Shown here: positions 1-64,000 of the stretch, in pieces
Layout of the letters: each line of letters starts with the position of its first letter
How positions within the stretch are numbered: the stretch's first letter is position 1
Source: Octopus bimaculoides
Lineage: Eukaryota
Length of the DNA stretch: 64,000 nt
NCBI RefSeq assembly: GCF_001194135.2
Contig: NC_068988.1
Coordinates: 3,495,245 to 3,559,244, forward strand
Direction of reading: 5' to 3'
The notes under the pieces: model-generated
The model's input: only the letters and a program-made list of their open reading frames with translations
What the model was told of the DNA's origin: nothing
Database searches by the model: none
Program-made: the position numbers and the translations under genes

Positions 1-2399
1 AAAATGCTTAACATTAAAAAGTGTAAATAAAAGAGAGCAGGGATGCTGGAAGGTGATATAAAATTCAGGTCAGTTTTAAGTTAATAATTCTCTGTTTTGG
101 TATATGCTGCTCATAACATGTTTTTTAAACCAAATTAAAGTGAATGAATACTAACAGCAACAGAACATATTTTGAAGAAAATATTTTAAGTGACATGAAC
201 GCAAATCATAAATATGACTTGTAATAAATTGTTTTTAATGGACTTTTAATGTCAAGTTGTGCAGTAAACCTATATTACCATCATTAACTGGCATTGAATG
301 CTTTCTAAAGGTAAAAGAAAATATAAACATTGCATGAAATGACTAGTCATAAAATTCAAGAATGTGTCGCTTCTTATAATGTGTGGCAAACTGAAGGAAA
401 GCAGAGAGAGGATGGGGGAGATAAGGGTGGAGGATAGGAATAATATTAGACAGCACAAATAAATATGAACTATTTGTAAATTACAAAATAGGATTGACTA
501 TTTTTGATGTATTTAATTTTTATTGAACATTAAAAAAAAATTTAAGAATGAAAATACATAATTGTATGACAGAAAAATCTAAAGAATTTTCACCAAAAAA
601 AAAAAAACGAAAGTCAAAAATGGTTTGCTAAGAACAAGGAATTCTAATGCTGAGACATAAGTATTGTAATCTTTTGTAACATTTTCAGAAATTGAATTTC
701 TGATGGATATTCTTTTTGAAGCTTTTGTAATATTGGTTAGTTACCAAGTCAAGTTAACTCTAAAAGAGGAAATTATTTGCAACATAAATTTCAGAAGAAA
801 CCATTTTATATTCTGTTATTTTTATAATTACATGGTTTTAATTTTTTTTCTGTTTTTTCTTTTTAATGATTGAGTCAGAGAACGAAAGAAGCAATCAAGG
901 TTGTTTTAGAGTCATGAAGACTAGGAATTTAACCTCTAACCAGGCATCTTTTCTGAATCCCTACAAAGGACTGAACTCTATCAAAGATTCTCAAGGGCAG
1001 GTGGTGGTAGTAGTGGTGTTAAAGTGCCCCATAGATTAAGTCTTCTATCAAAGTAGTCTATGGTGAGATTCGAACACAGAATGCAAAGAACCAGAACAGA
1101 TACTGCAAGATGTATTTTCCACTGTTTTTATGGTTCTGCTAATCTGTTCTCTTGGATTGGTACATTTTTATCCGACCCAAAACGATGACCGATAAAGCTG
1201 ACCTTGGTGGAATTTGAAGTCAAACCACAGAAAGTAACCATGTACGGACTCCATCTTTGATAAACTGCTCTTCTACAAGACTGTAAAAGATATACACTAC
1301 CATCGCATGCTTTCTTAGATTTCTGTTATTAAACATACTGAAGGGGATCAACAAATTTGTACATTAGACATGAAAACATTGTCTTAGAAAAATTCTAAAT
1401 TGATCCTTAATGGAATTAAAGAAAATATCTGTTTATCTGAGCCCTAATACCCTTTCAAAGTTGTTAAAACATTGTTGAGTTTGAAATTGAGATAACAATG
1501 GTGTTATTTTAAATAAAAAATATTTATTTACAGTAAAAGTTTGAAAACTCAGATGTTTTAAGATGTTTATCAAGTTTATCTAAAGTCAGTAAACTCAATA
1601 AAAAGATAAAGTTCTCAGAGTAGAATATCGTAATTTGTAGTCAGAAACAAGAGAAATGTTATAATTCAGACATCCAAGACATGATGAAAGACCCTGAATG
1701 GTAATGTTAAATCTTTCTTCTTCATCCCTATTCACCAGTTTCTCATCCATACAAATTTACCTATTGCCAGTTCTATTCACTTCCCTATGGTGGTGATTGT
1801 GGTGGTGGTGGTGATGGTGGTACATCAGTAGGACCAGAAAAGCTATAGTTTCAACAAACTAAAGAACTTAGAAAAAACATCCCATAGAACCATAGTATCA
1901 ACAGAGATTATTTCTTTTAAAAAAACACATCTCAATTATTGTAATTGTTTTTTTCTAAAATAACCAAGGGTTTGTAACTAAACAGTTAATTATCTTTAAA
2001 TATATCATTACAAATATCAAATTACCATAATTAACTCCATCTTATAGCATAGTACTTTTCACGTGTAACACTTCTTATTTTTACTTTAAATGTTTATCAT
2101 TTATCTGATAACCTATAATTTTGACTGATCATAATGACTTTTTATTTGATATGAAATATAACCCGAATAGATTTTGCTGAATCTTTTCCATTGCTTCTTC
2201 CAGAAGAAATCTGAGGTCCAAAATCTTTCAAATGCTGAGAACATTACGAAATGATAGTAAAATATTGATTTATTAATAATATTCTTTAGTGGTGTTATCT
2301 ATATTTTTTGTCATAATTTGAATGCTATGCTTCCAAAGGGAAATAACCTAGTTTTGACTTTGTTGTTGATATCTAATGCAATGACTATATTGCAAGACT

Positions 2400-2930
2400 G
2401 CTTAGTCACCATTGTTGTAGGGTTGTGATGTCAGATGTATATGGTGTTGTTGACCATTGGTATATGGTCCAGCTAACTGTGAGCATAATAAATTAAGCAA
2501 CCTCATGAACTTTGAACTTTCAACATATTGCAGGATGTGATTTACTGCGTCAACTGTTTGCAAAAGAAAGTTGCTGATAATAGAACTGTGAAATGGGAGG
2601 AGACAACCGTGCAGTTTTTTGTAGGAGGCCAACTGTGGTACATCGAGTGTGAGTGTCTGAAGTAATCTCTTGCTCAAGGTGGTCTGGTCTTGTTAGTACC
2701 CAAGTTAATCTATGTGAATGCTTGAGGCCATCTGACTGAGTTGGGTGCCAAATGGTTGTTATAAGTAGTAAAGAGGACGAACTACAGATCATCTAAGGAG
2801 CCACATCGTGCCACATCCTCATGCTCATTGGTCAAGTTATATATCAATCAAGTGAAACTGTGGTGGCTCCCTCGTAATCCCCAACTGAATATCTGGCTGT
2901 TGGCATTGGAATTCTTATGACTAGTTTGTA
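2400..2930 (+). mobile_element. Probable DIRS-like retrotransposon remnant (RNase H / methyltransferase-like region)
   Basis: Ordered degenerate motifs GIWS, ADNRTV, ECLRPS, LMLIGQVI and VVAPS resemble the DIRS GxWS..LEL / xDNxTV / ADxLSR / LIxxVL..LxAPxW series. Recognised by eye only. Confidence 0.4.
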
Positions 2931-5091
2931 AATGCTATAGCAAAGACTTCCACTACCATACTGTTAATTTTGCTTATAATGTTTGCAGTCTTCTGTGAAT
3001 GTTTTTGTGATGATGAGTAGGTGTGAAGTATGTCTTTCAAGAACTTGGGATCAGTATATATATTATTACACCTGGCAGCATGTAAGAACAAACCAAGATG
3101 CAAACAAACCCTATCCTACAAGATTATTTAATTTGAAGGAACAACTGTATGTTGTAAAAACCATGAAGTAGCAGCATTGCCAAAAAAAGGATAAAGAAAC
3201 CTAAAACCAAGGAATTAAAACAGCAGCTGTATATAACAACGAGTTTAACTTCAGAACTAATTAATTCTATTAAGAATTCCTCGTTTTCATATTTCAATTT
3301 TAACATGATTGTTTTCGTACAATCTATAAAAGAGAATAAATTACAGAATCGCAGTTCTGAGTTGATTGACTTTCATTTTATATCTTGTTATAATTAATAT
3401 TTTATATGCAAAAGAGATGCATTCACATTTTCAATGTATCTAATGAGGAAACATCAACAGATTCAGCATAAAGACTAAATCTATTTGAATAAACTCTGAA
3501 TATAACAAGTTTCAAGATATAAATATTTGGTCGATAAGTACCAGAATACATGGAAAGTGGTATAAAGATATTGAGCCCAAACTGACAGCCTGGCTATCTT
3601 ATAAATGTAGAAATGGAGTGCTAACTCTGTGGGTTGTGGTTCTACATTATATTTAGTCATTTAGGTATGGTGTAGACAAGCTAATCAGATTTATTCAACC
3701 TCCAATGCCTGCTTTAAACTATGGTTAATCTCTTCCCCTAATCCACCTACTTCAGAATCTATAAACCCCTTCCTTAATTTGGTCCATCCCACACACAATT
3801 TGTAAACTATCAGCTTCAATAACCAATCTTTCTTCTCAATGAGTCAATAATTCAGCAAAAGAATAAGAATGATTATTGATAAATTGTCAACTAGAGATAT
3901 AGAAGAAACATTAGGAGTGACAGTGAATTGTAGAGTAGCAATGAAGAGCGTTATCTTTGTTTGATCATATAAAGAAACAAGTCTTTTATGTACCACAAAC
4001 TTCTTATCTCTTTACAAATACATTCTATTACTGACTGACAGTTGTCTCTATCTGTCTATTAATACCTGTAAATTTAGTTAATCTTAATTACATTTCTAAC
4101 ATCAGATCAATCATCTGATATCTTTTAGAAATATGTTCAGATGAGGTTTCCTCTAAACTGTCCAAGTGTCATCAGAAATATAATATTGAAACAGATGTCC
4201 ATGCATCATTTTTCTCTGATTAAAGAAATGCTGAGGAATATCTTTGCCATCCTTTCTTTAATCAGTTCTTCATCAGAACATGAAATATTATCGTTGCAAC
4301 ATGATAAGTCTATATTTTGATAAAGTGAAAATAACTGATAATGTATCTAGGTTAGTTTCTTATATGTCTGAAATATTTTATATTAGATGTTACTATCTAA
4401 AATATAGTTCCATTCATGGTTCTGGATCAATAAGAATTATCCATTGCGAGTTATAAAGCTAGCGGAATAAATTTACAAATTAATTCCATTTAGGAGGTTA
4501 AATGGCTAACATTACTCAATGTGTAACAACAATATATGTTCTGATCATAAGTTATAAGGCTAAGGTATTTAGTAAGGTTTCACAAATCTATGATATTTAA
4601 CAGGAATAGAAAGGTTTATTAAGCAGAATTAAGTGAAACTTGGTGTCTTGGTATGTTCACTATATTTTCCTTGACTAAAATATTTCACAATGTATCATAG
4701 TAAAGATGTTGTTTCATTATTTCGTAAGAAATAAGTAGACAGAAGAAGCAAGATATTCTTAGCTAGAACCATGGAATGGTAGAATAATATGAAAAAAAAA
4801 GACCAGGTACCATGTTTTAAAAATGTAAACTTAAAGTCTGGAATGTTTATAAAGGATTTCTCCCATGCACAATAGAAAAAACACCTGACTGCATCTGTTT
4901 ATTCCATTTAAATGAATTCAACAAAATCCATTTTTTCTTCTTACCTTCATTCAATTTCCAAAACAGTTTTGTAATCAATTTATTGTCCAATACTTCTTAA
5001 TCATTACTCTAACAAGGATTCCTTTCCAATACATTGAACTAACCTTAGCGAATTATTTTCTTTTCTCAGTGTTAAAATACCATGTGGGTGC

Positions 5092-5137
<46 letters not shown>

Positions 5138-5994
5138 ATGATGATGATGATGATATATATATATATATATGTGTGTGTATGTGTGTGTGTGGAAAAAAAG
5201 TGAAGGTAGAAAATGCTAAAATAATTTTATAAAAAACATTTCAGTACTGGTTTCAGTCACTGAGACTTTTTCAACTGTAAGCATGGAAAACAATTAAATT
5301 TTGGAAAAATTAAAAGAAAAGTTTTTTAAAAGAATATTTGCATAGTATTCNNNNNNNNNNNNNNNNNNNNNNNNNNNNNNNNNNNNNNNNNNNNNNNNNN
5401 NNNNNNNNNNNNNNNNNNNNNNNNNNNNNNNNNNNNNNNNNNNNNNNNNNNNNNNNNNNNNNNNNNNNNNNNNNNNNNNNNNNNNNNNNNNNNNNNNNNN
5501 NNNNNNNNNNNNNNNNNNNNNNNNNNNNNNNNNNNNNNNNNNNNNNNNNNNNNNNNNNAGGAGGAGGAGGAGGAGGAGAAGAAGAAGAAGAAGAAGAAGA
5601 AGAAGAATCTTCTTAAAGGTGACATTTTTGGGTTTGACAGAATTTATAGAGGCAGATATTCTACAGATGGATACTCTTCCAGTTGCCAACCCTCATCTGT
5701 GATCAAGTAAAGTAATAGTCCCCTGGTTTATTGCACAACAAACAGCCCAGACACAAATGTGAGCCTTTTGTTTACTAAGAACATGCAACATATTCAGATT
5801 TCAAGAATTTCAGACTTGATCAGAAAATTCCGGTCATGTTTTGGTTATCTGTTAACCTTCATCTTCATGGTACCTGCCGAAGTAGTAATGAGAGAAGTCC
5901 TAAATATATATTCGTTGGTGTTGGAAAATAGAATTGTTTAGAGAATGAATAATTCAGCAATGCTATGTGCCTCAAAACCAAAATGTCCACTACA

Positions 5995-6175
5995 TTAACC
6001 ATATTTTTACCAAATTTCTGCTGAAATAAACTGCTTTTGTTTCAATGACTTTTGAAAATAATGAAGAATTTATTGAAATAATTTTGTTGTTTGGAACATA
6101 CATTAACCCGAAATTTTGATAGAAAGTCTGAATTTAAATTATTTTAAAACAGGATGTCTGTATCATAGCACCAAA
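5995..6175 (+). mobile_element. AT-rich interspersed repeat starting at TTAA (possible piggyBac-type MITE fragment)
   Basis: Homologous to the reverse complement of 26520-26706, including an exact ttttgaaaataatgaagaatttat. Both copies start with ttaac. Confidence 0.5.
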
Positions 6176-8044
6176 GTTGGTCTTTGGCAGATCGGTGCCA
6201 CAAGGGTTACATATGCTAATACTAACTTACCAATTGTTTTTCTTATGGCTGACATGTCTGAATTATTTGTTTCTTATAAATAATTCCATTTCCCTCTGCC
6301 AACCAATATATAATCTTGTATATTTTACTTAGTGATTCTTTTATCACTACTTTGGTAAGTGCTGTGAATGAAACATTATGGAGATTTGATAGGTTTGATT
6401 GATTGAAGTCAAAATAATCCTGACACATATCTGGAATTATCTCCCATGTTTGTCAGGGAAATCAGAAATAATCTTAGTCATTGGTTAATATAGTTATTTT
6501 ATCCCACTACATAATTATTTTTGGTTAGCTTCTTTAATCCTCAGAACATTAAATATACTAACTTAACAATTAAATTAAATCCATATATTTAGGCAAATGA
6601 AAAGCATTTGTAAGTTTGCATGATTCACTCAAGGTTTTCAGAACAAGCGTCATTTTCAATCACTTTAGATCCATTTAAGCACCACTATAACAGGCTCAGG
6701 ATATCTTTTCACTGTAAAATATCACTGATGACAGAAGATTTGATGCCTTTACATTGAATTCCAATTATATTAATGTCTGTTTATCCCTCCCCAAATCCTA
6801 GAATGTGCAGTCACTTACGGTGTGCCACATAGCTTCCATGTTGAATTTTGTTGCATGTTGCCAAATGGGGAAGTTTTCTTTTGCTTATAACAATCAGCAA
6901 AGAATAAACAACATTTTGTGCCGAGTTGAGCAAATCTTCATAGAAAATGAGAACTAGTTAATGCACATTAACATGATTAACTGCAATTTGAAAGTCTATT
7001 AAGTGTATATGAGAAACAAGTTGTTTGATTTGGCACAAAAAGGAAATAAAGCCAAGACAATCCGAAAAATATAGAAATACAAGAGGAAATTAAATTATTG
7101 AAATAATTTTGCAATTTCCGTAAGTGGCAAATATTTATGAATAATTTTAAAATGAAAATTGGAAGCACCATTCTTGAACATATAAATTTATCCTTCAAAC
7201 TTATAACCTTCTTAAAATCATCCAATGACATCACATGTCAAACTGATTGTCGCATTGCTATTGATTACTAAATTCTTAGAATCACTCAATTCTGTTAATT
7301 TTCATGCCCATTCTCACTATTTTGCTTTGGTTCCTGAAAGTATCAGAGCTAACCACCAATCCGGTAACAATAACTCCTTCCATAATTGTTACAGTTAGTT
7401 CCCTCCACCTTTTATTCTTCAGCTGTTGTCAGATATCCCTACTGTATTCATTTTAAGTCTATAGAAATATTCATTTATTCATAAAATCCGATCATTATAT
7501 CTTCATTATGAATGTCGGAGCCCACCGAGACACAGCTTAACTGAAAATCATGGAATTTTCTACAAAATATTTTGTCTTTCTCTTTTCAATTCTTTTAGGA
7601 CTAAATGCAGTGAATAGCTATTGTTATTTGTAATATGTTGGAGTTGTTGTATTGTTTTGTTATGTCTCCTCCTCTCCTCCGCACATAATCATCAACAACA
7701 GCAGCAACAATATCATTACAATTATTTTGTCATTTAGTTTGTTATATCAATATTTTTCTTTGTGTGTGTGTGTGTTATACCAGATCAGATTATTATAATC
7801 AATCTTAAAATACATTCTGAAACTCTAAATATACTGTAACAAATGACTTTTGCATGAATATTTCTTGTGATTGGACTGGGCTTTAGGGAAAGACTGTTGG
7901 CTATAAATATAAGGAGTTAATTTAGTTTTAACAGATTTAATATAGGAAACATTAAAAGGATAACTAGAAATATGCATAAACAATGAGGAAAATAACAATA
8001 CCAGTCAATGATTAATATTATTTGTTTTTATCATCATCATTATC

Positions 8045-9000
8045 ATCATAATCATCATCATTTAATGTCCCCTTTCCATTCTAGCATGGTTTGGACAGTT
8101 TGACAGGGAGCCAGTAAGCTGCGGAGCTGTATCAGGCTCCAATGCCATCTCTGGCATGGTTTCTACACCTGGATGCCTTTCTTAATGCCAACCACTCTGC
8201 AGAGTGTATTGGGTACTTTTTATGTGTTGCTGACACAAGTGAAGTTGCCATAAAATTTGCAAGACAGAAAAGAAAGGGAAAAAGTCCCCATGACTGAGAG
8301 GAGGAATTTGTAAGGGGAAGGTGGAGGTGAGTGGCTTTGGTTTTATGCCAGGTGTTAAGAGTCTGATAGAGAGACAAGTACAGGTGTCTTTCTATAGAGG
8401 AGAAACATGGAGAAAGGAGATCAAATGAAGGTAGTGATGGGATGCAAGAGCAAACCCTCAGAGTACAAGAAGATGAGTGTAAGAGGGGACATGGAAAGTG
8501 GTTCATGGGAGGGGATGAAAGTGTGTGGGTGCTTTCATAGGAGTGTGAAAGGGGAGGAAAACGGTGGAGGTAGAAATTAGAGGTTAATTTAATGAGTGAT
8601 GAGCAAGGGTTAAGGTGCAGGTGATAGGAAATACCTGTATGAGGGAGGGCTAAGGTAGGAAATTCGTTCAAGAAGGAGAGAATAGAACTGGAAGTATGTA
8701 CAAGGTGTAGGCGCATTGGAAAAGGGAGATATAGGGGCTACAGTAGGTGGGTAGGTCATGATGGTAGATATGGGAGGGCATTGGGAATGGAAGCAGATAA
8801 GAGTGGTGTTTAAAATGGATTATGGCAGAGGAGAGAAAGAGATGGGAGGGGGGCAGTGGTTGAAAGTACAGAAGTAAGAATGACTGGTTGAAACAGTGTG
8901 GACAGGGATTATAAGGTATGTGGGAGATTGTAAGGGCGGGGATGGGGTGTGATATGTGCTGGTTCTGCTCTCAGGTGATTACAGCTGCTGAGCAGTTCCC
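8045..9000 (-). mobile_element. Non-autonomous retroelement: pyrimidine-rich body, conserved box and RTE-type 3' tail
   Basis: 8045-8250 is the RTE/SINE tail. The box acaggtgtctttctatagaggagaaacatgg (~8380-8410) recurs at ~17380 and ~22965. The rest is purine-rich on the + strand. Confidence 0.55.
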
Positions 9001-9349
9001 CAAATGGAGGTTTTAGGGTATCATTTGGGTTGTAATGGATGCATCTTCTTGAGCACAGCAAAATGCCAATCATCTCAGTTCTTTGCCATCTCCTCTATAA
9101 GGCTGAGCATCTTGAGATCAGCCTTCAGTACTTTGTCCCATGTCTTCCTGGGTTTCCAACATACAAACACATACATGTATGCACACACACACATGCAAGT
9201 GGCAAACAATTTGTATCATTTAGTATACACATGATATCTCAGTTTTATTCTAACTTCCCCTGTGAAGCAAACCCTTCACTGTATATACAGAAAAAATTGT
9301 GTGTGTGTGTTTGATTATAAAAATAGTATTGTTTAGAGATTGAATAATT

Positions 9350-9915
9350 AAAAGATGCCAGCAGTATGAAAAGGAAGTGCCAAATAGCCTCTTTTGGAAC
9401 ATTGTTAGAGAAGTGATGAGAAGTTTGAACTACTATTCATACATACAAAGGTGCCATCGTCTTCTATGCATGAAAAGACATAAAGAGCTGCAGAACATTT
9501 TCAATTTTTAAATAACATTTATGAAGAAGTTGTTCTACTAATAACTGCGAGCAAAGATTCTAACATCTTGCAAAAATACATTTCACAATTAATCAAATAT
9601 AAATAATGTAACACTTGTTACTTGATGAGGCCAATACCATGTGTCTCAGTCTTATCATCAGGAACAGAGAAATACAGCTGACAGAGCCTGCCTGACAAAT
9701 AAGGGACAATATCCCAGCAAGAACAGCAATGGCATCGTCACCAGCTGTTGAGAAGAAACCAATAGGTAGAGCAAAGAAAACCTGGAGAGACCAACCTTAA
9801 ATGATGACTTGAGCTGCTGTGGCACAAACTGGTTCCAAGCTCCAGCCCTTGCCAAAGACAGAGAAAAATGGAGAAGCATGGTGGCCTGTTGTCATGAGGC
9901 AGGAGGAACCAGATG
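9350..9915 (+). mobile_element. RTE-like LINE 3' fragment (a different family)
   Basis: DNIPARTAMASSPAVEKKPIGRAKKTWR, then DDLSCCGTNWFQAPALAKDREKWRSMVACC, i.e. the GRPxKTW / xDRxxWR C-terminal motifs. Confidence 0.65.
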
Positions 9916-11135
9916 ACCAGATCAATTATTGTAGATCTATTTTACCAACCATACCTAACAGACAGTGAATAATATCAGGACAAACAACAAAAATAATTCT
10001 AATATGGTTTTTTTTATACTTCTTTTATTTTTTTAAATTAAGATTAAGTTCTGTCTTAAGATTAAGATTAAGTTCTGTATGTGGGCTAAGCATAATCTTG
10101 ATGGAAGAACACCTTTCGTCTTGAAACCAAAAATATACTGAAAAAAATAACTGTTAAAATTGAACTGCACTCTTCAAAACTTGCACTAAGAATAAGGACA
10201 AGGTAAAATTACTACATACTTTTATAGCAAGTTGATGCAGGTAGTTTATCCCATCCCCCTCTGACTTTCAGTTCATGCAATTGAAAAAATTGCATTATCT
10301 ATGGGATGACCCAATAGATGTGAAACAAATCCTCCCTGGATAAGAAGTCAGTTTATGGCCAGTAACTCTCCTATGAGAAGCAGTATGACATAATGCCAGC
10401 TACAAACCAACAAAACTGCTATTTTACAATGCTAATGCTGCTTGCATTAACAAACCTTGACCTACTGAAAAGGGTCATTTAGAGTTGCATTGGCCGTGTG
10501 CACAGCATAAAATCGGTTACAAGACATGAAGAATCAGCACCTCATTGTTTAATGATGAATGTGATGATACTCTGCTGTTTAATGACAATGAGAATAGGGA
10601 GAATTAGGATGTTAATGATCAGGATAATTATTATAATGAAGTCAATGATAGAAATGAAAATAACAATACATTGGTCCTAATAATGATTCTATTATTGATT
10701 GATATAATTTGGCAAATAAACTGAACTTGCAGAAATACACACACACACACACACATTCAAACACTTAAACACAGTGAGTGCTAATGAGATACTCATATAT
10801 GCATGTGTTGTTGCTGCTGTTGATGATGGTGATGTTGTTGCCATTGTTCTTTTTATATTGTACCTTTTTGTTGTTTTGATTTCTAGAAATGTGTTCATCA
10901 GAAAACAGTTATAAGAATAAAAAGGTAGACGTCTGCCTTTTGTCGTTTATCTAGCATTAATGAGTCCTTATATAGTATTGTTACTTTTACAACATTAATC
11001 AGAGCTTGAAGAAAGGCATGAATGTAACAGCCATCACTGCATCCTCCTCATCATTAAAAAGATAAGTCAGCTATACATCAATAAGCAGCTAAGCATTCAT
11101 TTCTGAAGAATGTGAAACGGGTTGATATTTATGTA

Positions 11136-11424
11136 GTGTGGCTGGGTGGTGAGAATTTTGCTTCCGAACCATGTGGTTCTGGGTTCAGTTCTCAGGCCAA
11201 CCAAAACCTTGTTAATGGAATTGGTAGAAGCATGTCATGTGTGTGTGTATGTGTTTCCTCCATCACCACCACCACCACCACTTGACAACCGGTGTCAGTG
11301 CGTTTACATCTCCATAACTTAGTCGTTCAACGACAGAGGCTGACAGAATAAGTACCAGGCTTTATGAGTAAAATGTCCTGGAATTCAATTCATTCGACTA
11401 AAATTCTTCAAGGTAGTGCCCAGC
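11136..11424 (+). mobile_element. tRNA-head SINE (internally deleted)
   Basis: tRNA-like head with box B-like gggttcagttc; body cttgacaaccggtgtc..cataacttag..aataagtaccaggc, shared with 29290-29433 and 59790-59860. Confidence 0.7.
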
Positions 11425-11527
11425 ACACACACACACACACACACACACTCGTATGCCAGCATGGAAAACAGATGTTAAATGATGATGATGATCATGATAT
11501 ATATATATATGTATGTATGTATATATA

Positions 11528-11725
11528 ACAGGCTTCTTTCAATTTCCATTTACAAAATTCACTCTGTCAGGGATTCTTTCAGTTTCCATCCACGAAATCC
11601 ACTCACAAGGCCTTGGTTGATCTGGGGCAATAGTAGAAGACACTTGCCCGAGGTGTCACACAGTGGGACTGAACCTAGAACCATGTAGTTGAGAAGAAAA
11701 CTTACCACACAGCCATGCCTGTGCC
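11528..11725 (-). mobile_element. tRNA-head SINE, 5' half
   Basis: Reverse complement of ..gttcagtcccactgtgtgacacctcgggcaagtgtcttctact..ccttgtgagtggatt..gaaagaagcc. Confidence 0.8.
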
Positions 11726-12514
11726 TGTTTGAGATAAAATGGCAATTTCTTCACGAATAAGCTCAGTATTCTTAAAGCCACTTATACCACAAATAGGCAT
11801 CCTTCACTGTACACTCGACAACTTATTTTGGAGTCTCACCCTCTGGGTAGTTACATTGTTGCTTGGTTCTTGATGGCTTCCAGCAAACTCATTTTCCTAT
11901 TTTCAAGACTTCTCAAGCTAACAAATTTCAGGATTTGTCTGTTGAAAGCTCTTTCATGTTTGGCTTTTCATCTCTCCATAAAGTAACATATATCGTTTGC
12001 ATCAAATATTTTCAGTATTATTTTTTATAGAATCTATCAGTTGATTCTTCATAACCACAGAAACAATACTCCAATCATTTTTAGCATATAAAACTAAATT
12101 TTCATTTTGTTTTCTACATACAGCTCAATCTTCATAATTTTTCTATAAAATTTTTGCCATAAGAAACTACATCACTTATTTCTCAGATAAACACACACAT
12201 ATTTTGTTGTCATTTTTCTTGCCAACCAAACTAATATATTATTTCTATTTCGATCCAATTAATAATTTTTGCACTACACCAAACAGCCCTCATTACCCAA
12301 AATTTAATTAAATCAGAAAAGTTTTTGCAGCATTAATTTCGTTTTTAAACACAAATTTTATCATTTCTCATGTATATTTTCTCATCTTTGCTTCAGTTAC
12401 CTGATTTAACACTTCAATTTCATTTCATTTCATTCAAAACCTAGTTTCATTCTTTCTTATGCAATTCAGATGTTTGGAGTTTTCTTTCTTCTTTAATATT
12501 AAACATAAGAAAAC

Positions 12515-12612
12515 ATAGGTGCAAGTGTGGTAAGAAGTTTGCTTCCCAACTATATAGCTCTGGATTCAGTCCCACTGCATGGCACCTTGGGCAAGTGTCT
12601 TCTACTGTAGGA
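12515..12612 (+). mobile_element. tRNA-head SINE 5' fragment
   Basis: gtggtaagaagtttgcttcccaac..ggattcagtcccactgcatggcaccttgggcaagtgtcttctact. Confidence 0.8.
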
Positions 12613-13120
12613 TCAGTATATATATATATATATATATATATATNNNNNNNNNNNNNNNNNNNNNNNNNNNNNNNNNNNNNNNNNNNNNNNNNNNNNNNNN
12701 NNNNNNNNNNNNNNNTAAAAACAAACCTGCCTTTAGTTAATCATGTACGACACTTCATGGTTAAGAATATAAAACTATTCTTTTCCAATCATCAGCATGA
12801 TGTACGATAAATCCGAAAATGTCTATATACTCATGGGAATTTGACCATGCGACATCAAAATCACATGAGGAAAGGCATTCACAAAATTTATCGGCTAGTA
12901 AGTTCATTAATATCACCATCCGTTAGAGAAAAAATTGTAGTTTAGAATCAGTAGTTCTTAGACTGCTATTTCTAAATTTTCAGTATGTTGGTGAAGCAAC
13001 TTATGCTGACCCCTATATATTTATGATTATAAATGGTTTTACCGATAAAGGTTTTTTTCATACTGAACTACTTGGCAAAATTGTTAATTTTATTACTAAT
13101 TGGCAATTTCCTGCCCTCTA

Positions 13121-13178
<58 letters not shown>

Positions 13179-13257
13179 TGATCTATTTCTAGCATAATGG
13201 ATGTCCACTTAGTGGTTATCCTTTCTTATATGTATATATGTATATATGTATATATTT

Positions 13258-13495
13258 ATGCGTGTGTCCCCTCCACTGCTTGACAACTAGTCTTGGTGTG
13301 CTTAGGAGCACATAACTTAGCAGCATAACACAGAATGTGACAAGGCTGGTCCCTTTTGAATTACAGGTACAATTCAATTTGGTCAATTGAATGGACTGGA
13401 GCAACATAAAATAAAGTGTCTTGCCCAAGGACACTGCCAGGAATTGAACTCACAGTCTTACAATTGTGAGCCAAATACCTTTACCCACTAAGCTC
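13258..13495. mobile_element. SINE fragments (body on +, tRNA-like head on -)
   Basis: cttgacaactagtcttggtgtg..cataacttagc body, then gtgtcttgcccaaggacac..ggaattgaactcac, the reverse complement of a tRNA-like head. Confidence 0.6.
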
Positions 13496-14228
13496 TGTAT
13501 CTTCGCTATGAAGACACACACACAAACATACATACAAAATACATATACAAACAAGCACTTATATATGTCTGATAAGCCCCCACACTGTCTACCAAATTTT
13601 AATCATGAAATTTCAATGAACCCACAGTTAGATACTTGCTTAAGGTGTTGAGCTGTTTAAGGTTCAAACTGAGAACTAAACTGCTGTAAATTTGTTCACC
13701 ATTCACCTATCCTTGTATACATACACCCAGACGAACCTCTCCAACACACTCACAAGACTAGCATTGTGTATAGGATATCACAGATGAAATAGCGTAAGAA
13801 TAATACAGATCATATCTCAGGCTTACAAATTGAAAGACATTGTGAATGAATGAAAATCAAAGGTGAATGAACAGCAAGTATTTATAATTGTGATGCTAAT
13901 TTTTCTGTGCTTTTAGAATAAATATTTAGTGAATACAAGTTTCTAAATTAATGCTATAACAGTTCTTGATAAAATCAATAAGTATTTATTATCAAATTTA
14001 ATAATAGCACTCCAAGATTAAATGAAGGTACAGTAATGGATTTGATACTGTAACACATAGGGGAGGGCATTAGCTGCTGCTGTGTGGTTAACAAGTTGTT
14101 CTATAAACACAGGATTCAGCTTAGTTTCCAGTGAACAGCAGCTTGAGAGAATGTCTTTCACTATAACCTTTTGCTACTGGCTAAAATTTTGGGAATAGAG
14201 TTTAGCGGATGGAAATTGTGCAGAAGCC

Positions 14229-14261
<33 letters not shown>

Positions 14262-14599
14262 CATTCATGAAAAAAGTGAGTTTGAGTAGGGTTACACCCT
14301 TACCTAAAAAAAAGACAAGGTTAAAGAGAAACATCAATGATAATTCAAAACGAAGAAGGCTCAGATGAAGAAAAGACAGTCCAGAGTTGGGAACTGTGGA
14401 GAAAGGTTGTTAATGATTCATGATGGACAGCATTAAATAAATAATGAAAAATATATTCCATTGCTGTTTTTACACTAGATCAGCAGCCTAATAATTCAAC
14501 TCACTTGGATCTTATTTTGCAGCTTCCATTTCTAAGCAGTGCCACCAAAAATCTACAATAGCCTACAACAGGTCTTTTATATAAATTAAAACACCGCCG

Positions 14600-14925
14600 C
14601 CACCTTCACACAGCTCACCTTGTCCATCTGCAGTACATGGCCATACCAACGCAAACGTCTCTCTTGCACACCACATCCGATGCTTCTTATGTCTAACATT
14701 TCTCTCAGCCTGCAGTTGCTGTACCAGGAATAGAGCATCAGTGGTGCTTCTACCTGGCACGAAATCTAACCACATCTCATCTAAGCAGACTCTCTCCCTA
14801 ATTAGTTATGCTATGATCCTCTCCGTGACCTTCATCGCCTGATCAAGCAGTTTGATACCTCTGCAGTTATTTCTATCTAGAGCATCACCTTTACCTTTGT
14901 AGCAGTTGTTAAAGTTAAATGAATA
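14600..14925 (-). mobile_element. RTE LINE fragment with an internal deletion (RT N-terminus joined to C-terminal domain)
   Basis: CYKGKGDALDRNNCRGIKLLDQAMKVTERIIA*LIRERVCLDEMWLDFVPGRSTTDALFLVQQLQ is joined at ~14705 to EMLDIRSIGCGVQERRLRWYGHVLQMDKVSCVK in another frame. Confidence 0.88.
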
Positions 14926-17099
14926 TAAAAAGTAAATACAAGAGTATGTATGTGTTTATATATTCTTATCTCTTCTTACCAAGTTCCATTATCGTTTTAC
15001 ATATTTCCCAGCATTCCTTTTAATTTTTCTCTTCAAGTTGATTATTACTTGTTATTTAACCCTGATTTCCCTTTATTAGTTCTCCCCGCACCTCTCTTAC
15101 TCCTTTATTCTTTACTCTTCTATTTATTTATCCCTACTCTCACTACACCCCAACACAAAGTAAACAATTCATCTTCCTTGAACAATGTGTCCAACCCAAA
15201 ACATTAAACCTTCTCTCCTACTTCACAGTATAAAACATTCATTTCTCTCAGATTATTTTACCATTAGAAACCATTCCTCATTATCTCAGATTCTCATTTC
15301 ATATTGAAATGTGTTTGGACCTCTGTGTGTTTGTGTGCTTGTGTGTGTATGTGTTTGTGTGTGGTTGTGTGCATGTGTATATGTGTGCACGTGTACATGT
15401 GTGTGAACAGAGACTCAAATAACCATGTTACCATTATAATTATCACATTCTAACTAAATTTACTATTGTATGTGTTGTGTGTGTGTATTATCGCATGTCA
15501 GTTGATATGTGTTAATTGTTGTTAATGTTTTTAGCTGGTGTCAGCAATTTTACTGAAACTAAATCGTGTTTTATTCCTATAAAATGTGATTAAACTGAAA
15601 TGCAGTGACTTAAATGTCTTAAATCGATGTTAGTTTATGCCTTAAAGCTAGAATTTATTCTGATATTTCCATATTAAACTGTTAAAGTTTGTTTCTTTTG
15701 TAACAGCTTAGTCCATCCACTTGGCACTCTGTGGTGAATGAACATTGCCAGACTGTTTCTGTCATTGATATTATTTACAACATTCCTGTTGCCGTTCTCA
15801 GAGTTGTTAAGTTTTTGTTTTAATTTCTAGATTGTTTTGCATATAAACTGCTTGCAGAACTAAAGAAAACAGAACATAGAAACAGTTCCTACTGATATAA
15901 AACAATTGAAGACCATCTGCTTTATATTATCTGTTGGTATTAATTACTGGTATTAATTACTGTACAAACCAATCATAAAAAGTATTAGGACTCTAAAGTA
16001 TTTTATGACACTGAGCTATCTTTATAGTTCTGATTTATTTTCTATTTTTCTAGATTTATACTTTTTATTCTTAACTTGTTTTACATATCTAGAATATGGT
16101 TTTACATGGAATTTTGAAGAGAAGAGAATATGGTGGTAGTTAGTTCCATAACAGAATTACAGAACAAAGCTGCTTCAAAATGATATTTTAGAAGTATTTA
16201 AAGGAACAGCAAATAACATTTCAATAATAAATTTTAAAAATTCTGTTTCAAGAATACTCTGAATGATAGATAAAAATGGTAATTCCTTTTTTCATGTAGA
16301 AAATATGTTCATAAAGCTTTCAGTTTTTAAAAATAAAAACTCCTCTGAACAATGGCTTTAAAGATTGTTTTGAGAAAAGCTGTCTTTGAAATGATTTTGT
16401 ATTCATGATTCCTAAGTTTGTTCACCTAGAAAATGTTATTATATAAAGGCATATCCTTAAATATCAGTGAAACAGGTGGCAAATTTCTACATCATATATT
16501 TTAACATTTATATCTATGCACAACCTTGCCACTTTCTTTCTTTCTCTTTCAGTTATGCACACACACACGCACACACACACGCACACACACACGCACACAC
16601 ACACGCACACACACACATTTGTTCTATGTGAGATTCAACCGCAATAAAAAAGTAGGTTCTGCAATTTTTGTAATTCAATTTCATTTTTATAATATTGTCA
16701 ACATCTTAGTTATTATTGCATATCTACATCAAATCTTTTGATATTGCCCAAATCATATAAAAAAAAAACAAAAATACAAGGTATTTCAGAATCTGGAATT
16801 TTTTGACTGTGAGATTCAAACACAATTTGAAAGACTGAAATAGTGTCACCACAATTTGCAGAAAATTCCTGACAAGATTCATGACATGCTGTTAAGAATA
16901 CTAATTCATTGCTATTATGTATAGTTGTCTAAAAACCCATGTGTCAGGAAAAACAGACAGCCATATATTGGTTAATAGAGTTGGTATATAAATAATACAA
17001 TACAACACACCCATGCCATACCATTCCTTTCAAGTATGAAACCAATTGGTAAATTAGCTGTCATCAGACTATAATACTTCCACCGCTACCGCTGCCGCC

Positions 17100-17790
17100 A
17101 TCATCATCATCAGTTAACACCCTTGTTACAGGCTGACATGGAATCGATGGTTTGATGGCATCTGACTGGTTCAAGGACTGCATCTTGCTCCAATGTCCTG
17201 CTTTTGTATAGGTCCTACAGCTGGGATGCCTTTTCTGTCACCAACCACTTTATGTCACAGACTGGGTGCTTTTTGTGTGCCACCAGTACTAGTGAGGACG
17301 TCACCACGCCACTTGCAAGACTAGGAAACCTATGAGAGAGGATGAACAGTTAAAGTACGAGAGAAGAGACCAGAGCAGAACAGATTTCTTGCTGTGGAGG
17401 GGCTGCATGGGTGGGGGTGGTGAACAGGTGGAGGAGGGATGAGGCAAAAATGGTGCAATGAAATGTCTGTGCAAATAAGGAATGAAGTAGATAGAAGTGA
17501 ATGGTGGCAAAAGAATTGGTGGTGAGGTGGGTAACAGTTGTAGAAGTGTTTTGGAGAGTGAGAGATGAGGAATGGGTGGAGGTGTTGAACATAATGAATG
17601 AAGAACAAATGCTGAGTATAAGAAAGGGAAGAGTAGGTGACAACTGTAAAGATTGGATAGGGTTGAAAGGTGAGTATAGTGAATGGTGGGAAAAGGTAGG
17701 GAAATCAATGCTGATACAGTGGACAAGGGAAAGGAGAGAGAACATGGGGGAGTGAGAGAACATGAGAGAGAGAGTATGAAAGAGGGAGGA
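17100..17790 (-). mobile_element. Second copy of the pyrimidine-body / RTE-tail element
   Basis: Same order as 8045-9000: (cat)n, tail, ttgcaagac, acagatttcttgctgtggaggggctgcatgg, purine-rich tract. Confidence 0.55.
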
Positions 17791-18554
17791 TAAGAGAAAG
17801 AGATTTTAAATGTTTTACACATACCCACATATATAGAAATATATACTTGCATATATATGCACATATACTCACACTTACATAATCTTTTATTGCAATTATA
17901 TGAACTTATGAGAACACCATTACCAGTAGTTTGATGCAGATCCTATCCCTGAGCTACAACCATTAAATGTACCTGGTCAGATCTATTATTCAGCCAAATT
18001 AAAATGTTCTTGTGTTTTGGAAATGCAGTAATTTAGGTTTATTTAAAAACAAAGAAGGAAAACAATATCTTCTATAAATAATTATCACTTGAAGAATAAT
18101 GCAGATTTGGCCAAGACATGTCTCATGGCCATTGCTCTGAGAAGCTGAGAGAATCTGTCAGCAGGATTGTTTTCATAAGAAGTTTATATAACATTTAATT
18201 CTCCTTCGTTGTCTGTTCATCATTCATTAGGTGTCGTTCCATTTCATTACAAATTGGAGCATCAAACTTTTAAATTCAAAACAATAAATCTAGAGTTCTT
18301 ATTCTAAGAATTCAATTGTAAGGCAAATAATTCAAGCTGTGCTTCTCTTTCAATGTCTAATGAAGAATTATTTTTAACAATCAAATGGTGTCAGTAAAAA
18401 CAGTGGTAAGAGAGCAGTGAAAAGTTGTTCTTGTTATCAATGAAAGTCTTTGCTGTATCAACATCTGGCCATAGTCATTTAGGAAGTCAATTTCATTAAT
18501 TAATCTGGTTAAAAGAACTAATATTTGTATATTCTTCTTAATATTATCATCATC

Positions 18555-18730
18555 ACTTAACGTCCATCTTCCATGCTGGCATGGGTTGGATGGTTTGACA
18601 GGAGCTGACAAGCTGGAGAGCTGCACCAGGCTCCATCGTCTGCTTTCACATGGTTTCTATGGCAATATACCTTTCCTAACACCAACCATTGTATAGAGTG
18701 GACTAGGTGCTTTCTGTGGGACTGACACCA
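18555..18730 (-). mobile_element. RTE-type 3' tail (truncated LINE or SINE)
   Basis: ttaacgtccatcttccatgctggcatgggttggatgg.. preceded by (cat)n; reverse complement of the tail at 42170-42330. Confidence 0.8.
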
Positions 18731-18774
18731 GCAGGATTCCATTTTCTTAAGATTAAATTTTTATGTGTTCCAAA

Positions 18775-19620
18775 TCTATTTGCATTCATGATGCCAACCA
18801 CACCCTAAACCTCATCAATACTTTCTAATTCCACCTGGATCTTTCAAACTTATTTGTAATATCTGCATGAATTCCTCATATGTAGTCATCATAATAGCCT
18901 AAAAGCTTTAAAATATTTCCTGCCACTCTGCCCCTTTCTTCTCCTTAATGTTACTGCCATCCGCATTTAGCTGAACTTGAACTCACACAATTATTTAAAC
19001 TTCTACAATGAGTTATTCAACCAGCTAAGAAAGCAATAAGATTGGACCCCAACTATACTCATGCCACTGTAGAGTTTATTGAGGCCCAAATGTTTGCCCC
19101 AAAGCTGTACGGTCGCTATATTAATAATGGCATTGATTCCACTTCTCTCCCCAGAGATAAACTAAGTTACTTCATCTCCAGAAGCAGTATTTTTCTCCTT
19201 TTACCAAAATTCTCTTTTACACTCTCTGACATAATCGATGTCCTCTGTTCTTCTGGACAACATCCACTTTTCTAACTTTGTATACACTAAGCCCACCAAT
19301 TCCTACCTTTATCTCAACTATTCTTTTTCTTCTTACCCTACGTACACAACATCCCTGTTCTCTTTTCTTAATTCCTTCCTCTCAATCAGCATGAGCTTAC
19401 CTAATATACACAGGTATGATAGAATGCCATTTCAGCAATTGCTTCTGCAAACATCTTCAGAGCAAGCTTCTCTACACACAGGACAGAACTCTGGCCCAAC
19501 ACTTCTTCTCATCTGGAAACTCTATTGAGTACCTCTAATTGTCTCGAGTTTCTAATTAACTTGGTCTGCTACATTCCCACAAATATAAAGACAAGTGTCT
19601 TATATTCTTTCTTGGCACTA
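18775..19620 (+). mobile_element. Penelope-like element RT remnant
   Basis: Fragments IHDANHTLNLIN (~18785), GPNYTH (~19042), KLYGRYINN and FVYTKPTNSYLYLNYS..YP (~19275-19340) match PLE RT motifs (GPNYANL, RYIDD, YTKPTxSHxYLxYxSSHP). Many stops and frameshifts. Confidence 0.7.
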
Positions 19621-19956
19621 CCTCACCCAGAGATCTTAATGAACAAATTTCTTTTCCATTAAAACAATTGTCTAACAATTGCAGTGTGAGAATTTTGTCA
19701 GTGAACAGGTCGCAGTCTCAAAGCAACGAAAATATTTTGACAAATTATATTTAAATGTGGAAGTGAATCTAACGGTTTTTGCGTGTTATTTTAAATGGCT
19801 TATAAACACCTTCCATGCTGCAATTGTTTTCGTTCCAGCATACGATCTCAGATCAGGTCACTTGCTATGCAAGTACATCTCCGCAATTGTCTAAATAAAT
19901 GTATAAAAGTGGAGCTTTCATCCTGTCTTAATTTGGCCACTGATCCAATATCAACA

Positions 19957-19957
<1 letters not shown>

Positions 19958-20004
<47 letters not shown>

Positions 20005-20141
20005 NNNNNNNNNNNNNNNNNNNNNNNNNNNNNNNNNNNNNNNNNNNNNNNNNNNNNNNNNNNNNNNNNNNNNNNNNNNNNNNNNNNNNNNNNNNNNTCT
20101 CTCTCTCTCTCTCTCTCTCTCCTCTCCTCTCCTCCTCCTCC
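19958..20141. repeat. (CT)n microsatellite spanning an N gap
   Basis: Direct reading. Confidence 0.9.
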
Positions 20142-20187
20142 TATGTATAACAATGCAACCTTATTGCTTGATTAATAATTTTGACTC

Positions 20188-20640
20188 TAATAATCCTTTC
20201 TACTATAGGCCAAAGCCTGCTATTTTGAGGGAGAGGACTAGTCAAGTATATCGACCCTAGAGCTCAACTGGCACTTAGTTCATTGGCCCTGAAAGAATGG
20301 ATGCAAAGCCAACCTCAGTCTAATTTGAACTCAGAACGTAAAGATAAACAAACTGTTGCTAAGCATTTTACTGGGCATGCTAACGATTTTGTCACTTCTC
20401 TGCTTTCTTTATAACTTTAATAATAGAAATTATTTCTAACAACAGTTCAAGATTTAAAATGTTATGGAAGAATGACAGTGATTATATTGACCCCAATACA
20501 TGACTGATATTTTATTAGATTGACTCTAAAAAAACAACAAGCTAAGTTGATCCTCATGGAACTGAACTCAGAACTTACAAAACAAGAACAGTTATTGCAA
20601 GGCATGTTTTACTAATATTTCAATGACTGGCAATCCACTC
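20188..20640 (-). mobile_element. Two adjacent SINEs of the 'gaatttgaactcagaacgtaaag' family
   Basis: Both carry ..gacccta/gacccca..actg..ttt..gaactcagaac..aac..ttg..aagcat. Homologous to 44437-44635 and 45085-45195. Confidence 0.7.
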
Positions 20641-22879
20641 TCTACTTATTGACAAGGGAACCACTAAACTGATGGAGAGTTTTACAGGAGGAAGCATCAA
20701 AAACTATATCAGAATTTAAGGATGCCATCAACCCACAAAATAGCAGTCAGGTTAGTATCATCACACTTTATGTAATGAAGAAAACAAATCTAATTAATTA
20801 ATAATATTTATGTGATGAGGAAAAGAAAATAATTTATTGAATGTTTTAAATTAATTTTAAACTAATTAGTTCTTGATAAGTATGGATGACAACTACTGCA
20901 GAGTCAACCATGATTTTCCTTCTCTGTGTAAATGGCAGGCCTTGTAAAAATTGCACTGCATCCTAATAATGAGACAAAAAATAGTCAGTATGGATGGTCG
21001 TGGTGAAATAGGAGAAGGTTGACATGTAGAATTCTGAGTCTAGGAATTTACAATTCTCCAGTTACTACCTAATAAAGATGGCTAATCATCATATCTAAGA
21101 CAAGATATGTGTCTTTGTAATTCCTCGAAGCATCTGAATATTACTGCTAAACAATTATTGAAGATGGTAAGTCGATAGACATATTTCCTAATTATTGGTA
21201 TGCCACATCTTACAGTAGAAAGTGAGTTCTTCATCACCACTATCTTCTTCAATCCTTTATGTTAACATCTTATACCTTTGTTGACTGTAGCTTTTTTTTT
21301 TTTTGGCTTTTTTTTTTTTTAATTTGGGTCTTCAGTGTTCAGTATAGTTCTGAATGTCTATTTGACAATGACTATTTGGTATAAGTTTGTATGTACAGAG
21401 AATAATACAGAAAACGAGATCTCTGAGGAAGATTATGATAAACAAGTGGCAGATGATCAGTGTAAAATGTTCCTGCTGTTTAAATATTTGTTAAAATGAA
21501 AACACTTGTGATATTCAATAGTTTTAAGTGTTTTCTTTTTGTTTACTTTTTTACTGCTATAGGCTGTGGAAAATTAAACTACTGAAATTTTAATCTCTTT
21601 CAGTTACTTGTAAAATACCTCTGCAGAAATTAATTTGGAAAGAAAGCCATCATAACACAGTAAAGAATTCATCTAAATTTATTATCTTTGGGTTATGGCT
21701 GAAATCTATGAGATTGATTGGAGAATAGCTGAGGTCAAACTAATCAACCTTTTATAGTTTGGAATTAAGTTTCACTATTCATAGAATCAATGATGTTTTG
21801 ATTAAATGTAAATTGCCCCAAGGGACACAACAAACCTATTATCTTAAAAGATGTAGTATGAGTAAGTTCTTTGACAACTAGAACACTTTTATGCTGAAGA
21901 TTACAACAGACTAGAGTTAATTCTGTTATGTTCACATTATATATATAATTTTATAATCTGTCTCCCATGACTAAAAAAGACATAATCTTCTGTCATTAGG
22001 TAATCATGTCACTCAATTTAGCTTGACTTTAGACACTTATTTCTCGAATTAATTTTAAAAAACAGACTCATGACTCAGTATTGATCATGCTAATATTTAT
22101 CAGCTTCAGTGATTTACCAATAACTTTTTTTCTTTTCCTTTTTCTTTTTCTTTTAATGGCAACAAACACCCAATGATATCAGCTAAAGATTGCACTTTTA
22201 AGTGCTTGCTAGAAATAGAGGCCAACTCTTTTCAAGCCACATTCTACAGTTTTCAAAAAACAATGTATATGCAACCAGGACACATCATGTTTTAAACAAA
22301 GCCTGGACAATCACAGCTTGAATGTTTTTTTATCACACATCTGCTCAACTAAGCCTGACCTGAAGCTAAAAAACAATAACAACAAAAAGCCAAATATTGT
22401 TCAGAAACAGAAAGGATGATAAATAAATTCTGCAAGAATGGAAAATAAACAGTTTACTTACACTCATTCAATGTTTTAAATCTGGATTTTGTCCCTGTTA
22501 ACGGAGGTGGTTGGATCTACCTCAATTTCATAGCAACTGCTCGCACACCATTTTGCCCAGTTTTGGGTGTCCTCCTTTTTCAAACCAAACCTCCTAATCT
22601 CCTCCTCCACCTCGCCCCTCTACCTTTACCTCAGTCTACCTTGCTTTCATGCTCCATTTACCTCAAATGCAATCACCCTCCTCTGAACATGCTCTTCATC
22701 CCTCCTCAATACATGCCCATACCACCTCACTCCATTCACCCGTCCACTGATTTACTAAAACTATTACAAATATTTTTTTCTTTCTAATTCTAAAAGTTAC
22801 TCCAAGACATAAGCCTTTGGCTGAAAGCTTTGGAATTGCCCAAACATCAGACTCCCTCTCTCACCATTGCTATTAAGAC

Positions 22880-23340
22880 CACTGAATGACTCACAGGAAA
22901 AACCCTTCAAATGAGGGCATGTAGTAGAGAGGGAGGGGCTTTATACCAAGTGTTGAGGGACAGAAACAGTTGCTTTGCTGTAGAAGAGATACATGGCTAG
23001 TACAGATGGAAGAATAGTGGTGATGATGTTTCAGGGTATATCCGTAAAATACTAAAAGAGGAATATAAGAGAGAAGTGCACCAAAAGATCAGAAAGGGTG
23101 AATGGATAAATAAGTTTGCAAGAGTGAGCAAGAAGAATGGCTGATGGAGAGAAATGATGAGAAAAGTGAATGCTAGGAATGGTAAACATGGATGGACGAG
23201 TGGTATTGGTGAATATTAGTGTTGGTGGAAAGAAAATGGAGAAAATAAGAGCGGATCAGGGAGGTAATGGATGATGTGAAGTGAGACAATATGTGGATGG
23301 GTGGACGGAGGCACAGTGCCAGGAACAAGGTTTGAGAGAC
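22880..23340 (-). mobile_element. Partial third copy of the pyrimidine-body element
   Basis: tttataccaagtgttgag..acagttgctttgctgtagaagagatacatgg matches 8340-8410 and is followed by a purine-rich tract. Confidence 0.45.
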
Positions 23341-25308
23341 ATAAATAAAGCTGCAACAGCCACAGGTAAAAATCTTTGGTTATAGATCTTGGTGCTCAAT
23401 AGTAGCAACAATATTTTCTGCATAACTATGAGCTATCCCTACTCAACAAATCAACAATAATCAGAATCAAACATACTCAAAATGATGTGAAAATATACCA
23501 AAACTGAAACTTAGGTGATACTTCTGAGAACTTGGCATATATTTCTTCAATGTTTCAGCCTGCAGCAACATTAAACATGTAAATACTGAATATTTCAAAT
23601 TTTGTGGTATGTCTGCTCTTTGGTAATTTCTACAAGAGTGTTAATAGCTAACAATGCTCTGTAGATACTTGTCCATGTAAATCGACAGCTGCTTCTGGTT
23701 CTTTCTATGTTTTAGGAAATTTTTCTGGTTTCTCAAAATGATGGGAAGTGAAGTGTTGAAGTGACCAATATACCTTTCTCAGACCATGATTGAAAATCTT
23801 GTAAAAAGCTTTTCTCTGCACAGATGTATTATTTGAATTATCTCATTGATGAGTGGCCAGTGTAAGTTGCGTACATGCAAATGAAATTTTACCTAACACA
23901 AACTAGCATTACAAACAGGCGAGAGAAACTACAGCTTCTTGTCCAATAACAGAAATGTAATTGCTGTTTGCAAATATATTACTGCAAAATATACATGGTT
24001 GAATATAACTCTACAATCTTGCCATTGTACTGTTGGGAATTTCATCAGCAGTGTTGTAGCCAGCTGAATAAAAGCTCAAAAACTATCAACTGCACTTAAC
24101 ATTCTCATATGTCAGTTATGCAAAGTGACAATTAGTTTTGCTTTTCTTTTTTCTTTTCAAACACAGAAAAAAGATAATAATACGTGGGTCTAAAAGATGG
24201 AAACTATCATCCGGATTGTGACAAACCAATAAAGAAAAGTTATTTTCTAAATTGATGGATGGACTTCAAAGAATGCCACCATTTCTTTATTTCAATAGCA
24301 AAACACATCTATTCAATATCTAAAAGTTATTTCAGTGATATTTTGAACAGTTTTGTTTCGTTTTGCCTTATAACATTTTATCAAAATATTTCAACTTATA
24401 TTTTACTTCCCAATTTCAATATTTCATTTTGCTTATCTTTTGTTTTCCTTTTTGAAAAACCTTCTGTCGAGTGCTTCTTGGATTCAAAGAATCATTTTAT
24501 GTAGAGTATGATTGGTTATAGACAAACATCACAGAAGAATTTTATTTTACAAAAGCTGGAGGAATTGAACTAAAAACAAATCCTATAATAGTTGTTCTTT
24601 AAATTTCTTGAGTGAAATTTCAATTTTTACCTTTCTTTGTAATAAATTAATCTGAAGATGAAGTGTGAATTCCTTTGGAGAATAAATAATTCAGTTGTTC
24701 TAATATTTATCTGGAATCACTTGATTCAAGAGTAAAAACTTCAATAATCAGATATAATGTTTGCTTTGGTTTGCTCTGCTGCATTCTTCAGGTTTGCCAC
24801 AATTACAAAAAAATTCTATTACACCAAATTCAATGCTGGTTTCTATCGTCAAAAACTAAAAAAGATCATATTAAAAAAATTTCACGTCTTTAAATCAATT
24901 GAGCTTTTTCTTTTCTGTTTTCTTTCTGCACAGAACCAGCATGTTTCATAGTTTTACAATTTACATTCATCTTTAAATTGGTGCAGTGTCATTTGTAGCA
25001 CCAAAATTGTCTTTTTAAGACTTTATGACATGAAGAAACAAGTGGAATCACAACATCTTAGATTTGACCTTAATTCTTTTCATGTTAATAAGCTGCTTCT
25101 TTTCTCATTACATAACATAAAATCTTTGAGGACCACCTCAAACGTGTGATAATCGTTGAGTGTGAGCTGTTTGATAGGAATCACTGATTCAACATATTTA
25201 AACACAATTTAATTTGTAGATCAAAATCAGTCCCTATCACTTGTAGATTTTCCTGTATTTGGAAGAGAGGTGAACATGGCTGCATTCATCAAATTCTACC
25301 ATTTAACA

Positions 25309-25607
25309 CAGTTGTTTTCAAGCAGGGTCCATATAAGATTTCTGGGGGTCCACACTAACAAAATAGCAAATTGGGGATCTGCAGTAGTATTTTAAGGGTC
25401 CATAAAAAGTTTTGATTTAAATGTATTTATTGCAAGAAACATCTAGGTTTCTTTCTCAAACATTTTACATAAGCTCAACCTATGTGAATGTGTGAGTAAC
25501 AAAATAGGAATTTGGAAAGAAATATCTATAAAAGTAGTTTTCAAATATCGAATGGCTATGGAGGTCCACCAGATTGAAATGGATAGAAAAATGGCTGAGA
25601 ACCACTG
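25309..25607. mobile_element. hAT-type MITE
   Basis: Termini cagttgttttcaa and ctgagaaccactg; 8-bp flanks atttaaca / attgaacc (6/8). The interior is homologous to 57852-58201. Confidence 0.7.
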
Positions 25608-26519
25608 ATTGAACCTAATGGTGTATATTATGAGCAAATAAACAGAAAATATAGAAATTTCATATCAAATAACTCTTGTGAATTCTGTGTGAAACAAATA
25701 AATACTTAATAAAGCTTTAATCATTTCTACCTGAAACTGAGAACAATCAATTGGTTGCTTCATATGTGATTGTCTTGATGTCACTGCAAATACTTTCACA
25801 TCCTCTCCATTGAGTAAAACAAACCATCTCACTAATGTCCTTACACTGAAGAAGCAACAAAATGGTAAGCACTGATTCCCTCTTCCTCCAATCTAATTAC
25901 CAACCAACCAAGAAGGAATTCTTCTAACTACATTGAATATAACCTTTCTAGGAAATTGGATTCTCTCTAAGGCAAACCATATGTATTAAAGTGCCTTTAA
26001 AGAAACTAATAAGTGTGTTAAGGATCCCATAATCCAGAGTGATGGTACCTAAAAAAGCAACTTGTCTAAATTGAAAATTATACAAGGTGAAAATGGGCCT
26101 TAGTCCTATAAGACAATCTCTCTAGTTGTGTTGGTATGGAATGAAAATACCAATCCATTCTGGTTGGGGGCTGAATAAGTTAATAAAGAAAGTTCTATGA
26201 GGTTGCCTGCTAGAAGCAATTGCCAAACATTTCTCAAATAATAACCTGCCATCTCTAGAAAAGTAGACATACTCTTAAAAAGACAGTGGGGGGAGGGGGT
26301 CATAGCTGGAAAGTCTTTCATCATAGGTTTTGCTCCATCAGGGATGACCATAGAGCTAAACAACAATAACAACTATTGGATGATTGTTGATAACCTATTA
26401 ACTGTGCAACATGGCACATTAACTGTTTTGAAAACTGAAAATTGTAATATTAGAACTCAGCATATTCACACAAACTATAGGCAACATAACAGCATCTAAG
26501 TTCTGTCTATGGCTACCCA

Positions 26520-26706
26520 TGGTTCTATGACATGAATTTTCAGTTTTATTTCTAACTTAAAACTTTCAATCAAAAATCTTATATTCATTTATGTTTCAAA
26601 TACCAGAATAATAATGACAAAATTATTTTGATAAATTCTTCATTATTTTCAAAATTAATTGAAACAAGATAGTGTATTCCAACAAAAGAATGGTAACAAA
26701 AAGTTA
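26520..26706 (-). mobile_element. Second copy of the TTAA-ended AT-rich repeat
   Basis: Aligns in reverse orientation with 5995-6175. Confidence 0.5.
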
Positions 26707-28944
26707 AGAGAAGTTTCCCTGAGACAAATTATTACAGCTAGTGCTGTTTTATGTTTGTATATTCATTATAAATATTATTGTTATTTCAAGTGTGTATATT
26801 AATGTAATATGTGTTCTGTTAATGTAGTTTATGATAGTACTTTGCTGTACCTTCTGATTAATTTAGTAAAGAGCTTAATAACCATATAGCAGATACTGTC
26901 AACATATCAGTAACAATCTCTGATGAACTTCCAACTTAACTTGTATTTATTGCTTTAATTATTTTAGTAACCTTGCTGAAAATGACTTTAAGACATTCCT
27001 CTTTTTAATCCGCTTGGCACACCAGTGATAAATTGCTACTTCACTAATGTTCCATATTTAATACTTTTCTATGTGTTTCTATCTTCGATAGTAAGTATTA
27101 TCCGGCACTGTTTCAGTGTCATCTCACTGTCATCTTGATTCCAGTAAACACACAGTGTAATGACTAATTTGCCTCATTCAGACCTTTCATCATAACAGAG
27201 TGCTACATTAACCCTAACCCTTGCTCTTCCCTTCTTCCCTCTGCTTAGATACATTACAACTTACTTCTCATCCAGCATATTCATATCACTCGTTCTTACT
27301 TTATTTCCTCTGGTTCTGTCAACACACAAATGCAACTCTCTGCAATTCTAATCCTGTTTTCTCCATATTACATCTCCTTAGCTTCTTATAAGAAGCTTAC
27401 ATACCATTGCTCATTCATTTTGATTCAATTCTTGCTATACTAAGTTCCTGTTCTTTTTCTCATCATCCTTTTTTCCATCAGTTCCTATACCTATCTCTCT
27501 ATATTTATCTACCTATCAATATCTCTATTTATTTATTTATCTATTTCACCAACAATATCTCTGATGTGTTCTGATTTTTATAATAAATTTCCCCACTTAA
27601 TATAATAATGTGTAGTCTTGTTCTCTTTTCATTTAAATTAATGGTTGTCACTTGTTGCTCTTTAAATTCTTGGACAGGCAATGTAAACCCCCTTCCTTCA
27701 ACACTGTTCTTTCAGAAACATAATTCTTTTATTCTACATTAAATCTAAAGCAATATTTTGGCAGTGTGGTAATCACTATTCAAATTTTCAGCTGGCATTT
27801 TATTCAAATTTTAAATGTTCTTAACAATCACAAACAAATATGGCATGGAACATATTATTTGTTTTAATGTTATTTTAGAATTTTTCCTGTTTTACCAATA
27901 TTCCGATAATAAAACAAGTCTGTTGCCTAAGTATGTTACTAAATCAAACATTTGTATGATGCATTTAAGAATAATTTTAAATGAAAATACTTAGAGTAAG
28001 AAGATGTAATTATATTTATCTTATCCTCATGCTCATTATTCTGTTGAGATCGGAATACTAATTCTTCTTTCAAGTTTATTTAGTAAAAAAAATAAAAAAT
28101 AAAAAATAAAAACACAGAACAGTAAAAGGTTTTAGCAAGTAACCAAGCTATCTGAAATTGTTGTGCACAATTTCTATCAGTCTTCCTTTGATTATTCTCT
28201 CATTTTCTACTTGCAACAAATCCATTAGATTTTTCAATATGGTGTTCTTCACTGCATATTCTTTATCATGGCAATTTTTTTTTTATTCATTCATTTTAGT
28301 TTATTCCTAAAGTTATATTTGTAGAAAACTCCAACCATACATTATTATAAATGCCAGGATTCAGCTATTTCCCACGATGTATATTTTAACTTCAGCATTT
28401 GTAACCCTTTTGTAATTTTTTTCTTAAAATAAGAAAGAATTATTTTCTCATCACATAAATTTAAAACAGGATAGTAATTTAAAACAATTATATTGCTTGG
28501 GATTGTACTTTATTACACTCCATTCATTACATTATGTAGAAAGAGAGTCAAGAAACTGTTTTAAGAGCTCATGTATCACTTCTCTGCTCTTTTTCAGAAA
28601 ACTATATTAATTTGGTGAGATATAAGAACATATCAAGTAAGAGAATATCTATTATTCATAACTCTAGTTGTTTACCACTAAGTTGCACATCCATCCAGAA
28701 GGGGTAGGTTTACTCTTGAATTAAATGTGGCATCACCAGATCCTGTCCACAACTATTACTGTTTCCATTTGTAGTTGCTGTTGTATACCCCTATTTTTAA
28801 ATGTTTACTTTGTTTTTATTGGACAGGTCAGAAATAAAGGGCTGTTTATTGATTTATAGCCTTCACATTCTGTCCAAGATTAGGGACATCCATTGAATAG
28901 TTGTAAGTTAATGATTGCAGAAAAAAAGATATATCAGAATATCT

Positions 28945-29230
28945 TGTGAGTAGATTTGGTAGACGGAAGCTGAAAGAAGCTTGTTGTATATATATATATA
29001 TATATATNNNNNNNNNNNNNNNNNNNNNNNNNNNNNNNNNNNNNNNNNNNNNNNNNNNNNNNNNNNNNNNNNNNNNNNNNNNNNNNNNNNNNNNNNNNNN
29101 NNNNNNNNNNNNNNNNNNNNNNNNNNNNNNNNNNNNNNNNNNNNNNNNNNNNNNNNNNNNNNNNNNNNNNNNNNNNNNNNNNNNNNNNNNNNNNNNNNNN
29201 NNNNNNNNNNNNNNNNNNNNNNNNNNNNNN

Positions 29231-29272
<42 letters not shown>

Positions 29273-29433
29273 ATGTATTTCTGCATCTGTGCTTGTCCCC
29301 TACCATCGCTCGACAACCGACGTTGGTGTGTTTACGTCCCCCATAACTTAGTGATTTGGCAAAAGAGACTGATTGAAAAAGTACAAGGCTTACAAATAAG
29401 TGCTGGGGTTGATTAGGTCGACTAAAAGTGGTG
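28945..29433 (+). mobile_element. SINE 3' part spanning a (TA)n tract and an N gap
   Basis: gtgagtagatttggtagacggaagctgaaagaagc (TA)n ... cgacaaccgacgttggtgtgtttacgtccccataacttag..gtcgactaaaagtggtgc. Confidence 0.75.
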
Positions 29434-29439
29434 CTTCTT

Positions 29440-30420
29440 GAGAGATGGGTTACTTCCTGGAAAGATCCGAAGATGAGCTACTTCCCGGAAAGTTCCGAAG
29501 ATGGTACTTCCTGGAAAGTTCCAAGGACTCCCTGGGAAGTTCTGAGGATGGGACTTAGGGGGAAATTCCGAGTACTTCCTGGAAAGGTCCGACGATAGTA
29601 CTTCATGGAAAATTCCGGAGATGAGTTATTTCCTGGAAAATTTCGAGTATTCCTGGAAAGTTCCGAGGACGAGCTAATGCTGGAAAATTCTGAGGACTTC
29701 CTGGAAAGTTCTGGAGATGGTTTACGTCCTGGAAAGATCCGAAGATAGTACTTCCTGGAAATTTCCGAGGATGAGCTACTTCCCGGGAAGTTCTTCATGG
29801 AAAGTTCCGAGGTCTTCATGGGAAATTCTGAGGATGTGACTTCCTGGAAGTTCCGAGGACAGGACTTCCTGGAAAGTTGCGGGTGTTGCTGGAAGGTTCC
29901 GGGGTGAGCTACTTCCTGGAAAGTTCCTAGGGTGGTACTTCCTGGAAAGTTCCGGGTATTTACTGGAAAGTACTGAGGGTAGGACTTTCATGGAAAGTTC
30001 CGAGGTTGAGCTACTTACTGGAAAGTTCCGATGATTTCCTAGGAATTTCCGAGGTTGGGACTTCCTGGAATGTTCTGAGGTTGAACTATTGCCTGGAAAG
30101 TTCCGAGGATGGTACTTTCTGGAAAGTTTCGGAGATTAGCTACTTCCTGGATACTTCCGAGAAGGCAGCGAATTACTTCATGGAAAGTTCTGAGGAGGGG
30201 AGGAGTCACATCCTGTATAGTTCCGATGAGGGCTGCGAATTACTTCCTGGAGAATTCTGAGGAGGAGGCATGAATTACTTCCTAGAAAGTTCCGAGATGG
30301 GGAAGAATTACTTTCTGGAAAGTTCCGAGGAGTGGTAATATATTCCTGGAAAGTTCTAAGGAATTACTTCTTGGAAAGTTCCGAGGTGGAGGAGGAATTA
30401 CTTCCTGGAAAGTTCCAAGG
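29440..30420. repeat. Minisatellite, ~37 units of 20-35 bp, core TACTTCCTGGAAAGTTCCGAGG
   Basis: Counted directly from the sequence. The core is quasi-palindromic (ACTTCCTGGAAAGT) and the spacers vary. Confidence 0.95.
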
Positions 30421-30431
30421 AGTCCACAAAG

Positions 30432-30578
30432 TGATAATGTTGATGACAATTATGATGACAATGATACTGATGATGATGACAACGACAATGATGGGAGCTG
30501 GAGTGAGGATGGTGGTGGTGCTGCTGCCACTGCTGGTGGTGGTGGCTGTGGTGATGATTTTGGTGATGATGATGATAT
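30432..30578. repeat. (GAT)n/(GGT)n low-complexity tract
   Basis: Degenerate tgatgatgac / ggtggtggtg triplets; source of spurious ORFs 30332-30630. Confidence 0.85.
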
Positions 30579-32374
30579 TACTTGGCTCTTCAAATTCCTG
30601 GTTAGCTGTCTTATGAATAGAAATGTTCAAAATGGTTTATTTGTCTAGAAATCTTCTGTGACCCTCAGCATTTTTGTGTGACATAAAGGTGTGCAAATAC
30701 CTAATTAAACAAGCTTTGCATGTCAAAGGATGACATTTGATAAACAAAGGAATTTGACTGAGTTTGCAATCACACAAGACAAGTCATATGACCTGATTGA
30801 CCAAAAATCGATCCTGTCTCTGGAATCAGTAAGGATTTCATGAGCATTTATAAACACTTTTAATTCAAACTAGTAACACCGAAACTAAAGTTGGCCAAAT
30901 ATGTTTATTGGCCCATATAAGAGTATGGGTCTATTGACCATTTTTTCTCTCTACAACCTGAATGTGACAGTAAAGAAGTTTTTTCTGTTGTGCACAACAG
31001 CATGAAGTAATTTTGAATGAACTGCCCAGTGATTAGTGATCAATATTGCTCTTAGAATATCGACTATTGTGACACTATCTGTATTTATTTTACCCAGTTA
31101 CCATATGGCTATAAAAGAGCCTTAACATGGTTGATTAAATTGCTTAAACTAACAGCCAAATCTCCCTCATATCACATCATGCTAACTCAAGAAGATTTGA
31201 AAAGAAAAGAATGGGTGGCACATTGTACTCCTACATACATTATACCTGAAAAGAGTCAGGGTGTTCGTGGCTGGAACTTCTTTGAATACAAGTCTGCTTG
31301 ATCAGAGCCAATCAGGGTTAAACAACAACAAAGGCAGCTAAGGATTTTTCCTTTCCTAGATGAAGAGAGAAGTTTCCAGGAAAGGAAAATATAAAAGTAT
31401 ATTAGAAGTATGGTTTGCTAAGATAGTATTATGATATGAAAGGTTCAGAGAAACAGGGATTTCTCTGGCAGCACCATATTGACCAAGAAGATTGAAATTA
31501 AAGAGAACCAAGCAGTTTTCAAAGGTAATTCCACAACAGATTCTGTATGTTAAGAATATAACATACTTCCGATGACAAAGAAAACCAATAGAAAAAGGTA
31601 AAATAATAGGAATGGTCGATATGAAAAGAATGAAATCATAAAACGAGGCTGGGAAGCAATGATAGTAATAAGAGAAGATTGAAAGAGAAACTGAATTATA
31701 AAGTTTTCAATAGAATAAGGGTTTATAATGGAAGTATTAAAGGATGAGAATAACGGGAGAGAGATGGAAGCGGAAATATGGATACTGAGTAAGGTATTGT
31801 GTAATTGTAAAAATTGGTTAACAGTATTATGTTGCTATGTAAGTCTTATTTCCATATTTCTCTCAGCAAATCAAAGAAAAAAAGAATCTCATACTTTTCT
31901 AAATAATTCTCTGAAATTATTAAGGGAAACAGCTGGACATTAAAAGCATTCACTGAAGTATATAGCAGATAAGATGTCTAGATTAGAAAGACATCAGAAG
32001 ATATATGCTGAAGACTGAATTGTTGTCACACAAATGTGGTAGATATTGTGGTATATGTAGAGCAAGAAACACTTAAAAATGATTGTGGTAATTATGTTAG
32101 ATTTTTGAAGTATTAATGAAAAACAGGATTAAACATTACTCAATCAGTTAATCAGTGCAGTATGAATAAAGAAAAGCATTCTTCCAAAATTAAAGTTTTG
32201 AGATTTACAATATATATATATGGAGAGAAAGGTTATGTGCTTTGGTCCAGCAGATCTGACTTTCTAACCACCAGAAAACTACTTGGAAGCATCCCCAATC
32301 AAGCCATTATCGCCTCATTGATTACATAATTGTGAGAGCTTCCATGAGCAAAGATGTCCAAGTAACACATTCTT

Positions 32375-32517
32375 TCTCTATAGGGTTGCAGAGTCTTCTC
32401 ACGCACAGCATATTTCCAAAGGTCTCGGTCAGAAGTCATCGCCTCGGTGAGGCCCAATGTTCGAAGGTCGTGCCTCACCACCTCATCCCAGGTCTTCCTG
32501 GGCCTACCTCTTCCATT
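32375..32517 (-). mobile_element. RTE LINE 3' ORF fragment
   Basis: GRGRPRKTWDEVVRHDLRTLGLTEAMTSDRDLWKYAVREKT, nearly identical to 41660-41790. Confidence 0.9.
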
Positions 32518-32829
32518 ATTTATTAATGTTCAAGGTTGGTGTGGATCGGCAGAATTGCTAGAGCATCGGAGAAACACTTTGCAGATTTTGACTTGGTTTT
32601 TTTATGATCTGATTTCAAATCCCATCCGAGTAAATATTTCCCTTTGTCCTTTTGGAGCCAATAAAACAAAGTTCTGGGACATATAGAACTGAGATGCTGC
32701 CAACCTGTGAAAAGTGGCTTTCACCTACATTAGAAACCATTATTTATGTGTTGGTATTAGAATTAATTCTAAAGCAGCAGACTCGAAGAATCATCACCAC
32801 ACCAGACAAAATGCTTTATGGCATTTCTT

Positions 32830-32982
32830 CTGACCTTACTTTCTGAGTTCAAAATGCTGCTAGCATCAATTTTGCCTTTCACCCTTTCAGAGTCAATAAA
32901 ATACCAGTTATGCATTGGGGTCAATTTACTTGACTTACCTCCTTCCCTGAAATTGCTGGCCTTGTGGCAAAATTTGAAACTG
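32830..32982 (+). mobile_element. SINE
   Basis: ttctgagttcaaaatgctgc..tttgcctttcaccctttcagagtcaataaaataccagtt..gaaattgctggccttgtggcaaaatttgaa. Confidence 0.7.
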
Positions 32983-33559
32983 ATATGAGGCTATGTGTGT
33001 GTCTGAGATAGCAAGAAAGCTAACTGATGCTTCAGATTGTTTAGTTTCGGTGAGTTATGGTTCCTGTTTAGAATCAGACAAAAGGAGAAACTTCTTAACA
33101 CTTACATGGTTGAAGCAATGGAGAGTCATAACTTGAGAAATGCACAATTTAAATAAATTCAACAACTGGCTAAATACAGAATTTGTACTAACTCAACAAG
33201 TGGTCAATAAATTGTGAATATTGTGTAATTAGCCTGTATGTTCTCTGTCAACTTAGACAAGAGTATCAGCAAAGAGAATTCAACCAAATCTGATATACAT
33301 CAGCCGTGTCAAAACAATTTACAATCATGACAACAGATGAGGAAGCATTAGGCATTCATATAAATTAAAAACCATATAAATTGTCCCTCTAATTATTCTT
33401 CTAATATATTGATTTTTACTTTAGACATGTCCAGGGTGAAGTGCAATCAATTAAATAGATCTGGACTATTGCTGCTACTTATTTTATTAATACCATTTGG
33501 ACGACAAATGGACTGACTCACAGAGATTTAGAATGAAGAACAAAGATTAATTACCTTAG

Positions 33560-33960
33560 GGAAGTACAAGTAGAAGTTGAGGAAAAGAAGAGGAGATGGA
33601 GACATACAGTGTGGAGGACAAGTGAAAGTTCCTATGAGATAACCTCATGATAACCAGGCAGCAAATCTGTGGCTGGCACAAAGTTTTAGCCAGACTGAGA
33701 GTAACATGGTAGTCAGAGCAGTAAAGTAGACAGGGCCATGAGGGTGAAGAAACACACTTGGAAAGACTGCAAACATGACGATGGCAGAGAATTATATCAG
33801 GTAAATAGCAAAGAAGCTAAGCAACAGGTTTACCTTGCAAGGAAAGAAGAGGAAGAAGTTTGCCAATGTTCTACAGTGTGAGGGGTTCTAGATTGCAAGA
33901 CAATATATTTGAGAGAACTGAGATGTTGTAGGTGAGAACAGTATAAAAATGGTACACATG
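33560..33960 (+). mobile_element. RTE LINE fragment (endonuclease-RT linker)
   Basis: Decayed frames give VDRAMRVKKHTWKDCK, ..KFANVLQ and IARQYI*EN*DVVGE, resembling RTE linker motifs. Confidence 0.65.
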
Positions 33961-34089
33961 CAACAACTCACAAGTGTGAAAAGAAAATGCACAGAGGTTG
34001 CTATTTCTCTTGTCAACAAGTTTACTTCACACCTTTGAAGATGTGGAATAAGAGACCAGTTTTTTGGAAGGAACGGTTAGATAACTGAA

Positions 34090-36652
34090 AGAGCATCTAG
34101 ATGTGAAACAATACATCAATGATATATTCATCTAACCCATACTGGCATGGACAAAACATAAGTGAGATAAACAAACAAATAAATGGACACACTTTAATAG
34201 AAAAAAAATACATAATACAAATACAAAAAGCTAAAAACAACTATAGAAATATATAAAAAAATCAATAAATCATTAAAATTGTAAACATTAAGAACCTGAA
34301 ACCAAAGCACCATAAAAAAAAAAGATTAAAACAAGTAATTAGAAAATACACAACAAAATCAAATCTCAGCAGACTTGCAAAACATTTGACTAAAAGATGT
34401 TAAACTAGAATTAACCATCGAGGGACATATGAATATATGGGAATGTAAGAGTGAGTTAAAGGTAGAAAAAATATAGCTGGTAATTTTGAATCTACAGGTG
34501 TAAATAGTTAAAAAAGAAAAAATCAATAGAAAAACTTTTATGGACCAATGAAAGAAAAAAACTTGTAAATAAAATATCATTAAGAATAACAAAAAACACA
34601 AACTGATCAATCACAGACATCGTGGAAAGAAGCACCAATATCGATATCACATGGAGAAATCTTTAACTCATTGCATCAGCTACAGTAGGCACCAAGGAAT
34701 GAGGATGACTCTTCAAAGCTTTGCATATAAGAACATCGAAAATCTAACACAAAACAAGGAAAACAAACTTGAGATAAAAACATGAAGTAAAATATAACAT
34801 CTCAATCTTTAATGATATCAACAGCTAAAACAAAAACTAGAAAATAAAAAGGAGATATATACCACCAAAACATAACAAGAAAGAAGAGCCCCGAATCAAA
34901 GAATGCCTAAGACAAAAGATCCTTGCTACATCGCAAAGAATTTGTCGTTATGAAAAGCGATAACATTTCTTTGAACTAAAACATTTTGTTGATTATACAA
35001 AGAACAAAGTAAAAAAGAAAAAAATCAATGCAACACCATTAAGAAGAAAAGTAACAGATTTTTGTGGGGGAAGATGTATAAACAGCAGATGGATTGCCAA
35101 AGGTGAAAATGTTAAAAGCAACAAGAATAAGAGCAAAAAATTCCAGGGAAGAAATTCTAATGAAGAATTAACACAGCTACTACAAAATACAAATAACTGG
35201 AAAACACTCAGAATTGATAAAGTGTCAAATTTCTGGCTACAAATTTAACATAAGCCCACAAAAATGCAAAGCTATTCAATGATTTCCTCTCGGGGCTTGA
35301 AACAATATCTTAATGTTTCAGTGAGAAAACCACTGTCTTAATCCACAAAATAAACATCAATGCCACAAAACTACAACCTCTAACCTGCTACCTATTGTAT
35401 ACAATGCCTTAACAGAAATGTTATCACAAAAGATAAATGTTCACCTCAGAGGAACAACATACCATCAGAAGAGAAGGATAGTGTTAAGGCTCTTATGGAT
35501 GATCAACAAAACCATAATTGAAAATATGAGAAGAAAGGAGAATGCCATGGGTTAATCGTAATTACCATGAAGCTTCTGGAAGCAGAGTTCCACAATTGTG
35601 TATTCTTGAAACATTAGCTATGAATACAGTAGCACTAATGTAAAGTTTCTAAAACAGAAGTTAAAGAAATTATGAAGAAAAACCAAGAAACTAAATGACC
35701 AGGTTTTCAAGAACAATGTGCTACATCAAAGAAAGATTCTGTTTGTCTCTAATATGGTACGAGTCTTTCTGGAATAATAAATCATTGTAAAATTTCTAAA
35801 AATGGTTACAATATGAGTAAAAATGAAAAGAATTAAATTAAATTATGTGAATAGAAAATGACAATCTAGTAAAGTTACAGTCTAACAAATTCTCTGCAAG
35901 AGTGACCAAACCAGAGATGAGTAAATAAAGAAAGTAAATGCTAAGGCCTGAGATGCCCAAGATTTGAAAGTGAGACAGAAGGGTTTTTGATAATTGCACA
36001 GCACTATAATCTCTCAAGTGGAACAGGAGCAAAACTTATAAACTGCCATATATGTAGAGGCTGAGAAGAAAGAATCATCCATATTTGATTCTAATTATCA
36101 TTTAGTTTCCACCAAAATAATTTATAAAATGCCATGACATGATTTTTACTGTTCAAGAGTATTGTCAAAAGATGAACCAATGAGGTGGGAGAGGGGGTCT
36201 CAATATAGTTAGACAACCTGTAAGAAAAAAAACCCAAAACAAATCTCCTGTATACCATAACCTTCAGTCTTAAAAATGTAAGGGCATATTGGATAATCTG
36301 ATTCTGGATGCAAACTGCTAGAAAAATAAGCAAGATTGTCATGGCTTGACTACCTTTCACCATAAGGTTGCTCAGTTAGAGTTAATAAGAACTCTGCAAA
36401 AGGATAGTATGAACAAATGCTATAAAAAGTCTCAGACTAATTTCTTAGACATTATTGTCAAAGTTCAGCAAGAAGGAACAAGGGGGGAAAAATACAAGTC
36501 TTCCAAACAACTTATTAAGTTGAAGACAAAACAATATATCTCCGAAAGAAATATACCTGGAAATGGAGACATGTGAGGATTGAAAAACAGAACTAATCTC
36601 AATAATAACAACAGCAACAATAATAACAACAATAATAATAATAATAATAATG

Positions 36653-36683
<31 letters not shown>

Positions 36684-36960
36684 CAATAATAATAAATATC
36701 TTGAGAACGATTTTCAAGCATTGCATACAAAAATAAAAGTAAAACATCAGGACTTAGGAACATAGACAATGTACAGAAATAATAGTATTAGATAGCGTAC
36801 ATATATTATATAGAGTACACTTAATACAATAGAAAAACAAAACCAAACACAGTATGTACCCAAGGCACAAGGAGCTGCATTCACTTTCACTGTAAAAGCA
36901 CACAATCATATGACTATGAGAATAGTAGTAATGATAATACTATTATTAATCATGATAGTA
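34090..36960 (+). mobile_element. Dong/R4-clade LINE, heavily decayed (pre-RT region, RT start, C-terminal region, 3' UTR)
   Basis: Fragments LRQKILATSQRICRYEKR (~34907), IDKVSNFWL (~35215), LRCPRFESETEGFLIIAQ (~35965), SGCKLL (~36305) and DIIVK (~36450). The 3' UTR piece cccaaggcacaaggagctgc (~36860) matches the Dong tail at ~63490. Confidence 0.75.
36599..36695. repeat. (AAT/AAC)n microsatellite inside the Dong remnant
   Basis: Direct reading. Confidence 0.9.
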
Positions 36961-38065
36961 GTTATTTCTTTATTTGCTTGAAGGGAAAAAGAACAACAAA
37001 AACAAAACAATACATAGGAGAACATAGAGAGCTGAGGTGTGGTAAGCACGTAACTATTAATAACAAACGTTACTATATATATATAGAGAGAGAGATGCAG
37101 ATAAACACAATTAGGCTTGACTCATATATATATACACATACATATATATGTATGTATGTGTATANNNNNNNNNNNNNNNACAGATATATATATATATGTA
37201 TATGTATGTATGTATATGTATATATACATATATATGTATGTAAATCTATATATATATATTCAGAAATATAAACATATATATACATATACACACACACAAA
37301 TACATTTATATATGGCATTTTCTCTCATTCGCATGACATGTGATCTTCGTGTACCTTCCACTTGATAGTTCACTTCTTTTGGAGGATTTTTCATGGTAGA
37401 ATTAATTATTTATTGTATAATGTAAACCAAAGGATAAAAGATCAAATCCTACCAAAACAGAGGTTCTCAAAGGGAAAGGAAATCTGAGCCTTCAAGAAGA
37501 TTGGGGCATATTCCACAGTTTGGGCATCCACACTGTCATATAAACAGTGACTATCATTTCAAATCTAGCATGCAAACATGTCTGGCCATATACTTTCTTA
37601 TACTTTTTTTTGTTTATGCCCATGTAGTTTCATCTCTCTCTCACTTATACAAACACACATACACATTCACACATACATTCACTCACATCATTAAAATACA
37701 GTTGAAGTAGGTACGTAAATTGAGGCAGCAAGCCAGTTCAGTATAGTCCAAAGAGCTCCAAGATAGGTGAACAGAATGTAAATTAGTAACAAGGATGTCC
37801 AGGTATCAATACATTACAGCCATTTCAAGTGGCTCCATTTAATCGATCAATGAAAATATCACATCAATTGGAAAGAAACTGCTCTCTTCGAAAGTAGATG
37901 ACCATATAGATTTCAACACAAAGGAGAAGCCATCTTTAAAATGGTTTATTCATTACAAAACACCTGTAATGTTGATGGTACTTGAGTTCCTAGTAAACAG
38001 GATCAAATAAACCTCTCACACTCTCTCATCATGTTCATATACATATATATATATATGAGTGTTTG

Positions 38066-38118
<53 letters not shown>

Positions 38119-38129
38119 NNNNNNNNNNA

Positions 38130-39391
38130 TTGTCATGTAAATTATGTAAAAATGAAAATAACACTGTCATCTCATTTTAACAGATATATTTACCAAACTT
38201 ACACAAAAACAACTTGAAATATTAAAAAGTAAATTAATTCAATAAAATTGCCATTAGCTTCAACCATGGCCTCCAGACGATTTTGGAATCAATGCAACTC
38301 TTTTGAATGGTCTCCTTGTTTAAGTTGAATGCTGCTGTAATCCTTGCCTTCAGTTCACCTTTTGTATTACTAGGAGTTTTCTTGGTCTCTCGCTCAACTG
38401 CACCCCACACATAATAATCAAGGGGGTTACAGTCTGAGGAGTTAGGTGGCCAGATGATAGGGGTGATGTGGTTGCAGAAATTGTCTGACAGCCATGACTG
38501 GGTTCTACTTGTGTGGCATAGTGCAGAGTCCTGTTGCCAGACATAGGGTCTTCTAGCAGCCACTCTCTTGACCCAGGGCAGCACTACCTCTTCCAGGCAT
38601 TTGATGTAGACCCCTGTGTTGAGTCTGAAACCATATGAGAAGATGAATGGAAGCATAACATCGCCATCACTCGTGATCACTTCAAAAACCAAGATGTTGA
38701 CCGGACATTTGATTTTTATCACTCTCAGTACATGTTTTGGGGATATGACAATCCAATGGTTGTTCTGTGCGTTCACCAACTCACTTGGCAGAAATTTTTC
38801 TCATCTGAGAAAAATCAAATCATATTCGGATTGAGAGATTGCTTTAGTTTGTTCAAAAGCTTTGTAGGGCGGTCTTTCCTCTTGTCCTTGATGGCTTCGG
38901 ATAAAAACTGGCCCTTTCTCATCTTGTATGAGGAATACTGAATGCCTTCATGCACTACCTGCCTCGTAAGATACTCAGACACTCCCATGTCACAAGTGAT
39001 GAACTTGTTTGACTTGGAGGGATTGTTGTCAATCATGGCCTGGATCTTACCAACAAATTCAAGAGTTCTTTTCTTATCAGAACAATCAAAGTGAATTTTC
39101 CAAGCTGACGTACCTTCATAATCACCATTAGACTCTTTCCAAATCCTCTGCACTGACCTCAGAATGATACCCCAAAACTCTGAAATGTCCGTATTGGAGC
39201 TGCTGGCACAAATGCCAAACAATGCAGCATGTCGTTTCCAAATTTTTGGCAGAATGAATTGCATCATGGTGCTGTCTTTCTCACAGGTGGTGCCCAACTG
39301 ACCCTACTATACTGTGTAGTCAACAAAATTAAAAACAATGTGCATGAACGAAATAAACATTTTAAATGGCAACAATCTATCCATCATACCC

Positions 39392-39393
<2 letters not shown>
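38130..39393 (-). mobile_element. Tc1/mariner transposon, maT (DD37D)-like, near full length, transposase disrupted
   Basis: ORFs 38815-39297 and 38234-38779 plus the linker encode FSDEKNF, WQQDSALCH and WPPNSSDCNPLDYYVW. There is an in-frame stop at ~38815 and frameshifts at ~38785 and ~38290, where the alternate frame reads FQNRLEAMVEANGNFIE. The terminus at 39393 reads CAGGGTA.. on the minus strand. The other terminus is not visible next to the gap at 38119-38128. Confidence 0.9.
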
Positions 39394-39436
<43 letters not shown>

Positions 39437-40066
39437 CTATATGTACATACATATATATTGTATACACACACATATAGGAAGAGGGAGGGGGTAGAGGAAG
39501 AGACAAAGCTCTCCATGCTGAAAGGGAATATTTAAATATTAAATCTTCGAAGAATTATATTGAATGACTGAGTATTTCTTTGGAAGTAAAGAGTGTAAAT
39601 GCAACATTTTTTTTTTTTTCCTGATGCATTAGATGTGAAATATAGTGATTAATAAACGTTGCTTTGGGAGAGATTAGAGAATAATTGAAATATCTTGCTA
39701 CTGGCAAAATACAGACTGTTACCATAATTTTTCTATTATATCATAACCATCTAATTAGCTTTATTTGATTCCATTTAGGTTACAAGATGGTTTTCTACAA
39801 TAGGCATTTATAAATGAGGACAAAATCTTGATGCAATAGATCTACCAATTTTTCTTATTTTATTTTTTTTTTTATTGTGTAACTTTCCTTGCTCAAAGGA
39901 TTGTTGCTTCAAGAATATTTAACCAATGGCTGTTTAGAGAAATTTCTGCTTTTAGCTATATTAAATACATTTCATCATGCAGACTGACATTAGCATATAC
40001 ATTTACTGATTATTCACAAATGTATGCATACATTTTGCCATGTACATTTATCTCTCTCTCTCTATG

Positions 40067-40118
<52 letters not shown>

Positions 40119-41074
40119 NNNNNNNNNNNNNNNNNNNNNNNNNNNNNNNNNNNNNNNNNNNNNNNNNNNNNNNNNNNNNNNNNNNNNNNNNNNNNNNNNN
40201 NNNNNNNNNNNNNNNNNNNNNNNNNNNNNNNNNNNNNNNNNNNNNNNNNNNNNNNNNNNNNNNNNNNNNNNNNNNNNNNNNNNNNNNNNNNNNNNNNNNN
40301 NNNNNNNNNNNNNNNNNNNNNNNNNNNNNNNNNNNNNNNNNNNNNNNNNNNNNNNNNNNNNNNNNNNNNNNNNNNNNNNNNNNNNNNNNNNNNNNNNNNN
40401 NNNNNNNNNNNNNNNNNNNNNNNNNNNNNNNNNNNNNNNNNNNNNNNNNNNNNNNNNNNNNNNNNNNNNNNNNNNNNNNNNNNNNNNNNNNNNNNNNNNN
40501 NNNNNNNNNNNNNNNNNNNNNNNNNNNNNNNNNNNNNNNNNNNNNNNNNNNNNNNNNNNNNNNNNNNNNNNNNNNNNNNNNNNNNNNNNNNNNNNNNNNN
40601 NNNNNNNNNNNNNNNNNNNNNNNNNNNNNNNNNNNNNNNNNNNNNNNNNNNNNNNNNNNNNNNNNNNNNNNNNNNNNNNNNNNNNNNNNNNNNNNNNNNN
40701 NNNNNNNNNNNNNNNNNNNNNNNNNNNNNNNNNNNNNNNNNNNNNNNNNNNNNNNNNNNNNNNNNNNNNNNNGCATTGTGCATGTGTGTGTATATATACA
40801 CATACATACACACCATGAGCAATGGAATCCAAAAGAAAAAAGACAATGGGACGGTCATGTTTTAAATATATTCCACAAAAGTTTAATACTTAAAAGGGAA
40901 GGAAAATAACCTTAATATTTTGGACGCTAGTCCTGAATCAGAAGTAAAAATATACAAGAAAGGGAAAAGATTGTGAAAGACGAAAAGTGGTTCAAGAGAG
41001 AAAGAAATATCAGGCAGAGTAACAAGTAAGCAACGTTTTGAAACATGAAATTCATCACAATGTATTTCAACAAT

Positions 41075-41400
41075 GCAGAAATTTCATCAAAGTAAGCATC
41101 ATCACAACCAATACAAGTTTGTTTATTCCGGTAAAACAAATATCTTCAACATTGGTTTGATTTTTAAAAATCTTTCAACATCGGTTTGATTTTTAAACTT
41201 CTTCTCTCACAGGAAACCATCAAGGTGCTTGAAAAAGTGATAGTCGGTAGGAGAAAGGCCTGGGGAATAAGCTGGGTAGGGAAGAACATAATTTCAGATG
41301 ATTGTAACAACGGTGGAAAAAAAAAATCAATGCTAATTTGTAGATGCACTTGGGCAGGTCTATGTCTGCATTATCAGACACTTGCAAAAAAATGTTTAAA
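41075..41400 (-). mobile_element. mariner transposase 3' fragment
   Basis: Minus-strand translation gives YVLPYPAYSPGLSPTDYHFFKHLDGFL*EKKFKNQTDVE, then GINKLV and CDDAYFDE, matching the mariner YSPDLxPxD motif and C-terminus. Confidence 0.8.
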
Positions 41401-41442
41401 AAATTCGAAACTCTGCAAAAATCTGGTACAAATTATTCATGG

Positions 41443-42340
41443 CAAGCTCACAAGGAATGAAGCCAGAATGCTCTGATGGATGTGTAATGTCAGTGTGCAT
41501 ACTAGACAGAGTGTAAGTACCTTGAGAGAAAAGTTGGACCTAAGAAGCATTATATGTGGTGTGCAACAGAGACAACTGCGCTGGTATGGTCATTTGGCAA
41601 GAATGGATGAGGATAGCTGTGTGAAAAAGTGCCACACCTTAGCGGTTGAGGGAACCTGTGGAAGAGGTAGACCCAGGAAAACCTGGTATAAGGTGGTGAA
41701 GCACGACCTTCAAACATTAGGCCTCACCGAGGCAATGACTAGTGACTGAGACCTTTGGAAATATGCTGTGCATGAGAAGACCCAGCAAGCCAAGTGAGAC
41801 CANNNNNNNNNNGAGGCAATGACTAGTGACTGAGACCTTTGGAAATATGCTGTGCATGAGAAGGCCCAGCAAACCAAGTGAGACCATAACCCATGGCCTC
41901 TGCGAGGGGTGTAGCCAGCCAACTTATGCGCACCTTTCCTTCTTTGGAAACTAAACTCTGCTTGCGAAGACCTGTTGAGGCAAGTGAAATCGAAATTGAA
42001 ACAAATTCGATGACTGGCACCCATACAAGTGGAGTGCTAAGAGCACCATCCTAGCAGGATCACTGCCAGAGCAGCTGTCTGGCTTCCATACTGGTGGCAC
42101 GTAAAAAGCACCATTTGAGCATGGCTGTTGTCAGTACTGCCTGACTGGCCCTCGTGCCGGTGGCACATAAAAGCACCCACTACACTCTCAGAGTGGTTGG
42201 CATTAGAAAGGGCATCCAGCTGTAGAAACTTTGCCAGATTAGATTGGAGCCTGGTGCAGCCATCTGGTTTGCTAGTCCTCAGTCAAATCGTCCAACCCAT
42301 GCCAGCATGGAAAGCGGACGCATGATGATGATGATGATGA
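41443..42340 (+). mobile_element. RTE-clade LINE 3' end with 3' UTR and (GAT)n tail
   Basis: RNEARML*WMCNVSVHTRQSVSTLREKLDLRSIICGVQQRQLRWYGHLARMDEDSCVKKCHTLAVEGTCGRGRPRKTW, followed by a UTR ending aacccatgccagcatggaaagcggacg(catgatgat)n. Confidence 0.92.
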
Positions 42341-44334
42341 CATATATGTGAATGTGAGTGTATGTGTGTGTGTAGTTTTATTTATTTTTTCAGTTGTCTG
42401 TTACCAGAGGAGAAAAATAATATGTGTTCATGTAACATAATCTTGAACATTTATATGTGGTAGATGTATATATAGGCCATATTTTCAGACTTCTAGGGTT
42501 AAAGTAATCACAAAGGAGGAAGCCATTAAATACATTGTGAAATTGTGCATAAAAGCCGAAGATTCATTTCTTCAGTTTTTACTTCTAATGAAATGCTAAC
42601 CTGATACTTGATAGTCAATTACCTTGTCTTACATCTATATAATTATTTTAATTGGAATTCAGATGTTAATTTAATTAAACTCCTTGTTAGATACTTTTGC
42701 TTCTCTATCTCATCATCCATTACACTAATTATATTATCATGCTTCCCTCATTATCACTTCTTTACTAATCAGCTTCTGATGTGACTCTACTCTTGGCTCT
42801 ACCATCCACACTACTTCCCACATTAATCCAATACCATCACACAATATTTAACAACTTATTATCTACTTGGTCATATTTTATAAATTATTGCGATTTTAAA
42901 AATAATCCCAAACACCACTTTGGAATATTGAGGTTAGACCTTTCATATCTTGACAACTCCTTACTATCAATTAGTGATTCTATTTCTTCTTATTCGGAGG
43001 TAAATATTTCTCAAGAGAGTTGCAAGGCAGAAGGTCTTCAGAGAAGAACCCTGCTCAAGCTTCAAGTGCTTCAGCCTTTCATATGTTGACAACTCTTTAC
43101 GAACAACTAGTAATTCAATTTCTACTTGGTAATGTTCAATAACTTATTGTATTTCCAACAATATAAGATAATTTCACCAAAGTTCTACAATTCCAGATAT
43201 CACCCTGGAATATTCTGTTCAGACATTTCACATCTTATCAGCATCATACTAGTTTGATTTCTACTTTACATGTTAGCAGTTCAAATACTTACACTGTCTT
43301 TGGATTACTGGTTTAATACATATACCAGGAAGGTTACCATTCCAGCCAAATTGCTTTTTTTCTCTCACTGATTTCCCCCAAATACAAATAAAACAGCTTT
43401 TGATGATTTGCAGTATTTGCACAGAAAACCCCAGTCAAGTCACGTTCATTCATCACATACATCAGACTGATTAAAGTTCCATTATTTCCTCTATTATGGA
43501 CATTTTGCTTCTATTTATTCAATGGATGCCTCTAGAAGCAGTGAAATTTGCACCAAAAGCAGAACAGTGTCAGAAGAAATGTTTTCCAATGAAATAGATG
43601 AATATGCTTCTGCTTTTCTTCCCTCTCTTTTCACTTTTCCCTTGTAAATATGTTTTCCTTTTTTTGTCTCTCATTTTTACTGCAATCGAAGAGCAAGATA
43701 GTGTGTTTTCCTACCTTAATTGGATGTTGATCATATCAGTTTTAGTTGGGTCATTCCCTCAATTGAAACTTGGTAATGTTAAAGTTTTATTTTAAACATC
43801 CTTCATGTTTTATTCGATTTTGCCAAACTTCCTCAAATTGAAACATTATCAGAATGGTTTTAAACGAAGTTCTAATATTATCACCAGCATCTCTTTAAAG
43901 TGGAATAAATTTTCTCTAAATAAACAGAGTAAAAAGATTCAGAGGGTTATTCAAGTAAATGACCAATAATGAGAACAGTGCTGCTGTTGTGTTATATACT
44001 CTTTCAGATTATTCAAAATTATTCTGTACTCTTTGTGTGTTATTGACAGTTCCAAAAGGTATTTGTTAAACTGGGGAAGAAAATAAATGATTATGTTATG
44101 TCAGGCAAGTTTGATTTCCGATTTAAATAATTTATTTTTTTATTGCAGTTATTGGTAATATTGTTATTTATATTATTGTTGATTGAAAAAAAAAGAGTTC
44201 ACATCACACAGTTTATTGTTTTTTCAGACAATTTACTGAGATATATTCAGAAACATTATGACATTTAATTGCATATGTCAGCATATTTTCCCCTTTTAAT
44301 ATTAAGATATATCTTTCTGCCTTTCATTCTTTCA

Positions 44335-44635
44335 TGGTTGATAAAGTAAGTACCAGCTGAATTCTGGGGTCAATGTCATTGGCTCAACCCCTACCCTCAA
44401 AATTGCTGACCTTGTGCCAAAAATTTGAAGCTAATATTGACTTCAAATCTTGGCACAAAACCAGCAATTTTGGGGTAGGGGTAAGTCAATTACATCAATC
44501 CCTGTATTCAACTGGGGTTTACTTTATCAACCATGAAAGGTAAAGTCGATCATAGCAGACTCGGAATGTAAAGATGGACGAAATGGTGCTAAGCATTTCG
44601 CCCAGAATGCTAACGATTCTGTCAGATCACCACCT
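44335..44635. mobile_element. Two SINE copies in opposite orientation
   Basis: A + copy (gataaagtaagtaccagctgaattctggggtc..cttgtgccaaaaatttgaa) abuts a - copy (ttggcacaaaaccagcaattttggggtaggg..ggacgaaatggtgctaagcatttcgccc). Confidence 0.7.
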
Positions 44636-44864
44636 GAAATTTGAAGCAAATTTTAAGACATATATCTTCTTAGCCGAAATATACAATATGTGTGTATGTG
44701 TGTGTTGAAACTACACTCACATGACCCATCCAAGGCATATCTTAATTCATCTAGTGTAAACATTTATTCACTGAGTATGCTCCACAAATAATTTCAAATT
44801 AGTTGGGGCTATAGCTACTATCTATGTGAAATACACATGTACACACACATATACACAGCGATTA

Positions 44865-45020
44865 TGTCTGGATTTATGGTCTGAGTTCAAATTCTACCAA
44901 GGTCAAGTTTGCTTTTCATCTTTTCAGGGTCGATAAAATAAGTACCAGTTGAATACTGGGGTCAATGTAATTTGCTTACAGCCTCCTCCAAAACTGCTGA
45001 CCTTGTGCAAAAATTTGAAA
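44865..45020 (+). mobile_element. SINE
   Basis: ctgagttcaaattctaccaaggtcaagtttgcttttcatcttttcagggtcgataaaataagtaccagttg..cttgtgcaaaaatttgaa. Confidence 0.75.
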
Positions 45021-45519
45021 TGAATATATAATATTACTTCTGTTCTTGTGATTTATGTTGTGTTATGCATAAATAGATATTCTTTTCTACTCTAGGCACA
45101 AGGCCCGAGAGAACAGTCAAGTAGATCGACGCCAGTATGCAACTGGTACTTAATTTATCGACCCTGAAAGGATGAAAGGCAAAGTTAACCTCAGCAAAGT
45201 TTCATGCATCACAGCATCTAAAGGCTAAAGGTATATCTGAATCATCCTATTTATGATTTTGTTTTTCTGTATTCATCTTGCATCTAAGGATGTGTTTATA
45301 CTTACCTGAACAGAAAAGATCTAACTACAAAGGCTGAGGTCTTAGTCATTGAATTTAAAAATCTTAACTTTCTAGCCTGGCCCATGGCTTGGAGTGGAGA
45401 CCCAATCTCTAACTCCACCACGGAATAAGGGTTCTACAAACATAAATTTAGCTTTTAAATTTAGATTAAATTTACATTAAATGCTGAGGTGAGAACTAAA
45501 TTTGACAAAAAAGGAATGA

Positions 45520-45785
45520 GATGCAGTAAGAGAGATGACTGCACTGGTACAGACATATGGTGCCTATGGATGGATAATAGAACAGTAATAAAGCACCAGG
45601 AGATCTAAGTAAAAGGAAATGATGAAAGACTAAGGAATCCATGGACAGAAGTAGTAAAAGCTGATCTCAGGAAGGTGAACCTAGCAATGGAGATGCTAAG
45701 AGAACACAACAAATGGTAAGATTTTGTGTTGGAAAAGACCTGTCCAACTCATGAAAGAATGGAAAAGCAGGCATGAAATGGTGAC
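45520..45785 (+). mobile_element. RTE LINE 3' end, degenerate
   Basis: Reads ..WTEVVKADLRKVNLAMEM..W*DFVLEKTCPTH and ends in a tail like the other RTE copies (atggaaaagcagg). Confidence 0.6.
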
Positions 45786-46469
45786 ATTTGTTTCATACCA
45801 CACAAGTCTTATAGAGAATGGGGTGCACGTTTCATAACCAAATATTTGTTTGTCATTTTCACAAGAGATAAGTGTTGCTGCTATGGAAAGAATTATTCAA
45901 GTTTTATATTGGTTCTACAATCAATATATGGCTAAGTGCTAAGTCTGCCCCACATTACACATTAGCTGAGTGTGCATGTAAAAGAACAGACCACCTGTCT
46001 TATAGAGAGTCTGACATCACTCTTACATAGAGCTTACTGCTAGATTTTTACAGAATGAATGTTCACTGCATTGAATTCCATGCCATTCTTGATAGTGTAA
46101 TCAAGATGATAAAATAATATATTAATATCAATATAATTTCTTAAAGAGACGCACAGTTTCATTACAAGCAAGTTAAATGTAATTACGTGAAATTCACACC
46201 TTAACAACATCTGTGCTACAAGTGAAGTTTGATATCTTTGCCATTATATTACCTGTGTTATATAACATTATGTCAGTGTTGTGTAATTTGTGAGGTACAA
46301 CATTTATTATATTTATTATAAGTGCAGCAGCACAGAACACTGTGTTGTGTTTATTTAGAATATCATATTATAAACATGATAAAGGAAAAACAAAAAGCAA
46401 ACAAACAGAAAGTATATGATATACATCAATGCTTGTTAATAATGGATACACAAACACATAGATATGTAT

Positions 46470-46499
46470 ACATGCATGCATGCATATATATGTGTGTGT

Positions 46500-46537
<38 letters not shown>

Positions 46538-46566
46538 CCATACATATATGTATGTGTATGTATATG

Positions 46567-46613
<47 letters not shown>

Positions 46614-46665
46614 TATATATAATATACATACATACTTTGAGAGAGAGAGAGAGAGAGAGAGAAAG
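46470..46665. repeat. Compound (TA)n/(TG)n/(GA)n microsatellite
   Basis: Direct reading; explains ORFs 46322-46891. Confidence 0.9.
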
Positions 46666-47266
46666 AAAGAAGGGGAGAACAACATATGCAAGTATAGAAA
46701 AAACAAAAAAAAATCTCAGTGCAATAAACAATAAGAGAGGAGTAAATGTGTTTAGACGCAGAGTGTTTTTCATAAAGATAACTGCTTGCATTTATTTACA
46801 TTATTACATGAAGCATCTCACAAATATCAAACAAAATAGAAAGAGAAACTACTTAGACATTATCGTGCTATTTATTGATGAAAGAATATGATACTTGACA
46901 CCACTCTCACTAAATGGCTGTCAGTGACGCTATGTAGAGTAATCTACTGATCACTAGGAAAATAGAGCCACTTCACCACTGATGATAGCAGAAGAATAAT
47001 ACAATTGATAACAATGATGCTATCAAGCTTCAGTCAAAGATGACTTCAGAAGATAATGATGATCGTGGTCAAAGAATCACACGTACTTTTTATATTTAGA
47101 TATCACAATTTGTGAAAAAAATAGCATACTTAGTTAGAGTTTTTCAATAGACCAGTCACCGGATCACTGCACATTTTTATGGCAACTGTGACAAGAGAGT
47201 GTTCACATCTCAGTATATATTCAGGGACTTCATTTTTAAATATCCCCTTTAGGAGTTCTCTTGCTG

Positions 47267-47302
<36 letters not shown>

Positions 47303-47324
47303 GTGTTCATGTGATGCAGATGGA

Positions 47325-47706
47325 TACCGACAGCTCCATAAAGAAGTGCCAATCTCTTGAAGTGGAAGACATGGGATGAAGTACTGAAGAACAACCTCAG
47401 GAAGCTGAACCTTTCAGGTGAAATGACAAAGGAGCGAGATACCTGACACCTGGCTGTACTCAAGAAGACCCGTACTCTGCATCAGAAGTGTTAAGACCGA
47501 TCCTTCTGGTGATGAAAGACACTCATGGCAGTGCCATGTATAAGCACCCAGCACTTTCTGTAAAGTGGTTGGCATTAGGAAGGGCATCCAGCCATAGAAA
47601 CCATGCCAAATCAGACTGGAGCTTGGTGCAGCTCTCCAACTCGCTAGCTCTGGTCAAACCATCCAACCCATGCCACCATGGACAGCAGAGGTATGATGAT
47701 GATGAT
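47325..47706 (+). mobile_element. RTE LINE 3' end and 3' UTR tail
   Basis: MDTDSSIKKCQSLEVE..WDEVLK, then the shared tail ggcattaggaagggcatccagccatagaaac..ccaacccatgcca..(gat)n. Confidence 0.75.
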
Positions 47707-48454
47707 ATCAACAAGAGATAAATGCATGCATACATACATGCACACGTGCTTTCATAGATCAATGAAAAGGAAGCTTGCACTCTTTTACCACAGAATCTAG
47801 CTAGAATTATTCTGCTGAAACTAAAAATATAGCTAAATTTTATATTTACATCATTATTTAGATGCCATCATGATGAACGATCATATAAGCAAGAAACCTA
47901 ACTGTCAGCTAAAGAAATATATTTTAACTTCTTGGAGATTTTAGGTAAAATTATGCTAATGTGTCCATCTCTTTTAATTTAATTAAATTCTATGTCTTTG
48001 TGCAGCTGAGGATTGCTCTGCATTTTAAACTGATGTATTGATTGTATTGTTCAATTAAATGGAGTTGCATGAAATGATCGTACTGCATTACCTCTGGATA
48101 TCCTTGTTGCTTATTTTGATTATATATATANNNNNNNNNNNNNNNNNNNNNNNNNNNNNNNNNNNNNNNNNNNNNNNNNNNNNNNNNNNNNNNNNNNNNN
48201 NNNNNNNNNNNNNNNNNNNNNNNNNNNNNNNNNNNNNNNNNNNNNNNNNNNNNNNNNNNNNNNNNNNNNNNNNNNNNNNNNNNNNNNNNNNNNNNNNNNN
48301 NNNNNNNNNNNNNNNNNNNNNNNNNNNNNNNNNNNNNNNNNNNNNNNNNNNNNNNNNNNNNNNNNNNNNNNNNNNNNNNNNNNNNNNNNNNNNNNNNNNN
48401 NNNNNNNNNNNNNNNNNNNNNNNNNNNNNNNNNNNNNNNNNNNNNNNNNNNNNN

Positions 48455-48818
48455 CAGGGTTATTTCCCTTCGTCGGCGTTCGATAGCTGCTGACCTTGGT
48501 GAGAGAGACAAAAACCTGGCAATCTTATATCTTCTTTTCCAGTGAAATTCTTCACTGATATCGAAAAGGTGAAAACAAGCAATGTTAATTCTCTAAATGA
48601 AGTATTAACAGTAACTGCACGATAAAGTGTAGTATATTGCCACTTAAGTGTGGCTGACCCCTAGGGGTGGATGTTACTGTTGCTTTTAGCCCCAGGAGGA
48701 CATCTCCTCCAGCTGGCTTATCGACACACGACTGTGTCCTGTTTGCCAAGGGAAGTTATCCCTCTCACCACGATCTGCAGCACGAACGGATCCGGATTTC
48801 AGGGTTATTTCCCTTCGT
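48455..48818 (-). ncRNA. Retrozyme-like / Penelope pLTR-like 345-nt unit with a type I hammerhead ribozyme split across its ends
   Basis: A 19-bp direct repeat, cagggttatttcccttcgt, lies at 48455-48473 and 48800-48818 (period 345). Minus strand, read across the junction: CGAACG (stem I 5') - CCGACGA (core) - AGGG AAATAA CCCT (stem II) - GAAA - TCCGGAT C (stem III, AUC triplet) - CGTTCG (stem I 3'). Stem I extends to about 30 bp with few mismatches (48477-48508 vs 48757-48788). Confidence 0.85.
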
Positions 48819-50099
48819 ATATGTACATATATGAGCAATAAGAGACATATAGTTCAAAATCTTTTTGATTTGAAGTAGAAACACTAGAAGTTTATTCTAA
48901 AGGATGATGCAATGGAGCTCTGCAGCTGTTCATCTCAATGTTTAGGGAGATATTTGAGTGTTACATAGCAACGTGTGTGATGTTTATTGAGTTTATTATT
49001 ATAAATTCTGTTGAGGACAGAAAGTTGGCAGAATGGTTAGCATGCTGGACAAAATGCTTTACATTCCGAGTTCAAATACTACCAAGGTTATCTTTGCCTT
49101 TCCTCCATTTCCTGGATCAGTAAAATAAACAGCAGCTGAGTATAAAGACAAAGTTGACTTTGCTAGGATTGGGACACACAACCTGGAGAACTGAAATGTA
49201 GATTGTGAAGCGTTTTAAGTGACATCCTTATGACTTGCTGCCAACGCAACACCACGCAAACATACACATGCACACACACACACACACATCTGAATTTGAT
49301 CTAATTACTTTTGAGAGGAAAAGTTTGAGTCGATAGAAAATCAGTTCCTTTTGTGGATGTTGCTCCAACAATAATGTAGAAGAGAAACCCTCGGTTGTTG
49401 TTATTTACTGTAAATCTTTTAAGAACCATAAAGTTTAGTTGAGACAGTTGTTAGAATTTGACACATTTCCCAACTCTCCTTTATTGGGTTTATTTTCTTC
49501 AGAAATAATATCCAACTGTTTAGGGTGAAGTTTTTATACACATGTGTCTGTTTATCTATTTATCTGATCACTCATTGACTTTGTGGAAATCTTATTAGTT
49601 TTGATCAGAGTTTGTGCTAACATAAGTAGGAGAGCCAAACAAGTGTTTAGTTCTTCCTCATAAGCACATTATAATTTCTAAGTGGTGCCACAGACATGAT
49701 ACAGACTTCATTTAGAATAGAATTTATCCAAAGAATGGTGTGATAAGAAAAAATATATAAGAAGTTGACCATTGCATAAAAAGTTGACAATTATGGCTTT
49801 CTACTCTGGACCTATTTTCACAAAGACCAAAATGAATTTATTTTCAACAGTGTTACATCTAATAAATCAAAGCTGCAGTCACTATTGTTCAATGTAATTA
49901 AATTTATTCATTTTCAGCATCAATTTTTGCAGACAAAATATTATAAAAGACTCAGTGATGGTTTTCATAACTTACAAAGTGGATGTGAAGTTATTGTTTT
50001 ATTTTTGGGGTGCGGTGGAGTGAGGTGGGGGATGAAATCGTGTAGGAGACAGTCTTTGATGGTACTTCTTTTGACAGCTATCTCCTTTCTTAGAACCCA

Positions 50100-50310
50100 C
50101 CGATATATTCTGACAAAAGAAGTCACTACAAGGCATACTGATCTGCTGGAAACAACAGCCAAAGCACTCTCAAATTACATCTTCCTGTCAGTAAGACACA
50201 TACTGAGAAATGTTATTCAATGTACCCCCTAAAAATCCCCAAATAGTCATGACTGAAATATCTTTGATCATAAATCTCTTTTAGAAGGTTTTACTCAAGG
50301 TTAAACAACA
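50100..50310 (+). mobile_element. SINE-like repeat ending (CAA)n
   Basis: gatctgctggaaacaacagccaaagc..tcatgactgaaatatctttgatcataaatc..ggttaaacaacaataac. The same 3' end occurs at ~22290-22385, ~26295-26370, ~31130-31330 and ~58220-58315. Confidence 0.6.
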
Positions 50311-53138
50311 ATAACAACACTCAACTGCTCAGATTTATTTCTTTACTAACTCACATGATGAGCAATGACATCACATGGTACCTATTTACAGCAAGACTGA
50401 GATATTTATGACTTCAATGACTTATTAAAGTACAAACATTCATTATTACATACATATCAGATATTCATCTTCAACTATTAATGACTCAGTGAACCACATG
50501 TTGTGTGAGCCACATGTTGAGTGAGCCACATGTGGAAACTAGAAGTATTCAGAGTTACTTTCCTTGTCTTAATTGTTGTTTCTTAGCTCTGAGTATATAA
50601 TTAAAGGCACTCCAAAAGTAGCCACCTTGCCTTTTATTCACATATTTTACAGTGTACTTCCTACATGAAGATAATAATATGCAATTTGTTGGAAATTTGA
50701 TCATTATTTCTGCCAGATATAGTGGTCAATAATAGCTTCATTCTTGAGTTATTCCACACAATATAATACCAGTAATTTATTCAGACAGTTTTTACCTAGG
50801 ACCACATCATTGAAAGTTTTCTTTTTTTTTTAAGGTGATAGTGTTATTTGAAGGAGATTTGCCTGTTAATTCTAGCAGGTTGAGCAACCCCACAGATTGC
50901 TGCCTCATTAGTCTGTTCTTTTCTTAGTTAATCCATTTGATGAAAGAACAATCAATAGAATTATTTAATCTTTCATGATCAGAGATATCTAATAAAGGAT
51001 GCTCACTTCTATTGACTTATTTGTTGCTAGATTACATTAAAAGTTACTTTCCATGTCTCAGCCACAACCAAATACAACTTCAAAATGGGAGATATTTTGT
51101 TTTCTTTTATATATGTTTTTCTTTTAGTTTCATTTTTATTTACTATTGGCCAGTTTATTTCAATACCTGCTAACTGAGACCAAACTTGTTTTTCAAATGA
51201 CCACCTTGTTGCTGGAATATTTTAATCTTTTCTAAGCATCGTTTTGCTTTCTGCAATATCTTCAGATGTTGCTGAATGTGAGAAAGGAAGGGGGTAAAAT
51301 CAATACGGTTCTTTTATAGTTTTATGTTTTTTTCTTTTTTATTATTTAAATGTTCTAGAAAGTATTTCTTAGGATGGGTTGAACATTTTCAACAGCTTTA
51401 TCAGAAGTCTTCTGATCTTGAGATTTTTAAGACCAAAACATATATAGGTTTGCTTTCCATTCACAATTCACTTTAGCTTCAAAGGTGTTGCTTCATTTGA
51501 GCATTGATTAAACAATGTGTTTATAGATTTTGTTACAAGATGTAGTATTGGTATTGTTGGTTTTCCAGGAATATTTAAATTCTTGTTAAGTTCAATGATA
51601 CTACGTAGCTATTGTTGTTGTTGTTGATATTTATGTTTGTGCTATATTTATTGTTTATTTTTATCCAGATAATTCAGTAAGTAACTCACCTGCATTACAC
51701 ACAATGTTCAGCTACAGCTGTTGTGATTTATGTTCTATTGATTATAGCAGACCAGAAGACATCATTATTATGCATTACAATTCGGTTAACGATATTGTTA
51801 GTTTTGCAACTCTGGGATTTTCTTTTTTCTTTTGCATCAAAGATTCATTTGGTTTGACTACAATTAATCGTAATTGTAGTAGTTTGCTGTAACTTTAAAG
51901 CAGTGAATATTGTGATTTGTGGTGTTCTAGTAGGATATATTTTCTTGTTTCATGCAAACTCATCTCTGCTTGTTTTATGCATTTTTCACTGTTCCCCAGA
52001 TTTTTTGCAGTTATTTGTAGAAGCAATCTTTTTCTACTTTCACTATTTTTTACAATCATCAACACATAACATAACATTACTCTCAAGCTACATCATTCAC
52101 AAAAAAAAAAAATTCAAATTAAATATTTATCCTATGTTTCTATAGCTGCAAAAATGTTGTTCATTTAATGATATTCAAGCTATCAGACATGTCTACAACC
52201 ACACATCATGCATAAGTGATGTCTAATTGAAAAAAATTTACATTTCTGTGAACAATTCAAGTAAATTTTCAAAACAATTCTACCAACGATATTCTTGAAC
52301 AATAAAAGGACACATCGATTTCAAACAAATTATAAATTAAATTTAATTTGCTGTAAAGTAACAAACTGAAACTAAAATACTTATAGTTTTATTACAGAAG
52401 AATTGCTAATATCGTCAATTTTAGGCATCTTAAAAATAAGCTATCTTGACCCTCAGCCAGTTATCTTCTGTTTTGTTCCAGGAATCATTTTGTTTCAAGC
52501 AAGGCACTATGATTTGAACTAAGTTCTCTGAGAGTTTCAAGAATGTTCTAATTTGACTTTTATATTCCTGTAGTAGTTTCTCAATATAAATCTCTTAATC
52601 CTGTTAGATACTAGAGATTTTGATGTAATGTAGTTTGTCCAGTTTAAAAATCATAAAAATATAGCTCTTTCAAGAATTTGGATGAAGCTTGCTGACACAA
52701 TAAAATAATCACAATCGTTGATATTTATGGGAATGTAATTTTTACCTGTTGTCATATCACTTTCACCTGCCCATGTAGGTTGAAGACAATTAATTACAAG
52801 TATTGTCATATATATTTATAAGATATCAGTTACTTGGCATTGTTTTCTCAATTAAATCAGTTGTAAATGAATAATGAATAAACAAACCATTAATAAATAA
52901 GGCCAACAAATTCTAACTCCTCACTTATTAACCACCATTATGCCTGAAAATGGAGACAAGAAAAAATCCAGAGAAATTTAGAAAATACAAAAAATAAACA
53001 TAAATAATGCATACCATAATTTTTTATAAAATGAGGCTAGACTCTGTTTTTCTAACAAAAAATGGTTAGTTTTAGGATTTGATCCCCAAACAGCAACACT
53101 ATTTGAAGATATGACTACTGGCAGGATCAACCAGGTAT

Positions 53139-53201
53139 CGATGCAGTATACCTATTTTAAAACCATGTCTATCCTGGCTTTAAAATAGGTACACTGCATC
53201 G
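53139..53201. other. 63-nt near-perfect inverted repeat (27-bp arms, 9-nt loop)
   Basis: cgatgcagtatacctattttaaaacca tgtctatcc tggctttaaaataggtacactgcatcg; 25/27 Watson-Crick pairs. Confidence 0.9.
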
Positions 53202-54074
53202 GTGGAAGAGGTATTAAAATGGTTAGTGATAGAAAGGGCAGTGCAGCCTTCAAAAAACTTTCCAACTCATAGCAACAGAAAAAAAAAGGACTTATGGTGA
53301 TGTATTTCATATAAATACTTATTCTCCACTTGCCATAAACCTAATGTATTTAAATCTAGAGTATATTAAGAAATTGCAATTGGTAGCTATTGAATGGTTC
53401 CAGCTGGTATCTGTCTTGAAACTTGGAAGCATATAAAATAACAATCGAGGATGATTTTTTCTATTTTTGTTCCTCATTCAAATACTTGAATACAACATAA
53501 GCTTCTTCAGAAACTTGAACTTATGATCTATTGATGACTGTTTCTATACAGTATTCATCCATTAATTCATCATTGTCATTTATGCAACAGACATTCACTG
53601 AAAGAGAAACAGTTACAGTGAAAATGCGCAGAAAGAAAATAAAATTATTTTCCCTTTCGGTGCCCTCTCCTCCTCTTCCTCCTCCTCCTCCTCCCTCCAC
53701 TATTTCTGCGGCAAGATAACATTTTATTTGCATGTCCTAATTTAGTTTTCATTTACAGTTCAATGATGACATTTGGAATTTTCATGTGAAGTGAGAGAAA
53801 ATAAAGAAACTTGTTGTTGTTATTATTATCATTATTATTATTATAATCATCATCATCATTATTATTATTATTACTATCATTATTGAAATACAAAAAAGAA
53901 ACATAAACTATTTATAATCAAATTCCATCTGTCAACCATCAATGTGCCATACAACTGCTATGAACTGTTTTCTGTAATACTGTTACCTGATCTTTCCAGC
54001 ATTTTATCCTTGGCATCAACAAATAATTAGAATAAATATAATTTTTTTTAATTACTTGTCATTTTTTACTAATG

Positions 54075-54077
54075 GAT

Positions 54078-54122
<45 letters not shown>

Positions 54123-54145
54123 CATGATAATAATAATAATAATTA
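54075..54145. repeat. (AAT)n microsatellite
   Basis: Direct reading. Confidence 0.9.
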
Positions 54146-56139
54146 CAACAGTAAAAACTAAAATGGTGATTGTTATAGTAATGATATGATATTAACAATA
54201 CAAACAACAATAACAGCAACAATAGCAGCACTAACAACAAAACCAATATTAATAAAAAAAAATAACATTATTGTCAAATATTATTTACAGTAAAATTTCC
54301 TATAATTTTATTTCCAGTTTTTTTGTTTTTGTTTTTATCTAAACAACATATTTGTTTTCATGTTTTTGTTTTCTTTTTTATTAAAATAGTTTTTCTCTGT
54401 TTACATAGCTGCATTCTAATCTATGGCAGCTATTCAAATGCAGTTTACATATTATTAAAATATTCCATCTGAATAGAATTCAAAATAACGGTTGAAAAAT
54501 AAATATATTCCTTTCTTTTTGCTTTTTTTTCCCTTTAATAATGGACTTTTTTCTTTGTCAACACAGTGGATTATTTTTCTTTACCTGCAATGATGGATTT
54601 GCAAGGTCTACAAATTTATAAAATGCATTTCATTACACATTTGGAGTAGGTGGGTATTTTTTAACTTAATTTTGTCAATGAGGCCTTGCAATTGATTTTG
54701 TTGTGACCCTATGAAACACTGAAATATTTTGTGAAATAAAGAATTGTTAATGAAGAAATGAAATTCATATTTTTGTATTTCTAGAAATGATTTCTGAACC
54801 ATAGAACACTGCTAGCAAAAGGTTGAAAGGAATTCTTTGATACAAACAAAACATCTCTCTTGCAGCTTGTATCACGTTCTAATAAGGAATGTCACCACTT
54901 CATCATTTTACAACCACTTCCACACTGATTTGTGTTGGATAAGTAACCATTGTCAGTGTCAGTACATATTTGAGGGCTGGAACTACATAAATCAAGGCTT
55001 CTTATTTTGGCCATATTTCATTTTTGGCTTAGTTTTTATGGTTGGATTTTTTTCTTAAATCAACCTTCTTTTAGAGAGTAGTGGGTATTCTTTTGTAGCA
55101 CCAGCATTAGAGAGGGGTCCTCATAGCCATACACTTTACAGAGGGGGGAGGGACTGGGTATGTTTTCTATGACAACAGTACTGAGAGGTCGTCGTGTCTT
55201 CTTCTCGGTTAAAAGGACCTCACAACTGCACGTCTCTGCTCATGCATCTGTCTCTTTACTAAGTGATAGAAATACGAGTGATAGAATTACGAGTGATGGT
55301 GATGAGAGGGATGAGTGATAGTGAAAGAAGTAATAAGCGGACTCAGTATTCTGAGTTAGGCTTGTATGTACAAGAACAGTGACTGAGATGGCAAGGAGAC
55401 AACGGAAGTCTATGCGGCTCAGAGATTAGAATGAAGACAGTGGCAGAAAAGAAATGGAAGAATCGGGTAGACTAAGTGAGACAGAGTGATGACAGACAGT
55501 ACAAGAGGAGAAGGTGAAGGTAGAGTGAACTGAGTACAAGTGGTCCACTGCAGCACCCACCCCAGACACACACACTAGGGATGAAATGGGCAGGGGGTGG
55601 GGGTCAAGTCAGAAGAGTAGTGGCAAGGGAATGGAAACTAAATGGCAGAAAGGAGTAATGGAGAAAGGGTAGAATAGGTGCAATGGCATCCTTTGTTACT
55701 CTAACTGGAAGCAACATGTGGCAAATAGAAGAAGTCTACTACTATCCTCAATCACACCAGAAATATTGACCAACGTAAACTGAGAAAAGGAGAGAGTGAT
55801 TGACCTATGTTCAACAAGAGACAAGTTGCTGCATCAGTCTTCTCCCAAACATTAACCTAGCTTTTGTTACAATTCTTTATCATCTTCTTTTATAAGACTC
55901 AACCTCCTGCAATCGAACCTGACCATTATTTCCTCATTTCTTCCTTAGCATTCCTCTTTGGTAAGTTCTTTCCTCTTGGATCTCTTGGCACTTCTTATTC
56001 AACTGTCATTTTCCATACGCATCTCTTGTCCATTTCAATGCAGTCTTCTGTCTGGTACACTACATCTGATTCCACTTATACCTAGATTGTCTCTCAGCAT
56101 ATTTATACTCCATTATTGATACTCATTAACATGTCACAT

Positions 56140-56270
56140 CATCATCACCACCACCGACACCACCGACACCACCGACACCACCATCACCACCGACACCACC
56201 ATCACCACTGACACCACCATCACCACCGACACCACCATCACCACCGACACCACCACCATCATCACTATCA
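56140..56270. repeat. (CAC)n-based tandem repeat with an 18-bp higher-order unit (caccgacaccaccatcac)
   Basis: Direct reading. Confidence 0.85.
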
Positions 56271-56529
56271 TCATTGTTGTGGCTGTTGTTTTACTGTCTA
56301 CTTTTCCATGTTTTCAAGGGTCAGATAGAGTTAATTGAGGCAGATTTTCTAAGACAGGATGCCCTTCCTCTCACCAACCCTTATCTATTTCCAAGTAAGA
56401 TAGTATTTCTCCAAGGTGAGTGACATGTTTTTACAGGAAATGAATTACACTGTTTGTATGATGGTGACACTCATTTAAAACAATGATGTAATGTCAAGAC
56501 CAGGAGACACACACAACTCACATATCTTC

Positions 56530-56675
56530 TTTTGATTTCTACTGATTCCACTGAGAAGACTTTGATTGGCCTGGGGTTATAGTGGAAGACAGTTGGCCCA
56601 AGATGCCACATAGTGGGACTGAACCCAAAATCATGTTGTAGGGGAGCAAACTGCTAAACCACGCAGCCACACCTG
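56530..56675 (-). mobile_element. tRNA-head SINE, 5' half
   Basis: ctgagaagactttgattggcctggggttatagtggaagacagttggcccaagatgccacatagtgggactgaacc is the reverse complement of the SINE head. Confidence 0.7.
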
Positions 56676-57104
56676 GTACAACTTAATATAATAACAATAT
56701 GTAAATCTATTGTTTAACAATTATTTAACAATGATATTTCTAAAATGTTGTGATTAACACAGCTAACCACAGAGACTAACTGTCTGTTGTTCACACAGCC
56801 ATCAGGAATTGGTAATATCTACCTAAAGACATGCCAGTACCAAAAGATAAGATGAAAGTGCTTTGCAACAGACACTGAAAATGGAAACATTCTGAAAATA
56901 AAACCTAAATTGAAAAAGTTAGATTTCTTTCAAATAAATCTTTGATGTCTTAGTTTTTTGTAATTAAAAATAAATTAAATTTTCTTTTCCTAGAATATTC
57001 TGTTGTAATTAATTAGTTGTTGTTTAGTCCATGCCAATCCCAATTAAGCAGACCTATGATCAAAAGGTATTCTGATGATAATCACCCTGTCATTTATTTA
57101 GACA

Positions 57105-57228
57105 TTGAAGGCACATAGCCTAATGGTTAGGGTGTTCAGCTCACAAACATAATGTCATGGATTCAATTCCTAGACTGGGCACTGTATTGTGACCTTGAGC
57201 AAGACACTTCATTTCATGTTGTTTCAAT
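57105..57228 (+). mobile_element. tRNA-derived SINE head
   Basis: ggcacatagcctaatggttagggtgttcagc (box A-like), gattcaattcc (box B-like), gaccttgagcaagacacttc. Confidence 0.65.
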
Positions 57229-57289
57229 CTAGCAGGTCAAGTTACAGCATAGAGGATTTCTCTCTGGTTTGCAATTAACNNNNNNNNNN

Positions 57290-57430
57290 TGTTAGGAAGG
57301 GCATTCAGCTGTAGAAACTCTGCCAAATCAGATTGGAGCCTGGTGTAGCCATCTGGCTCACCAGTCCTCAATCAAATTGCCCAACCCATGCTAGCATGGA
57401 AAGCGGACGTTAAATGATGATGATGATGAA
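57290..57430 (+). mobile_element. RTE-type 3' tail
   Basis: gttaggaagggcattcagctgtagaaac..aacccatgctagcatggaaagcggacgttaaa(tga)n. Confidence 0.85.
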
Positions 57431-57851
57431 TTAGGACAACATCATCAACATATTGTTCCTTTTCTAAGATAGCAGTGTTTGACTTTAGGGAGATTGGGGT
57501 GATATTTCTAGCAGGTCAAGTTACAGCATAGAGGATTTCTCTCTGGTTTGCAATTAACTTGTAAGTAAAGTAAAACACTCTTAGCATCATTGTAAATAAA
57601 ATCTTGTAATACATGACACTTGGTATAGAGGAACATCAAATATCTTTGGCAAAAACTAGTTTCATTTTCTTCACTCCATTTTATATAAATACAGCAACAT
57701 CTTTGAAAGAGTAAAAGTCAACGGTGATGGTTTCTAGCCTTGACTTCAACTCCATGACCAGAAGGGAAAATAGATCCCAACCCATCTGTGTTATCACTAA
57801 GCCTTCTGGAAGTACTGCCCCTCAAATCACTTTAAAAAGGAGATATTAGAT

Positions 57852-58201
57852 CAGTGATTCTCAATTAGGGTTCATATGACCCTAAGGGTCTGTTTCAGAA
57901 TTTTGGAGTCCATGCAAGCAAAACAGCAAATGAGATATCGCAATAATATTTTAAGGGCCCACAAAAACATTTCGTACAAAACGTATTTATATATCACAAG
58001 AACCAGTTTCGTTTCTCTAATGTGTTCCATTATTCACCATGACTTTCTGGCCACTGAAACAGATTCTCTCAGTGAGGGCTCTTTCAAACCTACACAGGTG
58101 AACAAGTGAAAAAGATAGGAATCCTGAGCCTTTTAAGCATAGAATGGCTATGAAATAGAAATCAAAGGAGCCCATAGGCAAAAAATGGTTGAGAACCACT
58201 G
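57852..58201. mobile_element. hAT-type MITE
   Basis: Terminal inverted repeats cagtgattctcaa and ttgagaaccactg; 8-bp flanks tattagat / cattcgat (6/8). Confidence 0.78.
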
Positions 58202-59078
58202 CATTCGATATGGTAGTCTTGAACTTAGAAAATGACAGCATGGTCAAATTTGGATTGCTTTTAGCTATAAGTCTGTTTGATCAGAGCTGAACTAGGACTA
58301 CATCCCAACAGCAACAAAATATCAATAGATACCTCTGATCATGAAAAATCAAATAAAGACAACTGTCAAAGGAAGAATTCTCAAGCATTCCATTCCATTT
58401 TGATCAATCGTTGGTTTGTTGGCTTTTTTTTTTTGTTTCTTTTCACCACATCTCAACATGTTTTCCCAATAATTTGATGTTGTATTTTCAGACATTTAGT
58501 AGCATATTGCTTTTGATATTTATTGTTTTGTTTTGTGAAATTAATTTGCAGTGCACTTGTATTCAGTATGTGGAATGTTATCTGAATATCAATGAAATAT
58601 TAATTGGAGTGCTCCTACTTCCCACTCCGTTACAACATGAAAACAAAATACAGTAAATTAAAAAATCCTAAAACTGCTTCAATGAAAGAATTGTTGAGAT
58701 GAAGAATTTAATTTGTGAAAATTTCACACATTGTCACAGAAACCCTTCTTCAGGGCAGTTTACAACTATTATGTTTCCTTTTTTGCACGATTAAATATTT
58801 CAGAAAAGACCATTGAGAATAATGCATTATGGCTGTGGAAAATTCTAAAAAATAAAATGCTGCCAGGAAAAATAAATATTGTTGACTTTTATTTTTTTTT
58901 TGGTATTGTTTTCCTGTGAATATTTATTTTTTATGTAAATATGATGTAACTAAATGTGCTGAAAATTATGAAATTAATTCTAACGATATTCAATAGAAGT
59001 GGAGAAAGTGTTTGTTGCTTAGTTTCTGTGGAATAAATTGTTGGTTATAAAAATACACAGAGTGACTTATAGATGCAT

Positions 59079-59139
<61 letters not shown>

Positions 59140-59684
59140 TAGATACATATATACATACATCCACACATGCATACATACATATGTATGTACACTCACATGC
59201 ACACATACATATACGTGAACAACTAATGCACACTTTTTTAGTGTTCAGGTAAAATGGTTTACACAAATTTGAATATCTGCCTAGTGTTTTGATAACTAGA
59301 TTCAACTTTTATGACAGACAGTTTTGTTGTGATATATGAGTAACAACTTTTAGTTAACAAGTGAGTTGAATGACATATTTCAAGAAAATAGGGTGTGATT
59401 TGAAGAAAATATGGCTGCTATATCTAGCATGTAAAAGAACCATACACAGGCTCCCTCATTGGTTTATATACTTGTGTGCATAGACAAGAAATCTGAAAAA
59501 TATATTACTTGCTTTATATAAAATCCAACACATCAACAGCTGTTTGTTTCCCTGTTTTAATAATTTATAAAATATTAAACAGCTGGTAAACTGTAAATAA
59601 CTAGCAGTATGTTAATTAATTAATTAATTACACATATAATGTGTGAAGGTATGAGAATAATGTCTAAAAGTATCTTTTATCTGT

Positions 59685-60009
59685 TACTTGTTCCAGTCAT
59701 TGGACTGTGGCATGTTGAGGCACCACCTTGAAGGATTTTGACTCAGCAAATGGACTCCAATATTTACATTTTCAATTCTGGCTCTTAATCTATCTCTTAC
59801 TGAACCGCTAAGTTATGGGGATGTAAACACTCCAACACCGATTGTCAAGCAGTGGGGATTAGTTGGGATACAAATAAGAGTACACACACTCATGCACCCA
59901 CATGCACACACACCCATGCACCCACATGCACACACACACAAACACACATACACAGGCATGCACACACACACAAACACACATACACAGGCATGCACACACN
60001 NNNNNNNNN

Positions 60010-60061
<52 letters not shown>

Positions 60062-60635
60062 GTAAATGAAAATCTTCCATACAGTTTCCATCACCAAATT
60101 CAGTCTCAAGAATAGGTTGGCTTTGGGCTAGAAGATACTTGCCCAAGATGCCATGCAGTGGGATTGAACCCCAAAGCCATTCCATTTCAAAGTGTGACCT
60201 TCTTAAACACACAACCCACACCTCTCTTTTCTCTTTTCTCTTTTACTTGTTTCAATCATTAGACTGCGGCCATGCTGTGGGAATTGATATCTGTGTATGC
60301 ATGTGTGTGTGTGTGAAGAATTTTTAGTTGACTGAATCAACCCAGTACTTAGTTTTTCTTTTAAATCTGGAACTTATTCTATCACTCGTTTTGATGAACT
60401 GTTAAGTTATGGGAATATAAACACACCAACACCATTTGTCAAGTGGTGGTGGAGGACAAACACACACACATATGAAGGGGCTTCATTCAGTTTCTACGTA
60501 TCAAATCCACTCAGAAGGCTTTGGTTAGCCTGAGGCTATAGTAGAAGACACTAGCCCAAGGTGCTTAGCAGTGAGACTGAACCTGGAACCATGTGGTTGT
60601 GAAGCAAGCTTCTTACCACATGGCTATGTCTGCTC
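59685..60635 (-). mobile_element. Two tandem, largely complete tRNA-head SINEs with an internal (CA)n tract
   Basis: Each has a tail (ttacttgtttc..gtcatt.gactg..g.catg), a body (gaac..ctaagtta.ggg..taaacac.ccaacacc..ttgtcaag) and a head (agaagacact.gcccaag..gcagtg.gactgaacc). Confidence 0.8.
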
Positions 60636-62397
60636 CTATGAGGTAAACATTTCAAGAAGTTTGCAAGAAAAATCTGTCTTGAATACAAAATTAGTGAAAT
60701 GATCTCCAGTGGTGAATGTTATCTTCCGACTGAAAGATAACAAAATAACTTATGATATTTTTCCATAACAATCTACTTTGAAGTATGATATCTGAAAAAG
60801 GTTTTCTTTAAATCTGTATTAGAAAATATTTCTTGTCAGCTTTACATAGAATCAATTCTAGTTCTGATGTTCTTTGGTGAGCAACATAATCTAAAGTTTA
60901 TGTCAATTCTGTATGAATAAGTTTTGTCGGTGTTGAAAGCAGAGCATATTCATTCTGGCAGGATTCAGAAATCCTGATATCTACCCATTAATAAGATCAC
61001 TGTTTTATTGGACAAATCTGAATTGGTGAACTTCATCTTTTTTCCAAACTCAATTCTTTTTCTTATGGAAGTTTATTGTTTCTCATTTAGAGATCTTTTA
61101 TGCTTTGGACATCTAAAATTTAGTTTTATGGTCCACTGTTAGGTTGTCTCAAATTATTTTTACCATTGATGAGAGAGATGAGGGAGAGAGAAAGAGACCA
61201 GAATAAAAATGTGGAAGAGAATAACCTTAACTGTTAGAAGCTAGAATAATTTAGAAAGTCTTGAAATGAACAGAAACTTCAAAGATTAGTAATTCTTAGA
61301 ATGAAAAACTGAAAGACTGCAAGTAGTCTGCAGCACAAGCATGTTGAGATACCAATGGATTGGTATTGTGAAACTGATAAGGAAATGCAATGAGATGTTG
61401 CATAAATGCTGATTGAACTTAGTGGACTGCTATGAACAAATTACTTAGGTAAAGCAGAGCAAGGCTGGAGATAGCATAAGGGTTGGCCAAAAACTGAATG
61501 GTTCTTTAAAATAAATGACTGATTATTATTGATGTGTGTGGTTATATTCTGAAGGAAGAATAAGTTACGCTTGTTTAAAAACTGAATTATTCAAGATATG
61601 TAAACAAAATTCAGTACCATGGCATACATACATATAAACTATGTCAGGAGTCAATTGTTGCTCAGAGATAAAATATACATAAATAAGCATTGTAAGGAAC
61701 TAAAAGCTAAAAGGGCTGAAATATTGTTTGCCCATAGAAATGAGTAGGATATATGCTCTCTAGAACTGATTTTTAGAGTTGAGGGTCTATGATAGATATA
61801 ATGTGGTTTCTTTTATGGCGGCATGTGTTTATGAAAATAAATATTTCAAGATGATCATGGTACAGTTTCAACTTATGGACTATGCGATCTGTCTCCAGGT
61901 ACCCCAATATCACAACGATTGTGCCTCGTAGGTTCACATGCAGTGTGAAGAGTGCTTTTAGTTCAATCATTAAGATTACAGTTAAGTATAAAAAAAAAGT
62001 CAATATTTTATGAGTCAGCCTTATATATAGCTTTGCTGCATTTGTTAACATCATATAACCTCACAATAAATAATTAACATGCAAGCCTGCCAGGGTACAG
62101 TGTAAGGGGGCAAATGTTTTAACCATTCTGCAATTCTGCAGTGAAATTATGTTTACTGGATAACAGAAGGATATAACCATTAGTTTTATTAGTCAAGACA
62201 TATCTCAAATGGCTCGCTATTGATTGCTGTGGTAATTACGTTTGCTATTAATCAAGTAAGCCATTGGTAGCTCTACATTTAATGATGTTCTTTTTACTGC
62301 AATAAATTAATTAGCAGAAATATGGTTGTCTCTTCAAAGTAAGTGATTTCTATAAAATTGAGAAGATTTATTTTAAGCAATGAAACACAAAAAAATA

Positions 62398-62443
<46 letters not shown>

Positions 62444-62553
62444 TGTGTATATATATATGTACACACACATAGATATATATATATGTGTGTGTGTGTGAGT
62501 GCGTGTATGTGTACATATATACTCACATGCATATGCATGTGTATATACATGTG

Positions 62554-62587
<34 letters not shown>

Positions 62588-62645
62588 CACACACACACAT
62601 ATATGTGTGTATGTATATATACATACATGTATATATATAACACAT
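62398..62645. repeat. Compound (TA)n/(CA)n microsatellite
   Basis: Direct reading. Confidence 0.9.
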
Positions 62646-63049
62646 AAACAATTAGTCAAGAACAATAGGCTAAGCATGTCTCTTATTGTTAATAGAAACT
62701 ATGTAAGTTGTATGTAATTGATAAATCATCTGATGGTGCCAACAACAATAAACATTTCGAATACATTATCTGACATTCAAGGGCAGAAATTTGGCAGAAA
62801 TAGCAGAATGATAGAGTAAATACTTTTTAATGTTTCACTCCATTAATCTACAATCAGAGTTTAATCTCATCAATATTTACCCTTCAACCAATTAGTAGCG
62901 GAACCAACCATAATCTGGTACAGTTGCTCACTCAAAATACCAGATTACTTCTTAAAAATTTTCTGGTGTTGTGATATAGTAGACTATTCTACTTTCTATT
63001 AAATACCTATCATCATCATCATCATCATCATCATGGTCATTATTGTTAT

Positions 63050-63270
63050 TAAGACAGCAAGCTAGCAGAAATGTTACCGCACTGGAAAAACTGCTTATAG
63101 ACATTTCTTCCAACTTTATGTTCTCAGTTCAAATGCTGTCAAGGTTGACTTTGTCTTTCATCCTTTTACAGTTGCTAAAATAAGTACCAGCTGTGAACTG
63201 GGGTTGATGTTATTGACTTATACTCTTCCCTGAAATTGCTGGCCTTGTGCCACAATTTGAAATCATCATT
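63050..63270 (+). mobile_element. SINE
   Basis: ggcaagctagcagaaatgtta..cagttcaaatgctgtcaaggttgactttgtctttcatcc..aaataagtaccag..gaaattgctggccttgtgccacaatttgaaa. Confidence 0.75.
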
Positions 63271-63406
63271 ATTATTATTATTATTATTATCATCACAGTT
63301 CTCAGAATATTTTGACCGGGAGCTGGTCATAACTAACAACAATGTGTCCTCTCAACTTACTCATTCCAGATACATTTGACAGTACTCTTCTCAAAACCAC
63401 TAACTT

Positions 63407-63437
<31 letters not shown>

Positions 63438-63438
<1 letters not shown>

Positions 63439-63553
63439 ACTTTCAATACAGTAAACATAAGAGCACCACAGCAAACCACAGCACATACCCAAGGCACACA
63501 GAGCTGCGCTCGGTAGTGAAGTGAAAGCACGTTATAAAAATAAAACTACTGAA
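63438..63553 (+). mobile_element. 5'-truncated Dong/R4 LINE 3' end inside an (AAT)n tract
   Basis: Starts with acactttcaatacagtaa (TLSIQ*, read as the ORF end), followed by the 3' UTR cccaaggcacacagagctgcgctcggtagtgaagtgaaagcacgttataaaaataaaactactg. (AAT)n lies on both sides. Confidence 0.75.
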
Positions 63554-63577
63554 TAATAATAATGATAATAATAATAA

Positions 63578-64000
63578 TACGACTTTACTTTCCAAGAAAA
63601 GAGGGGGGGGCCGTTGACTTTTACAACTGGAATTAACAATGAAGATTGCCATAATAGGCCTAAACACCTACCTGAAAAACTCTTATGACTGGATGTTAAA
63701 ACTTGTCTCAAAGCATGAAAATAAGAAAGCATCATACTCAGTAACAAAACAGGCAAAAGAATATCTGAGTGAATTCCAAATACAACAAATTCCGGAATTA
63801 GATGTACTAGAAACAAGCACAGAAAAAGCTAAACGCATGAAAACCTGTACTAAAACTGCTGCCTTAGATATTCTTACTGATAAATGGCAAGAAAACCTCT
63901 CAATGGCAAATACCCAAAGAGAGCTAATAGTGCCGATGTTGATAAAGACCTTACCTATCAATGGCTAATGGCTTCTGGCTTAAAATCAGAAACAGAAGGG
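63578..64000 (+). mobile_element. Dong/R4 LINE, post-RT region, running off the window end
   Basis: RLYFPRKEGG..QLELTMKIAIIGLNTYL..KWQE, then after a frameshift ..HQWLMASGLKSETEG, typical of the R4/Dong C-terminal domain. Confidence 0.85.

What the first reader, a model, noticed from the sequence alone, without database searches (positions are those of the whole stretch)
48455..48818. 345-nt retrozyme-like unit: a hammerhead ribozyme that forms only across a tandem or circular junction
Seen: the unit starts and ends with the same 19 bp, 345 nt apart. On the minus strand the low-coordinate end supplies stem I 5' (48508-48477), the core CCGACGA (48476-48470) and stem II AGGG-AAATAA-CCCT. The high-coordinate end supplies stem II again, GAAA (48800-48797), stem III, the AUC triplet (predicted cut between 48789 and 48788) and stem I 3' (48788-48757). 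Stem I pairs over about 30 bp (CGAACG/CGTTCG, GCAGC/GCTGC, CTCTCACCA/TGGTGAGAG). The unit keeps many CpGs in AT-rich surroundings, has TA-rich sequence on its right, and its left end abuts a 324-N gap bordered by (TA)n. Established: metazoan non-LTR retrozymes are tandem repeats of a few hundred nt carrying type I hammerheads; they self-cleave into monomers that circularise. Penelope pLTRs also carry type I hammerheads. Inference: this is a young cephalopod retrozyme-like or non-autonomous Penelope-related element able to yield a ~345-nt circRNA, and the gap may hide further monomer sequence. I cannot tell whether the family is already catalogued.
Basis: partly seen in the sequence, partly recalled or inferred. 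Interest (0 to 1): 0.92.

Follow-up and report, generated by a model that had tools for sequence, protein, structure and literature searches.

The report
Hammerhead-ribozyme tandem repeat (retrozyme) copy
This is one truncated copy of a 345-bp head-to-tail repeat present tens of thousands of times in this (probably octopus) genome. Across the joint between two units it encodes a Schistosoma-like hammerhead ribozyme, so it belongs to a known class of mobile element, though its catalytic core carries an unusual change (U4 to C).

Summary
An exact 19-bp direct repeat lies 345 bp apart. On the minus strand, a complete type I hammerhead forms only across the unit joint. It has a 29-bp stem I, a 4-bp stem II with a 6-nt A-rich loop, GAAA, a 2-bp stem III inside the palindrome AUCCGGAU, and C17. 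None of 2000 shuffled units gave such a motif.

Position 4 is C here and in about 94-98% of family copies. U4C is a known activity-lowering variant.

Public reads show a very abundant family of roughly 3x10^4 to 10^5 units. Head-to-tail continuation is seen in DNA contigs and in 98 junction-spanning RNA reads. A second species also holds the joint in RNA. Truncated copies abut (TA)n at varied positions.

Both RNA senses exist and carry RNA-only A>G and T>C changes, the signature of A-to-I editing. No read ends pile up at the predicted cut site. Circularity and self-cleavage remain untested.

As assembled, this locus holds no complete ribozyme. It is a new member of the metazoan non-LTR retrozyme (hammerhead satellite) class, closest in design to Schistosoma Sm-alpha. 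A link to Penelope-like elements was not testable.

The parts
48455..48799 (-). One full 345-bp repeat unit (monomer) of the family; no ORF
   Evidence: 345-bp period from the exact 19-bp repeat. RNA reads join 48799 back to 48455. The longest stop-free stretch in a trimer is 83 aa. The cleaved-form monomer folds at -130.4 kcal/mol, z = -7.7.
48800..48818 (-). First 19 bp of a second unit, truncated at the 5' end of the ribozyme strand. It starts at core position A6 and lacks C3, C4, G5 and the stem I 5' strand.
   Evidence: Sequence. In other genomic copies and in RNA the sequence after 48818 continues CGGCGTTCGA.AGCTG, which is the next unit.
48477..48510 (-). Hammerhead stem I, 5' strand. 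It comprises the proximal 6 bp CGAACG, the 3-nt internal-loop side UAU (48485-48483), then GCAGC, GGUC and a 14-nt distal arm.
   Evidence: Fold of the junction sequence and inverted repeat I1.
48470..48476 (-). Hammerhead core strand C3-A9 = CCGACGA, where the consensus is CUGANGA. Position 4 (48475) is C.
   Evidence: Sequence. Family frequencies: the change that gives U4 is at 1.8% and 5.9% of DNA contig depth and 11% of RNA reads. N7 C>A is at 6-9%. The other core positions vary below 0.1%.
48456..48469 (-). Stem II (AGGG/CCCU, with 10.1-11.1 = A-U) and the 6-nt loop 2 AAAUAA. The same sequence is repeated at 48801-48814.
   Evidence: Invariant in DNA contigs. Same sizes as the Schistosoma Sm1/N79 stem II and loop CAAAUA.
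48790..48800 (-). G12 A13 A14 A15.1 (48800-48797) and stem III: A15.1-U16.1, U15.2-A16.2 and loop CCGG. The 8 nt AUCCGGAU are a perfect palindrome.
   Evidence: Sequence. GAAA and U16.1 vary below 0.01%. 48796 A>G and 48791 T>C occur at matching frequencies (2.5/3.3% in X1, 10.0/10.9% in X2), turning U-A into C-G.
48788..48789 (-). Predicted cleavage site, between C17 (48789) and C1.1 (48788)
   Evidence: Position in the fold. Position 17 is C or A in the family (A in 49-81% of DNA depth and 58% of RNA reads) and never G. No excess of read ends here.
48757..48788 (-). Hammerhead stem I, 3' strand: CGUUCG, single U (48782), GCUGC, GAUC and the distal arm
   Evidence: Positions 1.1-1.6 are invariant in the family.
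48131..48454 (.). 324-N assembly gap that hides the 3' continuation of the ribozyme strand
   Evidence: Its content could not be recovered. No long-read run is served, and the left flank is itself repetitive.
48121..48130 (.). (TA)5 bordering the gap on the left; probable target microsatellite
   Evidence: Other copies of the left-flank repeat continue differently after 48121.
48819..48833 (.). TA-rich right flank ATATGTACATATATG; probable other half of the target microsatellite
   Evidence: Other truncated family copies also abut (TA)n.

Best explanation
WHAT IT IS. The 364 bp are 1.05 units of a 345-bp head-to-tail repeat family of the metazoan non-LTR retrozyme (hammerhead satellite) kind. 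The family has tens of thousands of units in this genome.

ANATOMY. The minus strand of two joined units encodes a full type I hammerhead built like the Schistosoma Sm-alpha ribozyme:
- a 6-bp proximal stem I
- a UAU/U internal loop
- a 4-bp stem II with a 6-nt A-rich loop
- GAAA
- a 2-bp stem III inside the palindrome AUCCGGAU
- H17
The core has C where the consensus has U4.

LIKELY MECHANISM.
1. Arrays are transcribed. This is shown: RNA reads span the unit joint and both senses exist.
2. The ribozyme-sense multimer cuts itself after position 17 (48789|48788). This is inferred. Because of U4C it is probably slow, or helped by pairing of two ribozymes through the palindromic stem III, or by a protein.
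3. The 345-nt monomer has ends held together by the 29-bp stem I and is closed into a circle by a cellular RNA ligase. This is inferred from the mussel, coral and axolotl retrozymes.
4. The reverse transcriptase/endonuclease of a Penelope-like element copies the RNA into (TA)n sites, giving partial or multiple tandem copies with variable truncation points. This is inferred; the TA flanks and varied end points are shown.

THIS LOCUS. It is a truncated insertion in a (TA)n tract. As assembled it has no complete ribozyme and cannot release a monomer unless the gap hides more units.

CONFIDENCE. About 0.9 that it is a member of such a family. About 0.5 that the C4 ribozyme still cleaves in vivo.
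For: - Repeat and fold.
- Motif specificity: 1 hit in the dimer, 0 in 2000 shuffles, 1 in 128 kb of window.
- Architecture in register with Sm1/N79 from the distal GCAG to GAAA without gaps.
- Family size: summed contig depth of 2.0-3.0x10^6 against single-copy depths of 63 and 48 in X2 and X8 gives about 3-6x10^4 units. X13 gives about 10^5.
- Head-to-tail joints in DNA: loose ends after 48818 read CGGCGTTCGA.AGCTG.
- Head-to-tail joints in RNA: the joint 48799>48455 is seen in 98 reads from 44 start points in X37, and in a 153-nt RNA contig of a second species, X29.
- The reads are RNA, not DNA carry-over: 29 mismatch sites seen only in RNA are all A>G or T>C (p = 3x10^-23).
- Family variation falls where a hammerhead tolerates it: N7, N17 (C/A, never G), 2.4 A>G giving a G-U pair, and a matched U-A to C-G change at 15.2-16.2. 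G5, A6, G8, A9, GAAA, U16.1, stem II and the proximal stem I are invariant.
- A divergent subfamily has the canonical core CUGAAGA (loose ends).
- Strong self-pairing: z = -7.7.
- GC 45%, no ORF.
- Truncated copies abut (TA)n at 48577, 48582, 48622, 48500 and 48762.
- Literature: features of non-LTR retrozymes (PMC7229834); retrozymes as derivatives of Penelope-like elements (10.64898/2026.07.22.740005); (TA)n or AT-rich targets of Penelope-like endonucleases (PMC8557442, PMC11167929); a U4C viroid variant that cleaves less in vitro yet remains infectious (PMC3088659).
Against: - U4 is C in this copy and in about 94-98% of copies. U4 is one of the strictly conserved core bases, and changes there generally lower activity strongly (PMC3088659).
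- The 10.1-11.1 pair is A-U rather than the usual G-C.
- The minimum-energy fold pairs C3-C4-G5 with CGG of the stem III loop. This competes with the catalytic fold.
- No Rfam hit, though the ribozyme is split in the window.
- No excess of RNA read ends and no dip in depth at 48789|48788.
- With only about 15% of unit positions variable at 5% or more, invariance of ten core bases is not significant on its own (roughly p = 0.2, my estimate).
- Circles cannot be told from tandem transcripts with 150-nt reads.
- No Penelope-like ORF was examined.
Confidence: 0.6

Rival explanations
1. Hammerhead-derived satellite with a dead ribozyme. An ancestral retrozyme with a canonical core acquired U4C. The C4 lineage then expanded as tandem DNA without any need for self-cleavage or RNA circles, either by unequal exchange or by Penelope-type copying of uncut RNA. 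Its transcripts are read-through or array transcripts.
For: - C4 in about 94-98% of copies, while a divergent minority subfamily keeps CUGAAGA.
- No read ends at the cut site, and full read-through of it.
- Both senses are transcribed and edited as double-stranded RNA.
- In a Penelope-like element, hammerhead cleavage was not needed for insertion in vitro, and no RNA-seq ends were seen at its site (PMC11167929).
- The invariance of the core is statistically weak in so young a family.
Against: - Matched U-A to C-G change in stem III.
- Position 17 is restricted to C/A.
- 2.4 A>G keeps the pair. Together these fit continued selection for the fold.
- Many dispersed, differently truncated copies in (TA)n argue for RNA-mediated spread rather than array expansion alone.
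- A natural U4C viroid hammerhead still works in vivo (PMC3088659).
- C4-G5 is a CpG that should decay to the canonical U4 in a CpG-depleted genome, yet C dominates.
Confidence: 0.3
2. Ordinary terminal repeat (pLTR) of an autonomous Penelope-like element. The 345 bp would be part of a several-kb coding element whose body is hidden in the gap or deleted.
For: Penelope-like elements carry hammerheads in their terminal repeats. They form partial tandems, are 5'-truncated and prefer AT-rich or microsatellite targets (PMC4209133, PMC8557442, PMC11167929). The left end of this copy is hidden by a gap.
Against: - The dominant continuation after the unit end, in DNA and in RNA, is the start of the same 345-bp unit, so the period is 345 bp and not kilobases.
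- The gap is only 324 N.
- No ORF of 110 aa or more with reverse-transcriptase or endonuclease character lies in the 64-kb window. The only transposase-like ORFs are mariner/Tc1-type, 9 kb away.
- Penelope hammerheads are described as minimal forms lacking helix III and the loop-loop contacts (PMC6155905, PMC7229834). This one has both.
Confidence: 0.05
3. Chance motif or assembly artefact. The 19-bp repeat and the hammerhead-like fold would be accidental, or produced by mis-joining at the gap.
For: No Rfam hit. One core mismatch. The copy sits at a gap.
Against: 0 of 2000 shuffles give the motif. The same unit and the same joint are present in many independent DNA and RNA runs from 2015 to 2026 and in a second species.
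Confidence: 0.01

Closest known systems
Schistosoma mansoni Sm-alpha repeat and its Sm1 hammerhead (source of the engineered N79 ribozyme)
   Same: - A repeat unit of a few hundred bp (about 335 bp, from my own knowledge) with a type I hammerhead.
- The ribozyme aligns gap-free from the distal stem I (GCAG) to GAAA.
- Both have a 6-bp proximal stem I, an internal loop of UAY on the 5' strand against a single U on the 3' strand, a 4-bp stem II and a 6-nt A-rich loop 2 (CAAAUA against AAAUAA).
   Different: - Core CCGACGA instead of CUGAUGA (U4C).
- The 10.1-11.1 pair is A-U instead of G-C.
- Stem III is only 2 bp plus a CCGG loop inside an 8-nt palindrome.
- Stem I extends to 29 bp.
- No sequence similarity outside the ribozyme was tested.
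- Different phylum.
Metazoan non-LTR retrozymes (Cervera and de la Pena 2020, PMC7229834), e.g. the 350-390-bp units of Mytilus galloprovincialis
   Same: - Type I hammerhead in short tandem repeats of 150-450 bp.
- GC below 50%.
- No LTR, PBS, PPT or ORF.
- Highly self-paired unit.
- Transcribed.
- The mussel units are of nearly the same size and also come from a mollusc.
   Different: - About 5000 hammerheads in the mussel against tens of thousands of units here.
- The mussel ribozymes lack most of the archetypal loop-loop nucleotides, whereas this one has the Sm1-like loops.
- Circles and cleavage (about 0.1 per min in the mussel) are shown there and untested here.
- The core is canonical there and C4 here.
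Amphibian satellite 2 / axolotl retrozymes (HHR_Amex1 and HHR_Amex2)
   Same: - Units of 330-350 bp in very high copy number (about 120,000 motifs).
- Weak stem III (1-2 bp) capped by a palindromic tetraloop.
- The ribozymes cleave well only as dimers (PMC7229834, PMC6155905). The palindrome AUCCGGAU here allows the same double-hammerhead pairing.
   Different: Dimer dependence is only inferred here. The amphibian cores are canonical.
Hammerheads in the terminal repeats (pLTR) of Penelope-like elements
   Same: - Type I topology.
- Partial tandem copies and 5' truncation.
- AT-rich or (TA)n targets.
- No RNA-seq ends at the cut site in the anole element (PMC11167929).
- Retrozymes are now argued to be non-autonomous derivatives of these elements (10.64898/2026.07.22.740005).
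   Different: - Those ribozymes are minimal, without helix III and loop contacts.
- Their unit is a several-kb coding element.
- Here the unit is 345 bp, non-coding, with a full-format ribozyme.
Natural U4C hammerhead variant of a viroid (cited in Perreault et al. 2011, PMC3088659)
   Same: The same core substitution. It lowers activity in vitro but remains compatible with biological function.
   Different: It is a sequence variant of an infectious plant RNA with a type III ribozyme. It is not the majority state of a genomic repeat family.

Membership tests
Hammerhead ribozyme, type I | Three helices around a junction, with stem I open and stems II and III closed by loops | tested here: met
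   The fold of the junction sequence gives stem I (29 bp) and stem II. Stem III (A-U, U-A, loop CCGG) fits the descriptor. The minimum-energy fold prefers an alternative CCG/CGG pairing over stem III.
Hammerhead ribozyme, type I | Conserved core C3 U4 G5 A6 N7 G8 A9 ... G12 A13 A14 A15.1 ... U16.1 H17 | tested here: not met
   10 of the 11 fixed bases are present. U4 is C (48475) in this copy and in about 94-98% of family DNA depth. H17 = C, or A in other copies. The strict descriptor finds nothing.
Hammerhead ribozyme, type I | Score at or above the Rfam gathering threshold for a hammerhead model | tested here: inconclusive
   No hit on the window at the gathering threshold. No hit on either half at E up to 10. 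The motif is split in the window, and an in-silico dimer cannot be submitted to the tool.
Hammerhead ribozyme, type I | Loop 2 / stem I internal-loop format that gives the tertiary contact of fast natural ribozymes | tested here: met
   Same spacing and loop sizes as Sm1/N79: 6 bp, then UAU/U against UAC/U, and loop 2 AAAUAA against CAAAUA. The contact itself is inferred.
Hammerhead ribozyme, type I | Site-specific self-cleavage 3' of position 17 | not testable with these tools
   Only indirect evidence: no excess of RNA read ends at 48789|48788 in run X37. Circles or uncut RNA would give the same picture.
Metazoan non-LTR retrozyme | Type I hammerhead inside short head-to-tail repeats (150-450 bp), from dimers to long arrays | tested here: met
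   345-bp period. Head-to-tail continuation in DNA contigs and RNA reads. Array lengths are unknown because no long reads are served.
Metazoan non-LTR retrozyme | Low GC (below 50%); no LTR, PBS or PPT; no coding capacity | tested here: met
   GC 45%. The longest stop-free stretch in a trimer is 83 aa. The unit is a plain tandem repeat.
Metazoan non-LTR retrozyme | Unit RNA is highly self-paired | tested here: met
   -130.4 kcal/mol, z = -7.7, with 0 of 100 shuffles as stable.
Metazoan non-LTR retrozyme | Expressed as unit-length linear and circular RNA | tested here: inconclusive
   RNA with the unit joint is present in two species and is genuine RNA. 150-nt reads cannot separate circles from tandem transcripts.
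Metazoan non-LTR retrozyme | Coexistence with, and mobilisation by, autonomous Penelope-like elements | not tested
   No Penelope-like ORF in the window. The genome could not be searched. (TA)n flanks of many truncated copies fit the target preference of Penelope-like endonucleases (PMC8557442, PMC11167929).
Penelope-like element terminal repeat (pLTR) | The repeat arises from tandem copies of a several-kb element that codes for reverse transcriptase and GIY-YIG endonuclease | tested here: not met
   The period is 345 bp in DNA and RNA. No such ORF lies in the window. The gap is 324 N.
Penelope-like element terminal repeat (pLTR) | Minimal hammerhead lacking helix III and loop-loop contacts | tested here: not met
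   The ribozyme has a 2-bp helix III with a tetraloop and Sm1-type loops. The family description comes from PMC6155905 and PMC7229834.

The most novel reading that the evidence does not exclude
The C4 core is not decay but the working state of the most successful lineage. Under this reading, a hammerhead attenuated by U4C would favour accumulation and copying of the RNA over its destruction. Three features could contribute: the CCG/CGG alternative pairing that C4 strengthens, dimer formation through the AUCCGGAU palindrome, or help from a protein. This would explain why the C4 lineage outgrew the canonical CUGAAGA subfamily by 10 to 50 fold. It would also explain why C4 persists although it sits in a CpG whose decay would restore U4. 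A-to-I editing of both RNA senses could add a further layer of control.
Probability: 0.2. Interest if true: 0.6.

Novelty: new member of a known kind. Interest (0 to 1): 0.4.

Why it matters
- If the taxon is confirmed, it adds a cephalopod lineage to the animals that carry hammerhead retrozymes. The searched paper library holds no paper linking hammerheads or retrozymes to cephalopods.
- It shows that searches demanding the strict CUGANGA core, and Rfam scans of linear assemblies, miss a family of tens of thousands of copies.
- It offers a natural experiment on how much core degeneracy (U4C) a ribozyme-bearing mobile element tolerates.
- The repeat RNA is a substrate for A-to-I editing on both senses. 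That is relevant to how an animal with very active editing handles repeat-derived double-stranded RNA.
- For annotation, the practical point is that this locus is a truncated repeat copy, not a functional ribozyme gene.

Tried and rejected
- Rfam at the gathering threshold on the whole window, and at E up to 10 on 48455-48900, 48745-48818 and 48455-48512: no hammerhead hit. The only two matches, at E about 2.3, were to unrelated families. They were taken as chance.
- No Infernal in the sandbox, so an in-silico dimer could not be scored.
- Scan of metagenome contigs for CYGANGAAGGGAAATAACCCTGAAA: 0 matches.
- Exact-product look-up of the mariner-like ORF: not on record.
- Searches for PacBio or Nanopore runs to resolve the gap and array lengths: none served.
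- Laying DNA contigs on the left flank to read into the gap failed. The flank up to 48121 is itself a repeat of about 10^4 copies.
- DNA contamination as the source of the RNA reads: rejected. 29 of 29 RNA-only mismatch sites are A>G or T>C.
- Using the first-mate strand to decide which sense is expressed: rejected. A>G and T>C do not segregate by mate class, so the library behaves as unstranded.
- The variant table (10% threshold) omitted sites that searches show to be common. I therefore relied on the short-stretch calls.
- The one other loose-descriptor hit in the window (minus strand near 21.59-21.63 kb, core CTGCAGA) was taken as chance.
- Two older papers (Martick and Scott 2006; Ferbeyre 1998) are not held. 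The Sm1-derived sequence was taken from PMC12550524 instead.
- First Python fold timed out and was rerun.
Full report
1. WHAT IS IN THE SEQUENCE

- CAGGGTTATTTCCCTTCGT occurs exactly at 48455-48473 and at 48800-48818, 345 bp apart.
- The lower copy touches the 324-N gap 48131-48454. That gap is preceded by (TA)5 at 48121-48130.
- The upper copy is followed by ATATGTACATATATG.
- There is no second copy of the unit in the 64-kb window.
- The unit has 45% GC against 34% for the window. Its CpG observed/expected ratio is 0.70 against 0.24.

On the minus strand the two ends of the unit supply the two halves of a type I hammerhead.

- Low-coordinate end: stem I 5' strand (48510-48477), the core strand CCGACGA (48476-48470), and stem II AGGG/CCCU with loop AAAUAA (48469-48456).
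- High-coordinate end: stem II again, then GAAA (48800-48797) and stem III (A-U, U-A, loop CCGG; 48797-48790). Then come C17 (48789) and the stem I 3' strand (48788-57).

When the junction sequence is folded, stem I forms 6+5+4+14 = 29 bp with three small internal loops. The upper copy begins at core position A6. As assembled, the locus therefore holds no complete ribozyme.

2. IS IT MORE THAN CHANCE?

I wrote a type I hammerhead descriptor. It requires stem I of at least 5 bp, a 7-nt core, stem II of at least 3 bp, GAAA, stem III of at least 2 bp including A15.1-U16.1, and H17.

- With one core mismatch allowed, it hits the in-silico dimer once, on the minus strand.
- It hits none of 2000 shuffled units on either strand.
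- It hits one other place in the 128 kb of both window strands.
- With a strict CUGANGA core it finds nothing.

Rfam gives no hit for the window or for either half. The motif is split in the window, and the tools cannot take an artificial dimer. The Rfam test is therefore inconclusive rather than negative.

3. COMPARISON OF THE RIBOZYME FORMAT

The N79 ribozyme is engineered from the Schistosoma mansoni Sm1 hammerhead. Its sequence is printed in PMC12550524. It aligns with the junction sequence without gaps from the distal stem I (GCAG) through GAAA. Shared features:

- a 6-bp proximal stem I
- a three-base internal-loop side (UAU here, UAC there) facing a single U
- a 4-bp stem II
- a 6-nt A-rich loop 2 (AAAUAA here, CAAAUA there)

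This is the full-format type I ribozyme of retrozymes and hammerhead satellites. It is not the minimal form without helix III and loop contacts that is described for Penelope-like elements (PMC6155905, PMC7229834).

Stem III is short, and the 8 nt AUCCGGAU are a perfect palindrome. That is the feature which lets newt and axolotl ribozymes act as double hammerheads (PMC7229834, PMC6155905).

4. THE FAMILY, FROM PUBLIC READS

Nearly all sampled 31-mers of the unit are held by many DNA runs of one organism (coded A), dated 2015-2025. RNA runs of that organism hold 70-91% of them. RNA runs of a second organism (E) hold about 60%.

Copy number:
- Summed contig depth over the unit is 2.0-3.0x10^6 in runs X2 and X8.
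- Single-copy depths on a unique 297-bp contig are 63 and 48.
- That gives about 3-6x10^4 units. X13 gives about 10^5.
- These are rough figures.

Head-to-tail arrangement:
- Contigs that run past 48818 continue CGGCGTTCGA.AGCTG, which is the start of the next unit.
- In raw RNA reads of run X37, 98 reads from 44 start points join 48799 back to 48455.
- A 153-nt RNA contig of organism E does the same.

Insertion sites: other copies stop at different internal positions and abut (TA)n. Examples are before 48577, 48582 and 48622, and after 48500 and 48762. This points to dispersed, variably truncated insertions into TA microsatellites, like the window copy.

5. VARIATION WITHIN THE RIBOZYME (shares of DNA contig depth in X1 / X2)

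- Position 4: the change to the canonical U is at 1.8% / 5.9%. In RNA it is 11%, but from only two start points.
- N7: C>A at 5.8% / 8.6%.
- N17: C>A at 81% / 49% (58% of RNA reads). It is never G.
- Position 2.4: A>G at 10% / 29%. This keeps a G-U pair with U1.4.
- Stem III pair 15.2-16.2: U>C at 2.5% / 10.0% and A>G at 3.3% / 10.9%. The matching frequencies turn U-A into C-G.
- Invariant (below 0.1%): G5, A6, G8, A9, G12-A15.1, U16.1, stem II, loop 2 and the proximal stem I.

Loose ends reveal a divergent subfamily whose core reads CUGAAGA, which is canonical.

The pattern is what a constrained hammerhead would show. The family is so young, however, that invariance of ten bases is weak evidence on its own (my estimate, p about 0.2). 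The stem III covariation is suggestive, not proof.

C4-G5 is a CpG in a CpG-poor genome. Its decay would restore U4, yet C dominates.

6. WHAT U4C MEANS

U4 belongs to the strictly conserved core, and most core changes lower activity strongly. A natural U4C viroid variant cleaves much less in vitro but remains infectious (PMC3088659).

In the minimum-energy fold, C3-C4-G5 pair with CGG of the stem III loop. This competes with the active fold.

The C4 ribozyme may therefore be slow, dependent on a dimer or a protein, or dead. I cannot decide between these from sequence.

7. RNA EVIDENCE

In 48575-48700, run X37 shows 29 mismatch sites at 4% or more that are below 0.5% in three DNA runs. All 29 are A>G (11 sites) or T>C (18 sites). 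All seven variants of other types have DNA support at 2-33% (binomial p = 3x10^-23). From this I conclude three things:

- The reads are RNA, not DNA carry-over.
- Both senses are transcribed.
- Both senses are edited from A to I, which implies double-stranded RNA.

A>G and T>C do not sort by first-mate strand. The library therefore behaves as unstranded, and the near-equal strand depths say nothing.

No excess of read ends and no dip in depth is seen at 48789|48788. That fits circles, uncut RNA, or both. The same absence was reported for a Penelope-like element whose ribozyme is active in vitro (PMC11167929).

The monomer is very strongly self-paired: -130.4 kcal/mol, z = -7.7 for the ribozyme sense and z = -6.2 for the other sense. 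This matches the description of retrozyme RNAs.

8. WHAT IT IS AND HOW IT PROBABLY WORKS

Identity (confidence about 0.9): it is a truncated copy of a non-LTR retrozyme (hammerhead satellite) family.

Mechanism:
- Shown: the tandem organisation, transcription across unit joints, the ribozyme fold with one core deviation, and TA-rich insertion sites with varied truncation.
- Inferred from the mussel, coral and axolotl systems (PMC7229834) and from work on Penelope-like elements (PMC8557442, PMC11167929, 10.64898/2026.07.22.740005):
  - self-cleavage after position 17
  - closure of the 345-nt monomer by a cellular RNA ligase
  - copying by the reverse transcriptase of a Penelope-like element into (TA)n

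Main rival (0.3): a hammerhead-derived satellite whose ribozyme was inactivated by U4C and which spreads without cleavage.

An ordinary Penelope terminal repeat is unlikely (0.05):
- the period is 345 bp
- the ribozyme is full-format
- the window has no reverse-transcriptase or GIY-YIG ORF
- the only transposase-like ORFs, at 38234-39297, are mariner/Tc1-type

9. TAXON AND NOVELTY

The organism is coded in the tools. The best named relative of the mariner-like ORF is an Octopus bimaculoides protein at 66% identity. The run dates also fit that genome project. 'Cephalopod' is therefore plausible but not shown.

The searched library holds no paper that links hammerheads or retrozymes to cephalopods. 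The 2020 retrozyme paper and its held supplement do not mention them. Repbase and Dfam could not be checked.

I rate this a new member of a known kind. The majority C4 core is the one feature that might lift it to a new variant if the ribozyme proves active.

Noticed in passing
window 48575-48700 (also 48462/48807, 48797-48808): RNA run X37 shows 29 mismatch sites (11 A>G, 18 T>C, 4-20% each) that are virtually absent from three DNA runs. Every other mismatch type has DNA support. This is the signature of A-to-I editing of both RNA senses of the repeat. A few low-level T>C sites fall on core or loop adenines of the ribozyme sense (A15.1, A14, loop 2).
   Followed up: partly
window 48472-48495 as seen in other copies (loose ends after 48816): A divergent subfamily (3-4 contigs in each of two DNA runs) reads TTCAGCGTATGATAG... 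after the unit end. That gives the canonical core CUGAAGA and a different proximal stem I. Whether it also carries the C-G stem III variant could not be determined.
   Followed up: partly
window 47544-47697: Extremely abundant repeat. Summed contig depth reaches 9x10^6 in X2 against a single-copy depth of 63, or roughly 10^5 copies. Many internal-deletion joints appear between 47581 and 47662.
   Followed up: no
window 47918-48121: Another repeat of about 10^4 copies forms the left flank. Other copies continue TTAATCACCTTA... after 48121, where the window has (TA)5 and the gap. The retrozyme copy therefore sits in a TA tract at the edge of an older repeat.
   Followed up: no
window 49005-49100: Short SINE-like repeat of several thousand copies at 90% identity or more. 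It is also abundant in RNA contigs. Other copies are preceded by ...AAGGCGGTGAGC.
   Followed up: no
window 38234-39297 (-): Two adjacent ORFs (181 and 160 aa) of a broken mariner/Tc1-type transposase. One weaker homologue (P0009) carries the precomputed Pfam domain PF13358. The best named relative is an Octopus bimaculoides protein at 66% identity.
   Followed up: partly
window, 11 N-gaps (e.g. 28,9xx-29,230; 40119-40772; 48131-48454): Several of the assembly gaps examined are bordered by microsatellites (TA, CA/TG, TC). The assembly seems to break at simple repeats, which are also the insertion sites of this family, so copies may be under-represented in it.
   Followed up: no
window about 21590-21630 (-): The only other hit of the loose hammerhead descriptor (core CTGCAGA, one mismatch, stem I 5 bp). 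Taken as a chance match.
   Followed up: no
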